NCBI GenBank assembly: GCA_964586975.1
Contig: CAZPJV010000002.1
Coordinates: 1-45,218, forward strand
Origin: an uncultured Candidatus Saccharibacteria bacterium
GTDB taxonomy: Bacteria; Patescibacteriota; Minisyncoccia; Phycocordibacterales; UBA9973
Reading direction: 5' to 3'
Length of the DNA: 45,218 nucleotides
Shown here: positions 1 through 45,218 of the stretch, piece after piece
How the letters are laid out: each line of letters opens with the position of its first letter
How positions within the stretch are numbered: position 1 is the first letter of the stretch
Notes under the pieces: generated by a model
The model's input: only the letters and a program-made list of their open reading frames with translations
Told to the model about the DNA's origin: nothing
Database searches by the model: none
Made by a program: the position numbers and the translations under genes

Positions 1-49
1 CGGCTGGCGAGCCCGCGTAGCGGGCGAGCCAATCACTTCATTTCCTAAC

Positions 50-134
50 TGGCGGAGGGTAGAGGGCTCGAACCTCTAAGGGCTTGCGCCCGCTGGTTTT
101 CGAAACCAGTGCATTACCATTCTGCCAACCCTCC
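50..134 (-). tRNA. tRNA-Ser (anticodon CGA), long variable arm, CCA encoded
   Basis: The reverse complement folds as a cloverleaf. Acceptor GGAGGGT/ACCCTCC, anticodon stem CTGGT/ACCAG with loop TTCGAAA, long variable arm, T-loop TTCGAGC, discriminator G plus CCA. Confidence 0.9.
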
Positions 135-139
135 AGATA

Positions 140-1342
140 TTAATTTTGTAATGACATTTTAGACTCTAGTGAAATAAATGCAACCAGGGCCGCCGAGGCG
201 GCCAGAGCGGCGAAGGCGAAAGCGTAAACGGGATTGAGAACCCAAAGACCGCCGGCGATGATGGACGCCAGTAAATAAAGAAGGCCCACGGCAAAGTTAT
301 AAAAACCGATGGCGGTCGCCCGCCGGTCCGGCTCCAGGTCGGCGATAAAGGCCTTGCTCTGCGCTTCGTCAATGGTGTAAAAAATTCCGAATAAAATAAA
401 CAGGGCTATAATTTCCCATTTGGTTTGCGCGAAAATAAATCCGAGCGCCATGGCGAAGTAAAGCAGGTAGCCCGAAATTATTATCGCCTGCCGGCCAATT
501 TTATCTCCTAGCTTGCCTATCGGCACGGCGAAGAGCACGAAGGAAATATTAAAAAGGGCGTAAAGCAGGACCACGTCTTTCAGCGCGAAGCCGGTTTGAT
601 AAGCGCGCAACAGCAAAAATCCAAAGCTGAAATACGCCAGCGAAAAAATTCCGGCGGGAATAAGAAAAGTTTTAAAGCCCGCGGACAGCGTGCCCCAGGC
701 CTGGAAAATATTTTCCCGCCGATGCGGCGCGCCCGGTTGGTCGCGCATCAGTGCCAAAACCAAAACTGCCGCGGCGGCCGCAACCACGGCAAAAATAAAA
801 AGGAGACGGAAAGCGCCCATATTTTCGCCCAGCGCCCGCAGGACAAAATAGGCCACCAGAGGCCCCAGGATCGCCCCGGCCTTGTCCAGAGCCTTGTGCA
901 GGCCGAAGGCATATCCCCTATTCTCCCGCTCGGCCACCGACGACAGCCAGGCGTCCCGCGGCGGCCCGCGGAAACTTTTGCCCAAGCGTTCAATAATTCT
1001 GAAAGACGCCAGCGAGGCGACGGAGGCCGGCGCCAGAAGCATTAATTTTGCGAGAGTGGAAAAGCCATAGCCGGAGATGGCGAGCGGTTTTCTTTTACCG
1101 GATTTATCAGAAAGCCAGCCGGAAACATAGTCCATCGAGGAAGCGGAAAAATCGGAAATACCTTCCACGATTCCCAAAAGCGAAGCCGGCGCGCCGACGA
1201 TGACCGTAAAGAAAACGGAGAAAATAGAGAAAATTATCTCCGAGCTGATGTCGGTCAGAAAACTCACTGCGCCCAGTTTGAGCACATCCGGATGCACGTT
1301 GAGAAATCTTTTGTCGGAATTGTCCAGCATGTTATTTGACAT
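140..1342 (-). CDS. MFS family transporter
   Basis: 400-aa ORF, highly hydrophobic with about 12 helices. MFS motif A-like loops GWLSDKSGKRKPL (N half) and GKLGDKIGRQ (C half). Its start overlaps the stop of the upstream 503-aa ORF; a second ATG (M5) at 1330 is an alternative start. Confidence 0.85.
   Translation of the reverse strand: MSNNMLDNSDKRFLNVHPDVLKLGAVSFLTDISSEIIFSIFSVFFTVIVGAPASLLGIVEGISDFSASSMDYVSGWLSDKSGKRKPLAISGYGFSTLAKLMLLAPASVASLASFRIIERLGKSFRGPPRDAWLSSVAERENRGYAFGLHKALDKAGAILGPLVAYFVLRALGENMGAFRLLFIFAVVAAAAAVLVLALMRDQPGAPHRRENIFQAWGTLSAGFKTFLIPAGIFSLAYFSFGFLLLRAYQTGFALKDVVLLYALFNISFVLFAVPIGKLGDKIGRQAIIISGYLLYFAMALGFIFAQTKWEIIALFILFGIFYTIDEAQSKAFIADLEPDRRATAIGFYNFAVGLLYLLASIIAGGLWVLNPVYAFAFAALAASAALVAFISLESKMSLQN
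1267..1327. repeat. Direct repeat copy 1 (5' coding end of the MFS gene)
   Basis: CTGCGCCCAGTTTGAGCACATCCGGATGCACGTTGAGAAATCTTTT is identical over 46 bp to 2881-2926. The next 15 bp still match apart from 4 mismatches. Confidence 0.95.
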
Positions 1343-2843
1343 TCTGTTCCAATAATCCTTCTCTCTCTAGCATTGCAAAATACACGGCTTTCTGCATCCT
1401 TGTTACGGAATGCCCAGTACCCCATTGCAGGAAACCGACGCCTCGTCTTGATTCCCATTCTTTTACAAATTGCATTCGCCTTTCTAGTGTTTGCGCTATG
1501 TATTCCTCTGGTATTTTTGAGTAATATTCGAAGTCGAATCCCACGATTTCCAACTGAACCTTGCCATTATCGACATGAACCTTGAAAGCATACCCATCAA
1601 GATCACTGTTCTCGTAGCCCATTTTTATTACTGCTTCTTTCATGAGTCCGCATGCTTGCCTGCTCATTCGTAATCCTTTCACCAATGCAAAATCTTCAAA
1701 TGAAACCTGGTTTTTGATACCTAGCAATGCACTCGCTTTTTCTATGACTTGCTTTGACAACCTGGACTCAAAAGACAAAGTTACGGTTGGATGGTTTTGA
1801 TATTTTTTTGCCAAAAGAGCTACTCGCTCATACTCTTCTCTAAACTGGTCCCGGTTATTCAAAATCTCCTGGGTCAGCTTTGCATTTACATCATCGTATG
1901 CGATTAATCCTTCTTCGAATTCAAAGATGGCGAACTGAAAACCATCCGGATAAGTCGCAAAGCCTACCGGTTTTTCCCACCTGATTTTTATATCCCCTTT
2001 TTCTTCTTCTACCTTTTCTTGAAATTGTTTGGAGGTGGCAAATTCCTGGGCAGATGACTGCCCTTCCTGGTGACCTCCTTTTTTAGTGTCTGTGTGACGA
2101 GCCGTTTTCTTTTCCTTAAGTAAATATTTTTTACCATTTACGTATATTTCATATACTCGATCTTTTAGTTGCTTTCTTTTTTCCCATAAGTGAGGCTTCA
2201 GTAAATCCGCCTTAGCGTCATCCTGAGACTCATCTATCAAAATCTTTACTCTACTTGGCAAAACAATTTCTCCAGTATCAGTAGGTGTAATATTAGAACC
2301 CTGCTCAAGAATTTCCGCCCCTAGGGCTAACAATTTGACATCTCTCGAATAGGCGTACCGTCTGGCAACAAGCAGACGTTCTTGCCTAGTAATACCACGC
2401 AGAAACACACCTGCTTTGATAGCCAACTGTACTCCTTCGGAATACATAGGACTATCTTTACCGTAAAATCGCTCGAGCCACGCTAACTCTTCCTCGGGTA
2501 ACACGAGTGTTTCGGCATTTGACAGGTCAGGTGCGAGAAACTCATCTGGCACCGGAGGTAATGCCAAACAGACGCCTAGGTCTTTTTGGTAGCGAGCACA
2601 CAACTTTCCAATTCTTTCGTCAGCAACCGATAAGGATTTTATAAATTCATCCGCTAAGGTTTCGGAGACTGGTTTCGTAGTAAATTCCGATACAAGACTC
2701 CGGACTTTCGGGTCATCAATAATATCCCTTCTAACCACCTCCGTGACCAAACGCCAAGACCTCTCAACAGCCTGCATCTGGATACCACCTTCCCTGCCAA
2801 TAACCGGTTTTCTGTGCACTATGTCAAGTGGATTTCCTTCCAT
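1332..2843 (-). CDS. Hypothetical protein (orphan, 503 aa) on an inserted cassette
   Basis: Long uninterrupted ORF with balanced amino-acid composition. It is visibly more AT-rich than the flanking MFS and PRTase genes. TGgTATAAT lies 6 nt upstream of its ATG. I recognise no family motif. Confidence 0.7.
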   Translation of the reverse strand: MEGNPLDIVHRKPVIGREGGIQMQAVERSWRLVTEVVRRDIIDDPKVRSLVSEFTTKPVSETLADEFIKSLSVADERIGKLCARYQKDLGVCLALPPVPDEFLAPDLSNAETLVLPEEELAWLERFYGKDSPMYSEGVQLAIKAGVFLRGITRQERLLVARRYAYSRDVKLLALGAEILEQGSNITPTDTGEIVLPSRVKILIDESQDDAKADLLKPHLWEKRKQLKDRVYEIYVNGKKYLLKEKKTARHTDTKKGGHQEGQSSAQEFATSKQFQEKVEEEKGDIKIRWEKPVGFATYPDGFQFAIFEFEEGLIAYDDVNAKLTQEILNNRDQFREEYERVALLAKKYQNHPTVTLSFESRLSKQVIEKASALLGIKNQVSFEDFALVKGLRMSRQACGLMKEAVIKMGYENSDLDGYAFKVHVDNGKVQLEIVGFDFEYYSKIPEEYIAQTLERRMQFVKEWESRRGVGFLQWGTGHSVTRMQKAVYFAMLEREGLLEQNVK

Positions 2844-2849
2844 AATAAA

Positions 2850-2858
2850 ATTATACCA
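2850..2858 (-). promoter_or_regulatory. Extended -10 box TGgTATAAT, 6 nt upstream of ATG 2843
   Basis: The reverse complement of 2850-2858 reads TGGTATAAT. Its position implies a leaderless or near-leaderless mRNA for the 503-aa ORF. Confidence 0.4.
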
Positions 2859-2880
2859 GTTTTTCGTGTTTTCTTGTAGG

Positions 2881-2941
2881 CTGCGCCCAGTTTGAGCACA
2901 TCCGGATGCACGTTGAGAAATCTTTTCTCTGAATTTTCCAC
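2881..2941. repeat. Direct repeat copy 2 (relic 5' end of the MFS gene)
   Basis: Matches 1267-1327. On the minus strand it reads GTG-ENSEKRFLNVHPDVLKLGA, a paralogous MFS N-terminus. It then runs into cassette sequence and stops after about 38 codons. TGcTATAAT (2948-2956) lies 6 nt upstream of the GTG. Confidence 0.9.
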
Positions 2942-2948
2942 CGGTAGA

Positions 2949-3572
2949 TTATAGCATATTCAAGAATCCAACTACTTCTGCGTCCGAGACCTGCGGAAAA
3001 TTGTGATAATAGGCCCCGACCGCGCCGAGATAACTGCGCTCGTCTTGCAACACCACGGCCGCGTCCGCCTCGGCGTGCAGAATCCGCATAAATTCGTGCG
3101 GCGCCACCGGCACCGCCACGACCAGCTCTTGCGGTTTTTCTTTGCGCAGAGAACGAAGCGCCGCCAGCATAGTCAACCCGGTGGCGACTCCATCGTCCAC
3201 CACAATCGCGATTTTATTTTGGGCCGAACGATATTGCCGGCCCGGCAAATATGTCTCCCGGCGCCGCCGCGCTTCGGCCAATTCTTTCCGCGCCTCGGCT
3301 TTCAGCCATTTAGGGTCCAGCAATTCTTTTTCTTTTTCGCTGCAGAAAAGCTCTCCTTTTTCGGTAATGGCGGCAACCGCGTATTCCGGATTTTCCGGAT
3401 GCCCGATTTTTCTGGCAATCACCAGCTCCAGCGGCACGCGTAAAAATTTCGCTATCTCATAGCCCAAAACCACCCCGCCCCGCGGCAGAGCATACACCAC
3501 AGCGTCTTGGCCCGCGTATTGTGAGAGCTCTTCAGCCAGCAACCGCCCGGCTTCTTTTCGGTCTTGAAACAT
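2949..3572 (-). CDS. Phosphoribosyltransferase family protein (COG1926-like)
   Basis: PRPP-binding motif IAIVVDDGVATGLTM. The N-terminus MFQDRKEAGRLLAEEL is typical of this family. The ORF-track start at 3635 adds 21 residues that would abut the tRNA fragment, so I prefer ATG 3572. Confidence 0.8.
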   Translation of the reverse strand: MFQDRKEAGRLLAEELSQYAGQDAVVYALPRGGVVLGYEIAKFLRVPLELVIARKIGHPENPEYAVAAITEKGELFCSEKEKELLDPKWLKAEARKELAEARRRRETYLPGRQYRSAQNKIAIVVDDGVATGLTMLAALRSLRKEKPQELVVAVPVAPHEFMRILHAEADAAVVLQDERSYLGAVGAYYHNFPQVSDAEVVGFLNML

Positions 3573-3637
3573 ATTTAAAGTATACTCCTCTTTTTGCGAT
3601 TTTTTGGAAAATAAGATAAAATGGCGAAGCATCATTT

Positions 3638-3702
3638 GGCCCTATCGTCCCTCGGCCGTAGCCCAAGGCTACTAGGCCTATGGGCGAGGCTAACGGTTAG
3701 GA
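3638..3702 (+). other. Truncated tRNA-Glu 5' half with a 41-nt hairpin insertion in the D-loop
   Basis: GGCCCTATCGTC (3638-3649) plus TAACGGTTAGGA (3691-3702) equal nt 1-24 of the intact tRNA-Glu at 3940-3963. They are interrupted by CCTCGGCCGTAGCCCAAGGCTACTAGGCCTATGGGCGAGGC, which has an outer stem CCTCG/CGAGG and an inner hairpin GTAGCC-CAA-GGCTAC. Confidence 0.85.
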
Positions 3703-3706
3703 TTTT

Positions 3707-3961
3707 ATGCATATAGTTTATGTATTAAAAAGTTTGAAGGATAATAATTTATACATAGGTTGTACCTCCAATTTTGACAAAAGATTGGACTATCACAATA
3801 CCGGAAAAGTTGATTCAACAAAAAATCGCAGACCATTCATCCTGGTATATAAAGAAGAATATGATAGTATCTATGAAGCTTTCCGTGCTGAGAAATTTTA
3901 CAAAACAGCAATGGGGAAAAGAAAATTGAAAGAAAAATTGGCCCTATCGTCTAACGGTTAG
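3707..3961 (+). CDS. GIY-YIG nuclease family protein (84 aa, domain only)
   Basis: N-terminal VYVLKS...LYIGCTSNFDKRLDYHN pattern (GIY...YIG...R...H-N) plus a downstream conserved E/K region. The last 7 codons and the stop are encoded by the 5' end of tRNA-Glu. Confidence 0.85.
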   Translation: MHIVYVLKSLKDNNLYIGCTSNFDKRLDYHNTGKVDSTKNRRPFILVYKEEYDSIYEAFRAEKFYKTAMGKRKLKEKLALSSNG

Positions 3962-4011
3962 GACATCGGCTTTTCAAGCCGGTAATCCGGGTTCGATTCC
4001 CGGTAGGGTCA
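3940..4011 (+). tRNA. tRNA-Glu (anticodon TTC), no encoded CCA
   Basis: Acceptor GGCCCTA/TAGGGTC, anticodon loop TTTTCAA, T arm CCGGG-TTCGATT-CCCGG, discriminator A. Confidence 0.9.
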
Positions 4012-4138
4012 CACCTCATATTACACCACATTTATCACACCCTGACAAACTGGAGTTTGTAGGGGTGTTGGTTTGTAGAAAAAATTTTTGCAAAACAAAA
4101 CCCCGCAAAAGAGTTCAGGACCCTAAACTGCGGGGTCG

Positions 4139-4170
4139 CCAGGCACAATGCCTGTGATTTTTTAAAAAAG
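4139..4170 (+). terminator. Possible rho-independent terminator after tRNA-Glu
   Basis: Hairpin CAGGC-ACAA-GCCTG followed by TGATTTTTT. It is preceded by a second hairpin, CCCCGCA...TGCGGGG (4100-4136). Confidence 0.4.
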
Positions 4171-4230
4171 AACTCTTGGCTCTCCCCGCTCCGAACTCGC
4201 TTTGTCGGAGCGGGAGTCTCGCGCGCGACC

Positions 4231-4572
4231 TCACTCGCCGGATGACTGCCGGAAAGTCATGTGCGCCGGGTCGTTAGACTGCCACCGGCGACGCTCCTCG
4301 GCGAGGCCAGAGGTCGCAGGCTCCGCTGGGTCCAGCACAGCGGTCGGGATACCGCTCGGGGCCGCTTCGTACTCCGGAACTTCCACGAGCACGTCGTCCC
4401 CACCCAACTCCCAGTCCTCATGCCAGAGGAAGTATCCGACTCTGTACCCAACAGCCAATAGACACCACCCACGATCGGCCGTCGAAGACAGCCTGCCCTC
4501 GAGGATGCTCCCGTCCCGACGGTGGCATCTCACCACTTTCCCAAACAGCAGACTCCACTCTCGTGTGTGCAT
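4231..4572 (-). CDS. Hypothetical protein (113 aa), strongly GC-rich relative to neighbours
   Basis: Shine-Dalgarno GGAGGTG lies 6 nt before the ATG. Third codon positions are G/C-rich. A hairpin CTCCCGCTCCGA/TCGGAGCGGGAG (4182-4216) follows the stop. The overlapping plus-strand ORF 4202..4615 is S/R/P-rich and looks like frame noise. Confidence 0.6.
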   Translation of the reverse strand: MHTREWSLLFGKVVRCHRRDGSILEGRLSSTADRGWCLLAVGYRVGYFLWHEDWELGGDDVLVEVPEYEAAPSGIPTAVLDPAEPATSGLAEERRRWQSNDPAHMTFRQSSGE

Positions 4573-4604
4573 TCTACACCTCCAGAATTTTTATAACATT
4601 AAAC

Positions 4605-4634
4605 TGGACAATTAGCAATAATCCCCTGTATAAT
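4605..4634 (+). promoter_or_regulatory. Sigma70-like promoter (-35 TGGACA, 18-nt spacer, -10 TATAAT)
   Basis: TGGACA at 4605-4610 and TATAAT at 4629-4634. The ATG at 4643 is only 8 nt past the -10, so the mRNA is probably leaderless. Confidence 0.55.
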
Positions 4635-4642
4635 CAAAAAAC

Positions 4643-5416
4643 ATGCAAAGTTTTGCAAAAGTCAGAATAGTAATTCTCGCCGCGGGCAAGGGCACGCGGA
4701 TGAAAAGCGACCCCGCAAAAAACGGGGCAAGCTTGCCGAAAGCGTTGGTGCTCCTTAGGGGCAAGCCGATGATAAGGTATGTGCTGGAAACGGTGGGGAC
4801 TATATCTTCTCAAAAACCGATTGTGGTCATCGGCCACCAAGCGGATTTGGTCAAAACACAACTGGCTAATTCGTGCGAATATGTCCTGCAAGCCGAACAG
4901 CTCGGCACGGCACACGCGCTCGCCTGCGCGGAAATCAAAGCTCGAGGTGCGGAAGAAATAGTGGTATTGTCAAGCGACCAGCCATTGGTAAAAAAAGAAA
5001 CCATCCTGCATTGTTTGGCCGAACACAAAAAAACTGGTGCCAAAATAACTCTGGCGACGACTGAAGTTCAGGATTTTGAGAGTTGGCAAAAATATTTTTC
5101 GACCCACGGCAGAATTTTAAGAAAAAACAGCAAGATAACCGGTATTCGGGAATATAAAAATGCCGGTGAAGAAGAAAGAAAAATAAAAGAAGTCAATACC
5201 GGTTGCTGCTATGTTTTCGAGAGCGCCTGGCTTTGGGAAAACTTGAAAAAAATAAACAACGACAACGCGCAAAAAGAATACTTGCTGACGGATCTGATAG
5301 AAATTGCCCACAAACAAAATGCCGGGGTGCTCGCTCTCAAAATAAGCCCAGTGGAAGCGCTGGGTGCGAATTCTCAAGAGGAACTTGAAATTTTGGAGAA
5401 GTTAATGGTAGAATAG
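4643..5416 (+). CDS. Sugar-1-phosphate nucleotidyltransferase (GlmU N-terminal domain-like)
   Basis: N-terminal ILAAGKGTRMKS...LPKAL...GKPM signature of the NTP-transferase fold. At 257 aa it lacks the acetyltransferase LbH domain. Confidence 0.8.
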   Translation: MQSFAKVRIVILAAGKGTRMKSDPAKNGASLPKALVLLRGKPMIRYVLETVGTISSQKPIVVIGHQADLVKTQLANSCEYVLQAEQLGTAHALACAEIKARGAEEIVVLSSDQPLVKKETILHCLAEHKKTGAKITLATTEVQDFESWQKYFSTHGRILRKNSKITGIREYKNAGEEERKIKEVNTGCCYVFESAWLWENLKKINNDNAQKEYLLTDLIEIAHKQNAGVLALKISPVEALGANSQEELEILEKLMVE

Positions 5417-5422
5417 CTCACT

Positions 5423-6640
5423 ATGAAAAATCCTTATGAGAACGCCATGGCGCAGTTGGACAAGGCCGCGAAGATTGCCAGCTTCGGGGACGAATTTATT
5501 TCTAAATTGAGACAGCCGGATAGAGATATCCGGATTTCTATTCCGGTCCAGATGGACGACGGCTCCCTGAAAATTTTTGAAGGCTACCGGGTGGAATACA
5601 ACAACGCCCTGGGCCCCTATAAGGGCGGCATCCGCTATCACCAAGATACGGAGATAAACGAAGTCAAGGCGCTGGCCTTCTGGATGGCGATAAAGTGCGC
5701 CGTCGCCGGCATCCCTATGGGCGGCGGCAAGGGCGGGATTACGGTTGACCCAAAAAATTTATCTAAGGGCGAACTGGAACGCCTGTCGCGCGGCTGGGTA
5801 CGGCGACTCGCAGATATTTTAGGCCCGAAGAAAGACGTGCCGGCGCCGGATGTCAATACCACCCCCGAGATAATGGCTTGGATGGCGGACGAATACGGCA
5901 AAATTACCGGCGACCGAAGCGGCGCGGTTATCACCGGCAAGCCGATAGAGGCCGGCGGCTCGGAGGGCCGTGGCACCGCCACCGCCCAAGGCGGATTTTT
6001 CGTCTTTGAAGCTTTGAAAAACGAACTCGGCCTGCCGAAGAAATGCCGAGTGGTCATCCAAGGTTTCGGCAATGCCGGCAGCCACGCGGCCGGCATCTGG
6101 AGCCGGGCGGGACACACTATTATCGCGGTTTCAAATTCGGACGGCGGCGTTTACAACGCAAACGGCCTGGAGGTAGAAGCGTTAACAGAGCATAAAAAAA
6201 AGACCGGCCATCTCAAAGATTTCCCCGGCGCTAAAAATCTCACCAACGCGGAGCTCTTGGCTCTCAAGTGCGACCTCCTCATCCCCGCCGCTTTTGAAAA
6301 TCAAATCACTGCCGAGAACGTAGGCAGGATCAATACAAAAGCTATTCTGGAACTGGCCAACGGTCCGACTGCCCCCGAAGCGGACGAGATATTATTTAAA
6401 AAAAATGTGCCGGTCATACCGGACGTGCTGGCGAACGCCGGCGGCGTGACCGTTTCCTATTTTGAATGGGCGCAAAACTTGAAAGGCGAGCACTGGAGCG
6501 AAAAGGAAGTGTTCGACAAACTCGCGCCCTTGCTGGAAGACTCCGCAAAAAAAATCTCCCAAAAAGCAAAGGAGCTTAAGACCAATATGCGCGCCGCCGC
6601 CTTCGTTCTGGCGCTTGAAAGAATCCAGGCGAAGATGTAG
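5423..6640 (+). CDS. gdhA: Glutamate dehydrogenase (Glu/Leu/Phe/Val dehydrogenase family)
   Basis: Motifs KGGIRYH and GIPMGGGKGG (catalytic Lys region), and Rossmann GFGNAGS. Confidence 0.9.
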   Translation: MKNPYENAMAQLDKAAKIASFGDEFISKLRQPDRDIRISIPVQMDDGSLKIFEGYRVEYNNALGPYKGGIRYHQDTEINEVKALAFWMAIKCAVAGIPMGGGKGGITVDPKNLSKGELERLSRGWVRRLADILGPKKDVPAPDVNTTPEIMAWMADEYGKITGDRSGAVITGKPIEAGGSEGRGTATAQGGFFVFEALKNELGLPKKCRVVIQGFGNAGSHAAGIWSRAGHTIIAVSNSDGGVYNANGLEVEALTEHKKKTGHLKDFPGAKNLTNAELLALKCDLLIPAAFENQITAENVGRINTKAILELANGPTAPEADEILFKKNVPVIPDVLANAGGVTVSYFEWAQNLKGEHWSEKEVFDKLAPLLEDSAKKISQKAKELKTNMRAAAFVLALERIQAKM

Positions 6641-6653
6641 CATTTCTTTATGT

Positions 6654-6703
6654 GCGCGTAGCTCAGCTTGCCCCGCCTGAACTAGGCGGGGTGAAGTAGA
6701 GCG
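6654..6703 (+). other. tRNA D-arm-like fragment A with hairpin inserted in the D-loop
   Basis: GCGCGTAGCTCAGCTTG[CCCCGCCTGAACTAGGCGGGG]TGAAGTAGAGCG. The flanks resemble tRNA positions about 1-25 and no anticodon arm follows. Confidence 0.7.
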
Positions 6704-6734
6704 TAAAAATATGTTATCATTTTGGTTCACAAGG

Positions 6735-6808
6735 GGGCGGTTAGCTCATTTGGCTAGAGCGCGTCGTTGACGTCGACGAGGTAACAAGTTCGAGTCTTGT
6801 ACCGCCCA
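6735..6808 (+). tRNA. tRNA-Val (anticodon GAC), no encoded CCA
   Basis: Acceptor GGGCGGT/ACCGCCC, anticodon stem CGTCG/CGACG with loop TTGACGT, T arm ACAAG-TTCGAGT-CTTGT, discriminator A. Confidence 0.9.
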
Positions 6809-6809
6809 C

Positions 6810-7079
6810 ATGAGTTGTTATGTATATTTGATTCAAAGCAGTTTAGATAAGAGTTTCTATGTTGGCATATCTGAAGATCCATTTAAACGTCTTCATGAGC
6901 ATAATAGCGGTAAATTAAAAAGTACTTCAAGAAAGAAACCATATGCCATGATTTATACAAAAGAATATCCAGATTATAAATCTGCAAGGAAACACGAAAT
7001 TTGGTTGAAAAAGAAAAATTTAAATTATAAATTAAGGTTAGCTCAGCTTGCCCCGCCTAGTTCAGGTGGGGTAAACTAG
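6810..7079 (+). CDS. GIY-YIG nuclease family protein (89 aa, domain only)
   Basis: CYVYLIQS...FYVGISEDPFKRLHEHN pattern. The ATG begins 2 nt after the tRNA-Val discriminator base. The C-terminal 14 codons read through tRNA-like fragment B. Confidence 0.85.
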   Translation: MSCYVYLIQSSLDKSFYVGISEDPFKRLHEHNSGKLKSTSRKKPYAMIYTKEYPDYKSARKHEIWLKKKNLNYKLRLAQLAPPSSGGVN

Positions 7080-7100
7080 AGCGACCTCTTGACGTGTGTC
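7035..7100 (+). other. Degenerate tRNA-Val-like 5' fragment B with hairpin in the D-loop
   Basis: GGTTAGCTCAGCTTG[CCCCGCCTAGTTCAGGTGGGG]TAAACTAGAGCGACCTCTTGACGTG. The D-arm flanks match fragment A and tRNA-Val. TTGAC recalls the Val anticodon loop, but no stem or 3' half follows. Confidence 0.65.
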
Positions 7101-7103
7101 TTT

Positions 7104-8255
7104 ATGAGAATTTTAAGCATTGAAACGAGTTGCGACGAAACCAGTATCGCAGTTATGAAAGCCACGGGCGGTATAACCGATGCTTCGTTCAGAGTGCTGG
7201 CGCATGAAATTTCTTCGCAGGCGGCAATGCACTCTCCTTTCGGCGGGGTTTACCCCTCGCTGGCCAAACGCGAGCATATAAAAAATCTTCCTCTACTTCT
7301 TAATAAAATCCTGAAAAAATTAAAAACTAAAAAAATTGACTTGATTGCGGTCACTTCCGGCCCGGGACTGGAACCGGCATTATGGACCGGCATAGTTTTT
7401 GCGCAGGAACTCGCCAGAAAATGGAAGGTGCCCTTGATACCGGTAAATCATATGGAAGGGCATATCTTTTCTACTTTTGCTAAGGCGGAAAAAAAATTCC
7501 AAATTCCCAATGCCAAATTCCCAATGCTTGCCCTGCTAGTTTCCGGCGGACACACCCAACTCGTGCTTTCAAACCGGTGGCTCAACTATAAAATAATCGG
7601 CGAGACGCTGGATGACGCGGTCGGCGAGGCCTATGACAAGGTTGCGCGGATGCTCGGCTTGCCCTACCCCGGCGGGCCGGAAATTTCAAAGTTAGCGGAG
7701 CAGCTAAGGGCAGAGGGAAAACAATTTTTACGGGGTGTCTCGCAGGCCGACGGGCCGAGAGGCAGCGCTCCGCGAGCACGCGGAGACAGCGACCCCGCAA
7801 AGATTGGTTTTCCCATAGCCCTCCCCCGCCCGATGCTCAAGAGCAAAAATTTTAATTTTTCATATTCTGGGCTAAAAACCGCAGTGCTTTATTTAATAAA
7901 AAAAATTAGCAAATTGGATAAAAAAACCAAAGCGCAAATCGCTCTGGAGTTTGAAAATGCGGCGATTGAATGCCTGACCTATAAAACCGCCCGGGCGATA
8001 GAAAAATATAAAATTAAAACTCTGGTAGTCGGCGGCGGAGTTTCCGCCAACACGCATTTAAAAAGAGAAATCACCCGCCTTCGCCAAGGCTTCGGACGGG
8101 CAAGAAAAAATCTCAAAATTTTCTTTCCGCCGAAAGAACTAACGGGCGACAACGCGCTGATGATAGGCATCGCCGGTTATCTAAATTATTTGAAAAATAA
8201 GAAAAAAGTTCCAAAACCGGAAAGCATAAAAGCGGATGGAAATTTGAGCTTATAG
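7104..8255 (+). CDS. tsaD: tRNA N6-adenosine threonylcarbamoyltransferase TsaD
   Basis: MRILSIETSCDETS start, and the HMEGH, GGHT and GGGVSAN motifs. The ORF-track start at 7089 (TTG) lies in the tRNA-like fragment, so I prefer ATG 7104. It contains an in-frame insertion of about 25 aa before the PRPM motif. Confidence 0.9.
   Translation: MRILSIETSCDETSIAVMKATGGITDASFRVLAHEISSQAAMHSPFGGVYPSLAKREHIKNLPLLLNKILKKLKTKKIDLIAVTSGPGLEPALWTGIVFAQELARKWKVPLIPVNHMEGHIFSTFAKAEKKFQIPNAKFPMLALLVSGGHTQLVLSNRWLNYKIIGETLDDAVGEAYDKVARMLGLPYPGGPEISKLAEQLRAEGKQFLRGVSQADGPRGSAPRARGDSDPAKIGFPIALPRPMLKSKNFNFSYSGLKTAVLYLIKKISKLDKKTKAQIALEFENAAIECLTYKTARAIEKYKIKTLVVGGGVSANTHLKREITRLRQGFGRARKNLKIFFPPKELTGDNALMIGIAGYLNYLKNKKKVPKPESIKADGNLSL
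7728..7801. repeat. GC-rich imperfect palindrome inserted in frame in tsaD
   Basis: Arms TTACGGGGTGTCTCGC and GCGGAGACAGCGACCCCGCAA. It encodes LRGVSQADGPRGSAPRARGDSDPAK, which is absent from E. coli TsaD between GGP..L and FPRPM. Confidence 0.6.
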
Positions 8256-8272
8256 TATGGTATTATTAGGGT

Positions 8273-10525
8273 ATGCTGGACAAACTCAAGAAGCCCTACG
8301 AGCCCCAAAATACCGAAGACAGAATTTACAAGCTCTGGGAAGAGAGCGGTTTTTTCCAGCCCGAGGCTGGTACGCCTTGGGTGCATGCGCCCGAAACTAA
8401 TCTGAATCATGGGAAAACTTTTTCTATCGTTCTGCCCCCGCCTAATGCAACCGGCGTGCTTCACCTCGGCCACACCCTTGAAGTTTCTATGCAGGACACG
8501 ATGATTCGCTACGCGCGCATGCGAGGCAAAAAAACGCTGTGGCTTCCCGGCACCGACCACGCCGCCATCGCCACCGACACCAAAGTGACGAAAATGCTGG
8601 AGAAAGAAGGTCTCCAGAAAAAAGACATCGGGCGGGAAAAATTCTTGGAGCGCGTGGACGCTTTTGTGACTGAAAGCAGAAAAACTATCGTCAGTCAGCT
8701 CCGTAAAATGGGCGCATCTTTGGACTGGTCGCGGGAAGCCTTCACCCTAGACGAACAACGAAATCTGGCCGTCCGCACCGCGTTTAAAAAAATGTATGAG
8801 GACGGGCTAATCTATCGCGGAAATAGAATCGTGAACTGGGACCCCAAGGGCCAAACGGTAATCTCGGATGATGAAATAGTGTATGAAGAAAGAAAAAGCA
8901 AGTTTTATACTTTTAAATACGGTCCGTTTGAAATCGGCACCGCCCGGCCGGAAACGAAATTCGGTGATAAATATGTGGTGATGCATCCGGACGACCCGCG
9001 GTATAAAAAATGGAAGCAGGGAGACAAATTGACGGTGGAGTGGATTAACGGCCCGATTGTAGCGACCATCATTAAGGATGAAATGATTGATATGGAATTC
9101 GGCACCGGGGTCATGACCATTACCCCTTGGCATTCGCATGAAGATTTTGCTCTGGCGGAAAAATATAAACTGAATAAAGAACAAATCATAGACCACCATG
9201 GCAAGCTCCTGCCTATAGCGCAGGAATTCGCCAGCATGAAAATCGCGGAGGCGCGCGAAAAAATTGTTGAAAAATTGAAAGACAAAGGCCTGCTGGTTTC
9301 GGTGGACGAAAATTATATGAACCGAGTGGCTACCGCGGAGCGCACCGGCGGCATGGTGGAACCGCAGATAATGTTGCAATGGTTCGTGGACGTGAATAAA
9401 AAAATCCCTGCGCGGAGCAACCAGTCTCTGAAAGAATTGATGCTGGAGCCGGTGCGGGAAGGTCGGATAAAAATTATGCCGGAGCATTTTGAAAAAGTTT
9501 ATTTTAATTGGATAGAAAATCTGCGGGACTGGTGCATTTCCCGCCAAATCTGGTACGGCCACCGGATTCCGGTGTGGTATCACGAACCTAAATGCGTTCC
9601 CATCCCGGGACGGGAAAAGGAAATAGAAAAATGCGAGGAAATAGTTGTGGGCGAAGGAACCGAAAAATGCCCGCATTGCGACGCCAAATATTTTCAAGAT
9701 GAAGATACGCTGGACACTTGGTTTTCTGCCGGGCTGTGGACTTTTTCCACTCTGGGCTGGCCCGCCTCCGTCAAGACTACGGCGGGTAAACCCAAAAAAA
9801 CTGGGGACTTAGCCCAATTTCATCCAACTAATGTAATTAACCCCGGCTATGAAATTCTTTTTTTCTGGGTGGCGCGAATGATTTTAATGTCGCAGTATTT
9901 GCTCGGAGAAATTCCCTTTGAGACAGTGTATCTCCACGGCATACTCCGCGATTCTAAAGGGCGCAAGTTTTCCAAATCGCTGGACAACGGCGTGGACCCG
10001 CTGGAAATCATCAGGCAATACGGCGCGGATGCCCTGCGCATGTCCATGATAGTGGGCATCGGCCCCGGCGCGGACAGTAAGTTTGATATTCAGAAAGTAA
10101 AAGCTTACAGCAAGTTCGCCAACAAAATTTGGAACGCGGCGCGATTTGTACTGGAAAATACCAAGAATTTTGCGCCTCCGGAAAAACCAATCTATGATGC
10201 AGAAGATAAAAAATCAGACGAGGAATTAAGGGCGCTGATGGGAGAGATTACCGAAGAAATGGACGGGTATAAATTTTACATCGTGGCGGAGAAACTGTAT
10301 CATTATTTCTGGCATACTTTCGCCGATATTATCATTGAGCGTTCCAAAAAGAAAATACAGGAAAATAAAAACGCGGACTCGGCGCGAGTGCTTCTTTTGT
10401 CCCAGCTCACCACTCTGCTGAAAGCTTTGCATCCCTTTATGCCTTTCATTACCGAAGAAATCTGGTCGATGCAAAATAAAAGTTTGTTAATGACAGAACC
10501 ATGGCCTTACCCGGCGGAGATTTAA
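8273..10525 (+). CDS. valS: Valine--tRNA ligase
   Basis: PPPNATGVLHLGH (HIGH region), KFSKSLDN (KMSKS), and the CP1 editing segment TARPET...GTGVMTITPWH. At 750 aa it lacks the C-terminal coiled coil. Confidence 0.92.
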   Translation: MLDKLKKPYEPQNTEDRIYKLWEESGFFQPEAGTPWVHAPETNLNHGKTFSIVLPPPNATGVLHLGHTLEVSMQDTMIRYARMRGKKTLWLPGTDHAAIATDTKVTKMLEKEGLQKKDIGREKFLERVDAFVTESRKTIVSQLRKMGASLDWSREAFTLDEQRNLAVRTAFKKMYEDGLIYRGNRIVNWDPKGQTVISDDEIVYEERKSKFYTFKYGPFEIGTARPETKFGDKYVVMHPDDPRYKKWKQGDKLTVEWINGPIVATIIKDEMIDMEFGTGVMTITPWHSHEDFALAEKYKLNKEQIIDHHGKLLPIAQEFASMKIAEAREKIVEKLKDKGLLVSVDENYMNRVATAERTGGMVEPQIMLQWFVDVNKKIPARSNQSLKELMLEPVREGRIKIMPEHFEKVYFNWIENLRDWCISRQIWYGHRIPVWYHEPKCVPIPGREKEIEKCEEIVVGEGTEKCPHCDAKYFQDEDTLDTWFSAGLWTFSTLGWPASVKTTAGKPKKTGDLAQFHPTNVINPGYEILFFWVARMILMSQYLLGEIPFETVYLHGILRDSKGRKFSKSLDNGVDPLEIIRQYGADALRMSMIVGIGPGADSKFDIQKVKAYSKFANKIWNAARFVLENTKNFAPPEKPIYDAEDKKSDEELRALMGEITEEMDGYKFYIVAEKLYHYFWHTFADIIIERSKKKIQENKNADSARVLLLSQLTTLLKALHPFMPFITEEIWSMQNKSLLMTEPWPYPAEI
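9761..9786. repeat. CCCGCC...GGCGGG hairpin, in frame in valS
   Basis: CCCGCC-TCCGTCAAGACTAC-GGCGGG. It encodes part of ASVKTTAGKPKKTG, which is extra relative to the E. coli ValS GWPE...FHPT segment. Confidence 0.55.
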
Positions 10526-11199
10526 AAATTTTTACTCTGGCTTTTCTCTTCGGCGGACTCTTGCCCTCTCTCCTGTGGCTCTGGTTTTGGTTGAAAGAAG
10601 ACGAGGAGCATCCGGAGCCGAAAACGATATTGGCGCTGGTCTTTTTGATGGGCATCGCGGTTGTGATTCTAGTTTTGCCAATCCAGAAGTTCATTGACAC
10701 TCATATTCTGTCCACCACCGGCAAGCTGGTTCTCTGGGCGGTAGCCGAAGAGGCGCTGAAATATCTTGCCGTTGTTCTCCTGCTTTGGGGCACCCGCGCG
10801 GTCAATGAGCCGGTAGATTGGCCAATCTACCTTATCACCGCGGCTTTGGGCTTCGCCACTCTGGAGAATACGCTCTTTATAATCAAGCCGCTGGCCGTCA
10901 GCGGGGCGACAGTCAGCCTCTTGACCGGACAGTTGCGCTTCCTGGGGTCTACCCTGCTGCATACTGTTTCCAGCGGGCTAATCGGCATTGCCATGGGGAT
11001 TTCTTTTCATCTAAACGGTTTCAAGAGGGCCAGCCTGGTCTTCGGCTGGTTTCTGGTAGCTGTCGCCTTGCATAGCGCCTTTAATTTCTTTATAATTAGG
11101 AATGGCGGCGATGATTTTTTGAAAGTCTTTGCGTTTCTGTGGGTCGCCACGATAATTCTTCTGCTCCTCTTTGAGAAAGTGAGAAGAATCAGTAAGTAA
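10501..11199 (+). CDS. PrsW family intramembrane metalloprotease
   Basis: Multi-pass membrane ORF with EEALKY and HSAFNF motifs typical of PrsW/CPBP-like proteases. Its start overlaps the valS end by 25 nt. Confidence 0.7.
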   Translation: MALPGGDLKIFTLAFLFGGLLPSLLWLWFWLKEDEEHPEPKTILALVFLMGIAVVILVLPIQKFIDTHILSTTGKLVLWAVAEEALKYLAVVLLLWGTRAVNEPVDWPIYLITAALGFATLENTLFIIKPLAVSGATVSLLTGQLRFLGSTLLHTVSSGLIGIAMGISFHLNGFKRASLVFGWFLVAVALHSAFNFFIIRNGGDDFLKVFAFLWVATIILLLLFEKVRRISK

Positions 11200-11279
11200 T
11201 TAATAGTAAATCAGGCCCTAGGCCGCTAGGCACTAGCAAAAGCTAAAGCCCAGAGCCTAATGCCTAAAGCCTAAAATAT

Positions 11280-11744
11280 ATGGAAAAGAAAAAGAGAAGT
11301 TTTTTTGAAAGATTAACCGGCAGTCTATCGCTGGAAGAGGAAAGCCCGGAGTTAAAAAACAGCATGGAGAGGTCCGACAAGAAAAACGGCAATTGGATTG
11401 AAGAAGAAAATGACGAAGCGGAGCTCACGGTGGATGTTTATCAGACGCCGACCGAAATGGTGATTCAGACAATGGTGGCGGGCGTCAAGCCGGAAGATTT
11501 GGAAATTTCCGTAGCCCGTGACACTATCTCTATCCGCGGCCAGCGCGAAGAAGCCCGCACTATAGACGAAGAAAATTATTTCTCCAAAGAATTGTACTGG
11601 GGCAAATTCTCCCGCACTATTTCCCTGCCGGCCGAGGTGGAACCGGAGGAAGTGGAAGCGACCGAGCGCCACGGCCTGCTGACCATTAAAATCAAAAAGG
11701 TGGATAAGGAGAAAAAATCAAGCATCAAGGTCCGCTCAATCTAA
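11280..11744 (+). CDS. Hsp20/alpha-crystallin family small heat-shock protein
   Basis: Alpha-crystallin domain pattern: DVYQT...V...PGV.PEDLEISV....L.I.G.R......Y...E...G.F.R...LP..V.......A....G.L.I...K. Confidence 0.85.
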   Translation: MEKKKRSFFERLTGSLSLEEESPELKNSMERSDKKNGNWIEEENDEAELTVDVYQTPTEMVIQTMVAGVKPEDLEISVARDTISIRGQREEARTIDEENYFSKELYWGKFSRTISLPAEVEPEEVEATERHGLLTIKIKKVDKEKKSSIKVRSI

Positions 11745-11753
11745 AAAATATTT

Positions 11754-11829
11754 TGGTGCCTAGGGGCAGGATTGCACTGCCGACCCTTCGCTCTTCAGGC
11801 GAATGCTCTACTAACTGAGCTACCTAGGC
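11754..11829 (-). tRNA. tRNA-Phe (anticodon GAA), CCA encoded, atypical T-loop
   Basis: Acceptor GCCTAGG/CCTAGGC, anticodon loop CTGAAGA, discriminator A plus CCA. The T arm is GGCAG-TGCAATC-CTGCC, with G where U55 is normally invariant. Confidence 0.85.
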
Positions 11830-11842
11830 ATAATGATATCGT

Positions 11843-12100
11843 TTAATTTTGAAAGTTCTCAAACAGCGAATTGACGCCGTCTAAGCCGCTCTTGGTTCCG
11901 CCATAAATGCCAATGACTTGGTCAATGTAAGGCTGGATGAAATAATACGCGCCGACAGCCGAACCGATAATCAGCGCCCAGTAAACAGCGTGCACTACCC
12001 GCGCCCAAACCATCGAGCGCTTCAGACTGCGAAGAATCTTGTTATTCTCTGCCGCCAGCGCCAAGGTGTCCGCCAGCAATTTCTTGGACTCCGGATCCAT
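11843..12100 (-). CDS. Small membrane protein, unknown function (85 aa)
   Basis: ORF with one central hydrophobic helix (VVHAVYWALIIGSAVGAYYFI). No competing ORF is convincing. Confidence 0.5.
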   Translation of the reverse strand: MDPESKKLLADTLALAAENNKILRSLKRSMVWARVVHAVYWALIIGSAVGAYYFIQPYIDQVIGIYGGTKSGLDGVNSLFENFQN

Positions 12101-12153
12101 AGACCCAATTTAGCATAAAGTTTGGGAAAATAAAAGCGGTTTTTAAAAAATTC

Positions 12154-12885
12154 TCAAGTGGGTATGTTTGTGCCACCAGGCGCTTTGTGTTTGTCTTCGT
12201 ACATTTTTTTATCTGAAATTTTAAGTAAATCAGCTAGAGTTGTATCGTCTCCTTTATTCATTATCGCAGACCCCATAGAAACACGCAAGGGAACTTTTAA
12301 ACCTTCAACGTCAATAAATAGATTCTCATTAATATCCTCTCTGATTCTATTGAGGGTGGTCGTCGTAGCTTTTGAATCTTCGTTGTAAATGGGCAAAAGT
12401 GCCACGAACTCATCTCCCCCAACTCGAAATATCGAATCATTGCTTCTTCGATCCCTTTTTAAACGTTTCGCCACCGTTATTATTGCTTCCGTTCCTGCCA
12501 AATGACCATATGTATCATTTATTTTTTTCAAATGATCAATATCAACGAAGATGACTATGATTGACTGTAGTTGAGCTTTGCGGTGACTCTCTTCGGTACG
12601 GTTTAGTTCTACTTTTAACTTATTAAATTGAGGTTCCAGAAATCCGGGATTAAGGACTCCGGTTCTAGATTCAATTGTGGCCATTTCACGAGATTTTTCC
12701 GCAAAATCATAGATAAGAGAATCGTATTGTTCTCTGGTGAGCAACCTTTGCTGATAAGAACTGCGCAAATCTTCAGGATTAACTCTGTAATACCTGTTCT
12801 TTATCATGTCCAGGTAGGCAAAATAAATAGCTTCCTCTTTGCTTTCAGATTTTTTCTTGGAGCCTGCTGGAGCTTTTTCCGTCAT
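12154..12885 (-). CDS. GGDEF domain diguanylate cyclase (no recognisable sensor domain)
   Basis: The RVGGDEF active-site motif, an upstream DIDHLKKINDTYGH metal/substrate motif, and an RxxD-like KRDRRSND I-site region. I prefer the start at MTEKAP (12885); the ORF extends to 12924. Confidence 0.8.
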   Translation of the reverse strand: MTEKAPAGSKKKSESKEEAIYFAYLDMIKNRYYRVNPEDLRSSYQQRLLTREQYDSLIYDFAEKSREMATIESRTGVLNPGFLEPQFNKLKVELNRTEESHRKAQLQSIIVIFVDIDHLKKINDTYGHLAGTEAIITVAKRLKRDRRSNDSIFRVGGDEFVALLPIYNEDSKATTTTLNRIREDINENLFIDVEGLKVPLRVSMGSAIMNKGDDTTLADLLKISDKKMYEDKHKAPGGTNIPT

Positions 12886-12926
12886 AACAACACGAATATA
12901 CCACAAATTTCCACTAAATTCCAATC

Positions 12927-13001
12927 TGGTGTCCCCGCCGGGAGTCGAACCTGGATCAGCTCGTTAGGAGTGAGCCGTTCTATCCATTGAACTACGGGGA
13001 C
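12927..13001 (-). tRNA. tRNA-Arg (anticodon CCT), CCA encoded
   Basis: Acceptor GTCCCCG/CGGGGAC, anticodon loop CTCCTAA, T-loop TTCGACT. There is one A-C mismatch in each of the anticodon and T stems. Confidence 0.8.
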
Positions 13002-13017
13002 GGACTATAAAAGTCTA

Positions 13018-13251
13018 TTATAGTCCTAGAAGTTTAGCAATTTTAGGCTTATCAAAACCCACAGTGAGCTCATCGCCGATGATAATAACCGGCACGCCCA
13101 GCTGGCCGCTCTTCTGCATCATTTCCTGCCTTTTTTCCAAATCACCGGCCACATCGTGCTCCGTATAAGCTATATTATTCGCCTTAAAAAACTCTTTCGC
13201 CATGTGGCAAAAATGGCAAGTCGGGGTTGAATAAATGGTTACATTAGGCAT
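13018..13251 (-). CDS. Glutaredoxin/NrdH-like thioredoxin-fold protein
   Basis: 77 aa with the CHFC active site in VTIYSTPTCHFCHMAKEF and GVPVIIIG near the C-terminus. Confidence 0.85.
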   Translation of the reverse strand: MPNVTIYSTPTCHFCHMAKEFFKANNIAYTEHDVAGDLEKRQEMMQKSGQLGVPVIIIGDELTVGFDKPKIAKLLGL

Positions 13252-13353
13252 AATTTTTTCTATTTATCTGTTAATTTTTTAATTATATCATACTTGTCAA
13301 GTATGGTATGGCCAGACCGATAGAAAAGATAGATAATTATTTTCTACGCTGTT

Positions 13354-14322
13354 TTATTGAATTAATTTTTTAAATTCTTCAACCATTGGAACTTGCTCCG
13401 GCTCTACGCCATAGGATTTTGCGGTATAGTACGCAGTCCAATCGGCCAGAATAAGGGAAGAAAAAATCTTGTAGAAGATATTGTTGTCATTGGTTAGCTT
13501 TATAAACTCTACTTTTAGATTACGGTCACGATAAAGTTTCGCGAGCGCTTGCATACGTTTTTTTATTTTTGGAGCATCACCATCGTCTTCAAGTAATAGA
13601 AAATAAAAATTCTTTGCAAGTATATCGGTGGTACCCCTTGCGTCAAAGCCGGTCATCTCATTATGATTAAGCTCTGAAAAAACATTATAAAACGCCGGGA
13701 TTTTGCCTGTCTCATTAAATTTAATTTTCCAATTATATGCTATAGGAAAATTTCGTAGCGAAGAATAAATTACTGGTACGAAGTTATTTAATCTTTTGGC
13801 GAGTTCACGTCCCTGCTCCTCAAGTTCAAGCGGTTTGAGCATTGAAGAAAGTTGGCGCGTTTCCGCAATCGCGCGCCGTTGATTCATAAGTTTTAAAAGA
13901 GCTATGAGGCTAAAGCCGAGAGCAGAGCGGGGCTGAATGCCAATATTGGGCATTTGAATATATGGAAGATTGTGTTTTTGAGCGAGCTCAAGCAGTTTTC
14001 CGCCAATGGACACAATTGCTCGCGGCAGATTCTTCGCGCCGGCTTCTTCGAAGGCAGAGAGCACCTCCTCGGTATTTCCTGAATATGAACTCAAAATTAT
14101 TAGGCGATCCTTCAATGTATTTTCAGAGAGTACGGGCAGCTCGTAATCTTGACTGACAATGATATCTAAGCCGGGACTCCATACCTTCAGAAGATCAGCT
14201 GCTAAATGCGAGCCACCCATGCCAATAACAAGAAACTTAGTTGTTGGTTTTAATGCGTCAGCATTCTCAATTTTTGGTTCGTATGCGAATTGGCTTGCGA
14301 AATTTTTTATTGCTTCAAACAT
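13354..14322 (-). CDS. Bifunctional phosphoglucose/phosphomannose isomerase (SIS domain)
   Basis: SIS pattern GMGGSHLAADL...ILSSYSGNTEE. The C-terminal HNEMTG...Y segment is typical of the archaeal/bacterial PGI/PMI family. Confidence 0.75.
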   Translation of the reverse strand: MFEAIKNFASQFAYEPKIENADALKPTTKFLVIGMGGSHLAADLLKVWSPGLDIIVSQDYELPVLSENTLKDRLIILSSYSGNTEEVLSAFEEAGAKNLPRAIVSIGGKLLELAQKHNLPYIQMPNIGIQPRSALGFSLIALLKLMNQRRAIAETRQLSSMLKPLELEEQGRELAKRLNNFVPVIYSSLRNFPIAYNWKIKFNETGKIPAFYNVFSELNHNEMTGFDARGTTDILAKNFYFLLLEDDGDAPKIKKRMQALAKLYRDRNLKVEFIKLTNDNNIFYKIFSSLILADWTAYYTAKSYGVEPEQVPMVEEFKKLIQ

Positions 14323-14359
14323 GATTTCTAATTATAGCATGCTTGTCGAGTCCTGTATT

Positions 14360-14433
14360 TGGTGCGGCCGGCGAGAATCGGACTCGCGCTCGATGCTTGG
14401 GAAGCACCAGTTCTGCCACTAAACTACGACCGC
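14360..14433 (-). tRNA. tRNA-Gly (anticodon CCC), CCA encoded, atypical T-loop
   Basis: Acceptor GCGGTCG/CGGCCGC, anticodon loop TTCCCAA. The T arm is GCGAG-TCCGATT-CTCGC, with C at position 55. Confidence 0.85.
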
Positions 14434-14447
14434 AAAACGGTGTTATT

Positions 14448-16826
14448 TTAACCGTTTTCTCGCTTTTTTCCAAGTGTCATAATGATTTTGAAAACCGTGT
14501 CGGGATTTAAAGACATGCTGTCAATTCCCTGCTCCACTAAAAACTGCGCGAAGTCCGGGTAGTCGGACGGCGCCTGGCCGCAGATGCCGATGTATTTATT
14601 TTTTGCTTTGCATTTTTTTATGACCTCGGCAATTAATTTTTTTACTGAAGCGTCGTTTTCGTTGGCGATATGGGTCACGATGCCGGAATCGCGGTCCAGG
14701 CCGAGGGTCAGCTGGGTCAAGTCGTTGGAGCCGATAGACATACCATCAAAAATTTCTAAAAATTCATCGGCTAGCAAAATATTTGAGGGGATTTCGCACA
14801 TCACGTAGACTTTTAAGCTCGCGTCTCGCGCGCGGTCCAGATTATTTTCTTTCATCACTGCAATAACTTTTCTCCCCTCCTCCGGCGTGCGGCAAAACGG
14901 AATCATCGGCACCACGTTCGTAAAGCCCATCTCCTCGCGGACTTTTTTCATGGCCCTACATTCCAGACCGAAAGCTTGTTTGAATTTCGGGTCGTAATAA
15001 CGCGAAGCGCCCCGCCAGCCGAGCATCGGGTTTTCTTCTTGGGGCTCATATAGTTCTCCGCCGAGTAAAGTGCGATATTCGTTGGTTTTGAAATCGGAAA
15101 ATCTTATAATCACCTCATGCGACGCGAAAGTGGCGGCAATTTTGGCTATACCCATGGCCAGTTGGTCCACGTAAAAATCCGACTTATTTTTATATCCCAA
15201 AGTCAGCGCGTCAACTTTCTTCTTGAGTCCAGGCGGAAGCTTGGCGTAGTCAATCAGGGCATTCGGGTGAACACGCACGTAAGACGCAATAATAAACTCC
15301 AGTCGCCCCAAACCCACGCCTTCCGCCGGCAAAGGATGATTGGCGAAAGCATCGTTTGGCGAACCGATGTTGACCATTATTTTGGTGGGCGGTTTCGTAA
15401 TTTTATCCAAACGGTGTTCGGTTATCTTAAACGGCAAAAGCCCTTCGTAAACCGCGCCTGCAGACGCGTCCACCGTCACTGCCTGGCCGTTCTTAAGCGC
15501 CTTAGTGGTGTTGCCCACCCCCACGATGCAGGGAATGCCGAGCTCGCGAGACACAATGGCCGCGTGCGATGTGCGCCCGCCCTTGTCGGTCACGATGGCG
15601 CTGGCGATTTTCATAATCGGCTCCCAATCCGGGTCGGTAATTTCGGTGACCAGCACTTCTCCCTTTTGGAATTGGGAAATATTTTTAGCGCTTTTCAAAA
15701 TACGAACCTTGCCCGCGCCGATTTTCGCGCCTACCGAGATGCCGCTAACCAAAACTTTGCTTTTTTTCTCCAAACTGTATTCTTTGAGAACATTTTTGTC
15801 TTCGGTGGAACGGACGGTCTCCGGACGCGCCTGCACGATGAAGAGTTCGCCGGTCTGACCGTCTTTGGCCCACTCAATATCCATCGGCTGGTAGTGGCCG
15901 TGTTTCTGGCTGAAATATTTTTCCACTTGGAGACACCAGCTTGCGAGTTTTTTTGCCTCCGCGTCTGCCAGGCAAAATTCTTGCTGGTCCCGGATTGAGA
16001 CTTTTTCCTGCTTGGTGCCGTCTTGGGCGTAAACCAGCTTGATATTTTTTTTACCGAGGGCTTTGCCGATAATGGGATTCTTGCCGTTTTCCAGCGAGGG
16101 TTTAAAGATTATAAACTCGTCCGGAATAACTTTCCCCTGCACGACAAATTCTCCCAAGCCGTAGCTCCCGTCAATTATAATAACTTTGTCAAAACCCGTT
16201 TCCGTATCAATAGTAAAGGCCACGCCCGAAGAAGCCAGGTCGGAGCGCACCATTATCTGCACGCCCACCGAAAGCGCCGCCTCCAAATGAGAAAAGCCTT
16301 TGTCGGCCCGGTAGGAAATTGCGCGGTCGGTAAAAAGCGAAGCGATGCATTTTTTCGTGGCCAGCAAAACATTTTCTATGCCGCGCACGTTTAAATATGT
16401 TTCCTGTTGTCCGGCAAAAGACGCGCCCGGCAGGTCTTCCGCGGTGGCCGAGGAGCGCACTGCCGTATCGCAATTCTTTCGGTATTTTTTTTCCAGCTCC
16501 GCGTAGGCCCGGGCCATAGCCTCCTTCAAATCTTGCGGCAGGCTCGCCAGCAAAATTTCTGCGCGGACTTTTTTCCCGCGGACTTGAAGATTCTTGATAT
16601 TGTGTGTATCCAAATCGGCCAGAATCCCTTTAATCTTTTCGTCCAGCCCAGTTTTTTTGAAAAAATACCGATAGGCATCGGCGGTCAGGGCGAATCCGTC
16701 CGGCACATTCACCCCCAGCGGCACCAGCTTGGAATACATTTCCCCCAGGGCGGCATTTTTGCCGCCCACCAACGGCACATCCGCAATCCCCACCTCGCTA
16801 TACCATCTGATAAAATTATTTTCCAT
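14448..16826 (-). CDS. ppsA: Phosphoenolpyruvate synthase (pyruvate, water dikinase)
   Basis: N-terminus VGGKNAALGEM, phosphohistidine motif GGRTSHAAIVSRELGIPC, and a C-terminal PEP-utilising TIM barrel (GSNDLTQ). Confidence 0.92.
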   Translation of the reverse strand: MENNFIRWYSEVGIADVPLVGGKNAALGEMYSKLVPLGVNVPDGFALTADAYRYFFKKTGLDEKIKGILADLDTHNIKNLQVRGKKVRAEILLASLPQDLKEAMARAYAELEKKYRKNCDTAVRSSATAEDLPGASFAGQQETYLNVRGIENVLLATKKCIASLFTDRAISYRADKGFSHLEAALSVGVQIMVRSDLASSGVAFTIDTETGFDKVIIIDGSYGLGEFVVQGKVIPDEFIIFKPSLENGKNPIIGKALGKKNIKLVYAQDGTKQEKVSIRDQQEFCLADAEAKKLASWCLQVEKYFSQKHGHYQPMDIEWAKDGQTGELFIVQARPETVRSTEDKNVLKEYSLEKKSKVLVSGISVGAKIGAGKVRILKSAKNISQFQKGEVLVTEITDPDWEPIMKIASAIVTDKGGRTSHAAIVSRELGIPCIVGVGNTTKALKNGQAVTVDASAGAVYEGLLPFKITEHRLDKITKPPTKIMVNIGSPNDAFANHPLPAEGVGLGRLEFIIASYVRVHPNALIDYAKLPPGLKKKVDALTLGYKNKSDFYVDQLAMGIAKIAATFASHEVIIRFSDFKTNEYRTLLGGELYEPQEENPMLGWRGASRYYDPKFKQAFGLECRAMKKVREEMGFTNVVPMIPFCRTPEEGRKVIAVMKENNLDRARDASLKVYVMCEIPSNILLADEFLEIFDGMSIGSNDLTQLTLGLDRDSGIVTHIANENDASVKKLIAEVIKKCKAKNKYIGICGQAPSDYPDFAQFLVEQGIDSMSLNPDTVFKIIMTLGKKRENG

Positions 16827-18018
16827 ATATTTTTTCCAACCTTTTATATTTTACCATTCTTTCGGGTTTGGACGGCGCGCCGGCCTTGAGCCCGAAACAG
16901 CCGAAAGCGCAGGCTAGGTCGGCAATAAAGTCGTCCTCGGTTTCCCCGCTGCGGTGGCTGACAATCAGCTCAATGTCGTTTTCTCTGGCGAGTTTCATCG
17001 CCTCCAGTGTCTCGGACAGGGTGCCAATCTGATTTGGCTTGACTATCATCGCGTTAATACTGCTTCGCTCTGCCGCCTGCCGAAGCAATTTAACATTGGT
17101 TACCGTCAAGTCATCGCCCACGACCAAAGTGTTCTTAAATTCTGCAAGTTTTTGGAAGCTTTCAAAATCGGTTTCCTCAAACGGATCTTCAATGGAAAGA
17201 AGGTTAAATTCTTTTACCAACGATTGATATATATCCAACAACTCCTGCCGGGAAACTTTTTTTCCCGCAATTTCGTAAGCCCCGTTGTCGTAAAAAGAAG
17301 TGGCGGCGACATCCAGCGCTAGCCGCACTTGCCCTGCCAGCCCATTTTGTTTTATGGCTTCGCGCAGAAGATAAAGCGGTTCTTCTATGTCGCTTGTCTG
17401 TGGCGCAAAACCGCCCTCGTCGCCGAAACGGACGCCGTCTGGACCGAATTTTTTGATTAGAATCTCCTTAAGCGTGTTTTGAATGCTGGTGCCCATTTCC
17501 ACCGCCTCTTCGGCATTTAGAGTCTCCGGGACAATCATATATTCTTGGAACGCCAAGCTGTTTTTCGCATGCTTGCCGCCGTTAATCAGATTCATATAAA
17601 GGTACGGCGTTTTGCGAGACGTTTTTATTTCGGAAAGCGTCCGCAGGTATTTGTAAGTTTCCTGGCCACTGACTTTGGCCCCGGCTTTGGCGCAGGCCAC
17701 ACTAACGCCAATCACAGCGTTGCCGCCCAAATTGCTTTTATTTTCCGTGCCATCCAGTTTTAGCATCAACTCGTCAATTTCTTTTTGTTCAAAAATATTT
17801 TTGCCGACTAAAGCCGGCGCAATTACCTTATTCACTTTTTCAATCGCTGCTTGGGCCGGAATCGTTCCCGCTTCATTCGCACCGGTAGATGCGCCGGAGG
17901 GCACGCTGAAACTACCAGATTTATCTCCGGTCCATATCGTTACCTTTAATGTGGGATTGCCCCGCGAATCGCTTATCTCTTCGGCGACGATTTTTGTTAT
18001 CGGATAATCATTGGCCAC
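16816..18018 (-). CDS. eno: Enolase (short form, GTG start)
   Basis: SRGNPTLKV...VPSGASTG.EA, DDLTVTN, IKPNQIGTLSET and SHRSGETED motifs. It overlaps the ppsA start by 11 nt. Confidence 0.9.
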   Translation of the reverse strand: MANDYPITKIVAEEISDSRGNPTLKVTIWTGDKSGSFSVPSGASTGANEAGTIPAQAAIEKVNKVIAPALVGKNIFEQKEIDELMLKLDGTENKSNLGGNAVIGVSVACAKAGAKVSGQETYKYLRTLSEIKTSRKTPYLYMNLINGGKHAKNSLAFQEYMIVPETLNAEEAVEMGTSIQNTLKEILIKKFGPDGVRFGDEGGFAPQTSDIEEPLYLLREAIKQNGLAGQVRLALDVAATSFYDNGAYEIAGKKVSRQELLDIYQSLVKEFNLLSIEDPFEETDFESFQKLAEFKNTLVVGDDLTVTNVKLLRQAAERSSINAMIVKPNQIGTLSETLEAMKLARENDIELIVSHRSGETEDDFIADLACAFGCFGLKAGAPSKPERMVKYKRLEKIYGK

Positions 18019-18058
18019 GCTTCTTATTTTACCATATTTTTGCTAGGATTAATACGCC

Positions 18059-19156
18059 ATGAACGGAATTGTCCGAGCCCGAAATTTCATAATGCAAAAA
18101 AAATACCGGTGGATTTTGAAGCCAATTTTTTTCAGGATTGACCCGGAAACTATCCACGACCGCATGTCTGCCTTCCTGCATTTTTTGGGAAAATTCGCCC
18201 TGACCCGCAAAATAGCTTATGTTTGCTGGGGTTTCAGGGATACGGCCCTGGAACAAAATATTCTAGGCATAAAATTCAAAAACCCGGTGGGCCTTTCGGC
18301 GGGATTTGACAAAAACGCGGAAATGATAAACATAATGCCCTCGCTCGGTTTCGGATTTACGGAAGTCGGTTCCATCACCGAGAAATCTTATGATGGAAAT
18401 AAAAAACCGCGCTTGTATCGCTTGCCCTTGTATAAAACTTTACGTGTGAATTACGGCCTTAAAAATTTGGGCGCCGAAACAGTACACCGGCAGTTGCAAG
18501 ATAAGACTTGGGCTATACCCGTAGGTATAAGCATTGCCAAAACCAATGTTCCGAAAACTTCGGAAGTCAATACAGGAATTAAGGATTACTTTTTCACTTA
18601 TAAAATTTTTCAGGACACAAGTAATTACTTCACTATAAACATTAGCTGTCCAAATACCTGTGAAGAGAAACCCATTTTTGCCGAACCGGAAAATCTTGAT
18701 TTATTATTAATAAAAATTTTCTCTATTCCGAAAACTAAACCGGTTTTTATAAAACTTTCGCCAGATCTGCCGGAAACGCAGTTAAATAAGATTTTAGAAA
18801 TCTGCGGAAAATATCCGGTGGACGGTTTTATTTGCACAAATTTGACAAAAGTAAATTTATTCAATCACGCCGGTTATGGCGGATTTTCTGGCAAGGCGGT
18901 AGCGGAACTATCAAATAACACCATAAGAAAAGTTTATAAATTCTTTGGTGGTCAAAAAATTATTATCGGTTCCGGCGGAATTTTCAGCGCCGCAGATGCC
19001 TACCGGAAAATAAAAGCCGGCGCCTCGCTGGTCCAGCTGATAACCGGCATGATTTACGAGGGGCCTCAATTAATCAGCGACATTAATCTGGAGCTCGTTA
19101 AACTCCTCAAGCAAGACGGCTATAACAATATCTCCGAGGCCGTGGGTCGGGAATAA
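18059..19156 (+). CDS. pyrD: Dihydroorotate dehydrogenase (quinone), class 2
   Basis: FRIDPETIHD N-terminal helix, NPVGLSAGFDKN, and a GGFSG...GSGGI FMN-binding end. The probable true start is MQKKYRW at 18092. Confidence 0.85.
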   Translation: MNGIVRARNFIMQKKYRWILKPIFFRIDPETIHDRMSAFLHFLGKFALTRKIAYVCWGFRDTALEQNILGIKFKNPVGLSAGFDKNAEMINIMPSLGFGFTEVGSITEKSYDGNKKPRLYRLPLYKTLRVNYGLKNLGAETVHRQLQDKTWAIPVGISIAKTNVPKTSEVNTGIKDYFFTYKIFQDTSNYFTINISCPNTCEEKPIFAEPENLDLLLIKIFSIPKTKPVFIKLSPDLPETQLNKILEICGKYPVDGFICTNLTKVNLFNHAGYGGFSGKAVAELSNNTIRKVYKFFGGQKIIIGSGGIFSAADAYRKIKAGASLVQLITGMIYEGPQLISDINLELVKLLKQDGYNNISEAVGRE

Positions 19157-19163
19157 AATTTCC

Positions 19164-20438
19164 CTAGAGATTCTTGGTGAGCAAGAGAAAAAGATCGGCA
19201 ACGTTGGCGCCGGTGGGGCCGGTCATAATTATGTCGCCCGTTTTTTGGAAAAAATCGTAAGAGTTAAAACCATTTTGATAAACTTCGCCGTCCAGTTCCA
19301 AGCTCCGCATTTTTTGCACAGTGTTTTCGTCCACGATAGCGCCAGCCGCATCGCTGTTATCCAGACCGTCGGAAGCCAGAGTAACGAAAACAGAATCCGG
19401 GGCGAGCTTGTTCATAGTCAGCGCCATGAGCGCTAGGTGGAGATTCCGGCCGCCCCGGCCGTGGCGCTCAGGAATTTTGAGTTTGAGTTCGCCCGCCGTG
19501 ATTACCGCAGTATTGTCCTTTTTCGCAGAGAAAATTTTTTCAATCGCCACACTCATTTCATCATAAAGCTCGGTAGAAATAATCTCGGCGTTCAGACCCA
19601 GTTCCCGCGCCTTGGCGGCCATGGCACTAGACGCAGTTTTGTTGGAAATTAGCACAAAATTCTTGACCTTCTCAAAATACTTGGCGTCCTTGGGAGTTTC
19701 CATAAGCTCAAAACCAGGCAATTGATTTTCTTTAATAATTTTTTCCGCGTCGCCTATGGTCGTCTCATCTCTGTAAGTAGGTCCGGACGCCACGTCCCAG
19801 AATTTATCCCCGGGCACGTCCGAAAAAATGAGCCCGACGAGGGTGGCCGGATAGGCAATTTTCGCCAGCCCGCCGCCTTTCAAGATAGACAGGTGCTTCC
19901 TGACGGTGTTGAGTTCGCTAATAGTTCTGCCGGTTTTTAAGAACGATTCGTAGAGCTTTATCCCTTGCTCGCGTTCCTTTTCCGAACTGCAAAGCAGGGC
20001 CGACCCGCCACCGGAAACAACCGCGATAACCAGGTCCGTCTCCTCGGAATTTTTGGCGATAGCGTATATTTTCTCCCCCGCCTGAATGTTCACCCGGCTT
20101 GGTTTCGGATGCGTACCGGCAAAAGTTTCAATAAATTCACACTGCACTTTATCTAACCCGACCACCGCGCCTTCCTTTATTTTAGGGCCCAAAATTTTTT
20201 CCAGGGCCGCCGCCGCGGGGCAGGAAGCTTTGCCAAAGCCGACAACTTTTATATTTTTAAACTTAGATAAATCAAAGCTCGCGTCTTGCACCCTTAAAAT
20301 ATCTTTGTCCAGCGACACGGAGCGCCGGATGACTCTTGCGGTATCTAGAGCATCCAGACCTGCCGCCGCCACCAGCAAGGCCAGCCTGCGATTGTCCGTC
20401 GTTGCCAACTGCTCGAAATTTTTTATTCTGTTTTCCAT
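19164..20438 (-). CDS. Glycerate 2-kinase (DUF4147/MOFRL family, TtuD-like)
   Basis: SGGGSALL, LASDGLDNSDAAGA and TGPTGANVADL motifs characteristic of MOFRL glycerate kinases. Confidence 0.75.
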   Translation of the reverse strand: MENRIKNFEQLATTDNRRLALLVAAAGLDALDTARVIRRSVSLDKDILRVQDASFDLSKFKNIKVVGFGKASCPAAAALEKILGPKIKEGAVVGLDKVQCEFIETFAGTHPKPSRVNIQAGEKIYAIAKNSEETDLVIAVVSGGGSALLCSSEKEREQGIKLYESFLKTGRTISELNTVRKHLSILKGGGLAKIAYPATLVGLIFSDVPGDKFWDVASGPTYRDETTIGDAEKIIKENQLPGFELMETPKDAKYFEKVKNFVLISNKTASSAMAAKARELGLNAEIISTELYDEMSVAIEKIFSAKKDNTAVITAGELKLKIPERHGRGGRNLHLALMALTMNKLAPDSVFVTLASDGLDNSDAAGAIVDENTVQKMRSLELDGEVYQNGFNSYDFFQKTGDIIMTGPTGANVADLFLLLTKNL

Positions 20439-20444
20439 ATCGGG

Positions 20445-21416
20445 CTAAACCAAATTCACAGGACGACCTTCCATAAAACCCTTTATGTTCCCGACGGTAA
20501 TTTTGGCTATTTCCGCCACCGCTTCGCGGGAATAAAAGGCGCTGTGCGGCGTGATAATAACATTCGGCATACGCATCAACTCCCGATTAAGCTCGCAGAT
20601 TTTTGTCGTCCCCCCCTTTTTTAATTCGCTTTCTTCTTCCAGCACATCCAGGCCGGCACCCGCTATTCTTTCCTCTTTCAGCGCCCCAACCAACGCCTCG
20701 GTATCCACCAATTCTCCGCGCGCGGTATTTATGAGATAAGCTCCTTTTTTCATCAGAGCTATATTATCCTTATGGAGCAGGTGGTGGTTTTCTTTGTTGT
20801 AAGGAATATGCAGAGTGACAATATCCGATGCCGCCAATATAACATCCAGGGGCACGTAAGAAAAATCGTGCGCTTGGGCAAATTCATCATTGGGATATAG
20901 GTCGCAGGCGATAACCTTCATGCCGAATCCTTTGGCGGCCTTGACTACATTCTTCCCAATTCGGCCGGTGCCTATCACGCCCAAAGTTTTACCGTGCAAG
21001 TCAAACCCTTCCATAGAATCGTTGTAATGGAAATCAAGTGAATTTTTGACATAACCGCTCGCCAGGGCAATTTTTCGGGAAAGGTTAAGCAAAAGTCCGA
21101 AAGTAAATTCTGCCACGGTGAAAGCACCGTAAGCGGGAACAGTTGCAACCGAGATGCCTTTGCTTTTCGCATATTCAATATCTACGTGGTTATAGCCGGT
21201 GGAACGCGTAGCAATAAATTTTAATTTCGGCATGGTGTCGATGGCTTTTTGATTTACGGTTGAGTCCACGAAAAGGCAGACAATGTCCGCTTCTCTGCCC
21301 TTATCCGCTGTATCTTCGTTCAATATTTCATCTACAAACATAACCTCCGAACCCTCAAAGGCAGTCCGGAACGGCGCCCGCTTGTCCGGATCCACGCCAA
21401 AAAATACTATTTTCAT
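20445..21416 (-). CDS. D-isomer-specific 2-hydroxyacid dehydrogenase (hydroxypyruvate/glycerate or lactate dehydrogenase-like)
   Basis: NAD motif GVIGTGRIGKNV, then the catalytic R (NTARG), E and H (PHSAF) pattern. Confidence 0.85.
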   Translation of the reverse strand: MKIVFFGVDPDKRAPFRTAFEGSEVMFVDEILNEDTADKGREADIVCLFVDSTVNQKAIDTMPKLKFIATRSTGYNHVDIEYAKSKGISVATVPAYGAFTVAEFTFGLLLNLSRKIALASGYVKNSLDFHYNDSMEGFDLHGKTLGVIGTGRIGKNVVKAAKGFGMKVIACDLYPNDEFAQAHDFSYVPLDVILAASDIVTLHIPYNKENHHLLHKDNIALMKKGAYLINTARGELVDTEALVGALKEERIAGAGLDVLEEESELKKGGTTKICELNRELMRMPNVIITPHSAFYSREAVAEIAKITVGNIKGFMEGRPVNLV

Positions 21417-21430
21417 TAGTATAGTATAAC

Positions 21431-21808
21431 TTATTTAAACCAATTCTCAAAGAAAGATAGAAACCCCCGGAGAGCGCCCGGTCGCGGTTCCGGGGTTGGG
21501 GATTTGTCGGCAACGATAATGATGACCTCCTCGCCTTCCTTGGCCAGGCCGAAGTTCTCCCGCACGAATTCTTCCTTGCCGCGGTCGGTTGCAAGTTCTT
21601 CTAGGTCAGCCAGTAAAGTCTCCTGCTGTTCCTTGAGGGCCAGAACTTTGTCGGCCACTATCTCTTTATTCCTGCTGGTTTCCGCCATTTTATTCCAAAA
21701 GCGCAACACGCTCCCGGTAAAGATAAGGATGACAATGCCGAGGAGCGCGAGCACCGGTTTTGACTCCATTAAGCTACCCCTTGTTCGGTTAGGATTATAG
21801 TTTTTCAC
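21431..21808 (-). CDS. Septum formation initiator (FtsB/DivIC-like)
   Basis: Single N-terminal TM helix, then a coiled coil (LALKEQQETLLADLEELATD) and the family tail EEFVRENFGLAKEGEEVI. Confidence 0.7.
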   Translation of the reverse strand: MKNYNPNRTRGSLMESKPVLALLGIVILIFTGSVLRFWNKMAETSRNKEIVADKVLALKEQQETLLADLEELATDRGKEEFVRENFGLAKEGEEVIIIVADKSPTPEPRPGALRGFLSFFENWFK

Positions 21809-21834
21809 AGCACCTTATGTTATAATACCATTGT

Positions 21835-21942
21835 ATGCTTTTCAATAAAAAACATCAAAAGAAAATTCAGGTTGTCTGGGCAGTGCTGTCCGTCCTGATT
21901 ATAGTCTCAATGATTCTGCTCTACGCGCCCATCTTCCGCTAA
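21835..21942 (+). CDS. Possible 35-aa membrane micro-protein (not in ORF track)
   Basis: MLFNKKHQKKIQVVWAVLSVLIIVSMILLYAPIFR has a basic N-terminus followed by one TM helix. An extended -10 TGtTATAAT (21818-21826) lies 8 nt upstream of the ATG. Confidence 0.35.
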   Translation: MLFNKKHQKKIQVVWAVLSVLIIVSMILLYAPIFR

Positions 21943-23789
21943 CGATTCTGGGAACGCATCATTTTGAGAAATACGTCTTGGGGAATATTTATTTTGCCCT
22001 TGGCTTTCATGCGAGCCTTGCCCCTCTTCTGCTTTTCCAAAAGTTTTTTCTTGCGGCTGACATCGCCGCCGCCGACTACTTTGGAACCATGCATCAGCAC
22101 ATCTTTGCGGAAGGCGGCAACAGTTTCCGAGGCGATTATCCGGCCCAAGGCTTTGCCCTGAACTTTGAAGGCGAATTGTTGTCTCGGAATCACTTTTTGC
22201 AGCCGTTCCACCTGGGCTCGGGCTTCTTCTTCCACTCTGCGCCGCGAAATTATCCGGCAGAATGCCGGCATGGGTTCGTCTGCTACCAGAATGTCCAGCC
22301 GCGCCACATCCGCTTCTTTATACTCAGCCAGTTCGTACGCAATGGAAGCATAACCGGAAGTTATGCTTTTTAAGTCATCAAAAAAATTGCGCATCAGCTC
22401 CCGGAGCGGCATTTCCAGGCTGATGGACGAGCGGTTATCGCCGAAGTTCTCGGCGGTGTGAACTATCGCCTCGTGGTCAAACAGAAAAGGCATCAGCAGG
22501 CTGGCGTAGGTTTGCGGAGTAATTATTTTTACTTTGACCCACGGCTCGTAGACCCTGCCAATCTGTCCGTCTTCGGGGAAAAAGTGCGGGGAATAAATTA
22601 TTTCCTCCTTCCCGTTTTTTAATATCACTTTATAATTTATGGAAGGTGTAGTTATCACCAAACGCATATTAAATTCTCTCTTCAGGCGCTCGGTAATTAT
22701 TTCCAGATGGAGCATTCCTAAAAATCCGCAACGAAAACCTTTGCCTAAGGCTCCGGAAGATTCTTCTTCATAAGAAAACGCCGAGTCCGACAGCCGCAGT
22801 TTGCCCAAAGCCAATTTGAGAGACGGAAAATCGTCGGCGTCTTCGGGATATACGGACGCCCAGACTACGGGCTTGGGATTCAGGTAGCCGGGCAGAGCGG
22901 GAGCAGGTTTTTTATTTAAAGTTATGGTATCGCCCACCGAAGCGATACCGGGCTTCCTGATGCCGGTAACGATATAGCCTATCTCGCCGGCGGTTATGGA
23001 ATTTTTGGGAGATTCAACCGGCGCAAACACACCCACTTCCAGGGCAATGAATTTTTCTCCCGAAACGGCGAAGACCAGCGCGTCGCCCTTTTTTATTTCC
23101 CCGCCGAAGACCCGCACATAGACAATCACTCCGCGATGATTGTCATATTTGAAATCAAAAACGAGCGCTTGTACCCCTTCCTGTCCTCCCCCTACGTAGG
23201 GGGAGGTGCCCTGAGTTTGTCGAAGGGCGGAGGGGGTAGGCGGCGGCACTTTTTCAATAATTTTCCCGAGCAGATTTTCCACACCTTCGCCTGTCTTGCC
23301 GGAAACTTCCAGAACCGCGTCCGGGTCTAGGTTGAGAAGCACCGCCGCTTCCATTTTAACTTCCTCAATTCTTGCGAGCGGCGAATCAATTTTAGACACC
23401 ACCGGTATTATTTTCAGTCCATTGTCCTGCGCCATTTGGAGCGTAGTCAGTGTCTGCGCCTGCACGCCTTGAGTAGAATCCACCAGTAGAATGGAACCCT
23501 CCACCGCCTTGAGCGCGCGGGAAACCTCGTAAGAGAAATCTATGTGGCCGGGAGTGTCTATCAGGTTAAGCACGTATGCTTCACCGCCTATTTCATACTC
23601 CATGCGAACGGGTTGCATTTTTATGGTAATGCCCCGCTCCCGTTCCAGCTCCATGGAGTCCAGCACCTGCTCGCGCATTTTGCGGGCTTCAATGGTATGC
23701 GTAATTTCCAGCAGGCGGTCCGCTAGGGTGGATTTCCCGTGGTCAATATGCGCGATGATACTAAAGTTGCGTATGTTTTCTAATTTCAT
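21939..23789 (-). CDS. lepA: Elongation factor 4 (LepA), with an in-frame insertion of about 20 aa
   Basis: G motifs AHIDHGKST, DTPGH and SKID, plus the LepA C-terminal domain. It has extra residues SALRQTQGTSPYVGGGQEG between PPP and the LQAL(V/I)FD segment. Confidence 0.92.
   Translation of the reverse strand: MKLENIRNFSIIAHIDHGKSTLADRLLEITHTIEARKMREQVLDSMELERERGITIKMQPVRMEYEIGGEAYVLNLIDTPGHIDFSYEVSRALKAVEGSILLVDSTQGVQAQTLTTLQMAQDNGLKIIPVVSKIDSPLARIEEVKMEAAVLLNLDPDAVLEVSGKTGEGVENLLGKIIEKVPPPTPSALRQTQGTSPYVGGGQEGVQALVFDFKYDNHRGVIVYVRVFGGEIKKGDALVFAVSGEKFIALEVGVFAPVESPKNSITAGEIGYIVTGIRKPGIASVGDTITLNKKPAPALPGYLNPKPVVWASVYPEDADDFPSLKLALGKLRLSDSAFSYEEESSGALGKGFRCGFLGMLHLEIITERLKREFNMRLVITTPSINYKVILKNGKEEIIYSPHFFPEDGQIGRVYEPWVKVKIITPQTYASLLMPFLFDHEAIVHTAENFGDNRSSISLEMPLRELMRNFFDDLKSITSGYASIAYELAEYKEADVARLDILVADEPMPAFCRIISRRRVEEEARAQVERLQKVIPRQQFAFKVQGKALGRIIASETVAAFRKDVLMHGSKVVGGGDVSRKKKLLEKQKRGKARMKAKGKINIPQDVFLKMMRSQNR
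23173..23240. repeat. TIR-family palindromic element, in frame in lepA
   Basis: The left arm ACCCCTTCCTGTCCTCCCC closely matches the leuS copy (ACCCCTCCCTGTCCCTCCCC at 29817). The right arm is GGAGGGGGTAGG. The core contains the perfect 22-nt palindrome CCTCCCCCTACGTAGGGGGAGG (23185-23206). Confidence 0.7.
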
Positions 23790-23795
23790 AAATTT

Positions 23796-23846
23796 ACCTC
23801 ACCCCTTCGCCCCTCTCCTTAATAAGGAGAGGGGTTGGGGAGAGGT
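23796..23846. repeat. TIR-family palindromic element, intergenic single-hairpin copy
   Basis: ACCTCACCCCTTCG-CCCCTCTCCTT-AAT-AAGGAGAGGGG-TTGGGGAGAGGT. It fills the gap between the ABC gene stop and the lepA start. Confidence 0.8.
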
Positions 23847-25602
23847 CATTCCAAAAAGCCGCCGGTCTGGTGCTCCCAGAGCTCGGCATAAAAACCACTT
23901 TTTGCCAAAAGTTCCTTGTGGGTTCCCTCTTCCACTATCTTGCCCTGGTCCAGCACGATAATCCGGTCCATTTTTTGAATGGTGGATAGGCGGTGCGCGA
24001 TGACGATAGTAGTTTTGCCCTTCATTAGTTCGTTAAAGGCATCTTGGATATAATGTTCGCTAATGCTATCCAGGGAGCTGGTGGCTTCGTCCAACACCAG
24101 AATCGGCGCGTTCTTCAGCATCGCCCGGGCGATAGCCACCCTCTGTCTTTCCCCGCCGGATAGTTTTATGCCCCGCTCCCCGACCAGCGTATCGTAACCC
24201 TTCGGCAATTTTCTGATAAACTCATCGGCGTGGGCTTTTTGCGCGGCGGCAATTATCTCCGTTTCGGTGGCGTTATTTTTCGCGTAGCCGATATTTTCCT
24301 TAATGGACCGATGAAATAAAATAGATTCCTGCGGCACGTAAGAAATCTTTAACCGCAGTTCGTCTTGTTTCAGTTTAGTAATATCCTGGTCATCAATCAA
24401 AATTTTGCCCTCTTTTATGTCCGAAAAACGCAGGAGCAGTCTGGTAATCGTAGATTTGCCGGAGCCGGATGCCCGACCAATCCAACTTTTTCTCCGGATT
24501 TGATTTCAAGATTAAAATTTTTAAAAACCTTCAGCCCCTCCACATACTCAAAAGAAACACTGCTGAAGTTTATTCTGCCGGCTGAAATCCGGCATGGTTC
24601 TGGATTTGAAACATCCAAAATCTCCGGTTTTAAATCCAGCATATCGGTAATTTCTTTCATATCCGAAAACGCCTCCGCCATTCGGCTTAAAGAGCGGCCT
24701 AGGTTCCACAAAATATCAAAGAGGCCCATCATATATGTTTGGATTAAAACAAAAGTGCCCACCGACATTTTGCCCGCAGACCAAAAATAAATATTCACGA
24801 AAAGAACCACAATCTGTAAAACCGCCATCAGCAACGCTTGAAAAACATTTTGCAGATTGCCGAAATACCAGGCTCGGCGGCGCTTGGTTTCTTCATCTGC
24901 CGTAACAAGTCTGAACTTCTCTTGTTCTTTCCGCCGACCGGAGAAAATTTTTATATTCAAAATATTAGTCAGCGTATCGGCTAATTTGCCGGTCACTACA
25001 GAGTCGGCTGCCGCTTTGCGAGTATCAAAAACTACCTTTCTCCTGGTGAAAAGAATGGTTATGAGAACATAGACCACGGACCAAGCCAAAAAGATAAACC
25101 CCAGGGGTGGAATTTTTATGAACAGGACAAATAAAATGCCGGCAATATTCACCAAGGAAAACCAGATTTGGAAGCTAAGAGTATCTTGGAAAATCTCAAA
25201 TGACCGGGTGAAGCGTTTGGTTTTGGCGACAATACTGCCGGAAAAATTATTGGAGAAAAAAGAATAGGAATGCATTAGGAGTTTATCAAAGGTGTAATCA
25301 TACAAACCCTTCATGGTTCGGCTTTCAAAATAGGCATTGGCATAATCACCGACGCGGTAAAAAACCTGATGCGTTAAAATAATTAGCGCGGACCAAAGCG
25401 CCAAATTAATAATGCGGGTCAAAATTAAGTTAACCTCGGCGCCGCTGGCGATAGAATCAATGATTTCTTTATAGATATAGGGTTTAAGAATATTGTCCAG
25501 TAAAGTGGCCACGCCATAGGCAAAAAACACGAGAAAAAAAGAAAGCCAATACTTCCTCATTTGCGGCCAAACGTGTCTAAAAATTTTGCGAAACGAAATC
25601 AT
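23846..25602 (-). pseudogene. ABC exporter (fused TMD-NBD, MsbA/ABCB-like) split by a -1 frameshift at the Walker A motif
   Basis: The ORF 24415..25602 is a 6-TM ABC membrane domain ending GEKVGLVG and then going out of frame. Shifting one base at the C-run 24472-24474 restores [40 protein letters not shown], continuous with ORF 23846..24400, which carries the LSGGERQR signature, Walker [10 protein letters not shown] and the H-loop AHRL. Confidence 0.85.
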
Positions 25603-25641
25603 GCCGCCATTCTAGCAGAAAAAACCTTTATTTCAAAGCTT

Positions 25642-27345
25642 TTAAAGCTCCTCGGTGGAGGGCGCGATGACTTTTGCTTTCCAGAACTTGGAAGTTAAGG
25701 TCTGCATTAATCCCCTTAATTCTTCGCTGCCCAAGAGATACAAAACCGCGGCGCCGGCCAGAATGCCCAAAATTCCCGAAATCAGACCCTGCAGAAAGAT
25801 GCCCCAGAAGGTGGTCGTGCCGAAAACCGGCGACAGCGCGTTCAGAGAAAGATAAGTCGTCAGCCCGAGGAAAAACGAAGCGCCCAAGCTCTGAAAAAAT
25901 GTCTTGCTGACAAAATGCTCCGCGGGCAGAAAATCTCTTTTGACGAAAACCGCCTGCAGGACAAAGTTGAGGATGGTGCCGGCGGAATACGCCAAGGGCA
26001 ACATTAAAATTTCCGTGCCGACCACCTCGTTCACTTTCAAGAGCGACTCTATGAAATATCGGAACAAAGGAATATTTTTAAAGAAGTATAAAAAGGCGTA
26101 GGCAAAAATTATGATGAGCACCGAGCAGAAAAAATTAATCAGGAGCGGGCGGCGGGTGTTGCCGGTGGCGTAATAAGCCCGAGACAGGAGCGTAATCATT
26201 CCCTGCGCCAGAATAGAGACGGAAAAAATCGCCAGGCCGGCCGCCACCAGCCGGGTGTTGTCCCAAGAAAAAACTCCGGAGCCCAGAATCACCCGGACAA
26301 TCTGCGCGCGCAGAACGATAAACAGGAAAATGACCGGCAGGGACCAGAAGACGATGGCCCGCGCGGCTTCTTTCAAATGTTGCTTGAATTCTTCCTGCTT
26401 GCCCGCCCCGAATGACTTGGCCAGTGTCGGGAAAGCCGCCACGGCGTAAGAGATGCCGATGATATTCAGCGGCACCGACTGGAGGTTGAAGGAAAAATTA
26501 AACACCGAAATGGAGCCGTCCGGCAGAAAAGATGCCAAGGCGATGATGACAATCAGAGCCAGGTTGTTGAAAGCCAGTCCCAGAGTCCGCGGCAAGGAAG
26601 TCAGCGCGGCTTTTTTAATGTCCGCGAAATTCACCGCCAAAGAAAATCTCGGCGAAAAGCCGGAGTTATGCGCGGCAAATACCTGGATGGCAAAATGCAG
26701 CAGCGCGCCCAGCGCCACTCCCAAGCCCAAGCCATAAATGCCAAAGATGGGATAAAGAAAAAGCACGCCGGCGATGATGCCGAGGTTATAAAAAACCGGG
26801 CTGAGGGAGTAAATAAAAAACTTGCGGAAAAGCTGGGTAATCGTGCCGAACAGGTTGGACAGGCCGATCAAAATCGGCGACAACAGCATAATGCGCGAGA
26901 GCATTACTACTTCCGCCTGCTGCGCCGGCGCAAAGCCCGGGGCGATTAAGAACACCAAATTGGGCATCAGCAGATACGCAAACACCGAAACCAGAATTAT
27001 TAGACTGAAGAAAACGGTAAAAACATCATTCAGAAATTTGCGGGCTTCGTTGGTTATCTTTTCCCCATCCCCGCCTGCCAATTGGCGGGCAGGCATTTTG
27101 GAAACCAAAAACGGAATCAGCACCGTAATGGACGCGAGAGAGGCAATGCCGATAAATATCAAGTCCGGCACGCGAAAGGCCGCGTAGTAAGCATCCAATT
27201 CCGGCGAAGGTCCAATGTAGTGCGCGATAGCGCGGTCGCGGAAAAGCGCCAGTATCTGCGACAGCAAAGTGAAAGAGCCTAAAAGAAGCGCCGCCTGGTT
27301 GATGCTACCCGATTCCTTGGTAAAAATTCGCAGTATTTTCTCCAT
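25642..27345 (-). CDS. murJ: Lipid II flippase MurJ (MviN family)
   Basis: 14-TM ORF. The N-terminus SINQAALLLGSFTLLSQILALFRDRAIAHYIG and AYYAAFRVPD are typical of MurJ. Confidence 0.85.
   Translation of the reverse strand: MEKILRIFTKESGSINQAALLLGSFTLLSQILALFRDRAIAHYIGPSPELDAYYAAFRVPDLIFIGIASLASITVLIPFLVSKMPARQLAGGDGEKITNEARKFLNDVFTVFFSLIILVSVFAYLLMPNLVFLIAPGFAPAQQAEVVMLSRIMLLSPILIGLSNLFGTITQLFRKFFIYSLSPVFYNLGIIAGVLFLYPIFGIYGLGLGVALGALLHFAIQVFAAHNSGFSPRFSLAVNFADIKKAALTSLPRTLGLAFNNLALIVIIALASFLPDGSISVFNFSFNLQSVPLNIIGISYAVAAFPTLAKSFGAGKQEEFKQHLKEAARAIVFWSLPVIFLFIVLRAQIVRVILGSGVFSWDNTRLVAAGLAIFSVSILAQGMITLLSRAYYATGNTRRPLLINFFCSVLIIIFAYAFLYFFKNIPLFRYFIESLLKVNEVVGTEILMLPLAYSAGTILNFVLQAVFVKRDFLPAEHFVSKTFFQSLGASFFLGLTTYLSLNALSPVFGTTTFWGIFLQGLISGILGILAGAAVLYLLGSEELRGLMQTLTSKFWKAKVIAPSTEEL
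27069..27094. repeat. CTGCCCGCC hairpin element, in frame in murJ
   Basis: On the minus strand it reads GCCTGCCCGCC-AATT-GGCAGGCGGGG and encodes MPARQLAGGDGEK in a loop of MurJ. Confidence 0.6.
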
Positions 27346-27357
27346 CCCGTAAGTTTA

Positions 27358-29325
27358 TCAGTTGGCGCCGGCCGGAGTCGGCTCGGGCAGTCTGTTCTTG
27401 ATAGCGTTGACCGCCGCCACAACGTTCTGGTCATTGGGAGCCAGGCTGAGTGCCGCTTCAGCCAGCGCAAGAGCGTCTTCTTGGTTGCCCATCGCCAGAG
27501 CCGACCGAGCCGAACCAAGCTTGAGTGCGGGATTCAGCGGGTTAAGCTCCGAAGCGCTTTGATAAGCTAGGAGGGCCTGGCTGTAAGCATTTTGGTCGCC
27601 CAGCGTTCCCGCTGTCTCATAAACCGCGCCAAGCTGCCGAAAATTCTGGTAGTTAACGGGGTTGTAGTCTGCGGCCAGTTGGGCGCTGCGCACTGCCTGG
27701 CCGAAAACTTTTTCAACCTCCGTTTTCTCGGTCTCGGACAACGCGTCGCCCGAACCCAGCATAGAGTTAAGCTTCGCCAGATACACTTGCGAATAGGTGC
27801 GCAGATATAAATCGTTGTAGTTCATGGCGAGAGCCCGATTGATTGAGGCTTCCGCCTGGGCTATTTCGGTGGTCTTCAGCGCCTGCCGGAAATAAAGCAC
27901 CGAGGCGAAACGCTCCACATACTGGAAAGTAAGCGCGACGGAAAAGATAACCAACAACAACAGCGTTAAGATGGAAAAGAAACTTTTGCGGTGGTCGTTT
28001 AAAAACGACCAAGCTATCTCCTGCTCCTGTTCCTTTTTAGCGGCGGTCAGTCCCGCCAACACTCCGGTCAAAGCCAGAGCCAGCAGGAAAATTACCGAGC
28101 CGGCCGAGTAAAACAGCAGAGCGGCAAAAAGATACAGGGCCAGCACGAAGACGACCATAATTTCCCGATTGATGCCGTCGCGGAGACGGAGAAACACCGA
28201 TTGAACGCCGTTGCCCAGGAATAAAAACAAAAACAGCAACCAGGACAAAATGCCCAGAATGCCTGTCGTTGCCACCAGGGTCGGCAATGTCCCGGACCCA
28301 GAATTGAACGGAACATCCCAAAACAGAGTGTTATTGATGGCCGCTGGTTTGTATCGCGCCCACGCTTCGCCGAAACGATTCGGGCCGGTGCCGAAGAAGG
28401 GATTTTCTGCCACAACTCCTCGACCCACCTCCAGCGTCGCCCGCAGCGAGGGGCCAACCTCCGTGCTGGCTACACCTAAAAAATCTGGCAGGAAATTGCC
28501 GAGCAGTTGACCGGAGGTTAGAAATAACAGCGAAACCACTACCACCGCGAAGGAACTGATTGGAAAATGCCTTTTTTCAACTACCCCCCCGTTCTGATAA
28601 AGAGATAAAGACGCCTTGTAGACAAAAATAATCAAGCTCAAAATCCCGAGTAACAACCAAGCTAAGGGGAAATTCACCGCCGCCAGCAGAAGAACGGCCA
28701 AGAAAATAAAAATCTGCAACAGGAGCTTGCCGATGGCGGCAATGGGGAAAAACTCAACCACTAAAAGAAACAAAAGCGCGGCAAAACCGGCAAAAAGACC
28801 GAAAGCGTTCCAGGTGCCGAAAATATTAGTGGTCTTATCTACCCCCAAGACACCCAGAGATAAGAGCTCCGGCATAAACAAACGAACACTTTGAAAGACT
28901 AGGAGCAATAGAGCAACCAAGCCTATCCCGAATATAAGCAGACGAACTTGCCTTTCCGTCCGGAACAGAATAGCCGACATCAGCAACAGCATAAAGCCGG
29001 CAAAGATGAACCAAAAACTGCCCAAGTCAAACATCACGCCGAAGAGAGAAACATTTATCTGCTTAGCAAGGACGGCTGACAGGAAAAACACCAGAACGAT
29101 TCCGCCAGCGGCGACCAGCAGGGGGGATTTCGGCGCTGATATTTTACCGTCAAAAAATCTGCCGATGGACCAAAAAACCACGCTCAGCGCCAAACCTAAA
29201 ATTAAAACAAGCCCTTTGGAAGTCTCCACCGGAATGTCGGTAAAAGGCAGGAAAAAAATCGGCAATAAAACGATGACCAAAACCAGTGACAAAAAAGAGA
29301 GCCGGTCAAAAGTGTTGGAATTCAT
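27358..29325 (-). CDS. O-antigen ligase/Wzy-like membrane protein with C-terminal TPR repeats
   Basis: About 12 TM helices with the periplasmic loop NPFFGTGPNRFGEAW. The C-terminal 200 aa or so show TPR-like A/L/Y/N periodicity. Confidence 0.6.
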   Translation of the reverse strand: MNSNTFDRLSFLSLVLVIVLLPIFFLPFTDIPVETSKGLVLILGLALSVVFWSIGRFFDGKISAPKSPLLVAAGGIVLVFFLSAVLAKQINVSLFGVMFDLGSFWFIFAGFMLLLMSAILFRTERQVRLLIFGIGLVALLLLVFQSVRLFMPELLSLGVLGVDKTTNIFGTWNAFGLFAGFAALLFLLVVEFFPIAAIGKLLLQIFIFLAVLLLAAVNFPLAWLLLGILSLIIFVYKASLSLYQNGGVVEKRHFPISSFAVVVVSLLFLTSGQLLGNFLPDFLGVASTEVGPSLRATLEVGRGVVAENPFFGTGPNRFGEAWARYKPAAINNTLFWDVPFNSGSGTLPTLVATTGILGILSWLLFLFLFLGNGVQSVFLRLRDGINREIMVVFVLALYLFAALLFYSAGSVIFLLALALTGVLAGLTAAKKEQEQEIAWSFLNDHRKSFFSILTLLLLVIFSVALTFQYVERFASVLYFRQALKTTEIAQAEASINRALAMNYNDLYLRTYSQVYLAKLNSMLGSGDALSETEKTEVEKVFGQAVRSAQLAADYNPVNYQNFRQLGAVYETAGTLGDQNAYSQALLAYQSASELNPLNPALKLGSARSALAMGNQEDALALAEAALSLAPNDQNVVAAVNAIKNRLPEPTPAGAN

Positions 29326-29350
29326 ACTTTTAATTATACTACATTAATAA

Positions 29351-32300
29351 TTATAAAACTATATTGATAAGCCTGCCCGGCACATAAATAACTTTCTTGA
29401 TATTTTTGCCGGCGATATGCTTGATGGCTGTTTCGTTGGCCAGAGCTTGTATTTTAACCTTTTCTGCCGGGGCTTCCGCGCTTATCACAATTTCCGCCCG
29501 AACTTTGCCGTTAACCTGCACCGCGATTTTTATTTCCTCATCTTTTATTAAATTTCTGTCCCATTTGGGCCATATTGAAAGACTGATAGATTTTTTCTCG
29601 CCGAGCCCTTGCCAAAGTTCTTCGGCGATGTGGGGAGCAAAGGGCGAAAGAATTTGCAAGAACATTTTAAAATCTTTAATTGAAATCCACTGCGCCCGTT
29701 CCATCTCCGTTGCTAAAATCATCATGGCTGAAATTGCGGTATTGAAACGCATATTTTCTATATCTTCCGTAACTTTTTTAATGGTTTTGTGAAGAATTTT
29801 TTTTAAGGTCAAATCCACCCCTCCCTGTCCCTCCCCAAAGGAGAGGGTTATTCCCCCTCTTTTGGAGGGGGTTAGGGGGAGGTGAAGAATTTTCTGCCCT
29901 ATTTTCCACACTCGTTCCAAAAACCTTCGCGGGCCGACTATCGCCTCTTCGCTCCAGGCAATCGCCTGGTCAAAAGGGCCCATGAACATTTCATAAAGCC
30001 GCAGGGTGTCGGCGCCGTATCTTTTCACGATATCGTCGGGATTAATCACATTGCCGCGTGACTTGGACATTTTTTCACCGCCTTCAGCCAAAATCAGCCC
30101 GTGCGAGGTGCGCTTTTTATATGGCTCACTCGTGGGCACCAATTTCAAATCATACAAAAACTTGTGCCAAAAGCGCGAATAAAGCAGGTGGAGCGTAGTG
30201 TGTTCGTTGCCGCCGTTGTACCAGTCAACCCCTCCCTGGCCCTCCCCCAAGGAGAGGGAATTTTTGTTCCCCTTCCTTGGGAAGGGGTTAGGGGTAGGTC
30301 CAAGCCAGTATTTCAAATTTTTCTTTGAGGCAAACTCTTTACTATTTTGGGGGTTAGCATATCGTAAATAATACCAAGAACTCCCCGCCCAGTTAGGCAT
30401 GGTATCCGTTTCGCGTCTGGCAGGACCTTTGCATTTCGGACATTTGGTATTTACCCATTTGGAAATATTTGCCAAAGGTGACTCGCCTGTTTCTGTCGGC
30501 TGATAATTTTTAATTTTCGGCAAAAGAACCGGCAAATCTTTTTCCGGTACCGGCACCCAAGTATTTGAGCAAGGACTACCCTTGCTCACGCAGAAAACTA
30601 CCGGTATCGGCTCCCCCCAATATCTCTGCCGGGAAAAGACCCAGTCCCGCAGTTTGAAAGTTGTCTTTTCCCTGCCGCCGACAAATCTTACGATTTCCCT
30701 TTTCACTTTTTCAGAATCCATGCCGTCGAATTTGCCGGAATTGGCGAGAATTCCTTCGCCGGTATAAACCTGTTCCTGCCCCTGCAAAATATGCCAGTCG
30801 CGCAGAGAACCTTCAATGTTCATAATTCTTTCTAACTCCGGTTTGGTAACCCAGATTAATTCATGTTTTTCTTTTTCGTCCGGAGTAAGTTCTTTCTGTT
30901 CCCCATTTTTTAATTCAAAATAAAAATTGGAGAAATGCGCGAAACGATTTTCTTTCTTGGGCACGTGGTAAAACTTGCTGTGTGAGCGCGGCAGTTCTTT
31001 CAGTAACTTAAAATTCTGATAGCCGGTTTCTTCCCTGATTTCGCGTTCAACTGCTTGGAGCGGTGTTTCTCCTTCATCTACACCACCCGTTATAAATGTT
31101 ACCCAATCAACTTTTTTCCATTTCAAAACCAAATATTTGTCCTCCGAACAATGCTTTAATATCGCATGTACTGCTTCCCGTTCCACGAACGGCAAATCTT
31201 CTCTAGGATTATCAAAAAAGGTCGGCTCAATTACATTTTTAATCGGCAAACTGTATTTTTTCGCAAATTCAAAATCGCGTTCGTCATGCGCCGGCACAGC
31301 CATAATCGCGCTGGTGCCATAGTCATAAGACACATAGTTCACAACCCATACAGGAATCTCTTCGCCATTCGCAGGATTGATGGCTCGGAGGCCAGTATCT
31401 TTTCCTATTTTTTCCCCGCCTGCCATCGCCTGCGGCTTCAGGCCGTGGCGGGCAGGCTTATTTTCCTCTGATTTTACACCAAAGTCACTGCCCGCTAGTT
31501 TCTTCGCGACCTCCGGAGCAATCGCCAAATAAGTCGCTCCGAAAATCGTGTCCGGGCGAGTGGTGAAAACTTTAATGCCCAATTCAACCTCTCCCTGGCC
31601 CTCTCCCAAGGAGAGGGGGTAATCCGGAAGAGTTTCCAATTTTTTATTTATCCTCCTTATTACATCTGCTAAGTTTTCTAAAACTTCCTCATTTGAAAAT
31701 CGGAGAATGGTATAACCAAGTGTTTCCAGCCGATTGATCCTTTCGGCATCTCTTTCTCTCTGATAATTATGAACACCCCCCTCAATTTCTATAACCAAGT
31801 TTTTCGGAAGACAAAGAAAGTCCACAATAAAATGATCAATTATATGCTGTCTTCTGAAATGATATCTCTGTTTGTTCGCTTTTAGCGCTTCCCATAATTT
31901 CCTTTCAGCTTGAGTGGGGTTCTTTCTCATTTCTAATGCTTTCTCAAAAAGTTCCTTATATACTTCAGCATCAGTGGTGACATAACCCGGCAATGCCCCC
32001 CTTCCTTGGGAAGGGGCTGGGGGTAGGTCTGGGGTTAGGTTCTTTATTTTAAATTCTATCTCTGCCCCCTCGGACTTCCCTATCCAATTTCTTTGCGCAA
32101 GTTTTATGTGCGGCAAGTAGTCCACGGTATCTAAATCTTTATCTAACCTTTCCGCATATTTAGTAATCCCCAGCATCCACTGCTCTTTTTCTTTTTTTTC
32201 CACCGGCGTGCCGCAACGTTCGCAAGCGCCACCCACAACCTCTTCATTGGCCAAACCGATTTTACAGGACGGGCACCAATTAATCGGAATTTTTGCTTTG

Positions 32301-32749
32301 TAAGCCAAACCTTTTTTCAAAAATTGCAAAAATATCCACTGCGTCCACTTGTAGTATTTCGGATCAGTGGTATTTATTTCCCGCGACCAGTCAAAAGAAA
32401 TTCCCAGGGATTTTATCTGCTGGCGGAAAGTATCGCTATTTTTTTTAGTAACCACCCGAGGGTCTTGACCGGTCTTGATGGCGTAGTTTTCCGTCGGCAA
32501 ACCAAACGCGTCCCAACCGATGGGGTAAAGCACATTAAAACCTTCCATCCTTTTTTTTCTGGAAATCACATCCATCCCGATATACGGCCGCGGATGTCCC
32601 ACATGCAACCCGTCGCCGGAAGGATAAGGAAACTCAATCAAGCTGTAATATTTAGGTTGTTTTGATAGATCTTTGGCTTGAAAAACCTTCTTTTCCTCCC
32701 AAATTTTCTGCCACTTTCGTTCCAACCCCAAATGCTCATATTCTTTCAT
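29351..32749 (-). CDS. leuS: Leucine--tRNA ligase carrying five in-frame insertions (three TIR elements, one with a DUF559 domain; one hairpin element; one Nudix domain)
   Basis: HIGH (GDGLHVGHP), KMSKS (KMSKSRGN), CP1 editing motifs (TTRPDTIFGATY, GTSAIMAVPAHDERDFEFA), RDWVFSRQRYWGEPIP, and GGNEHTTLHLLYSRFW. At 1132 aa it is much longer than the roughly 860 aa of E. coli LeuRS. Confidence 0.95.
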   Translation of the reverse strand: MKEYEHLGLERKWQKIWEEKKVFQAKDLSKQPKYYSLIEFPYPSGDGLHVGHPRPYIGMDVISRKKRMEGFNVLYPIGWDAFGLPTENYAIKTGQDPRVVTKKNSDTFRQQIKSLGISFDWSREINTTDPKYYKWTQWIFLQFLKKGLAYKAKIPINWCPSCKIGLANEEVVGGACERCGTPVEKKEKEQWMLGITKYAERLDKDLDTVDYLPHIKLAQRNWIGKSEGAEIEFKIKNLTPDLPPAPSQGRGALPGYVTTDAEVYKELFEKALEMRKNPTQAERKLWEALKANKQRYHFRRQHIIDHFIVDFLCLPKNLVIEIEGGVHNYQRERDAERINRLETLGYTILRFSNEEVLENLADVIRRINKKLETLPDYPLSLGEGQGEVELGIKVFTTRPDTIFGATYLAIAPEVAKKLAGSDFGVKSEENKPARHGLKPQAMAGGEKIGKDTGLRAINPANGEEIPVWVVNYVSYDYGTSAIMAVPAHDERDFEFAKKYSLPIKNVIEPTFFDNPREDLPFVEREAVHAILKHCSEDKYLVLKWKKVDWVTFITGGVDEGETPLQAVEREIREETGYQNFKLLKELPRSHSKFYHVPKKENRFAHFSNFYFELKNGEQKELTPDEKEKHELIWVTKPELERIMNIEGSLRDWHILQGQEQVYTGEGILANSGKFDGMDSEKVKREIVRFVGGREKTTFKLRDWVFSRQRYWGEPIPVVFCVSKGSPCSNTWVPVPEKDLPVLLPKIKNYQPTETGESPLANISKWVNTKCPKCKGPARRETDTMPNWAGSSWYYLRYANPQNSKEFASKKNLKYWLGPTPNPFPRKGNKNSLSLGEGQGGVDWYNGGNEHTTLHLLYSRFWHKFLYDLKLVPTSEPYKKRTSHGLILAEGGEKMSKSRGNVINPDDIVKRYGADTLRLYEMFMGPFDQAIAWSEEAIVGPRRFLERVWKIGQKILHLPLTPSKRGGITLSFGEGQGGVDLTLKKILHKTIKKVTEDIENMRFNTAISAMMILATEMERAQWISIKDFKMFLQILSPFAPHIAEELWQGLGEKKSISLSIWPKWDRNLIKDEEIKIAVQVNGKVRAEIVISAEAPAEKVKIQALANETAIKHIAGKNIKKVIYVPGRLINIVL
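29816..29884. repeat. TIR-family palindromic element (cargo-less, 69 bp), in frame in leuS
   Basis: CACCCCTCCCTGTCCCTCCCCAAAGGAGAGGG-TTATT-CCCCCTCTTTTGGAGGGGGTTAGGGGGAGGTG. It encodes LTPSKRGGITLSFGEGQGGV. Confidence 0.85.
30227..30299. repeat. TIR-family palindromic element (cargo-less), in frame in leuS
   Basis: AACCCCTCCCTGGCCCTCCCCCAAGGAGAGGG-AATTTTTGTT-CCCCTTCCTTGGGAAGGGGTTAGGGGTAGGT. It encodes PTPNPFPRKGNKNSLSLGEGQGG immediately before VDWYNGGNEH. Confidence 0.85.
30800..31190 (-). other. Nudix hydrolase domain embedded in LeuRS
   Basis: GGVDEGETPLQAVEREIREETGY (31019-31087) fits the Nudix box GX5EX7REUXEEXGU at every position. Flanking beta-strand-like segments (AVHAILKH..YLVLKW; FYFEL; LIWVT) complete a domain of about 130 aa that E. 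coli LeuRS lacks at this point. Confidence 0.85.
31414..31457. repeat. CTGCCCGCC hairpin element, in frame in leuS CP1
   Basis: On the minus strand it reads GCCTGCCCGCC-ACGGCCTGAAGCCGCAGGCGAT-GGCAGGCGGGG and encodes KPARHGLKPQAMAGGEK. The murJ copy encodes a similar MPARQLAGGDGEK. Confidence 0.6.
31586..32040. mobile_element. TIR-bounded element carrying a DUF559 (Vsr-like) endonuclease domain, in frame in leuS
   Basis: The arm 31586-31620 and the reverse complement of 31996-32028 match at 25 of 33 positions. The interior encodes PTQAERKLWEALK...FRRQHIIDHFIVDFLCLPKNLVIEIEGGVH...RDAERINRLETLGYTILRFSNEEV, which is the DUF559 hallmark pattern. Boundaries are approximate. Confidence 0.8.
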
Positions 32750-32792
32750 ATGCTTCTAATAATACCTAAAATATAAGCTTTTGCAAAACTAA

Positions 32793-33821
32793 TTATCGTG
32801 TTTTGAGAAACGGAGGATACAAGTCTTTGTCGATAGTGCGAGTGAAGCAAGTGCGCCCCTCTTGGTGATCCCAAGATTCGTTGGCTCCACCTCCAGGATA
32901 AGGGTAAGATTCCATAGACACGCTTTTATCATACCCAGCGTAAGGCATGGGCGATATGTCGCCGCTACTGTATTCGCGCCAGCCTTTGGGTATGGGCATG
33001 GAGAAGGTCGCGCACAGTTCAAATTCCAATTTGCCTTTTGCTGCGTATTCATAAACGCTACCCTTTTCAAATTCAGGGTCTACCGGCAGGGACCATCCGG
33101 AAATCGGGTCCACCAAGTCGCTCAGCTTCGCCGGCAATTTTTCTTTCTGTTGCCAATAATTTATTACCTGCCATTGGATGGTTTGCAAATCGCTTACTCG
33201 CCGATCATCCATACGAAGCGATCTCTGCTTCATCGGGCTGCCGATAATAACAAAACTATACGAGATCGCCGCTATGGCTAACACTATACTCACTCCTCCC
33301 ACTATTGTGCCTGTGTTATATTTAGATCCTTCTTCATTTTTGATTAGAGACATGTAGTAAAAGCCTACTAATCCTGCCACTATCAATACTGTTATGATCT
33401 TATATATAAACCTTGTAGTAATTTCTCCAGAGATAAAATAACGCACTAGAGTGATAAGATCCGCAGCCACTACTACCGAAGAAAGAAGCAAAATGATGTA
33501 AATTATCCATTTTCTAAACCCTCGTTCGATACGTCCTCCTTCTATTTTAGAAAATTTGTTCCAAAAATATGACAAGGCTAAGAAAATCGGAAAAACTATT
33601 ATGAGTGTGGCGAGTGCCATGCGCATACCTTCGTATTCGTAAGTTGAGTAACCATATTGATAGGTAGCGTTTAAAACATCCGGAAAACGTTTGTTCAACG
33701 TTTCAAAAACAAGATTGAGAAAAGACACCACTGAAGCTATTAGTGTGATTAGTACCGACACTCCGGTAGAAATTAGGCCGGGGTTAATAGCACCTTTTGA
33801 AATATTTGCTTGTGTTTCCAT
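32793..33821 (-). CDS. DUF5671-like membrane protein
   Basis: The N-terminal half has several TM helices and the YEYEGMRMALATLIIVFPIF pattern seen in DUF5671 proteins. The C-terminal domain is extracytoplasmic. Confidence 0.6.
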   Translation of the reverse strand: METQANISKGAINPGLISTGVSVLITLIASVVSFLNLVFETLNKRFPDVLNATYQYGYSTYEYEGMRMALATLIIVFPIFLALSYFWNKFSKIEGGRIERGFRKWIIYIILLLSSVVVAADLITLVRYFISGEITTRFIYKIITVLIVAGLVGFYYMSLIKNEEGSKYNTGTIVGGVSIVLAIAAISYSFVIIGSPMKQRSLRMDDRRVSDLQTIQWQVINYWQQKEKLPAKLSDLVDPISGWSLPVDPEFEKGSVYEYAAKGKLEFELCATFSMPIPKGWREYSSGDISPMPYAGYDKSVSMESYPYPGGGANESWDHQEGRTCFTRTIDKDLYPPFLKTR

Positions 33822-33870
33822 AACCTATATTGTATCATAGAGGCATTAGACAAGACAACGGCATATTTTC

Positions 33871-34209
33871 ATGCGGAAGAAGTTTGAAAATTTTTCAAGA
33901 AAATTGACTCGCTGGATTGGTTCGCCCTCGTCCATAATCGCGCATACGATTTTCTTTTTAATCATGCTGGGCCTGCGATTTTTCGGTGTTTCTTCCGAGG
34001 ATGTGCTCTTAATCCTCACCACCGTGGTGTCGCTGGAAGCTATTTATCTCTCCATTTTCATCCAAATGACCGTCAACCAGCACGCGGCGGAGCTGGAGGA
34101 AGTTTCGGAAGATATTGGCGAGATTCAGGAGAATGTGGGCGAGATTCAAAAAGACGTGGAAGATATTCAGGAAGAAATCGGAGAGGATGAAGAAATAACC
34201 ACTATTTAG
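33871..34209 (+). CDS. Small two-TM membrane protein (DUF1003/low-affinity iron permease-like) with an acidic repeat tail
   Basis: GSPSSIIAHTIFFLIM...LLILTTVVSLEAIYLSIFIQMTVNQ, followed by the tail EDIGEIQENVGEIQKDVEDIQEEIGE with 7-residue periodicity. Confidence 0.5.
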   Translation: MRKKFENFSRKLTRWIGSPSSIIAHTIFFLIMLGLRFFGVSSEDVLLILTTVVSLEAIYLSIFIQMTVNQHAAELEEVSEDIGEIQENVGEIQKDVEDIQEEIGEDEEITTI

Positions 34210-35093
34210 ATCAAGAACTCTATCACGTCGCCGTCTTGGACGATATAGTCCTTGCCTTCCGTGCGGAGCCAGCCCTTTTCGCGCGCGCGGGCTTTGGAAC
34301 CCGCTTCCATAAGTTTGTCATAGGTAATGACCTCGGCGCGGATGAATTTGTCGCGGAAATCGGTGTGGATGGATTTGCCGGCTTCCGGCGCCGTGGCACC
34401 CCGCTTGGTAGTCCAAGCTCGGGTTTCATCTTCACCGGTGGTTAAAAAAGTAATCAAACCCAGCAAATCGTAGCCAGCCTGAATCAGCTTGTCCAAACCG
34501 GTGCCGAAAACCGGGTCAACTATCAGATACGGCGTGGGGATTTTTGATAAAAAATCCCCACGCCTTCGAACAATCTCCCCCTGTGAAGCCTGCCCGCCTT
34601 CAGCGTTCGGGCGGGGGGGAGTGCCGAAGGCAAGGGGGTCTTCAATCACGGAATTATTTAGTACATACAAGGTCGGTTTTTTTATTCCCGCTAATTCCAA
34701 TTCCATATTAATTACTTCAATATCAAACAGCGGGTCAATTTTTTCGTGCACGTGAATGGTGTTGGGGTCCTCAAAAATTCTTACCACTTCAATAATCGCG
34801 TCCACTTCGCGGATATGCGAAAGGAATTTATTGCCGAGTCCCGCGCCTTCGCTGGCACCCTTGACTAAACCCGCAATATCCACAAATTCCACCACTGCAG
34901 GGATTTTTTTCTTGGATTTGGAGAGTTCGGCGAGCCGATCCACCCGTTCATCCGGCACGGGCACAATGCCCACCGACGGGTCAATGGTGCAAAAGGGATA
35001 ATTCTCCGCCGGTACCCCTTTTTTCGTGAGTGCGTTAAAAAGCGTGGACTTGCCGACATTCGGCAGACCGACAATGCCAATGGATAAAGACAT
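34206..35093 (-). CDS. ychF: Ribosome-binding ATPase YchF (short form) with an in-frame palindromic insertion
   Basis: P-loop GIVGLPNVGKSTLFNALT, DIAGLVKGAS, and the C-terminal TGS-like end YIVQDGDVIEF. Confidence 0.88.
   Translation of the reverse strand: MSLSIGIVGLPNVGKSTLFNALTKKGVPAENYPFCTIDPSVGIVPVPDERVDRLAELSKSKKKIPAVVEFVDIAGLVKGASEGAGLGNKFLSHIREVDAIIEVVRIFEDPNTIHVHEKIDPLFDIEVINMELELAGIKKPTLYVLNNSVIEDPLAFGTPPRPNAEGGQASQGEIVRRRGDFLSKIPTPYLIVDPVFGTGLDKLIQAGYDLLGLITFLTTGEDETRAWTTKRGATAPEAGKSIHTDFRDKFIRAEVITYDKLMEAGSKARAREKGWLRTEGKDYIVQDGDVIEFLI
34531..34564. repeat. Perfect 34-nt palindrome in frame in ychF
   Basis: GGCGTGGGGATTTTT-GAT-AAAAATCCCCACGCC, encoding RRGDFLSKIPTP. Confidence 0.8.
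34588..34618. repeat. CTGCCCGCC hairpin element in frame in ychF (opposite orientation to the host gene)
   Basis: GCCTGCCCGCC-TTCAGCGTTC-GGGCGGGGGG nested within CCTTCG...CGAAGG. It encodes PPRPNAEGGQASQ. Confidence 0.6.
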
Positions 35094-35125
35094 AGATTTT
35101 CACTATAACAAAAAAAGTTAAAAAA

Positions 35126-35650
35126 CTAAATCGGCGCTTTTTCGGGCGCGCGGTCGTTATTGGTTTCAATAAATTGCGCTATTTGCGCTTCATCAATAGT
35201 CTCCTGCTTCAAGAGATAACCCCAAGACGCGAGCGCCACGGGCACATCCAGACTCGCGCGCGGCGACATTATTTTCTTGCCGGAGGCGCTCTGAAACGCC
35301 GACTTTATTTTTTCAATATCGCTGGCCGGCAAATCGGCGCGATACCACACCACCGCCGCGCCATGTTCCATACTGTGAAGCATCAATTCGTCCGGCACCT
35401 GCTCAGCTTTTATGCCGGGACCGGCCACGCCCGCCCAATGCTGACCCGAAGTCGGTGGATTGGAATTGTAAGCTATGTGCTCCGCCCCGCGGGCGACATG
35501 CGTGGAATCCATTAGCGGCATTTTTTCTCCCAGCGGTAATTGTTCCAATCTGACGCTCTCCCCCGCTTCTTGTTTAGAAAACCACCAGGTGCCACCGAAG
35601 ATTACTCCCAGAGTCGCTAACACTATGCTCGTAATTATTATTTTATTCAT
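35126..35650 (-). CDS. DUF3105 domain protein (signal-anchored)
   Basis: N-terminal TM helix, then Y.S.PPTSG.HW and MEHGAAVVWY motifs typical of DUF3105. Confidence 0.7.
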   Translation of the reverse strand: MNKIIITSIVLATLGVIFGGTWWFSKQEAGESVRLEQLPLGEKMPLMDSTHVARGAEHIAYNSNPPTSGQHWAGVAGPGIKAEQVPDELMLHSMEHGAAVVWYRADLPASDIEKIKSAFQSASGKKIMSPRASLDVPVALASWGYLLKQETIDEAQIAQFIETNNDRAPEKAPI

Positions 35651-35678
35651 ATTAACAATTCTATAATTTTATGACATT

Positions 35679-36311
35679 TTAATCAACACTACACCTTCCG
35701 CCATTACCCGGAAACCAGAAAGAGTTGAGTCTAAGTGCCGCTTCATACATTTCTTCTTCCGTCGCGCCCTGGCTCGCCATTAGTTCCAGAAACCCGAGCA
35801 TAGCCATGCCATGATTGCAATCCGGGAAATGCGCGCTGTTGCTACAGCAGGGCCGGTAGATATTTCGGGAGACTTGGTCCACCAAGGCCTGCTGTGCTGG
35901 CTAGAGGCTAATAAACTCGTGCAGGTTGTAGTGCGTCATCGCATCGCCCCGCGCAAGAGTCCAACCGCCGGTGGAAGCAAAGCCGCCCGCCTTCGCCAAG
36001 GCTTCGGCGGGCGAGCCTGCTTGTTTACCGTCATAATTTACCATTTCTTCCAGAAGTATTTCGTTTTTATTCCCCAACCCGAGCGCCCACAGCGTATTCA
36101 AGATAACTTTGGAATTTTCCGCACTAATTTCCAAATATTTACTGTTGTAATAATTTGGAAATTTGCTTTCATCAATCACTCCCGCTTCCACCAGCCTTGC
36201 TCCTAAGTCCCCCCAATATATGCGGAAGTCTTTTGTTTTTTTGCTCACTGGCACCAGCCCGAGACCAATCACGGCGACGGCAAGCAATACGATCGCAATT
36301 ATTCTAATCAC
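35679..36311 (-). pseudogene. Cys-rich secreted/anchored protein interrupted by one in-frame TAG (pseudogene, error or readthrough)
   Basis: ORFs 35901..36311 and 35679..35885 are in the same frame and separated only by TAG (35901-35903) plus 5 sense codons. The joined product of about 209 aa has an N-terminal TM helix and the motif CCSNSAHFPDCNHGMAMLG. Confidence 0.65.
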
Positions 36312-36465
36312 AGCAATGTTTCAACTTTTTAATGGTTGCGCGTATTCCGACCTCTTCTATCTCGTTTAGGATAACACGCCGTTTTTCACATTTAGCACAG
36401 TGAGGGATATGCAGAAATTTCGTTATTTTGGCGATGAGATCGCCAAGTTTTAATTTTAGTTTCAT
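36304..36465 (-). CDS. Possible 53-aa Cys-rich micro-protein (not in ORF track)
   Basis: MKLKLKLGDLIAKITKFLHIPHCAKCEKRRVILNEIEEVGIRATIKKLKHCCD. Its ATG is 1 nt after the ccdA stop, and its stop overlaps the GTG start of the next gene by 8 nt, which suggests translational coupling. Confidence 0.45.
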   Translation of the reverse strand: MKLKLKLGDLIAKITKFLHIPHCAKCEKRRVILNEIEEVGIRATIKKLKHCCD

Positions 36466-36466
36466 T

Positions 36467-37249
36467 TTAGAGTAGGAAGATCAAGATTCCCAATACGACC
36501 ATGGCGACCCCGCCCCAAAGGCGCATATTCTTGTTCTCGGATTTTTTCCAAGCTTTTACTTTTTCCAGGAGCGCGCCGTCGCTGGCAATCGCGAGAATGA
36601 CGACCAACGGCAGAATGAATATCAGATTGTAGAACAGGAGATAGCCTACGCCCGCAAAGTAAGTGCCTTGGTCGTGCAAAAGCCCGAGCACCATGAGGTA
36701 GGGCCCGCCGGTGCAGGGAAATTCGCACAAGCCCACCAGCCCGCCCAAGAGAAACGCGGTCGGGAGGGAGGCCTTGTTCATCAGCACCGCCATTTTTTCG
36801 TGCGCCGCCGCGGGAATACGAAGCTTGAGCGGAAACGCCGGAAAAAATTCGTTAATCAGATTGATACTGCCGAGCGCGATTAGGAGCGCCGCACCCACTT
36901 TAGCCATGAAGTGGGGCGTGTTGAAGAGGTGGAGCGCTTGGAGAATTCCCAGACCAATCAGGAGATAGACCGTGAACAATCCCAGAATGTAGACTCCGCC
37001 AATTTTAAGGATACTGCCGCGGCTTTTTTGCAACGACAGAAGAAAAGCAATCGTCAGGAGGAGTATCCCGAAGGCGCAGGGGTTGATGCTGTCAATTAGC
37101 GCGGCCACGCCCACTAAAGGCAAAAGCCATTTGCCTTCGCTTGAGAGATTCCAGAGCGCGTTGGCGCCGATGTTGCCGGTTTTGAGAAGGATGACCGTGC
37201 CAAACAAAAGCACCGCAATCGTAATAAGTATTTTCAACTTTTTGCTCAT
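36467..37249 (-). CDS. ccdA: Cytochrome c biogenesis protein CcdA / DsbD-like thiol-disulfide transmembrane transporter
   Basis: Six to eight TM helices with the two conserved Cys motifs INPCAFGILL and CEFPCTGGPYL. Confidence 0.8.
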   Translation of the reverse strand: MSKKLKILITIAVLLFGTVILLKTGNIGANALWNLSSEGKWLLPLVGVAALIDSINPCAFGILLLTIAFLLSLQKSRGSILKIGGVYILGLFTVYLLIGLGILQALHLFNTPHFMAKVGAALLIALGSINLINEFFPAFPLKLRIPAAAHEKMAVLMNKASLPTAFLLGGLVGLCEFPCTGGPYLMVLGLLHDQGTYFAGVGYLLFYNLIFILPLVVILAIASDGALLEKVKAWKKSENKNMRLWGGVAMVVLGILIFLL

Positions 37250-37253
37250 GGCT

Positions 37254-37754
37254 TTACGGGGTTACGAGCGCTGAAAATCCAAATCGCAACGGTTCTCCTC
37301 CGCTACTTTCAATAATTATTTCCCGTTCAATGCGTCCAACGCCGGCCGGCCCGTGCGCCGCCGGGTCAAAAGCTACTTCAACCGTAGCTTCTTCGTCCGG
37401 ATTAATTTCCTGGTCTATGGGCGGCACACCACCGTGCCCAGGCATGCCTACGGGACCCCACTGTGCGCCGCGCAGCATGAGAGTGGCGGTGGTGCACATG
37501 CAGGAGGTATACATTTTGGAGAGGTTGATGGGCTCTGCGCCGTCATTTTTAATAGTGAACGTGTTTTTAACAATTCCATTCTTCATAGAGATGGAACCGA
37601 AGTCATATTTGCTCTCGCCCATAACTGCCAGTATTCCGCTGCCGGTTCCTGAAGTCTCCGGGACCGGTACGGCAAGCTTCGCGTCCGGGCGGCCGATCCA
37701 GATGAGCCCGCCCAGCGCAATGATTGCGACAATAACAATAAGAATATTTTTCAT
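37254..37754 (-). CDS. DUF1573 domain protein (signal-anchored)
   Basis: YDFGSISMKNGIVKNTFTIKNDGAEPINL matches the DUF1573 core, followed by SCMCTTA. It lies 4 nt upstream of ccdA. Confidence 0.7.
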   Translation of the reverse strand: MKNILIVIVAIIALGGLIWIGRPDAKLAVPVPETSGTGSGILAVMGESKYDFGSISMKNGIVKNTFTIKNDGAEPINLSKMYTSCMCTTATLMLRGAQWGPVGMPGHGGVPPIDQEINPDEEATVEVAFDPAAHGPAGVGRIEREIIIESSGGEPLRFGFSALVTP

Positions 37755-37787
37755 TTATTTTTGTTTTAAGTTAAGAATTATAAACAC

Positions 37788-37822
37788 ACAAAAAACGCAT
37801 AAACCCTTGCGTCAGGCTTATG
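37788..37822 (-). terminator. Rho-independent terminator
   Basis: On the minus strand, GCATAAGCC-TGACGCAAG-GGTTTATGC followed by GTTTTTTGTGTG. TATAAT follows for the DUF1573-ccdA unit. Confidence 0.6.
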
Positions 37823-37830
37823 CAGATAGA

Positions 37831-38193
37831 TTAAAAAGTGGGGCTATTTTCGTGAAGCGCCAGCCACTTGGTTATGTTTTGGGAATAGGCAAACTTGGGC
37901 CTAAAATCAAATTTGTATCTGTAAAAATATTTCGGCGGATTAAAATCCGGAGTGAAGTAAATTACCGCGACTGCCAGTGCCAGCACTAGTATCGTCGGGA
38001 AAATAACATTCAAAAATTGCTGCCAGTTATTGATATGCCCCAAACTATTGTCGCAGAGCGCAAACCCGCCTTCCGCATAAGGGCAGTTGACCATAGGCGC
38101 GTCATCCGCATGCCCAAACTGGAGCAGACCGAAAATCGCCATGCCTATAAACCCCACCAGCAAAATTGCGCCCAAATATTTCATTGCCTCCAT
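37831..38193 (-). CDS. Membrane protein, unknown function (about 120 aa)
   Basis: Two TM helices flank a Cys/His loop (HADDAPMVNCPYAEGGFALCDNSLGH). A strong SD, GGAGGGG, lies 6 nt before the ATG at 38193; the ORF-track start is 38220. Confidence 0.6.
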   Translation of the reverse strand: MEAMKYLGAILLVGFIGMAIFGLLQFGHADDAPMVNCPYAEGGFALCDNSLGHINNWQQFLNVIFPTILVLALAVAVIYFTPDFNPPKYFYRYKFDFRPKFAYSQNITKWLALHENSPTF

Positions 38194-38229
38194 TATACCC
38201 CTCCGGGGTATCCAGCGCAAGCGCCAATA

Positions 38230-38349
38230 TTATTTATTGATTTGTTTGTAGAGCCAGATGCCGAGCAGAACCAGATCCACTACTACCACCCAGAAAACAA
38301 GTAGCCCCCAGCCCCCGCCCATCATGCCCCCATAGCCTAATCCCATCAT
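38230..38349 (-). CDS. Possible 39-aa Gly/Met-rich membrane micro-protein (not in ORF track)
   Basis: MMGLGYGGMMGGGWGLLVFWVVVVDLVLLGIWLYKQINK. It lies between the copper ATPase and the next membrane gene on the same strand. Confidence 0.4.
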   Translation of the reverse strand: MMGLGYGGMMGGGWGLLVFWVVVVDLVLLGIWLYKQINK

Positions 38350-38389
38350 ATATTTATTTTATTCTTAAATTTATAATCAATCGACTACT

Positions 38390-40486
38390 TTATTTTAACA
38401 CCGTCCGTTTTAGCAGTAAAGCGTTAAAGGCGACGATGACCGTGCTGGCGGACATCAGCACTGCCGCGAAAGCCGGCTCCAGGATTATATTTTTCCAAGC
38501 GAGCGCGCCGGCCGCCAAGGGCAGGGCGAAAATATTGTAGCCCGCCGCCCACCAGAGATTTTGAATCATTTTGGAGTAAGTCATTTTGGACAGCCGGATT
38601 ATTTTCACGATGTCCCGCGGGTCGTTGCGCACTAAAATTATGCCCGCCGACTCAATAGCGACATTGGTGCCCGCACCGATAGCGATACCGAGGTCCGCCT
38701 GTGTTAGCGCTGGCGCGTCATTAATGCCGTCGCCCACCATCGCGACTTTGAGCCCGCGACTTTGTAGCTCTCTTACTTTTTCGGATTTCTCGTGCGGCAA
38801 TACGCGGGCGAAGAATTCTTCAATGCCAAGCTCCCGGCTCACAACCCTGGCCACTTCGGCGGAATCGCCGGTAATCATCACCGGCTTGATGCCGAGAGCT
38901 TTGAGTTTCGCCACGGCTTCCGCCGCTTCCGGCCGTGCCGTATCCGCAACTTCTATCTCGCCTATTTTTACGCCGTCCGCTTCCACTATAATTTGCGCGC
39001 CGCCGCGGTGGCCGACGAAAACTTTTTTGCTTGCCCCTAGCGCAGTCGTGGAGCCTTCAATTTCCGCTTCGCCGCCCACGCCGGGAATGCGTTTAAAGTT
39101 TTTAGATGGAAGTATAGACAATTTTAACTCCCCCGCTTTCTCAACTATGCTTTTCGCAATCGGATGTTCAGAATGCGCATCCACCGCGGCGGCTAGACGC
39201 AGAGTTTCCTCCGAGGAATATGCCGTAACGCTAAATTGACCTCGGGTGAGTGTCCCAGTTTTATCAAAAAGTACCGCACCTACACTGCGCGCCGCTTCCA
39301 AAGCCAACCGTTGTTTAACCAGAAAGCCGTTGTGCGCCGCCTTGGTAGTGGAAATGGAAGCGACCAATGGCACCGCCAGCCCCAGCGCGTGCGGGCAAGC
39401 AATCACGAGCACTGCCACCAGACGCGAAACAGCGAAAGCGACTTCCGCGCCGGCCAAAAGCCAGGCGACAAAAGTGATGGCGCCGCCGGCCACTGCGACT
39501 ATAGTCAGAAGAAACGCCGCCTTGTCCGAGAGTATCTGCAAGCGCGACTTGGAAGCCTGCGCCTCCGCCACCAGACGCATGACGCCGGCGAGAAAAGTCT
39601 TTTCGCCTATGTTGGTAACTTTTATTTTGAGCGAACCGTCTCCCGTAATGGTGCCGGCAATCACGCTGTCATTTTCTTTTTTAAATACCGGCCGCGATTC
39701 GCCGGTCATCATGGATTCGTTGATATCGGATTGTCCTTCGGTTATCAAGCCGTCCGCCGGAATCTTGCCGCCCGGCCGCACCAAGACCACATCACCTTCT
39801 TTCAACTCCGAAATCTCTATGGTTTCTGTTTTGCTTGTCCCGAGTTTAGTCGAGGGATCATTCCTAATTACTTCCGCCGTATCCGGCAGAAGTTTGGATA
39901 GCTCCTTGAGCGCGCCCTGCGCGCCGGACACCGCCCGCATTTCCAGCCAGTGGCCCAAAAGCATAATGGTGATAAGCGTGGTCAGTTCCCAAAACAGCGC
40001 TTCTTCGCCCGCAAAAACAGCATAGACACTCCAGATGTACGCGGCAGAAATAGCGATAGCGATTAGCGTCATCATGCCCGGCAGTCTGCCTTTGATTTCT
40101 CTCCAGGCACTGGCTAAGAAAACCCAGCCGCCATAGAAAAACACCAGCGAGCCGAACACGAGCGGCATGTATGCTAAACCGGGAAATCCTGGCAATGACC
40201 ACTTGAAAATAGTTTTAAAAACATCCGCGTAAAGCACCACCGGAATTGTAAGAAGCAAGCTGACCCAGAATTTGCGCAAAAACATTTTCGTGCTATGTCC
40301 AGCGTGCTTGTCCGCCGAAGCCTTGGCGGAGGCGGATTTGCCGTGACTAGGTTTCATTTTCACCAGCGCCATGCCGCACTCCGGACACATGCCCGGCCGC
40401 TCCTGCCTGATTTCCGGATGCATTGGGCAGGTGTAAATTATTTTTCCGTCTTCTTGTGTTATGTGATGATTGTGTTCCATATCCAT
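38390..40486 (-). CDS. copB: Copper-translocating P1B-type ATPase (CPH motif, CopB-like) with an N-terminal Cys4 metal-binding motif
   Basis: TGES (MTGESRPV), CPH in TM6 ([11 protein letters not shown]), [16 protein letters not shown]-terminal [24 protein letters not shown]. Confidence 0.9.
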
Positions 40487-40500
40487 TATTTAACAGATTT

Positions 40501-41172
40501 TTAATTAGCGTTATTAATAATGTTTTGAGTAATGTTTGCTGGCAATTGATACGCTCCCTCCGGTTCACGATAGCTAATCAGCAATATGGCCGCTATTGTG
40601 AGAAGGAATACCCATACAAACGTGAGCCACCTTTGATTATTTTTCTTTATTACCTCGAGTGCTTTAAACACTCCGGCGAGAACTAGTGCGGTCCCTAAAT
40701 ATTTATGGATAGTAACCGCTCGCAAAATAGCCTCACTAGTGCCGTGTTGGAGATGGGTAATAAACATGATTCCGATGACTCCAATCACTAGGGGGAATAT
40801 AAATCGCAAGAGCTGGTTTTTTTTCTGCCCCCGCAAATATGCGACTTCAGCGACTCCAGCGATTGTAAACAAGGTTGCCATAATCATGTGCTGAAGTTGT
40901 TGTGGATCATAAATGGTTGCTTTCCATGCGAGGGCCAATTCATTTAGATGATGCAAGAATGAAAATAATGGCAAAAAGATTCCCGCAACAATAATGATTA
41001 CCGGCCAAAGATAATCCGTTCTTTGACTGCGCAAATAACCGAGCGCTTGGACAAAGACAATGCCGGCAATTATCAAAAACAGTCCGCCTTCTACCCAGTG
41101 AGCGATATTTGAGTAAAGTTGTAACTCCTCGGGGGTATGTAGTTTCAAGACAATGGCTAAAGATTCCATCAT
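40501..41172 (-). CDS. Six-TM His-containing membrane protein, unknown function
   Basis: 223 aa with a threefold internal repeat of the pattern H-x(7-9)-L-x(2,3)-AG-(V/I): HWVEGGLFLIIAGIV, QHMIMATLFTIAGVA, IHKYLGTALVLAGVF. It lies between csoR and the copper ATPase. Confidence 0.6.
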   Translation of the reverse strand: MMESLAIVLKLHTPEELQLYSNIAHWVEGGLFLIIAGIVFVQALGYLRSQRTDYLWPVIIIVAGIFLPLFSFLHHLNELALAWKATIYDPQQLQHMIMATLFTIAGVAEVAYLRGQKKNQLLRFIFPLVIGVIGIMFITHLQHGTSEAILRAVTIHKYLGTALVLAGVFKALEVIKKNNQRWLTFVWVFLLTIAAILLISYREPEGAYQLPANITQNIINNAN

Positions 41173-41196
41173 GATTATTTTGCCACAAAATTATTC

Positions 41197-41463
41197 CTAT
41201 TTACTTGATAATATATACAAGTCCACTAATTCTTTTATCGTCCGTTTTTCTTGGTGCGCGAGCTGGTGCTTCACATGCGTGCGCAGGTGGTTTTCCAGAA
41301 GGAGCGCATCCAAACTCTTGAGCGACCGCTGAATAGAGAGCGACTGTTCTAAAAGCTTGGGACAATAGACTTCCTGCTCGATGGCTTTAATCAAACCCTC
41401 CAACTGGCCCTTGAGAATTTTAGCCCGGTGCACCGCCCGCTTTTTTAATTTTTGGTCTAACAT
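41197..41463 (-). CDS. csoR: CsoR/RcnR family metal-sensing transcriptional repressor
   Basis: 88 aa. RAKILKGQLEGLIKAIEQEVYCPKLLEQSLSIQRSLKSLDALLLENHLRTHV matches the DUF156 fold, with the Cys and His ligand positions present. Confidence 0.85.
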   Translation of the reverse strand: MLDQKLKKRAVHRAKILKGQLEGLIKAIEQEVYCPKLLEQSLSIQRSLKSLDALLLENHLRTHVKHQLAHQEKRTIKELVDLYILSSK

Positions 41464-41550
41464 TAGAATATAAGGGTTATTTGGTAATGCCCACTCGACC
41501 TCTATATACTCTATACCCCTATATCCTATTTGTCAAGCCTGCCTGTGGAA

Positions 41551-41586
41551 AACTAAAAATCCAGCAGGGGTCTTCTTACTGGATTT
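41551..41586 (-). terminator. Rho-independent terminator after kbl
   Basis: On the minus strand, AAATCCAG-(14-nt loop)-CTGGATTT followed by TTAGTTTT. Confidence 0.5.
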
Positions 41587-41633
41587 AACTAGATTTATGC
41601 GCAAGGTTAAACCTTGCGCAAAACCTTGCGCAA

Positions 41634-42860
41634 TTAGATTATGCCCATCTCCTTCCCTGCTTCGGCAAGAATTGCAAGAGCGCGGTCAAGGTGCGCGCGG
41701 GTATGCGCGGCGGAGATCTGGAAACGGAGGCGCGCGGTGTTTTCCGGCACGACCGGGAACCAGAGCCCCACTACGAAAAGTCCTTTCGCCAAAAGAAGTT
41801 TGCTCATGGCTTGGGTCTTGGCCGCATCCACGAGCATCACCGGCACTATCGGGTGTTCACCTTCTAAGACATTGAAGCCTAGTTTCTTTGCGCCCGCGCG
41901 GAAATAATCCGCGTTTGCTTTTACTGTTTTCAAAAGCTCTGGTCTTTCTTTCAATAAATCCAGTGCTTTAATTGAAGCCATTACCACTGACGGCGGCACC
42001 GAATTGGAAAAAAGATAGGTGCGGGATTTCTGGCGCAGGAGTTCCACAATGTCCTTCGGTCCCGCAATATATCCGCCCACCGCTCCGCCCAGCGCCTTGC
42101 CAAAAGTTCCGGACAAAACATCTACTTTGCCTTTCATGCCATAGTGCTCCGCCGTGCCTGCGCCGGTTTTACCCAAAACTCCTACCGCATGCGCGTCGTC
42201 CACAAAAAGTAAAGCCCCATATTTATCTGCAATCTCGCGGAGCTTGGGTAAATCCGCCAGATATCCCTCCATTGAAAATACGCCGTCGGTCACGATTATT
42301 TTAAATCGGTAATTTTTGTTTTTATCTTCTTCTAAAAATTTTTCTAAGCTCGCGAGGTCGCCATGGGGATAAATCCTCTTTATCATATTGTCGCGCTTGC
42401 AGAGCTTGAAGGCATCAATTATGCTGGCGTGATTGAGCTCGTCGCTGTAAATCGCGTCCATATGCTTACCGTCGCCACCTAACGCTTCGTTGATAATCGT
42501 TGCGAAAAATCCCAAGTTGGACATATAGTTCGTGGAGTAAAGAATGCTGTCCGCCGTGCCCAAAAATTCTGCGAGTTTTTTCTCCAGCTGTTTATGAATC
42601 GTCTCCGTGCCGGAAATAAAACGCACGGACGATAAGCCATAACCGTAAGTATTGAGGGCTACCCTCGATACTTTTACAATTTCCGGATCGTTAGCAAGAC
42701 CTAAATAGTTGTTAGCGGCAAACATCAGCACTTGCTTCCCTTTAATTTCCACCTCCGCCCCCTGCGCGCCCTCCAATTCCCTTTCCACTTTGAATTTCCC
42801 CGCCACCTTAAGCGTTTCTAAATCTTTTTCTATGCTTTCTTTTAATTTTCGGGAGTACAT
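41634..42860 (-). CDS. kbl: Glycine C-acetyltransferase (2-amino-3-ketobutyrate CoA ligase)
   Basis: Alpha-oxoamine synthase pattern: NNYLGL, SVRFISGT, DDAHAVG, and PLP lysine SGTFGKALGG. It is adjacent to tdh. Confidence 0.8.
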   Translation of the reverse strand: MYSRKLKESIEKDLETLKVAGKFKVERELEGAQGAEVEIKGKQVLMFAANNYLGLANDPEIVKVSRVALNTYGYGLSSVRFISGTETIHKQLEKKLAEFLGTADSILYSTNYMSNLGFFATIINEALGGDGKHMDAIYSDELNHASIIDAFKLCKRDNMIKRIYPHGDLASLEKFLEEDKNKNYRFKIIVTDGVFSMEGYLADLPKLREIADKYGALLFVDDAHAVGVLGKTGAGTAEHYGMKGKVDVLSGTFGKALGGAVGGYIAGPKDIVELLRQKSRTYLFSNSVPPSVVMASIKALDLLKERPELLKTVKANADYFRAGAKKLGFNVLEGEHPIVPVMLVDAAKTQAMSKLLLAKGLFVVGLWFPVVPENTARLRFQISAAHTRAHLDRALAILAEAGKEMGII

Positions 42861-43822
42861 TACTTGCCTAACTTCACTTTTAAATTCTTAAGCATATCTT
42901 CCACCATTTTTGACAAATCGTATTCATGCTGCCAATTCCAGTCCTGGCGAGCTTCCGAGTCATCAATGCTTTTCGGCCAGCTGTCTGCGATGGCCTGGCG
43001 CTGGTCCGGCTGATAGCTAATCTCAAATCTAGGTATATGTTTCTTTATCTCTGCCGCGATTTCTTTCGGCGAAAAACTGACGGCGGACAAGTTATAGGAC
43101 ATGGTTTCCCTTAATTTTTCTCTCGGCGCGTCCATCAATTCCAGGGTGGCGCGAATGGCATCATCCATATACATCATTGGCAGATAAGTGGCCCCCGACA
43201 AGAAACATTCATATCTGCCTTCTTGGATGGCATCATAAAATATTTCCACCGCGTAGTCCGTCGTGCCGCCCCCGGGCGGAGACTTCCAGCTGATAAGTCC
43301 CGGGTAACGCACACTGCGCACATCCAGGCCAAAGCGTTTGTTGTAATACTGGCACAACAGCTCCCCGGTATATTTGGTAATGCCATACATCGTGGTCGGC
43401 TCAATGGTTGTTCTCTGCGGAGTGTTTTCTCTGGGCGTGGTCAAACCAAAGACAGCAATGGAACTGGGCCAAAACAGTTTAATTTTTTCATCCAGGCACA
43501 AGTCCAGAATCTGCCGCAGACTGCCCATATTAAGTTCCCAGGCGAACTTCGGATTTTTCTCGCCGGTCGCCGAAAGCAACGCCGCCAAAAGATAAATTGC
43601 GGTTATTTTTTCTTTATGAACCAGAGCCCGGGTCGCTTCCGAATCCATGGCATCCAGATTGGCAAAAGGCCCGGTATCTTTAAGGAGCGGGCTCTCTGCG
43701 CGAATATCGGAAGCCAAAACGCTCTGTGAGCCGTATTTTTTCCGCAAGGCGGAGACCAGCTCAACTCCGATTTGGCCACACGCACCGATGACTAAAATTT
43801 TTTCTTCTTTGTTCTCCGGCAT
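42860..43822 (-). CDS. tdh: L-threonine 3-dehydrogenase (extended SDR/epimerase-like type)
   Basis: ILVIGACGQIGVEL Rossmann motif, ASDI, and YGITK (YxxxK), as in SDR-type TDH. Its stop overlaps the kbl start. Confidence 0.75.
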   Translation of the reverse strand: MPENKEEKILVIGACGQIGVELVSALRKKYGSQSVLASDIRAESPLLKDTGPFANLDAMDSEATRALVHKEKITAIYLLAALLSATGEKNPKFAWELNMGSLRQILDLCLDEKIKLFWPSSIAVFGLTTPRENTPQRTTIEPTTMYGITKYTGELLCQYYNKRFGLDVRSVRYPGLISWKSPPGGGTTDYAVEIFYDAIQEGRYECFLSGATYLPMMYMDDAIRATLELMDAPREKLRETMSYNLSAVSFSPKEIAAEIKKHIPRFEISYQPDQRQAIADSWPKSIDDSEARQDWNWQHEYDLSKMVEDMLKNLKVKLGK

Positions 43823-43834
43823 AGTTTTATTTTA

Positions 43835-44446
43835 TCACACTTTGGTTATGATGAGCCAATGCGCGGGTAAGTCGGAATATTCTTCGTTGACCTTGAACCC
43901 CAAGCTGAGGAGCAGGCGCTGGCTGGCGTTGTTCCGATCATCCAAACCAGCCCAGAATTTGATGTGCGGAAAATGTTTCTTGTAGGTATCCATGGCAAAC
44001 TGGGTAAAATTTTTCATTATGCCCTTGCCGCGATATTTCGGGTAAGCGCGGAAAGATACGGTATGCCAGTCGCTGTCTCGTTTCTGCCCATCGCTCCCGC
44101 CAAACTTGGGAGATTTTTCCCCCAAGGGCTTCGGCCCAAACCACACTACTGCCGCCAAGTCATCGCTCTGCTTGTGCACCAGAGCCAAAATCGTCCGACT
44201 CTTTTGATACCAGTCTTCGTAGGTGCCTTCTACAAATCGTTGCCAATCGCCGGTAAAATCCTGAAGCGCCGTGTCGCTCTCGTCCGCGGAAAGGTGGCGC
44301 AATTGCGCCACCTGCTCCTTGTTCAAACCTATCAGCACGTCAAATTCTTTGCCCTCTCGGCAAATGGCGTCAGCTAAGTGGATGGATTTATAAATAGACA
44401 GCGGCAGAGTGTATTTTTCTGTTCTGTCCCTAGGAATGATTTTCAT
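43835..44446 (-). CDS. GNAT family N-acetyltransferase
   Basis: Acetyl-CoA motif-like YRGKGIMKNFTQFAM, and the C-terminal N..S..LL..LGF pattern. Confidence 0.55.
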   Translation of the reverse strand: MKIIPRDRTEKYTLPLSIYKSIHLADAICREGKEFDVLIGLNKEQVAQLRHLSADESDTALQDFTGDWQRFVEGTYEDWYQKSRTILALVHKQSDDLAAVVWFGPKPLGEKSPKFGGSDGQKRDSDWHTVSFRAYPKYRGKGIMKNFTQFAMDTYKKHFPHIKFWAGLDDRNNASQRLLLSLGFKVNEEYSDLPAHWLIITKV

Positions 44447-44462
44447 GTGATTTATTTTAAAA

Positions 44463-45218
44463 TTACTCTACCGTCACGCTTTTGGCTAAATTGCGGGGCC
44501 GATCCACGTCCCGACCGAGCGCCACCGCCATGTGATAAGCGAAAAGCTGAAGGGGTATGGTGTTGAGCAGGGGTTCCAGAAGCTCCATCGTTTTCGGCAC
44601 ATAGATTACGTCTTGCGACAATTCTCTGGCTTCGGTGTCGCCCTCATTCGCCACCAAGATAATCGGGCTTCGGCGCGCGCGAACTTCTTCTATATTGCTT
44701 TTCATTTTATCATATAATTGATTTTGGGTCATGAGCGCGATAACGGGAAAGTTTTCATGCAACAGCGCAATCGCCCCATGTTTCATTTCCCCGCCCGGAT
44801 AGGCTTCGCTGTGGATATAGCTTACTTCTTTGAGTTTCAGCGACCCCTCCAGAGCCACGGGGTAGTTAACTCCTCGGCCAATAAAGAAAAGGTTGGGGTA
44901 ATTTTTATATTTTTCGGCCAAGATTTTTATCTGGTCGGATTGCTTAAGAATTTGATTCATCTTCTCCGGTATCTCCAGCAGGCCCTGAATCAGCCTCTCG
45001 CCGGTAGCAAAAGTTGTGTGTCGCAGACGCCCGAATTCCAGGGCATAGAGCAGTAAAATCGCCACCATATTGGTGTAGGCCTTGGTGCTCGCCACCGCGA
45101 GTTCGGGACCCGCGTGAATGTATGTGCCGGCGCCACATTCTCGTGCAATGGTAGAGCCGATAACATTGACTATGCCCCGTGTGACACCGCCTTTTCTCTT
45201 GGCTTCGCGCAGGGCCAT
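44463..45218 (-). CDS. glmS: Glutamine--fructose-6-phosphate aminotransferase, C-terminal SIS domains (5' end outside the window)
   Basis: SIS motifs, the EGSLKLKEVSYIHSEAYPGGEMKHG segment, and the canonical C-terminus NLAKSVTVE. Confidence 0.9.
   Translation of the reverse strand: MALREAKRKGGVTRGIVNVIGSTIARECGAGTYIHAGPELAVASTKAYTNMVAILLLYALEFGRLRHTTFATGERLIQGLLEIPEKMNQILKQSDQIKILAEKYKNYPNLFFIGRGVNYPVALEGSLKLKEVSYIHSEAYPGGEMKHGAIALLHENFPVIALMTQNQLYDKMKSNIEEVRARRSPIILVANEGDTEARELSQDVIYVPKTMELLEPLLNTIPLQLFAYHMAVALGRDVDRPRNLAKSVTVE

Follow-up and report, generated by a model that had tools for sequence, protein, structure and literature searches.

A cargo-less, hairpin-armed element in frame in leuS of a Paceibacteria bacterium and its DUF559-bearing relatives

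Described systems closest to the leuS element

The Rickettsia palindromic elements (RPEs), reportedly described by Ogata et al. in 2000, are said to be palindromes of ~100-150 bp that lie in frame in housekeeping genes. To our knowledge, RPEs occur in Rickettsia alone, and no protein has been linked to them. The preliminary description of the DNA studied here (a stretch of 45,218 nucleotides, hereafter the window) had likened a small insert in leuS to these elements, and the analogy has held up well. The insert belongs to a multi-copy palindromic repeat, with four copies in the window and an arm pattern at at least 120 loci, and its cargo-less copies lie in frame, without disrupting the host gene, in trigger-factor-like, NusA-like, LepA and LeuRS genes of relatives, as do the three copies in the LeuRS of the window. 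Further points in common with RPEs are a reduced genome, translated extra surface loops, variability between orthologues and several families per genome. The leuS element differs from RPEs in its size (51-80 bp in CPR copies), GC-richness, hairpin arms and nuclease-encoding relatives, and in its occurrence in the Candidate Phyla Radiation (CPR) and Bacteroidota. Because its host is a Paceibacteria (CPR) bacterium, we regard it as an RPE analogue by description, and not as a member of that group.

RPEs are also mentioned in a review that covers MITEs such as Correia and Nezha (PMC10969869). As with MITEs, in which in-frame insertions are occasionally known, the small, non-coding, TIR-bounded derivatives of the leuS element are more numerous than the coding partner that shares their ends. 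Unlike in MITEs, that partner encodes a PD-(D/E)XK nuclease and no DDE or other transposase, and no target-site duplication was found either at 25 paired copies or between filled and empty alleles of the second leuS site, a 12-nt repeat at the first site being the sole hint of one. REP sequences and REPINs are hairpin repeats of high GC content that are frequently arranged as inverted pairs, are linked to one dedicated single-copy enzyme and leave no target duplication; REPs are extragenic, and the RAYT enzyme is a Y1 (HUH) transposase. The leuS element is similar in its GC-rich and often paired hairpins, its linked enzyme and its lack of target duplication. It is unlike REPs in that, of the four copies in the window, three lie within a gene and are translated, and in that the associated protein is a Vsr-like DUF559. 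The GC clusters of yeast mitochondria are likewise GC-rich palindromes that move within a genome of lower GC content. They resemble the leuS element in that they may sit in frame in coding sequence (in-frame palindromic insertions are discussed in PMC8811140), and differ in being organellar, in having no nuclease encoded between the arms, and in sequence.

The Vsr-like, or EDxHD, homing nucleases include I-Bth0305I, a homodimer that cuts a pseudopalindromic target (PMC3239194), the nucleases of "fractured genes" (PMC2677866) and intein-associated DUF559 (PMC9403480); VSR, DUF559 and 3r3p (I-Bth0305I) have been placed in one group (PMC3424549). The leuS element shares with these genes the nuclease clan, selfish behaviour, a history decoupled from that of the host gene and, in distant hosts, recurrence at a single conserved position within an essential gene (site 3 of leuS, in two phyla). 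Known Vsr-like homing genes occupy group I introns or inteins, or lie between split inteins, and splicing then restores the host's product. In contrast, the leuS element appears from its sequence to have neither intron nor intein, and nuclease and arms would stay in the mature protein; its hairpin arms, miniature derivatives and very many host genes also set it apart. A search of the literature on repeats or in-frame insertion associated with DUF559 (PF04480), on CPR MITEs and on CPR LeuRS insertions found no description of it.

Copies in leuS and elsewhere in the window

The leuS gene (29351-32749, minus strand), recognized from the list of open reading frames, its translation and Pfam (tRNA-synt_1, tRNA-synt_1_2 and Anticodon_1), is one continuous ORF for a LeuRS of 1132 aa, which carries three copies of the element and a NUDIX insertion. 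An exact look-up of this LeuRS found no record of it. Three of the four window copies thus fall in a gene that makes up 7.5% of the window (p = 0.0016), and a degenerate hairpin pattern matches leuS three times, with 0.02 matches expected.

Copy 1 (29816-29884, minus strand), the cargo-less 69-bp insert of the preliminary description, was found as reported: it reads as 23 codons in the leuS frame (aa 956-978, HLPLTPSKRGGITLSFGEGQGGV), directly after FLERVWKIGQKIL, and has a GC content of 62% versus 48% for the window. Its two 32-nt arms are complementary at 24/32 positions and separated by a 5-nt spacer. The gene-sense 5′ arm (29853-29884, minus strand) comprises CACCTCCCCC, TAA and the hairpin CCCCCTC-CAAAA-GAGGGGG, and encodes HLPLTPSKRGG; the 3′ arm (29816-29847, minus strand) comprises the hairpin CCCTCTCC-TTT-GGGGAGGG followed by ACA and GGGAGGGGTG, and encodes LSFGEGQGGV. 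Translation of the C-rich arm gives Pro, Ser, Thr and Leu, and that of the G-rich arm Gly, Glu, Arg and Val. In the AlphaFold model, pLDDT is <50 at residues 960-977, which are flanked by helices 935-955 and 978-998. The model places copy 1 in a predicted surface loop that runs from the last helix before the anticodon domain to the first helix of that domain, and its product is predicted to be disordered and rich in Pro and Gly over about 23-27 aa. LeuRS probably tolerates the insert, whose peptide would be neutral and have no host function. A 12-nt direct repeat, GTGAAGAATTTT, occurs at 29789-29800 and again at 29882-29893 (neither with an assigned strand), the second repeat overlapping the final 3 nt of copy 1. 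The repeats are 93 nt (31 codons) apart and duplicate KILH, and could represent either a duplicated target or a footprint of microhomology.

Copy 2 (30227-30300, minus strand) is also cargo-less, with a 10-nt spacer, and encodes (G)PTPNPFPRKGNKNSLSLGEGQGGV between KYW and VDWYNGG. It measures ~74 bp from arm end to arm end, and its net gain over empty alleles is 25 codons. Copy 3 (31586-32029, minus strand) is full-length, and bears out the earlier view of copy 1 as the cargo-less version of an armed element, since the same two arms (31586-31617 and 31998-32029) here flank a DUF559 ORF. It is inserted in frame where the catalytic core meets the CP1 editing domain of LeuRS, with KNL followed by TPDLPPAPSQGRG at one junction and LGEGQGEV followed by ELGIKVF at the other. 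Copy 4 (23796-23846, no strand assigned; nhmmer E = 0.0046) is an intergenic single long hairpin, ACCTCACCCC-TTCG-CCCCTCTCC-TTAATAA-GGAGAGGGG-TTGG-GGAGAGGT, with minus-strand genes on both sides.

The DUF559 (PF04480) domain of copy 3, a Vsr-like PD-(D/E)XK domain, has its HMM envelope at 31637-31966 (minus strand; Pfam E = 1.3e-30). It matches PDB entry 3hrl at E = 2.6e-19, and I-Bth0305I (3r3p) was not recovered from it by sequence at E ≤ 1. Pfam detected no transposase domain in the DUF559 coding partner and no intein or Hint domain in LeuRS, and the splicing blocks of inteins (N-terminal Cys/Ser/Thr; C-terminal His-Asn followed by Cys/Ser/Thr) are absent at the copy 3 junctions, whose flanks consist of Pro/Gly-rich arm peptides. 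In the AlphaFold model, DUF559 (pLDDT 75-91) and LeuRS proper fold well, and the arm peptides (residues 239-254 and 378-389, residues 818-839 of copy 2, and copy 1) have pLDDT <50; elsewhere such values are confined to 430-445 and small stretches.

On the plus strand, the arms of copies 1-3 agree at 27-30 of 32 positions (left) and 24-30 of 32 (right). The peptide GEGQG(G/E)V, noted previously, is indeed common to all three. The accompanying proposal that all copies share one frame applies to the gene-sense 3′ arm, which is read identically in copies 1-3, and fails for the 5′ arm, where copy 2 (PTPNPFPRKG) differs from copies 1 and 3 (LPLTPSKRGG and DLPPAPSQGRG). Similarly, a shared orientation is seen in the leuS copies of the window and breaks down across the family, in which the LepA and NusA copies and one copy at leuS site 2 are inverted relative to those of the window.

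Hairpin conservation, reading frame and distribution of the family

The element consists of two ~32-nt, imperfectly inverted arms, each comprising an 8-bp hairpin and an outer half-stem; the 32-nt arms are 66-75% complementary. The arm hairpins are under structural selection, as seen from compensatory changes. Across 27 arms, pairing holds in 98.1% of cells, and double compensatory changes occur in four of the eight pairs; 0 of 500 shuffles reached this, and slid controls gave 52-78%. An alternative hairpin, between the C-run and the G-rich tail, was discarded, as its pairing (87.8%) lies under the shuffle mean. Folding energy did not differ significantly from dinucleotide shuffles (z from -1.45 to -1.8), so it was set aside as evidence in favour of family membership and covariation. 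Rfam holds no family matching any of the copies.

The preliminary description had attributed the common frame to selection against frames with stop codons. This explains little, because each cargo-less copy is open in four of the six frames; the arms of copy 3 are open in five to six. The choice of frame is nevertheless non-random, with 21 of 29 arms within long ORFs using the two frames of the full-length element (p = 2e-5), and 15 of 23 once DUF559-bearing copies are set aside (p = 0.002). As the bias does not come from stops, it must have another cause, such as tolerability of the peptide or descent from translated full-length copies.

Among 120 Paceibacteria LeuRS sequences, the sites of copies 1-3 (sites 1-3) are all variably occupied. 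The nearest orthologue (P0010/L001, 68% identity) has no copy 1, and site 1 is occupied in only 6/120, which leaves copy 1 absent from most orthologues. The loop had been called variable, and it proved hypervariable in length; in other orthologues it holds either members of this family or TIR elements of unrelated kinds. Site 2 is occupied by the same family in 17/120, its empty allele, KYWTPVDWYNGG, being the commonest form, and site 3 carries a DUF559 copy in 29/120. No orthologue has DUF559 at site 1 or 2, and the empty sites have no obvious sequence in common. Comparison of the orthologous sequences thus indicates that copy 1 is a secondary insertion and not ancestral. Carriers are dispersed through the LeuRS tree, on which parsimony required 20 changes for the 29 DUF559 carriers and 16 for the 17 site-2 carriers (the trees being neighbour-joining trees of a star-like sample), and DUF559 divergence was uncorrelated with that of LeuRS (Spearman 0.09). 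DUF559 is present at site 3 in 15 of the 17 genes with a cargo-less copy at site 2 versus 14 of the 103 that lack one (Fisher p = 1.7e-9), and in four of the six genes with a copy at site 1 versus 25 of the 114 that lack one (p = 0.03).

The family is spread across phyla of the CPR and Bacteroidota, and resides in frame in many hosts. A 29-nt arm pattern occurs at the 120 or more genome loci noted above, mostly in Bacteroidota together with Saccharibacteria, Paceibacterota and Nomurabacteria. DUF559 was seen within the 8 kb examined at 7 of the 120 genome loci listed, and the majority of arms thus lack a nuclease in their vicinity. In-frame cargo-less copies extend to a Peptidase_S74 protein. 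Paludibacter/Microbacter have the DUF559 module at leuS site 3, and Mucilaginibacter has it in an Lhr-like helicase. An exhaustive search of representatives was used to collect DUF559 relatives (a word-index search gave eight proteins); among the best 150 of them, more than 50 are long proteins in which the domain is internal and has arms on both sides, and 52 of these long hosts, when scanned, contained 71 Pfam families. DUF559 proteins in other phyla have different GC-rich repeats as flanks. In metagenomes, a single locus among the matches listed (L124, at leuS site 2) fits a strict gapped pattern for cargo-less copies. Viral contigs gave two arm matches, and phage carriage is therefore not prominent.

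Origin of copy 1 and rival explanations

We lean, by a modest measure of confidence, towards copy 1 being a miniature, non-autonomous element that spread by means of the DUF559 nuclease of full-length copies. In full-length members, a DUF559 ORF of the Vsr/EDxHD clan of PD-(D/E)XK nucleases lies exactly between the arms; its product would dimerize and attack, in trans, either the quasi-palindromic arms or the target DNA, and the nick or break would be repaired by copying the element in. Cargo-less copies would be non-autonomous, and the hairpins would be the feature kept by selection; copy 1 itself landed secondarily in the LeuRS loop and is translated there. In favour of this explanation are the sharing of arms between cargo-less and nuclease-bearing copies of a single gene, the non-ancestral state of copy 1, the co-occurrence with DUF559, the covariation of the hairpins, the breadth of hosts, the low pLDDT of the arm peptides and the kinship of DUF559 with I-Bth0305I; dependence on the nuclease and the break-and-repair route are inferred. 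Several considerations count against it. We know of no lone PD-(D/E)XK nuclease that is a transposase, target-site duplications were not found, most of the listed arm loci have no DUF559 close by, the empty leuS sites have no obvious sequence in common, and the co-occurrence of cargo-less copies with DUF559 could stem from co-transfer of whole leuS alleles, or from co-conversion, and not from mobilization in trans.

More tentatively, and with some doubt prevailing, we propose that copy 1 is the miniature of an undescribed mobile class: a module with hairpin arms and a nuclease of the Vsr/EDxHD type that is expressed solely within a host protein, as an unspliced, in-frame insert, the arms doubling as DNA signals and flexible peptide linkers. 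In Patescibacteria and Bacteroidota, such a class would have colonized genes by the dozen, housekeeping genes among them, and recurrent hot spots like leuS would make it a steady source of domain and loop insertions. If this is true, protein-coding palindromes, so far a peculiarity of Rickettsia, extend to the CPR and Bacteroidota, and they acquire a first candidate enzyme, which makes their mobility testable. It would also point to a third niche for homing-type nucleases in essential genes, after introns and inteins, that involves no splicing and relies on host loops that tolerate a linker-flanked domain. The odd "DUF559 fusion" architectures and the long, insert-ridden proteins of the CPR would then be explained, and annotators should beware of taking such inserts for host domains when they would be selfish DNA.

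The order of events may have been the opposite, a reading that we regard as the less likely one and yet as a serious competitor. The palindrome would then be primary, comparable to a REP or GC cluster, and spread by its own or host-dependent means (for example template switching primed by the hairpin, recombination, or an enzyme encoded elsewhere), and a DUF559 homing gene would cut its symmetric centre and be copied in; copy 1 would be an uninvaded target and not a derivative. The regular junctions of cargo-less and full copies fit this scenario equally well: the former read arm-(G)EF/KA-arm, frequently with a GAATTC centre, and the latter arm-GEF/GY.TTD...DUF559.../KA-arm (the arm continuing LPFGEG), with DUF559 at the exact centre of the element. 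In its favour are also the pseudopalindromic target of the related I-Bth0305I homodimer (PMC3239194), the lack of a nearby DUF559 at most of the listed arm loci, the sites 1 and 2 devoid of it in every orthologue, and the existence of single-hairpin and solo arms, some of them nested within DUF559 ORFs. On the other hand, the near-confinement of cargo-less site-2 copies to DUF559-bearing genes is not what independent spread predicts, the window copies have no GAATTC centre, and the different repeats around DUF559 in other phyla argue for a functional bond between nuclease and hairpin and not for parasitism of one repeat.

It is very improbable that the hairpins or the peptide have been exapted and now serve the host, be it in translational pausing, mRNA stability, donation of a Shine-Dalgarno sequence or as a flexible linker of LeuRS. 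Compensatory changes do maintain the hairpins, as they equally would for a mobility signal, and the G-rich arm end is Shine-Dalgarno-like and, in 14/134 arms, is followed after 3-15 nt by an ORF that starts with ATG (0 on the opposite side); copy 4, for example, ends in GGTGAGGT, 6 nt ahead of the ATG of the gene at 21939-23789. Against exaptation stand the absence of copy 1 from the nearest and most other orthologues, the disorder of its peptide in the AlphaFold model, and the unrelated TIR elements accepted by the same loop in relatives. Hardly credible at all is the view that no mobile DNA was involved and that LeuRS has here a low-complexity loop, inherited or of local origin, in which a palindrome arose by chance. 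The unremarkable folding energy and the variable length of this loop in all orthologues would suit it, but recurrence of the arm pattern in other genes and phyla, far above chance by our own estimate, the three copies in one gene, the variable filling of leuS sites and the covariation of the hairpins would not.

Arm similarity was 0.79 within and 0.73 between genomes (p = 0.03), a difference that is weakly informative. The window DUF559 has Glu for the family-invariant Asp of the E-x-D-G motif; the idea that it had lost three catalytic acids was dropped, as a wider alignment leaves this Asp-to-Glu exchange as the one family-invariant change. In view of this substitution, the copies present here may now be immobile.

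Element copies in leuS and their conserved arms

The 69 bp at window positions 29816-29884 (CACCCCTCCCTGTCCCTCCCCAAAGGAGAGGG-TTATT-CCCCCTCTTTTGGAGGGGGTTAGGGGGAGGTG) lie within leuS, a minus-strand ORF (29351-32749) encoding a 1132-aa LeuRS. Gene-strand translation confirmed the preliminary description of this insert (copy 1) as in frame: its 23 codons encode HLPLTPSKRGGITLSFGEGQGGV (aa 956-978), directly after FLERVWKIGQKIL. The arms are 32 nt each and complementary at 24 of the 32 positions, and GC content is 62%, as against 48% for the window. Both arms recur around a 10-nt spacer in copy 2 (30227-30300), and as the ends (31586-31617 and 31998-32029) of the full-length copy 3. Across these copies, same-side arms are 75-94% alike and opposite arms 66-75% complementary. 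A loose hairpin pattern matched these three leuS places only in the window, versus 0.02 expected. Folding energy was no better than that of shuffles of the GC-rich copy sequence (z about -1.5), and the case for an element therefore rests on repetition and comparison. Three of the four family members in the window are in leuS, which makes up 7.5% of the sequence (p = 0.0016). The fourth, a single intergenic hairpin (23796-23846), takes up the 56 nt separating two minus-strand genes. It reaches into the stop codon of gene 23846..24400, and its end, GGTGAGGT, lies 6 nt ahead of the start codon (ATG) of gene 21939..23789.

Read in gene-sense order, the 3' arm comprises an 8-bp hairpin (consensus CCCTCTCC-loop-GGAGAGGG), three variable bases and a G-rich half-stem, GGGAGRGGT, which pairs with the far end of the opposite arm. 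Hairpin pairing is 98.1% in 27 arms from CPR loci (slid controls, 52-78%), and compensatory double changes occur at 4 of the 8 hairpin positions (25 cells), a level reached by none of 500 shuffles. Because both exceed their controls, the nucleic-acid structure is conserved, beyond the peptide alone. A pairing of the C-run with the arm tail was unsupported by the arm comparison.

The family takes related forms: a single long hairpin (the intergenic copy at 23796-23846, and the collapsed single arm at the copy-3 site of the LeuRS orthologue P0085), a two-arm form of 63-180 bp and a full element of 430-650 bp. Cargo-less spacers of relatives are often centred on GAATTC (..EF/KA..), versus ..GEF/GY.TTD.../KA-LPFGEG.. 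in full elements, which places the nuclease segment at the exact element centre; centres of the window copies are shorter and degenerate (AATAA; AACAAAAATT). An exact 12-nt direct repeat, GTGAAGAATTTT (29789-29800 and 29882-29893), flanks copy 1, so that the peptide KILH occurs twice. This repeat may be a target duplication, microhomology, or a coincidence with host K(I/L)L motifs, and is the sole hint of target duplication in the family, none being seen elsewhere.

Exactly between the copy-3 arms lies a DUF559 domain (PF04480, E 1.3e-30, Pfam; LeuRS aa 268-371); among solved structures, the DUF559 protein 3hrl is nearest (E 2.6e-19). DUF559 belongs to one PD-(D/E)XK group with Vsr and I-Bth0305I (3r3p), a homing endonuclease of a group I intron (PMC3424549). 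As a homodimer, I-Bth0305I cleaves a pseudopalindromic site (PMC3239194), and other Vsr-like homing endonucleases occur between split inteins (PMC2677866) and within inteins (PMC9403480). Neither an intron nor an intein surrounds the copy-3 nuclease in the window, and the domain is a plain part of LeuRS. It reads E-I-E-G versus E-x-D-G, and since Glu thus replaces an Asp invariant in 52 of 52 embedded relatives, the window copies may be fossils.

Five related proteins (P0021, P0052, P0122, P0127 and P0135) carry a single arm (e.g. NNLSPTLPEGEGEN) nested in the DUF559 domain, between its first helices, so the nuclease gene is itself a target of arm insertion.

Presence and absence among LeuRS orthologues

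We compared the insertion places of copies 1, 2 and 3 (sites 1, 2 and 3) in the best 120 LeuRS relatives, all Paceibacteria/Nomurabacteria (CPR), the closest of which is 68% identical. All three are insertion polymorphisms. At site 1, the loop of P0010, the closest relative, is short and unrelated; the same family is present in five others (P0012, P0013, P0034, P0063 and P0119), and most remaining orthologues have unrelated inserts of 20-35 aa. DNA was examined for two of these unrelated insert families, and both are also TIR-bounded (GCCTGATGCTTTTGC...GCAAAAGCATGCAGGC, found twice within one leuS, and ACAGAAAAATTCT...AGAATTCTTCTGT). These two lie in frame in site-1 and site-3 loops of relatives (L127:10703-10792 and 12422-12529; L128:12338-12430), and peptides found repeatedly in many orthologues suggest that leuS loops hold several further element families.

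At site 2, the commonest form is the empty allele KYWTPVDWYNGG; 17 of the 120 orthologues carry the family and others short remnants. The DUF559 element occupies site 3 in 29 of the 120, with extra alpha/beta-hydrolase cargo in some. Six proteins (P0013, P0015, P0022, P0044, P0065 and P0090) have an additional cargo of ~180-200 aa after the 5' arm and before DUF559, precomputed Pfam assignments being an alpha/beta-hydrolase family (PF12695 or PF00561) in P0022 and P0044, and PF10706 in P0015 and P0090; such LeuRS proteins reach about 1170-1350 aa.

On the LeuRS core tree, carriers are scattered, with 20 parsimony changes needed for the 29 carriers of DUF559 and 16 for the 17 with a site-2 copy, both near shuffled labels, and DUF559 and LeuRS divergence are uncorrelated (Spearman 0.09). 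This pattern is suggestive and not conclusive, as it comes from NJ trees of a star-like sample. Site-3 DUF559 is present in 15 of 17 genes with a cargo-less copy at site 2, versus 14 of 103 without (p = 1.7e-9), with a trend in the same direction at site 1 (p = 0.03). Arm peptides from one genome resemble each other slightly more (0.79) than those at the same site in different genomes do (0.73; p = 0.03).

In an AlphaFold model of LeuRS (65-sequence alignment, mean pLDDT 79), pLDDT falls below 50 mainly at four arm-encoded stretches: aa 239-254 and 378-389 (copy-3 arms), 818-839 (copy 2) and 960-977 (copy 1, between helices 935-955 and 978-998). Residues 430-445 and the short 80-84 and 788-791 are also below 50. 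DUF559 (pLDDT 75-91) and a NUDIX insert (>90) fold as domains. The element inserts are thus modelled as disordered tethers. The NUDIX hydrolase domain (PF00293, E 1.2e-14; 30833-31111, minus strand; aa 547-639) lies in the editing-domain region and occurs in nearly all of the 120 orthologues; in a few, a ~170-aa insert at site 3 may be a relocated NUDIX domain.

The family beyond the window, orientation and frame

A 29-nt degenerate arm pattern matched representative genomes at 120 loci or more. The matches listed are mostly Bacteroidota (Paludibacter, Mucilaginibacter, Prevotella and others), with further ones in Saccharibacteria, Paceibacterota, Nomurabacteria, Kapaibacterium and one Anaerolineae; viral contigs gave two. 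As just 7 of the 120 listed loci have DUF559 within 8 kb, most arms are non-autonomous or solo. At 14 of 134 arms in genome loci, an ATG-initiated ORF of at least 100 aa begins 3-15 nt after the ..GGAGRGGT end (0 on the other side), and the arm end may be a Shine-Dalgarno donor.

In-frame cargo-less copies in CPR relatives occur in trigger-factor-like and NusA-like genes (locus L107; identified by eye from sequence), LepA (L026), and a Peptidase_S74 protein and a fourth place in leuS (both L002). Paludibacter/Microbacter leuS has the DUF559 element at the same site as the window (NWIGRSEGAEI.F/LSPALSKGEGE...DUF559...SLSFGEGQGEV/.VFTTRADT) and additional cargo-less copies elsewhere in the gene, and in a Mucilaginibacter an Lhr-like protein has the DUF559 element between helicase motifs II and III. 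When 1.84 billion representatives were searched exhaustively with the module of the window, 6945 proteins had E <= 1e-10. The best 150 of these include more than 50 long proteins with an internal DUF559 between arm-like peptides (upstream P.P.LP.GEG.; downstream LP(F/L)GEG.GG or LPSLQGGAGGR). Scanning 52 of these long proteins gave 71 Pfam families, including LeuRS, GT2, Type ISP/Eco57I, SpoIIE, MetH, DegT, epimerases, SpoIID and TatD, the last split in two; RsmI, RecJ, Tgt, PriA, RecQ and chorismate synthase were added by eye. In a crude NJ tree, embedded DUF559 domains of CPR and Bacteroidota are sister clades, with free-standing ones outside.

The preliminary description held that all copies share one orientation and frame, a pattern that selection against stop-containing frames would leave. 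Orientation is not fixed in the family, the LepA, NusA and L098 leuS copies being inverted relative to those of the window, and the frame of the copy-2 5' arm differs from that of copies 1 and 3. What stands is a frame bias: 21 of 29 arms in long ORFs of non-CPR genomes use the two full-length-element frames (p = 2e-5), or 15 of 23 without DUF559-bearing copies (p = 0.002). Stop avoidance would filter little as a cause, because 4 of 6 frames are open in each cargo-less window copy and 5-6 of 6 in the copy-3 arms. Because the element is quasi-palindromic, either orientation yields a Pro-rich and then a Gly-rich peptide.

Possible mechanism, known systems and other repeats

We lean slightly towards the 69 bp being a miniature, non-autonomous version of the DUF559 element: the full copy's nuclease would make a break, repair copying would then move the miniature, the hairpins would serve as the recognition feature, and LeuRS would tolerate the loop left by insertion. 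The palindrome could instead be the primary repeat, with DUF559 a homing gene that invaded its centre, a reading favoured by the exact central junction and the precedent of a dimer acting on a pseudopalindrome. We regard this order of events as rather unlikely, given that the co-occurrence statistics favour a functional pairing of nuclease and hairpin, as do the different GC-rich repeats that flank DUF559 proteins of other phyla. The other readings, exaptation and an 'ancestral loop', are minor or excluded.

Flanking GC-rich repeat peptides differ in DUF559 proteins of other lineages (P0005, P0007, P0144, P0216 and P0181: TLTLPRKRGRE, PLPLAGEGWGGG, SPQAGRGD and tandem ALRERGLGDH), and hairpin repeats may accompany DUF559 generally, beyond this arm family.

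The element relates to protein-coding palindromes and to homing-type nuclease elements. The proposed analogy with Rickettsia palindromic elements holds for functional behaviour; membership does not, since phylum, composition and size differ and the window element has a coding partner. It has neither the transposase parent nor the target duplication of a MITE, and on the features tested it does not fit the definitions of inteins, intron-borne homing endonuclease genes or REP/RAYT. Full-text literature (most subscription journals being outside coverage) held no account of DUF559 with inverted or hairpin arms, of DUF559 as an unspliced in-frame mobile insert, or of in-frame palindromic elements in CPR. 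The full module stands a fair chance of meriting a class to itself.

A second palindromic repeat of high GC content, unrelated to the element, is present in the window (core CCGCCTTCGCCAAGGCTTCGGCGG; 8063-8095, 35975-36021 and 40301-40335), in frame in a TsaD-like ORF (7080..8252) and a P-type-ATPase-like ORF (38393..40489), the third copy being in a short ORF or intergenic. Two 45-nt repeats (6659-6703 and 7039-7083; 82% identical; TAGCTCAGCTTG-CCCCGCC-loop-GGCGGGG...) flank tRNA-Val (6735-6809), the loop of one being reverse-complemented relative to the other. A 60-nt direct repeat (1267-1326 and 2881-2940; 95% identical, 1614 nt apart) may mark paralogous genes.

Follow-up and report, generated by a model that had tools for sequence, protein, structure and literature searches.

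The leucyl-tRNA synthetase gene (leuS) of a Paceibacteria-type CPR bacterium carries in frame a short two-hairpin element, here called copy B, which is likely a translated and retained miniature of a selfish family that carries DUF559 nucleases, lodged in a permissive loop of the enzyme (LeuRS). The window, that is, the whole stretch of DNA that was analysed (45,218 nt), contains the following features of relevance:

29351-32749, minus strand: leuS, encoding LeuRS (1132 aa), host of copies A, B and C.
30228-30299, minus strand: copy B, cargo-less two-hairpin element, 72 nt, with its register set against the other copies.
30269-30299, plus-strand positions: left end of copy B in coding orientation, 31 nt.
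30259-30268: spacer of copy B, AACAAAAATT, 10 nt.
30228-30258: right end of copy B in coding orientation, 31 nt.
29817-29883, minus strand: copy A, cargo-less, 67 nt, encoding LPLTPSKRGGITLSFGEGQGG (LeuRS residues 957-977), with a right end matching copy B at 29/31 positions.
31587-32028, minus strand: copy C, 442 nt, with a 376-nt cargo encoding DUF559, a Vsr-like PD-(D/E)XK domain (PF04480, E 1.3e-30; PDB 3hrl, E 2.7e-19).
23800-23846, unstranded: single-palindrome intergenic relative, ACCTCACCCCTTCGCCCCTCTCCTTAATAAGGAGAGGGGTTGGGGAGAGGT, with architecture as in locus L114.

Structure of copy B and its kinship with a nuclease-bearing element

In coding orientation copy B reads ACCT...GGGGT, and its two 31-nt ends are inverted repeats with 21/31 complementary positions; under a shorter definition the arms are imperfect inverted repeats of 27 nt, 74% complementary and 6 nt apart. 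The RNA is predicted to fold at -48 kcal/mol (z = -2.9 vs shuffles), and the window contains 3 occurrences of the arm motifs where 0.01-0.02 would be expected. A preliminary description of this DNA had placed the element at 30227-30299, and the 73 bases it quoted match the plus strand exactly, although the element itself begins at 30228 and has 72 nt. Compared with an empty YWLGV allele, the net gain of DNA is 69 nt, or 23 codons, and copy B encodes LeuRS residues 818-840 in frame. The peptide, PTPN...GQGG, has Pro as its first residue and Gly as its last, and is followed by Val. The same description set a 23-residue insert between YWL and the downstream motif, which agrees with our reading except that the G after YWL was missed, the flank directly N-terminal of the peptide being KYWLG.

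The element had also been described as cargo-less and bounded by terminal inverted repeats (TIRs), and its relationship to copy C, 1.3 kb away within leuS, bears this out: each of the 31-nt ends is 29/31 identical between copies B and C. At the sequence level this demonstrates the kinship of copy B with the DUF559 element. The frame of LeuRS runs on through copy C (residues about 241-389) and is the only one open across it; copy C brings neither a start nor a stop codon. Its cargo matches only the DUF559/MTES_1575 nuclease families, and reads EIEG where 109/109 representatives read E-x-D-G; given this change of an invariant Asp to Glu, the DUF559 domain of copy C may be inactive. The cargo and its flanks were also used as query in a word-indexed protein search, which was uninformative, with only 8 hits and the query's own protein not among them. 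Copy A is located in a hypervariable linker preceding the anticodon-binding domain. A role of copy B as intrinsic terminator or promoter was also considered and rejected, no such site being present at the element.

Copy B is inserted in LeuRS

The site of copy B was compared among 120 Paceibacteria orthologues. In most of them it is empty and reads KYWTPVDW, and one reads KYWLGVDW (empty-site leuS sequences: TGGACTCCAGTGGAC and TGGCTTGGGGTAGAT); the sequence of the T. thermophilus LeuRS structure is likewise uninterrupted at this point (AWMP-VDQYIGGVEH). Full-length relatives of copy B were found in about 13 of the 120 orthologues, all folding at -44 to -50 kcal/mol, and in further orthologues the same codon is occupied by a shortened form or an unrelated palindrome. 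Wherever an orthologue bears an insert, the insert has an open frame and a length divisible by three. A rough neighbour-joining (NJ) tree, built without support values, shows occupied sites scattered among empty ones, and occupation is recurrent at LeuRS sites 234 and 633, with empty alleles in relatives.

The preliminary description had claimed an insertion, and had pointed to a conserved native loop among orthologues as the contrary outcome; since the site is empty in most of them, the claim stands, and the alignments show copy B as an insertion and not a native loop. A lineage-specific loop of LeuRS, palindromic by chance, is therefore hardly credible: a short loop LGNDPxxGG does exist in a subset of orthologues, but most are empty at the site, and the same 31-nt ends are found elsewhere in leuS and across phyla.

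The insert is predicted to form a disordered loop near the active site

In the alignment with T. thermophilus LeuRS, the insertion point of copy B falls between P531 and V532, 5-9 residues ahead of G537-G538-x-E540-H541 (T. thermophilus numbering), which we take to be catalytic residues (Cusack et al. 2000). The position just before a catalytic-core motif, as first proposed, is supported. An AlphaFold2 model of the whole LeuRS (mean pLDDT 83) retains the LeuRS fold, with TM scores of 0.73-0.80 to solved LeuRS structures. Values of pLDDT below 50 are found only at residues 239-258, 378-388, 430-444, 819-837 and 960-975, which are the palindrome-coded peptides. Residues 819-837 show no secondary structure in the model, and a confident strand (841-847) adjoins them. 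Between the two explanations put forward at the outset, namely structural tolerance as a surface loop or removal of the segment, these predictions favour the former, and the 23-residue, Pro/Gly-rich peptide of copy B is probably a disordered surface loop. The copy B family would also map permissive insertion sites beside the LeuRS active site.

The family across phyla

Species-representative genomes were scanned with the 31-nt end motif, for which we estimate that about 0.02 matches would be expected. At least 120 loci (130 matches) were detected in several phyla, mostly in Bacteroidota, and for 29 of the matches listed a partner end lies at a distance of 2-130 nt or 360-590 nt. Eight of the nine long forms contain DUF559, with the frame open from end to end in 7. 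Long ORFs contain 31 of the 130 motif copies listed, with hosts that include an IcmF-like mutase, PheS, MetH, LeuRS, LepA, DXS, RecG and CobW. Of these 31, 22 are read in a single mirror-equivalent frame (p = 2e-5), a bias that would be expected of a translated peptide. Judged from these matches, the end motif has a cross-phylum, in-frame distribution.

The pairing of a miniature with a nuclease-bearing form recurs in LeuRS and in other housekeeping genes, in both Bacteroidota and Patescibacteria. In the cargo forms the ends are inverted copies of each other, with the loops inverted too (CAA and TTG). Two loci (L001 and L127) have an alpha/beta hydrolase together with DUF559 between the same ends, and one copy of DUF559 (L078) is free-standing. 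Among the best 150 DUF559 representatives, 62 have at least 280 aa with the domain embedded, and 75 Pfam families were found among them; the embedded domains are flanked in many hosts by related Pro/Gly peptides. What a strict scan for the CPR subfamily recovered was for the most part LeuRS copies, again at the two sites named above, and it therefore gives no support for recent mobility in this lineage.

Copy B is likely retained in the protein

Removal of the segment at the RNA or protein level, the second explanation in the preliminary description, found no support, as no Rfam family and no intein features were detected and the insert, with a length divisible by three, keeps the frame open. 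With respect to RNA, no Rfam model (group I/II intron or other catalogued RNA) matched at the gathering score, the only signals being hairpin look-alikes below threshold. Regarding protein splicing, inteins consist of a Hint domain with an N-terminal Cys, Ser or Thr, a C-terminal His-Asn and a downstream Cys, Ser or Thr. No Hint or intein Pfam match was obtained in LeuRS, and an insert of 23 residues that starts with Pro, ends with Gly and is followed by Val cannot be an intein. A third possibility is ribosomal bypass of the kind found in T4 gene 60, which involves matched take-off and landing codons, a stop right after take-off and a non-coding gap. Identical GGA codons are indeed present on either side of the insert (30299-30301 and 30233-30235), with a stable hairpin between them and the active site close by, all of which would suit an intervening sequence; but the first GGA is not followed by a stop, inserts are open and of 3n length in all orthologues having one, the related DUF559 cargo lacks its own start codon and could be expressed by read-through only, and the in-ORF copies show the frame bias described above. 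Taken with the lack of an Rfam intron or ribozyme family, these data make excision, GGA-to-GGA bypass or splicing very improbable, and favour the inferred read-through translation of copy B over removal.

A retained element could also have been exapted, the strong mRNA hairpin, at about -44 kcal/mol, or the peptide loop being now useful to the host, with possible roles in translational pausing for co-translational folding, in mRNA stability or as a new interaction surface. The third-position identity in the arms (0.86, vs 0.41-0.54 in flanking codons, from four or five orthologous copies) and the uniformly stable folds of the full-length copies are in line with this idea, but such nucleotide conservation fits equally well element-level constraint, gene conversion among copies or recent re-insertion. 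Moreover, the element is absent from most orthologues, the inserts of other orthologues at this site are decayed or unrelated, and the peptide is predicted to be disordered, so that we regard exaptation as quite improbable.

Origin and mobility

In the reading that we favour, copy B would be a MITE-like, non-autonomous miniature within a selfish family whose members have 31-nt inverted repeats at their ends, each repeat with its own 8-bp stem-loop, and whose full-length members would carry an in-frame DUF559 (Vsr-like) endonuclease. It would have entered leuS at a loop tolerant of extra residues, and would be transcribed and translated with the gene without being removed, giving a 23-residue loop directly upstream of the beta-strand that bears the GG-x-EH motif. 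We infer that it arose by loss of the cargo from a full-length element, and that the family may move either by nuclease-induced break and repair, in a homing-like manner, or by transposition in trans. The survival of copy B would be due to the absence of stops in the repeat ends and to its 3n length, together with escape from purifying selection only at permissive surface sites.

In the opposite scenario, the palindrome came first: the hairpin of 45-72 nt would be an independent REP-like repeat, spreading alone or through an unlinked enzyme, and the DUF559 genes would be secondary invaders homing into it, in such a way that copy B would be ancestral instead of cargo-deleted. Hairpin-only copies far outnumber those bearing DUF559, which is directly adjacent to only 4 of the 134 matches scanned (the 130 plus 4 from four LeuRS orthologue loci); single-palindrome forms exist, and the hydrolase-containing cargo of L001 and L127 lies between the same ends. 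By contrast, the ends of the cargo forms are inverted, with inverted loops, and not a direct duplication of a target hairpin, the same cargo family occupies 8/9 long forms, and embedded DUF559 domains have related Pro/Gly peptides as flanks in many hosts. We consider this scenario unlikely, though the most serious of the alternatives, and retain the origin of copy B as a miniature of the DUF559 family.

No clear target-site duplication (TSD) was found for copies A, B and C, whose flanks share no direct repeat, and the junction of copy B is ambiguous because of GG/GGGGT runs. Five sites that are occupied or decayed were compared with two that are empty in search of a TSD and of a precise empty-site rule, and the boundaries obtained were ambiguous. 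Strict cross-phylum homing to one nucleotide position of leuS was rejected, given that the junctions in Bacteroidota lie a few codons away from those in Patescibacteria; the sharing of a LeuRS site may rather reflect selection for a permissive linker than sequence-specific homing.

Comparison with known elements

The closest known analogues of the copy B family are the Rickettsia palindromic elements (RPEs) and the intragenic REPs. RPEs (Ogata et al. 2000, 2002) are palindromic repeats found in frame within unrelated housekeeping genes and translated (PMC10969869); they are about 100-150 bp long, restricted to Rickettsia (PMC3733652, PMC10969869) and CGTC-tagged (PMC3733652). As in RPEs, short palindromic repeats are seen here in frame inside functional ORFs, with RNA-processing or translation genes among the hosts and some copies in intergenic positions, and the extra peptide segments seem compatible with the host fold, their translation being in our case probable. 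Unlike RPEs, the present family has elements of 45-72 nt with ACCT...AGGT ends, occurs in Patescibacteria, Bacteroidota and other phyla, and includes DUF559-carrying full-length members, whereas RPEs lack a known autonomous partner; copy B itself, with 72 nt, ACCT/AGGT ends and a Paceibacteria-type CPR host, does not belong to the RPEs by sequence.

Within the REP/RAYT system, some REPs are found within ORFs, tRNA synthetase genes among them (Di Nocera et al. 2013; PMC3733652), and both groups are small G+C-rich stem-loops, mostly intergenic. However, the ends ACCT...AGGT of the present family contain neither the GTAG nor the CGTC tag, and a PD-(D/E)XK nuclease in the host frame sits between the repeats where REPs flank a Y1 HUH transposase gene; in the 45-kb window no RAYT gene lies between repeats, DUF559 being the sole protein there. 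Bacterial MITEs with an autonomous parent resemble the family in having multiple copies and TIRs common to a short and a longer, coding form, and indeed TIRs bound copy B, which has no coding capacity of its own, and the longer copy C (442 nt, DUF559) has the same ends (29/31 each). They differ in that the cargo here encodes no recognised transposase, no TSD is recognisable, and the whole autonomous element is an ORF fused to the host protein.

Within the PD-(D/E)XK nucleases, DUF559 falls in one clade with Vsr and with I-Bth0305I, a homing endonuclease of proven activity (PMC3424549, PMC3239194). Like the Vsr-like homing endonucleases (I-Bth0305I; PMC2677866, PMC3239194), the family places a nuclease of the Vsr/DUF559 clade in conserved essential genes, and it shares with homing elements fixed sites that are polymorphic for presence or absence, nuclease copies that have degenerated, and minimal forms without nuclease. 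It is in frame and would be expressed through the host gene, as inteins are. Nevertheless, it has no self-splicing intron or Hint domain, and the host protein apparently keeps the insert; the element has hairpin inverted repeats at its borders, and its copies are fused to the host frame, neither carried by a self-splicing intron or intein nor, save L078, free-standing. We tentatively propose, as a possibility somewhat short of even chances, that the family constitutes an undescribed class of homing elements, spread across phyla, in frame and not spliced out, in which a hairpin-bounded DUF559 without promoter, start or stop would be expressed solely as an internal domain of essential hosts (LeuRS, MetH and others), leaving behind MITE-like palindromes that code for protein. 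Our literature search found no description of in-frame DUF559/Vsr insertions or of CPR palindromes of the copy B family, which is no proof of novelty, and a DUF559 partner of in-frame palindromes appears to be undescribed.

To our knowledge, the mobility of in-frame palindromic repeats has never been resolved since the RPEs, because no autonomous partner was found. If the homing-element class were true, it would provide the first identified autonomous partner for protein-coding palindromes, with RPEs as their classic case, and the presence in one gene of a miniature and a nuclease-bearing copy with near-identical ends makes the question testable. It would also account for some of the domain insertions and low-complexity loops that are puzzling in CPR proteins, and is a warning for annotation, as G+C-rich segments coding for Pro and Gly in such proteins would be mobile DNA and not host innovation.

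As minor observations, the window has a GC content of 48%, and a GC-window scan for further elements was too noisy to be used as more than a source of leads. In addition to copies A, B and C, leuS holds an inserted NUDIX domain and one further, unrelated palindrome.

Three inverted-repeat elements in leuS

The ORF at 29351-32749 (-) encodes a leucyl-tRNA synthetase (LeuRS) of 1132 aa with its catalytic class I, editing and anticodon-binding domains present, and its closest relatives are enzymes from Paceibacteria/Nomurabacteria (Patescibacteria, CPR). A NUDIX hydrolase domain (PF00293, E 1.2e-14; residues 547-639, window 30833-31111 (-)) follows the editing domain, is shared by most of 120 Paceibacteria homologues and reaches pLDDT >90 in the predicted structure. 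The leucine-specific domain found before the KMSKS loop in the T. thermophilus and E. coli enzymes is absent (residues 889-893 versus T. thermophilus 580-637). The gene holds three copies of an element bounded by 31-nt inverted-repeat ends:

Copy A: 29817-29883 (-), 67 nt, in leuS
Copy B: 30228-30299 (-), 72 nt in register, in leuS
Copy C: 31587-32028 (-), 442 nt, in leuS

The 73 bases taken in the preliminary description for a cargo-less element with terminal inverted repeats are exactly window 30227-30299, and the arms of this copy B are indeed inverted repeats, with ends near-identical to those of copy C. In coding orientation, the left end of each copy is ACCTMCCCCYAR followed by an 8-bp stem-loop, CCCCTTCC-CAA-GGAAGGGG, and the right end, inverted, is CCCTCTCC-TTG-GGRGAGGG followed by CCAGGGAGRGGT; copies B and C agree at 29 of 31 positions at the left ends and at 29 of 31 at the right ends. 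The window contains three occurrences of the arm motifs, with 0.01-0.02 expected. The ends of copy B are separated by a 10-nt spacer, and its transcript has a predicted folding energy of -48 kcal/mol (z = -2.9 relative to shuffled sequences). Between those of copy C, 376 nt encode a DUF559 domain (PF04480, E 1.3e-30; PDB 3hrl, E 2.7e-19), in frame with LeuRS and lacking its own start and stop codons, the host frame being the sole open frame over the 442 nt. The repeat ends have practically no stop codons in any frame, and four of the six frames stay open across copy A and across copy B. A single-palindrome relative lies in an intergenic region at 23800-23846, and the terminal 12-mer of the copy C left end is duplicated in tandem (32017-32040 (-), ACCTAACCCCAG ACCTACCCCCAG).

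Insertion site and predicted structure

Most of the 120 LeuRS homologues read KYWTPVDWYNGG at the site of copy B, so the element is an insertion, as had been claimed, and not a native loop. About 45 of the 120 hold extra residues between YW and VDW: full-length copy B relatives (orthologues P0002, P0014, P0071 and P0088 among others), shortened versions, of which SPQPSPERRGENTGG still keeps a left end, the common 7-residue LGNDPxxGG, and two or more palindromic inserts of unrelated sequence (VDPVRSR...SNG, SPKQGEGGTGG). One homologue has a YWLGV allele. Empty alleles read TGG ACT CCA GTG GAC or TGG CTT GGG GTA GAT, and the window allele reads TGG CTT GG[69 nt]G GTT GAC. Occupied and empty sites are intermingled on a rough neighbour-joining tree of 875 conserved columns without support values, which suggests recurrent gain and loss. 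In the family alignment, insertion hot spots were found at positions 234 (occupied here by copy C), 261, 545, 633 (copy B), ~754 (copy A) and ~842, in the numbering of orthologue P0058.

The copy B peptide, read from the minus strand, spans LeuRS residues 818-840 and is preceded by KYWLG. Alignment with T. thermophilus LeuRS (1h3n) puts it between W529-M530-P531 and V532, in agreement with its description as lying just before a catalytic-core motif; it precedes G537-G538-V-E540-H541, residues that reportedly border the leucyl-adenylate pocket. The insertion site was also modelled, a check proposed at the outset, with AlphaFold2 (108 sequences in the input alignment; mean pLDDT 83.2), and its superposition on solved structures of bacterial LeuRS gave target-normalised TM of 0.73-0.80. 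Predicted pLDDT falls below 50 only at 239-258, 378-388, 430-444, 819-837 and 960-975, segments that correspond to the peptides from the copy C repeat ends, an unrelated palindrome, copy B and copy A. In the model the copy B segment (819-837) adjoins a confidently placed strand, 841-847 (VDWYNGG), followed by helix 848-867, and the DUF559 domain is predicted to fold independently.

Spread of the repeat ends and of DUF559

An exact-pattern scan with the right-end motif, over one genome per species, gave at least 120 loci, for an estimated chance expectation of about 0.02. The matches listed are mostly from Bacteroidota (Paludibacter, Mucilaginibacter, Chitinophaga, Taibaiella, Prevotellaceae) and also from Ignavibacteria, Kapabacteria, Dormibacteraeota, Saccharibacteria, Paceibacterota and Nomurabacteria. 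A left end is recognisable upstream in 29 of the 130 matches listed, at 2-130 nt or 360-590 nt. DUF559 is encoded by eight of the nine long forms, and seven are open from first base to last. Five of these seven have LeuRS as host, with the element in the short linker that joins SEGAEIxF to VFTTRPDT and that copy C also occupies, the junctions being shifted by a few codons between phyla:

L042: Chitinophagaceae
L048 and L108: Paludibacter
L072: Flavobacteriales
L076: Paceibacterota

A Prevotellaceae copy is free-standing, having both an ATG and a stop codon. Long ORFs contain the motif in 31 of the 130 matches listed, the Pfam hosts being IcmF-like methylmalonyl-CoA mutase, adenylate cyclase, PheS, MetH (with DUF559), LeuRS, LepA, DXS, RecG, pectinesterase and CobW. 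A strict metagenome scan found the CPR-subfamily left end at 17 loci, mainly in LeuRS at site 234 or site 633, and also in an IleRS-like host.

An exhaustive profile-free search recovered 20,593 relatives of the DUF559 cargo. Among the best 150, 62 are at least 280 aa long with the domain embedded, and the hosts cover 75 Pfam families (LeuRS 8, GT2 6, Type ISP 5, DegT 4, MetH 3, SpoIIE 3); related Pro/Gly peptides border many embedded domains.

In two LeuRS orthologues (L001:3381-6905 and L127:501-4559) the same repeat ends enclose, at site 234, an alpha/beta (Ser) hydrolase domain and then DUF559, and other homologues have PF10706 or PF01725 at this site; judging from these sequences, the element appears able to bring passenger domains into LeuRS. 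L127 also shows, near its VFTTRPDT junction, a partial duplication of the stretch coding for the right end (FGEGLGGV FGEGLGGV). The 31-nt motif CCCTCTCC-NNN-GGRGAGGG-NNN-GGGAGRGGT is frequent in Bacteroidota genomes (L005-L124, matches listed), where the copies listed are mostly intergenic, without a partner end nearby, and repeat-plus-flank units recur identically inside contigs (e.g. L018, L058, L065, L090).

Probable translation and sequence constraint

The preliminary description had left two alternatives, structural tolerance or removal at the RNA or protein level. No feature supporting removal was found: a search of Rfam at copy B gave no family at threshold, and the 23 residues, with Pro first, Gly last and Val next, lack any intein feature. 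A hop of the T4 gene 60 type was also considered, since GGA codons flank the insert; the first is not followed by a stop codon. In every orthologue having it, the gap at the site keeps the frame open and its length is divisible by three, and the DUF559 cargo of copy C can be produced only by read-through from the host gene. In addition, one mirror-equivalent frame (xLSPxLSxGEG or LSxGEGxGxV) is used by 22 of the 31 in-ORF copies (binomial p = 2e-5, with orthologous cases not fully independent), the outcome expected from selection on a translated peptide. We therefore favour that copy B is translated and tolerated.

Element identity between orthologues is 80-83% overall, against 41-54% at flanking third codon positions, and third positions inside the arms are 86% identical. 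Four-fold degenerate Gly and Pro codons remain GGG and CCC, so it is the nucleotide sequence of the hairpin or repeat ends that is constrained, rather than the peptide. The pattern is compatible with recognition of the sequence by an enzyme, and also with homogenisation among copies or recent re-insertion; alone it is no proof of host function.

A possible mobility mechanism

DUF559 belongs to the Vsr clade of PD-(D/E)XK nucleases, as does I-Bth0305I, for which homing as a group I intron endonuclease has been proven (PMC3424549; PMC2677866, PMC3239194). The most economical model, we infer, is nuclease-driven copying by the full-length element. The host protein would include this element as an expressed part, its nuclease domain would cut the empty target or work on the repeat hairpins, and the element would be copied through repair; cargo-less copies like B would be moved in trans or born by cargo loss. 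The model is weakened by the lack of visible target-site duplication at the copies, by hairpin-only copies far outnumbering nuclease-bearing ones and by junctions that differ between phyla, and a serious rival is that DUF559 entered a pre-existing REP-like repeat.

The resident DUF559 (31628-31990 (-), LeuRS residues ~297-330) reads EIEGGVH and that of its closest relative, P0002, EIEGDVH; E-x-D-G is present in 109 of 109 representative homologues, and E-[IV]-D-G in 21 of 23 LeuRS-embedded copies. The resident domain may be a degenerate nuclease; this EIEG likewise weakens the mobility model, since the copies present here may be fossils.

Relation to described elements

The element behaves like Rickettsia palindromic elements, as far as they are summarised in PMC10969869 (Ogata 2000, 2002), and like the intragenic REPs reported within tRNA synthetase genes (PMC3733652). 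It is not a member of either, differing in size, ends (ACCT...AGGT versus CGTC/GTAG), taxa and associated protein. It is also similar to a MITE with an autonomous parent, although its parent has no known transposase, and to inteins and homing elements in targets and life cycle, but without a splicing apparatus. A literature search of incomplete coverage found no account of DUF559 elements that have hairpin repeats at both ends and are joined in frame to host proteins, and we put forward their novelty with caution. The initial reading of copy B was essentially right. Taken alone, copy B adds a further case to a phenomenon already known, that of palindromic repeats translated within essential genes. 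Its added interest comes from the neighbouring active site and from the sister copy in leuS with its nuclease domain, which points to a widespread and apparently undescribed element family.

Other in-frame palindromes

In-frame palindromic segments of other families, rich in Pro/Gly/Ala/Arg, are also present in the window, whose genome seems, from its sequence, riddled with translated palindromes:

7724-7832 (+), TsaD-like ORF
9725-9795 (+), ValRS-like ORF
31408-31468 (-), leuS, KPARHGLKPQAMAGGEK, predicted pLDDT <50
34556-34652 (-), YchF-like ORF
40289-40352 (-), P-type ATPase-like ORF

A LepA-like ORF (21939-23789) has a G+C-rich in-frame palindrome at 23162-23252 (-), encoding TPSALRQTQGTSPYVGGGQEGV between VPPP and QALVFD, and this peptide ends as the leuS element does (...GQEGV). 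On a metagenome contig (L144:13056-13086), an IleRS-like ORF carries two adjoining palindrome-coded segments, PSPSPKGEGWGEV and PLPLEGAGGRS, directly before WTTTPWTL.
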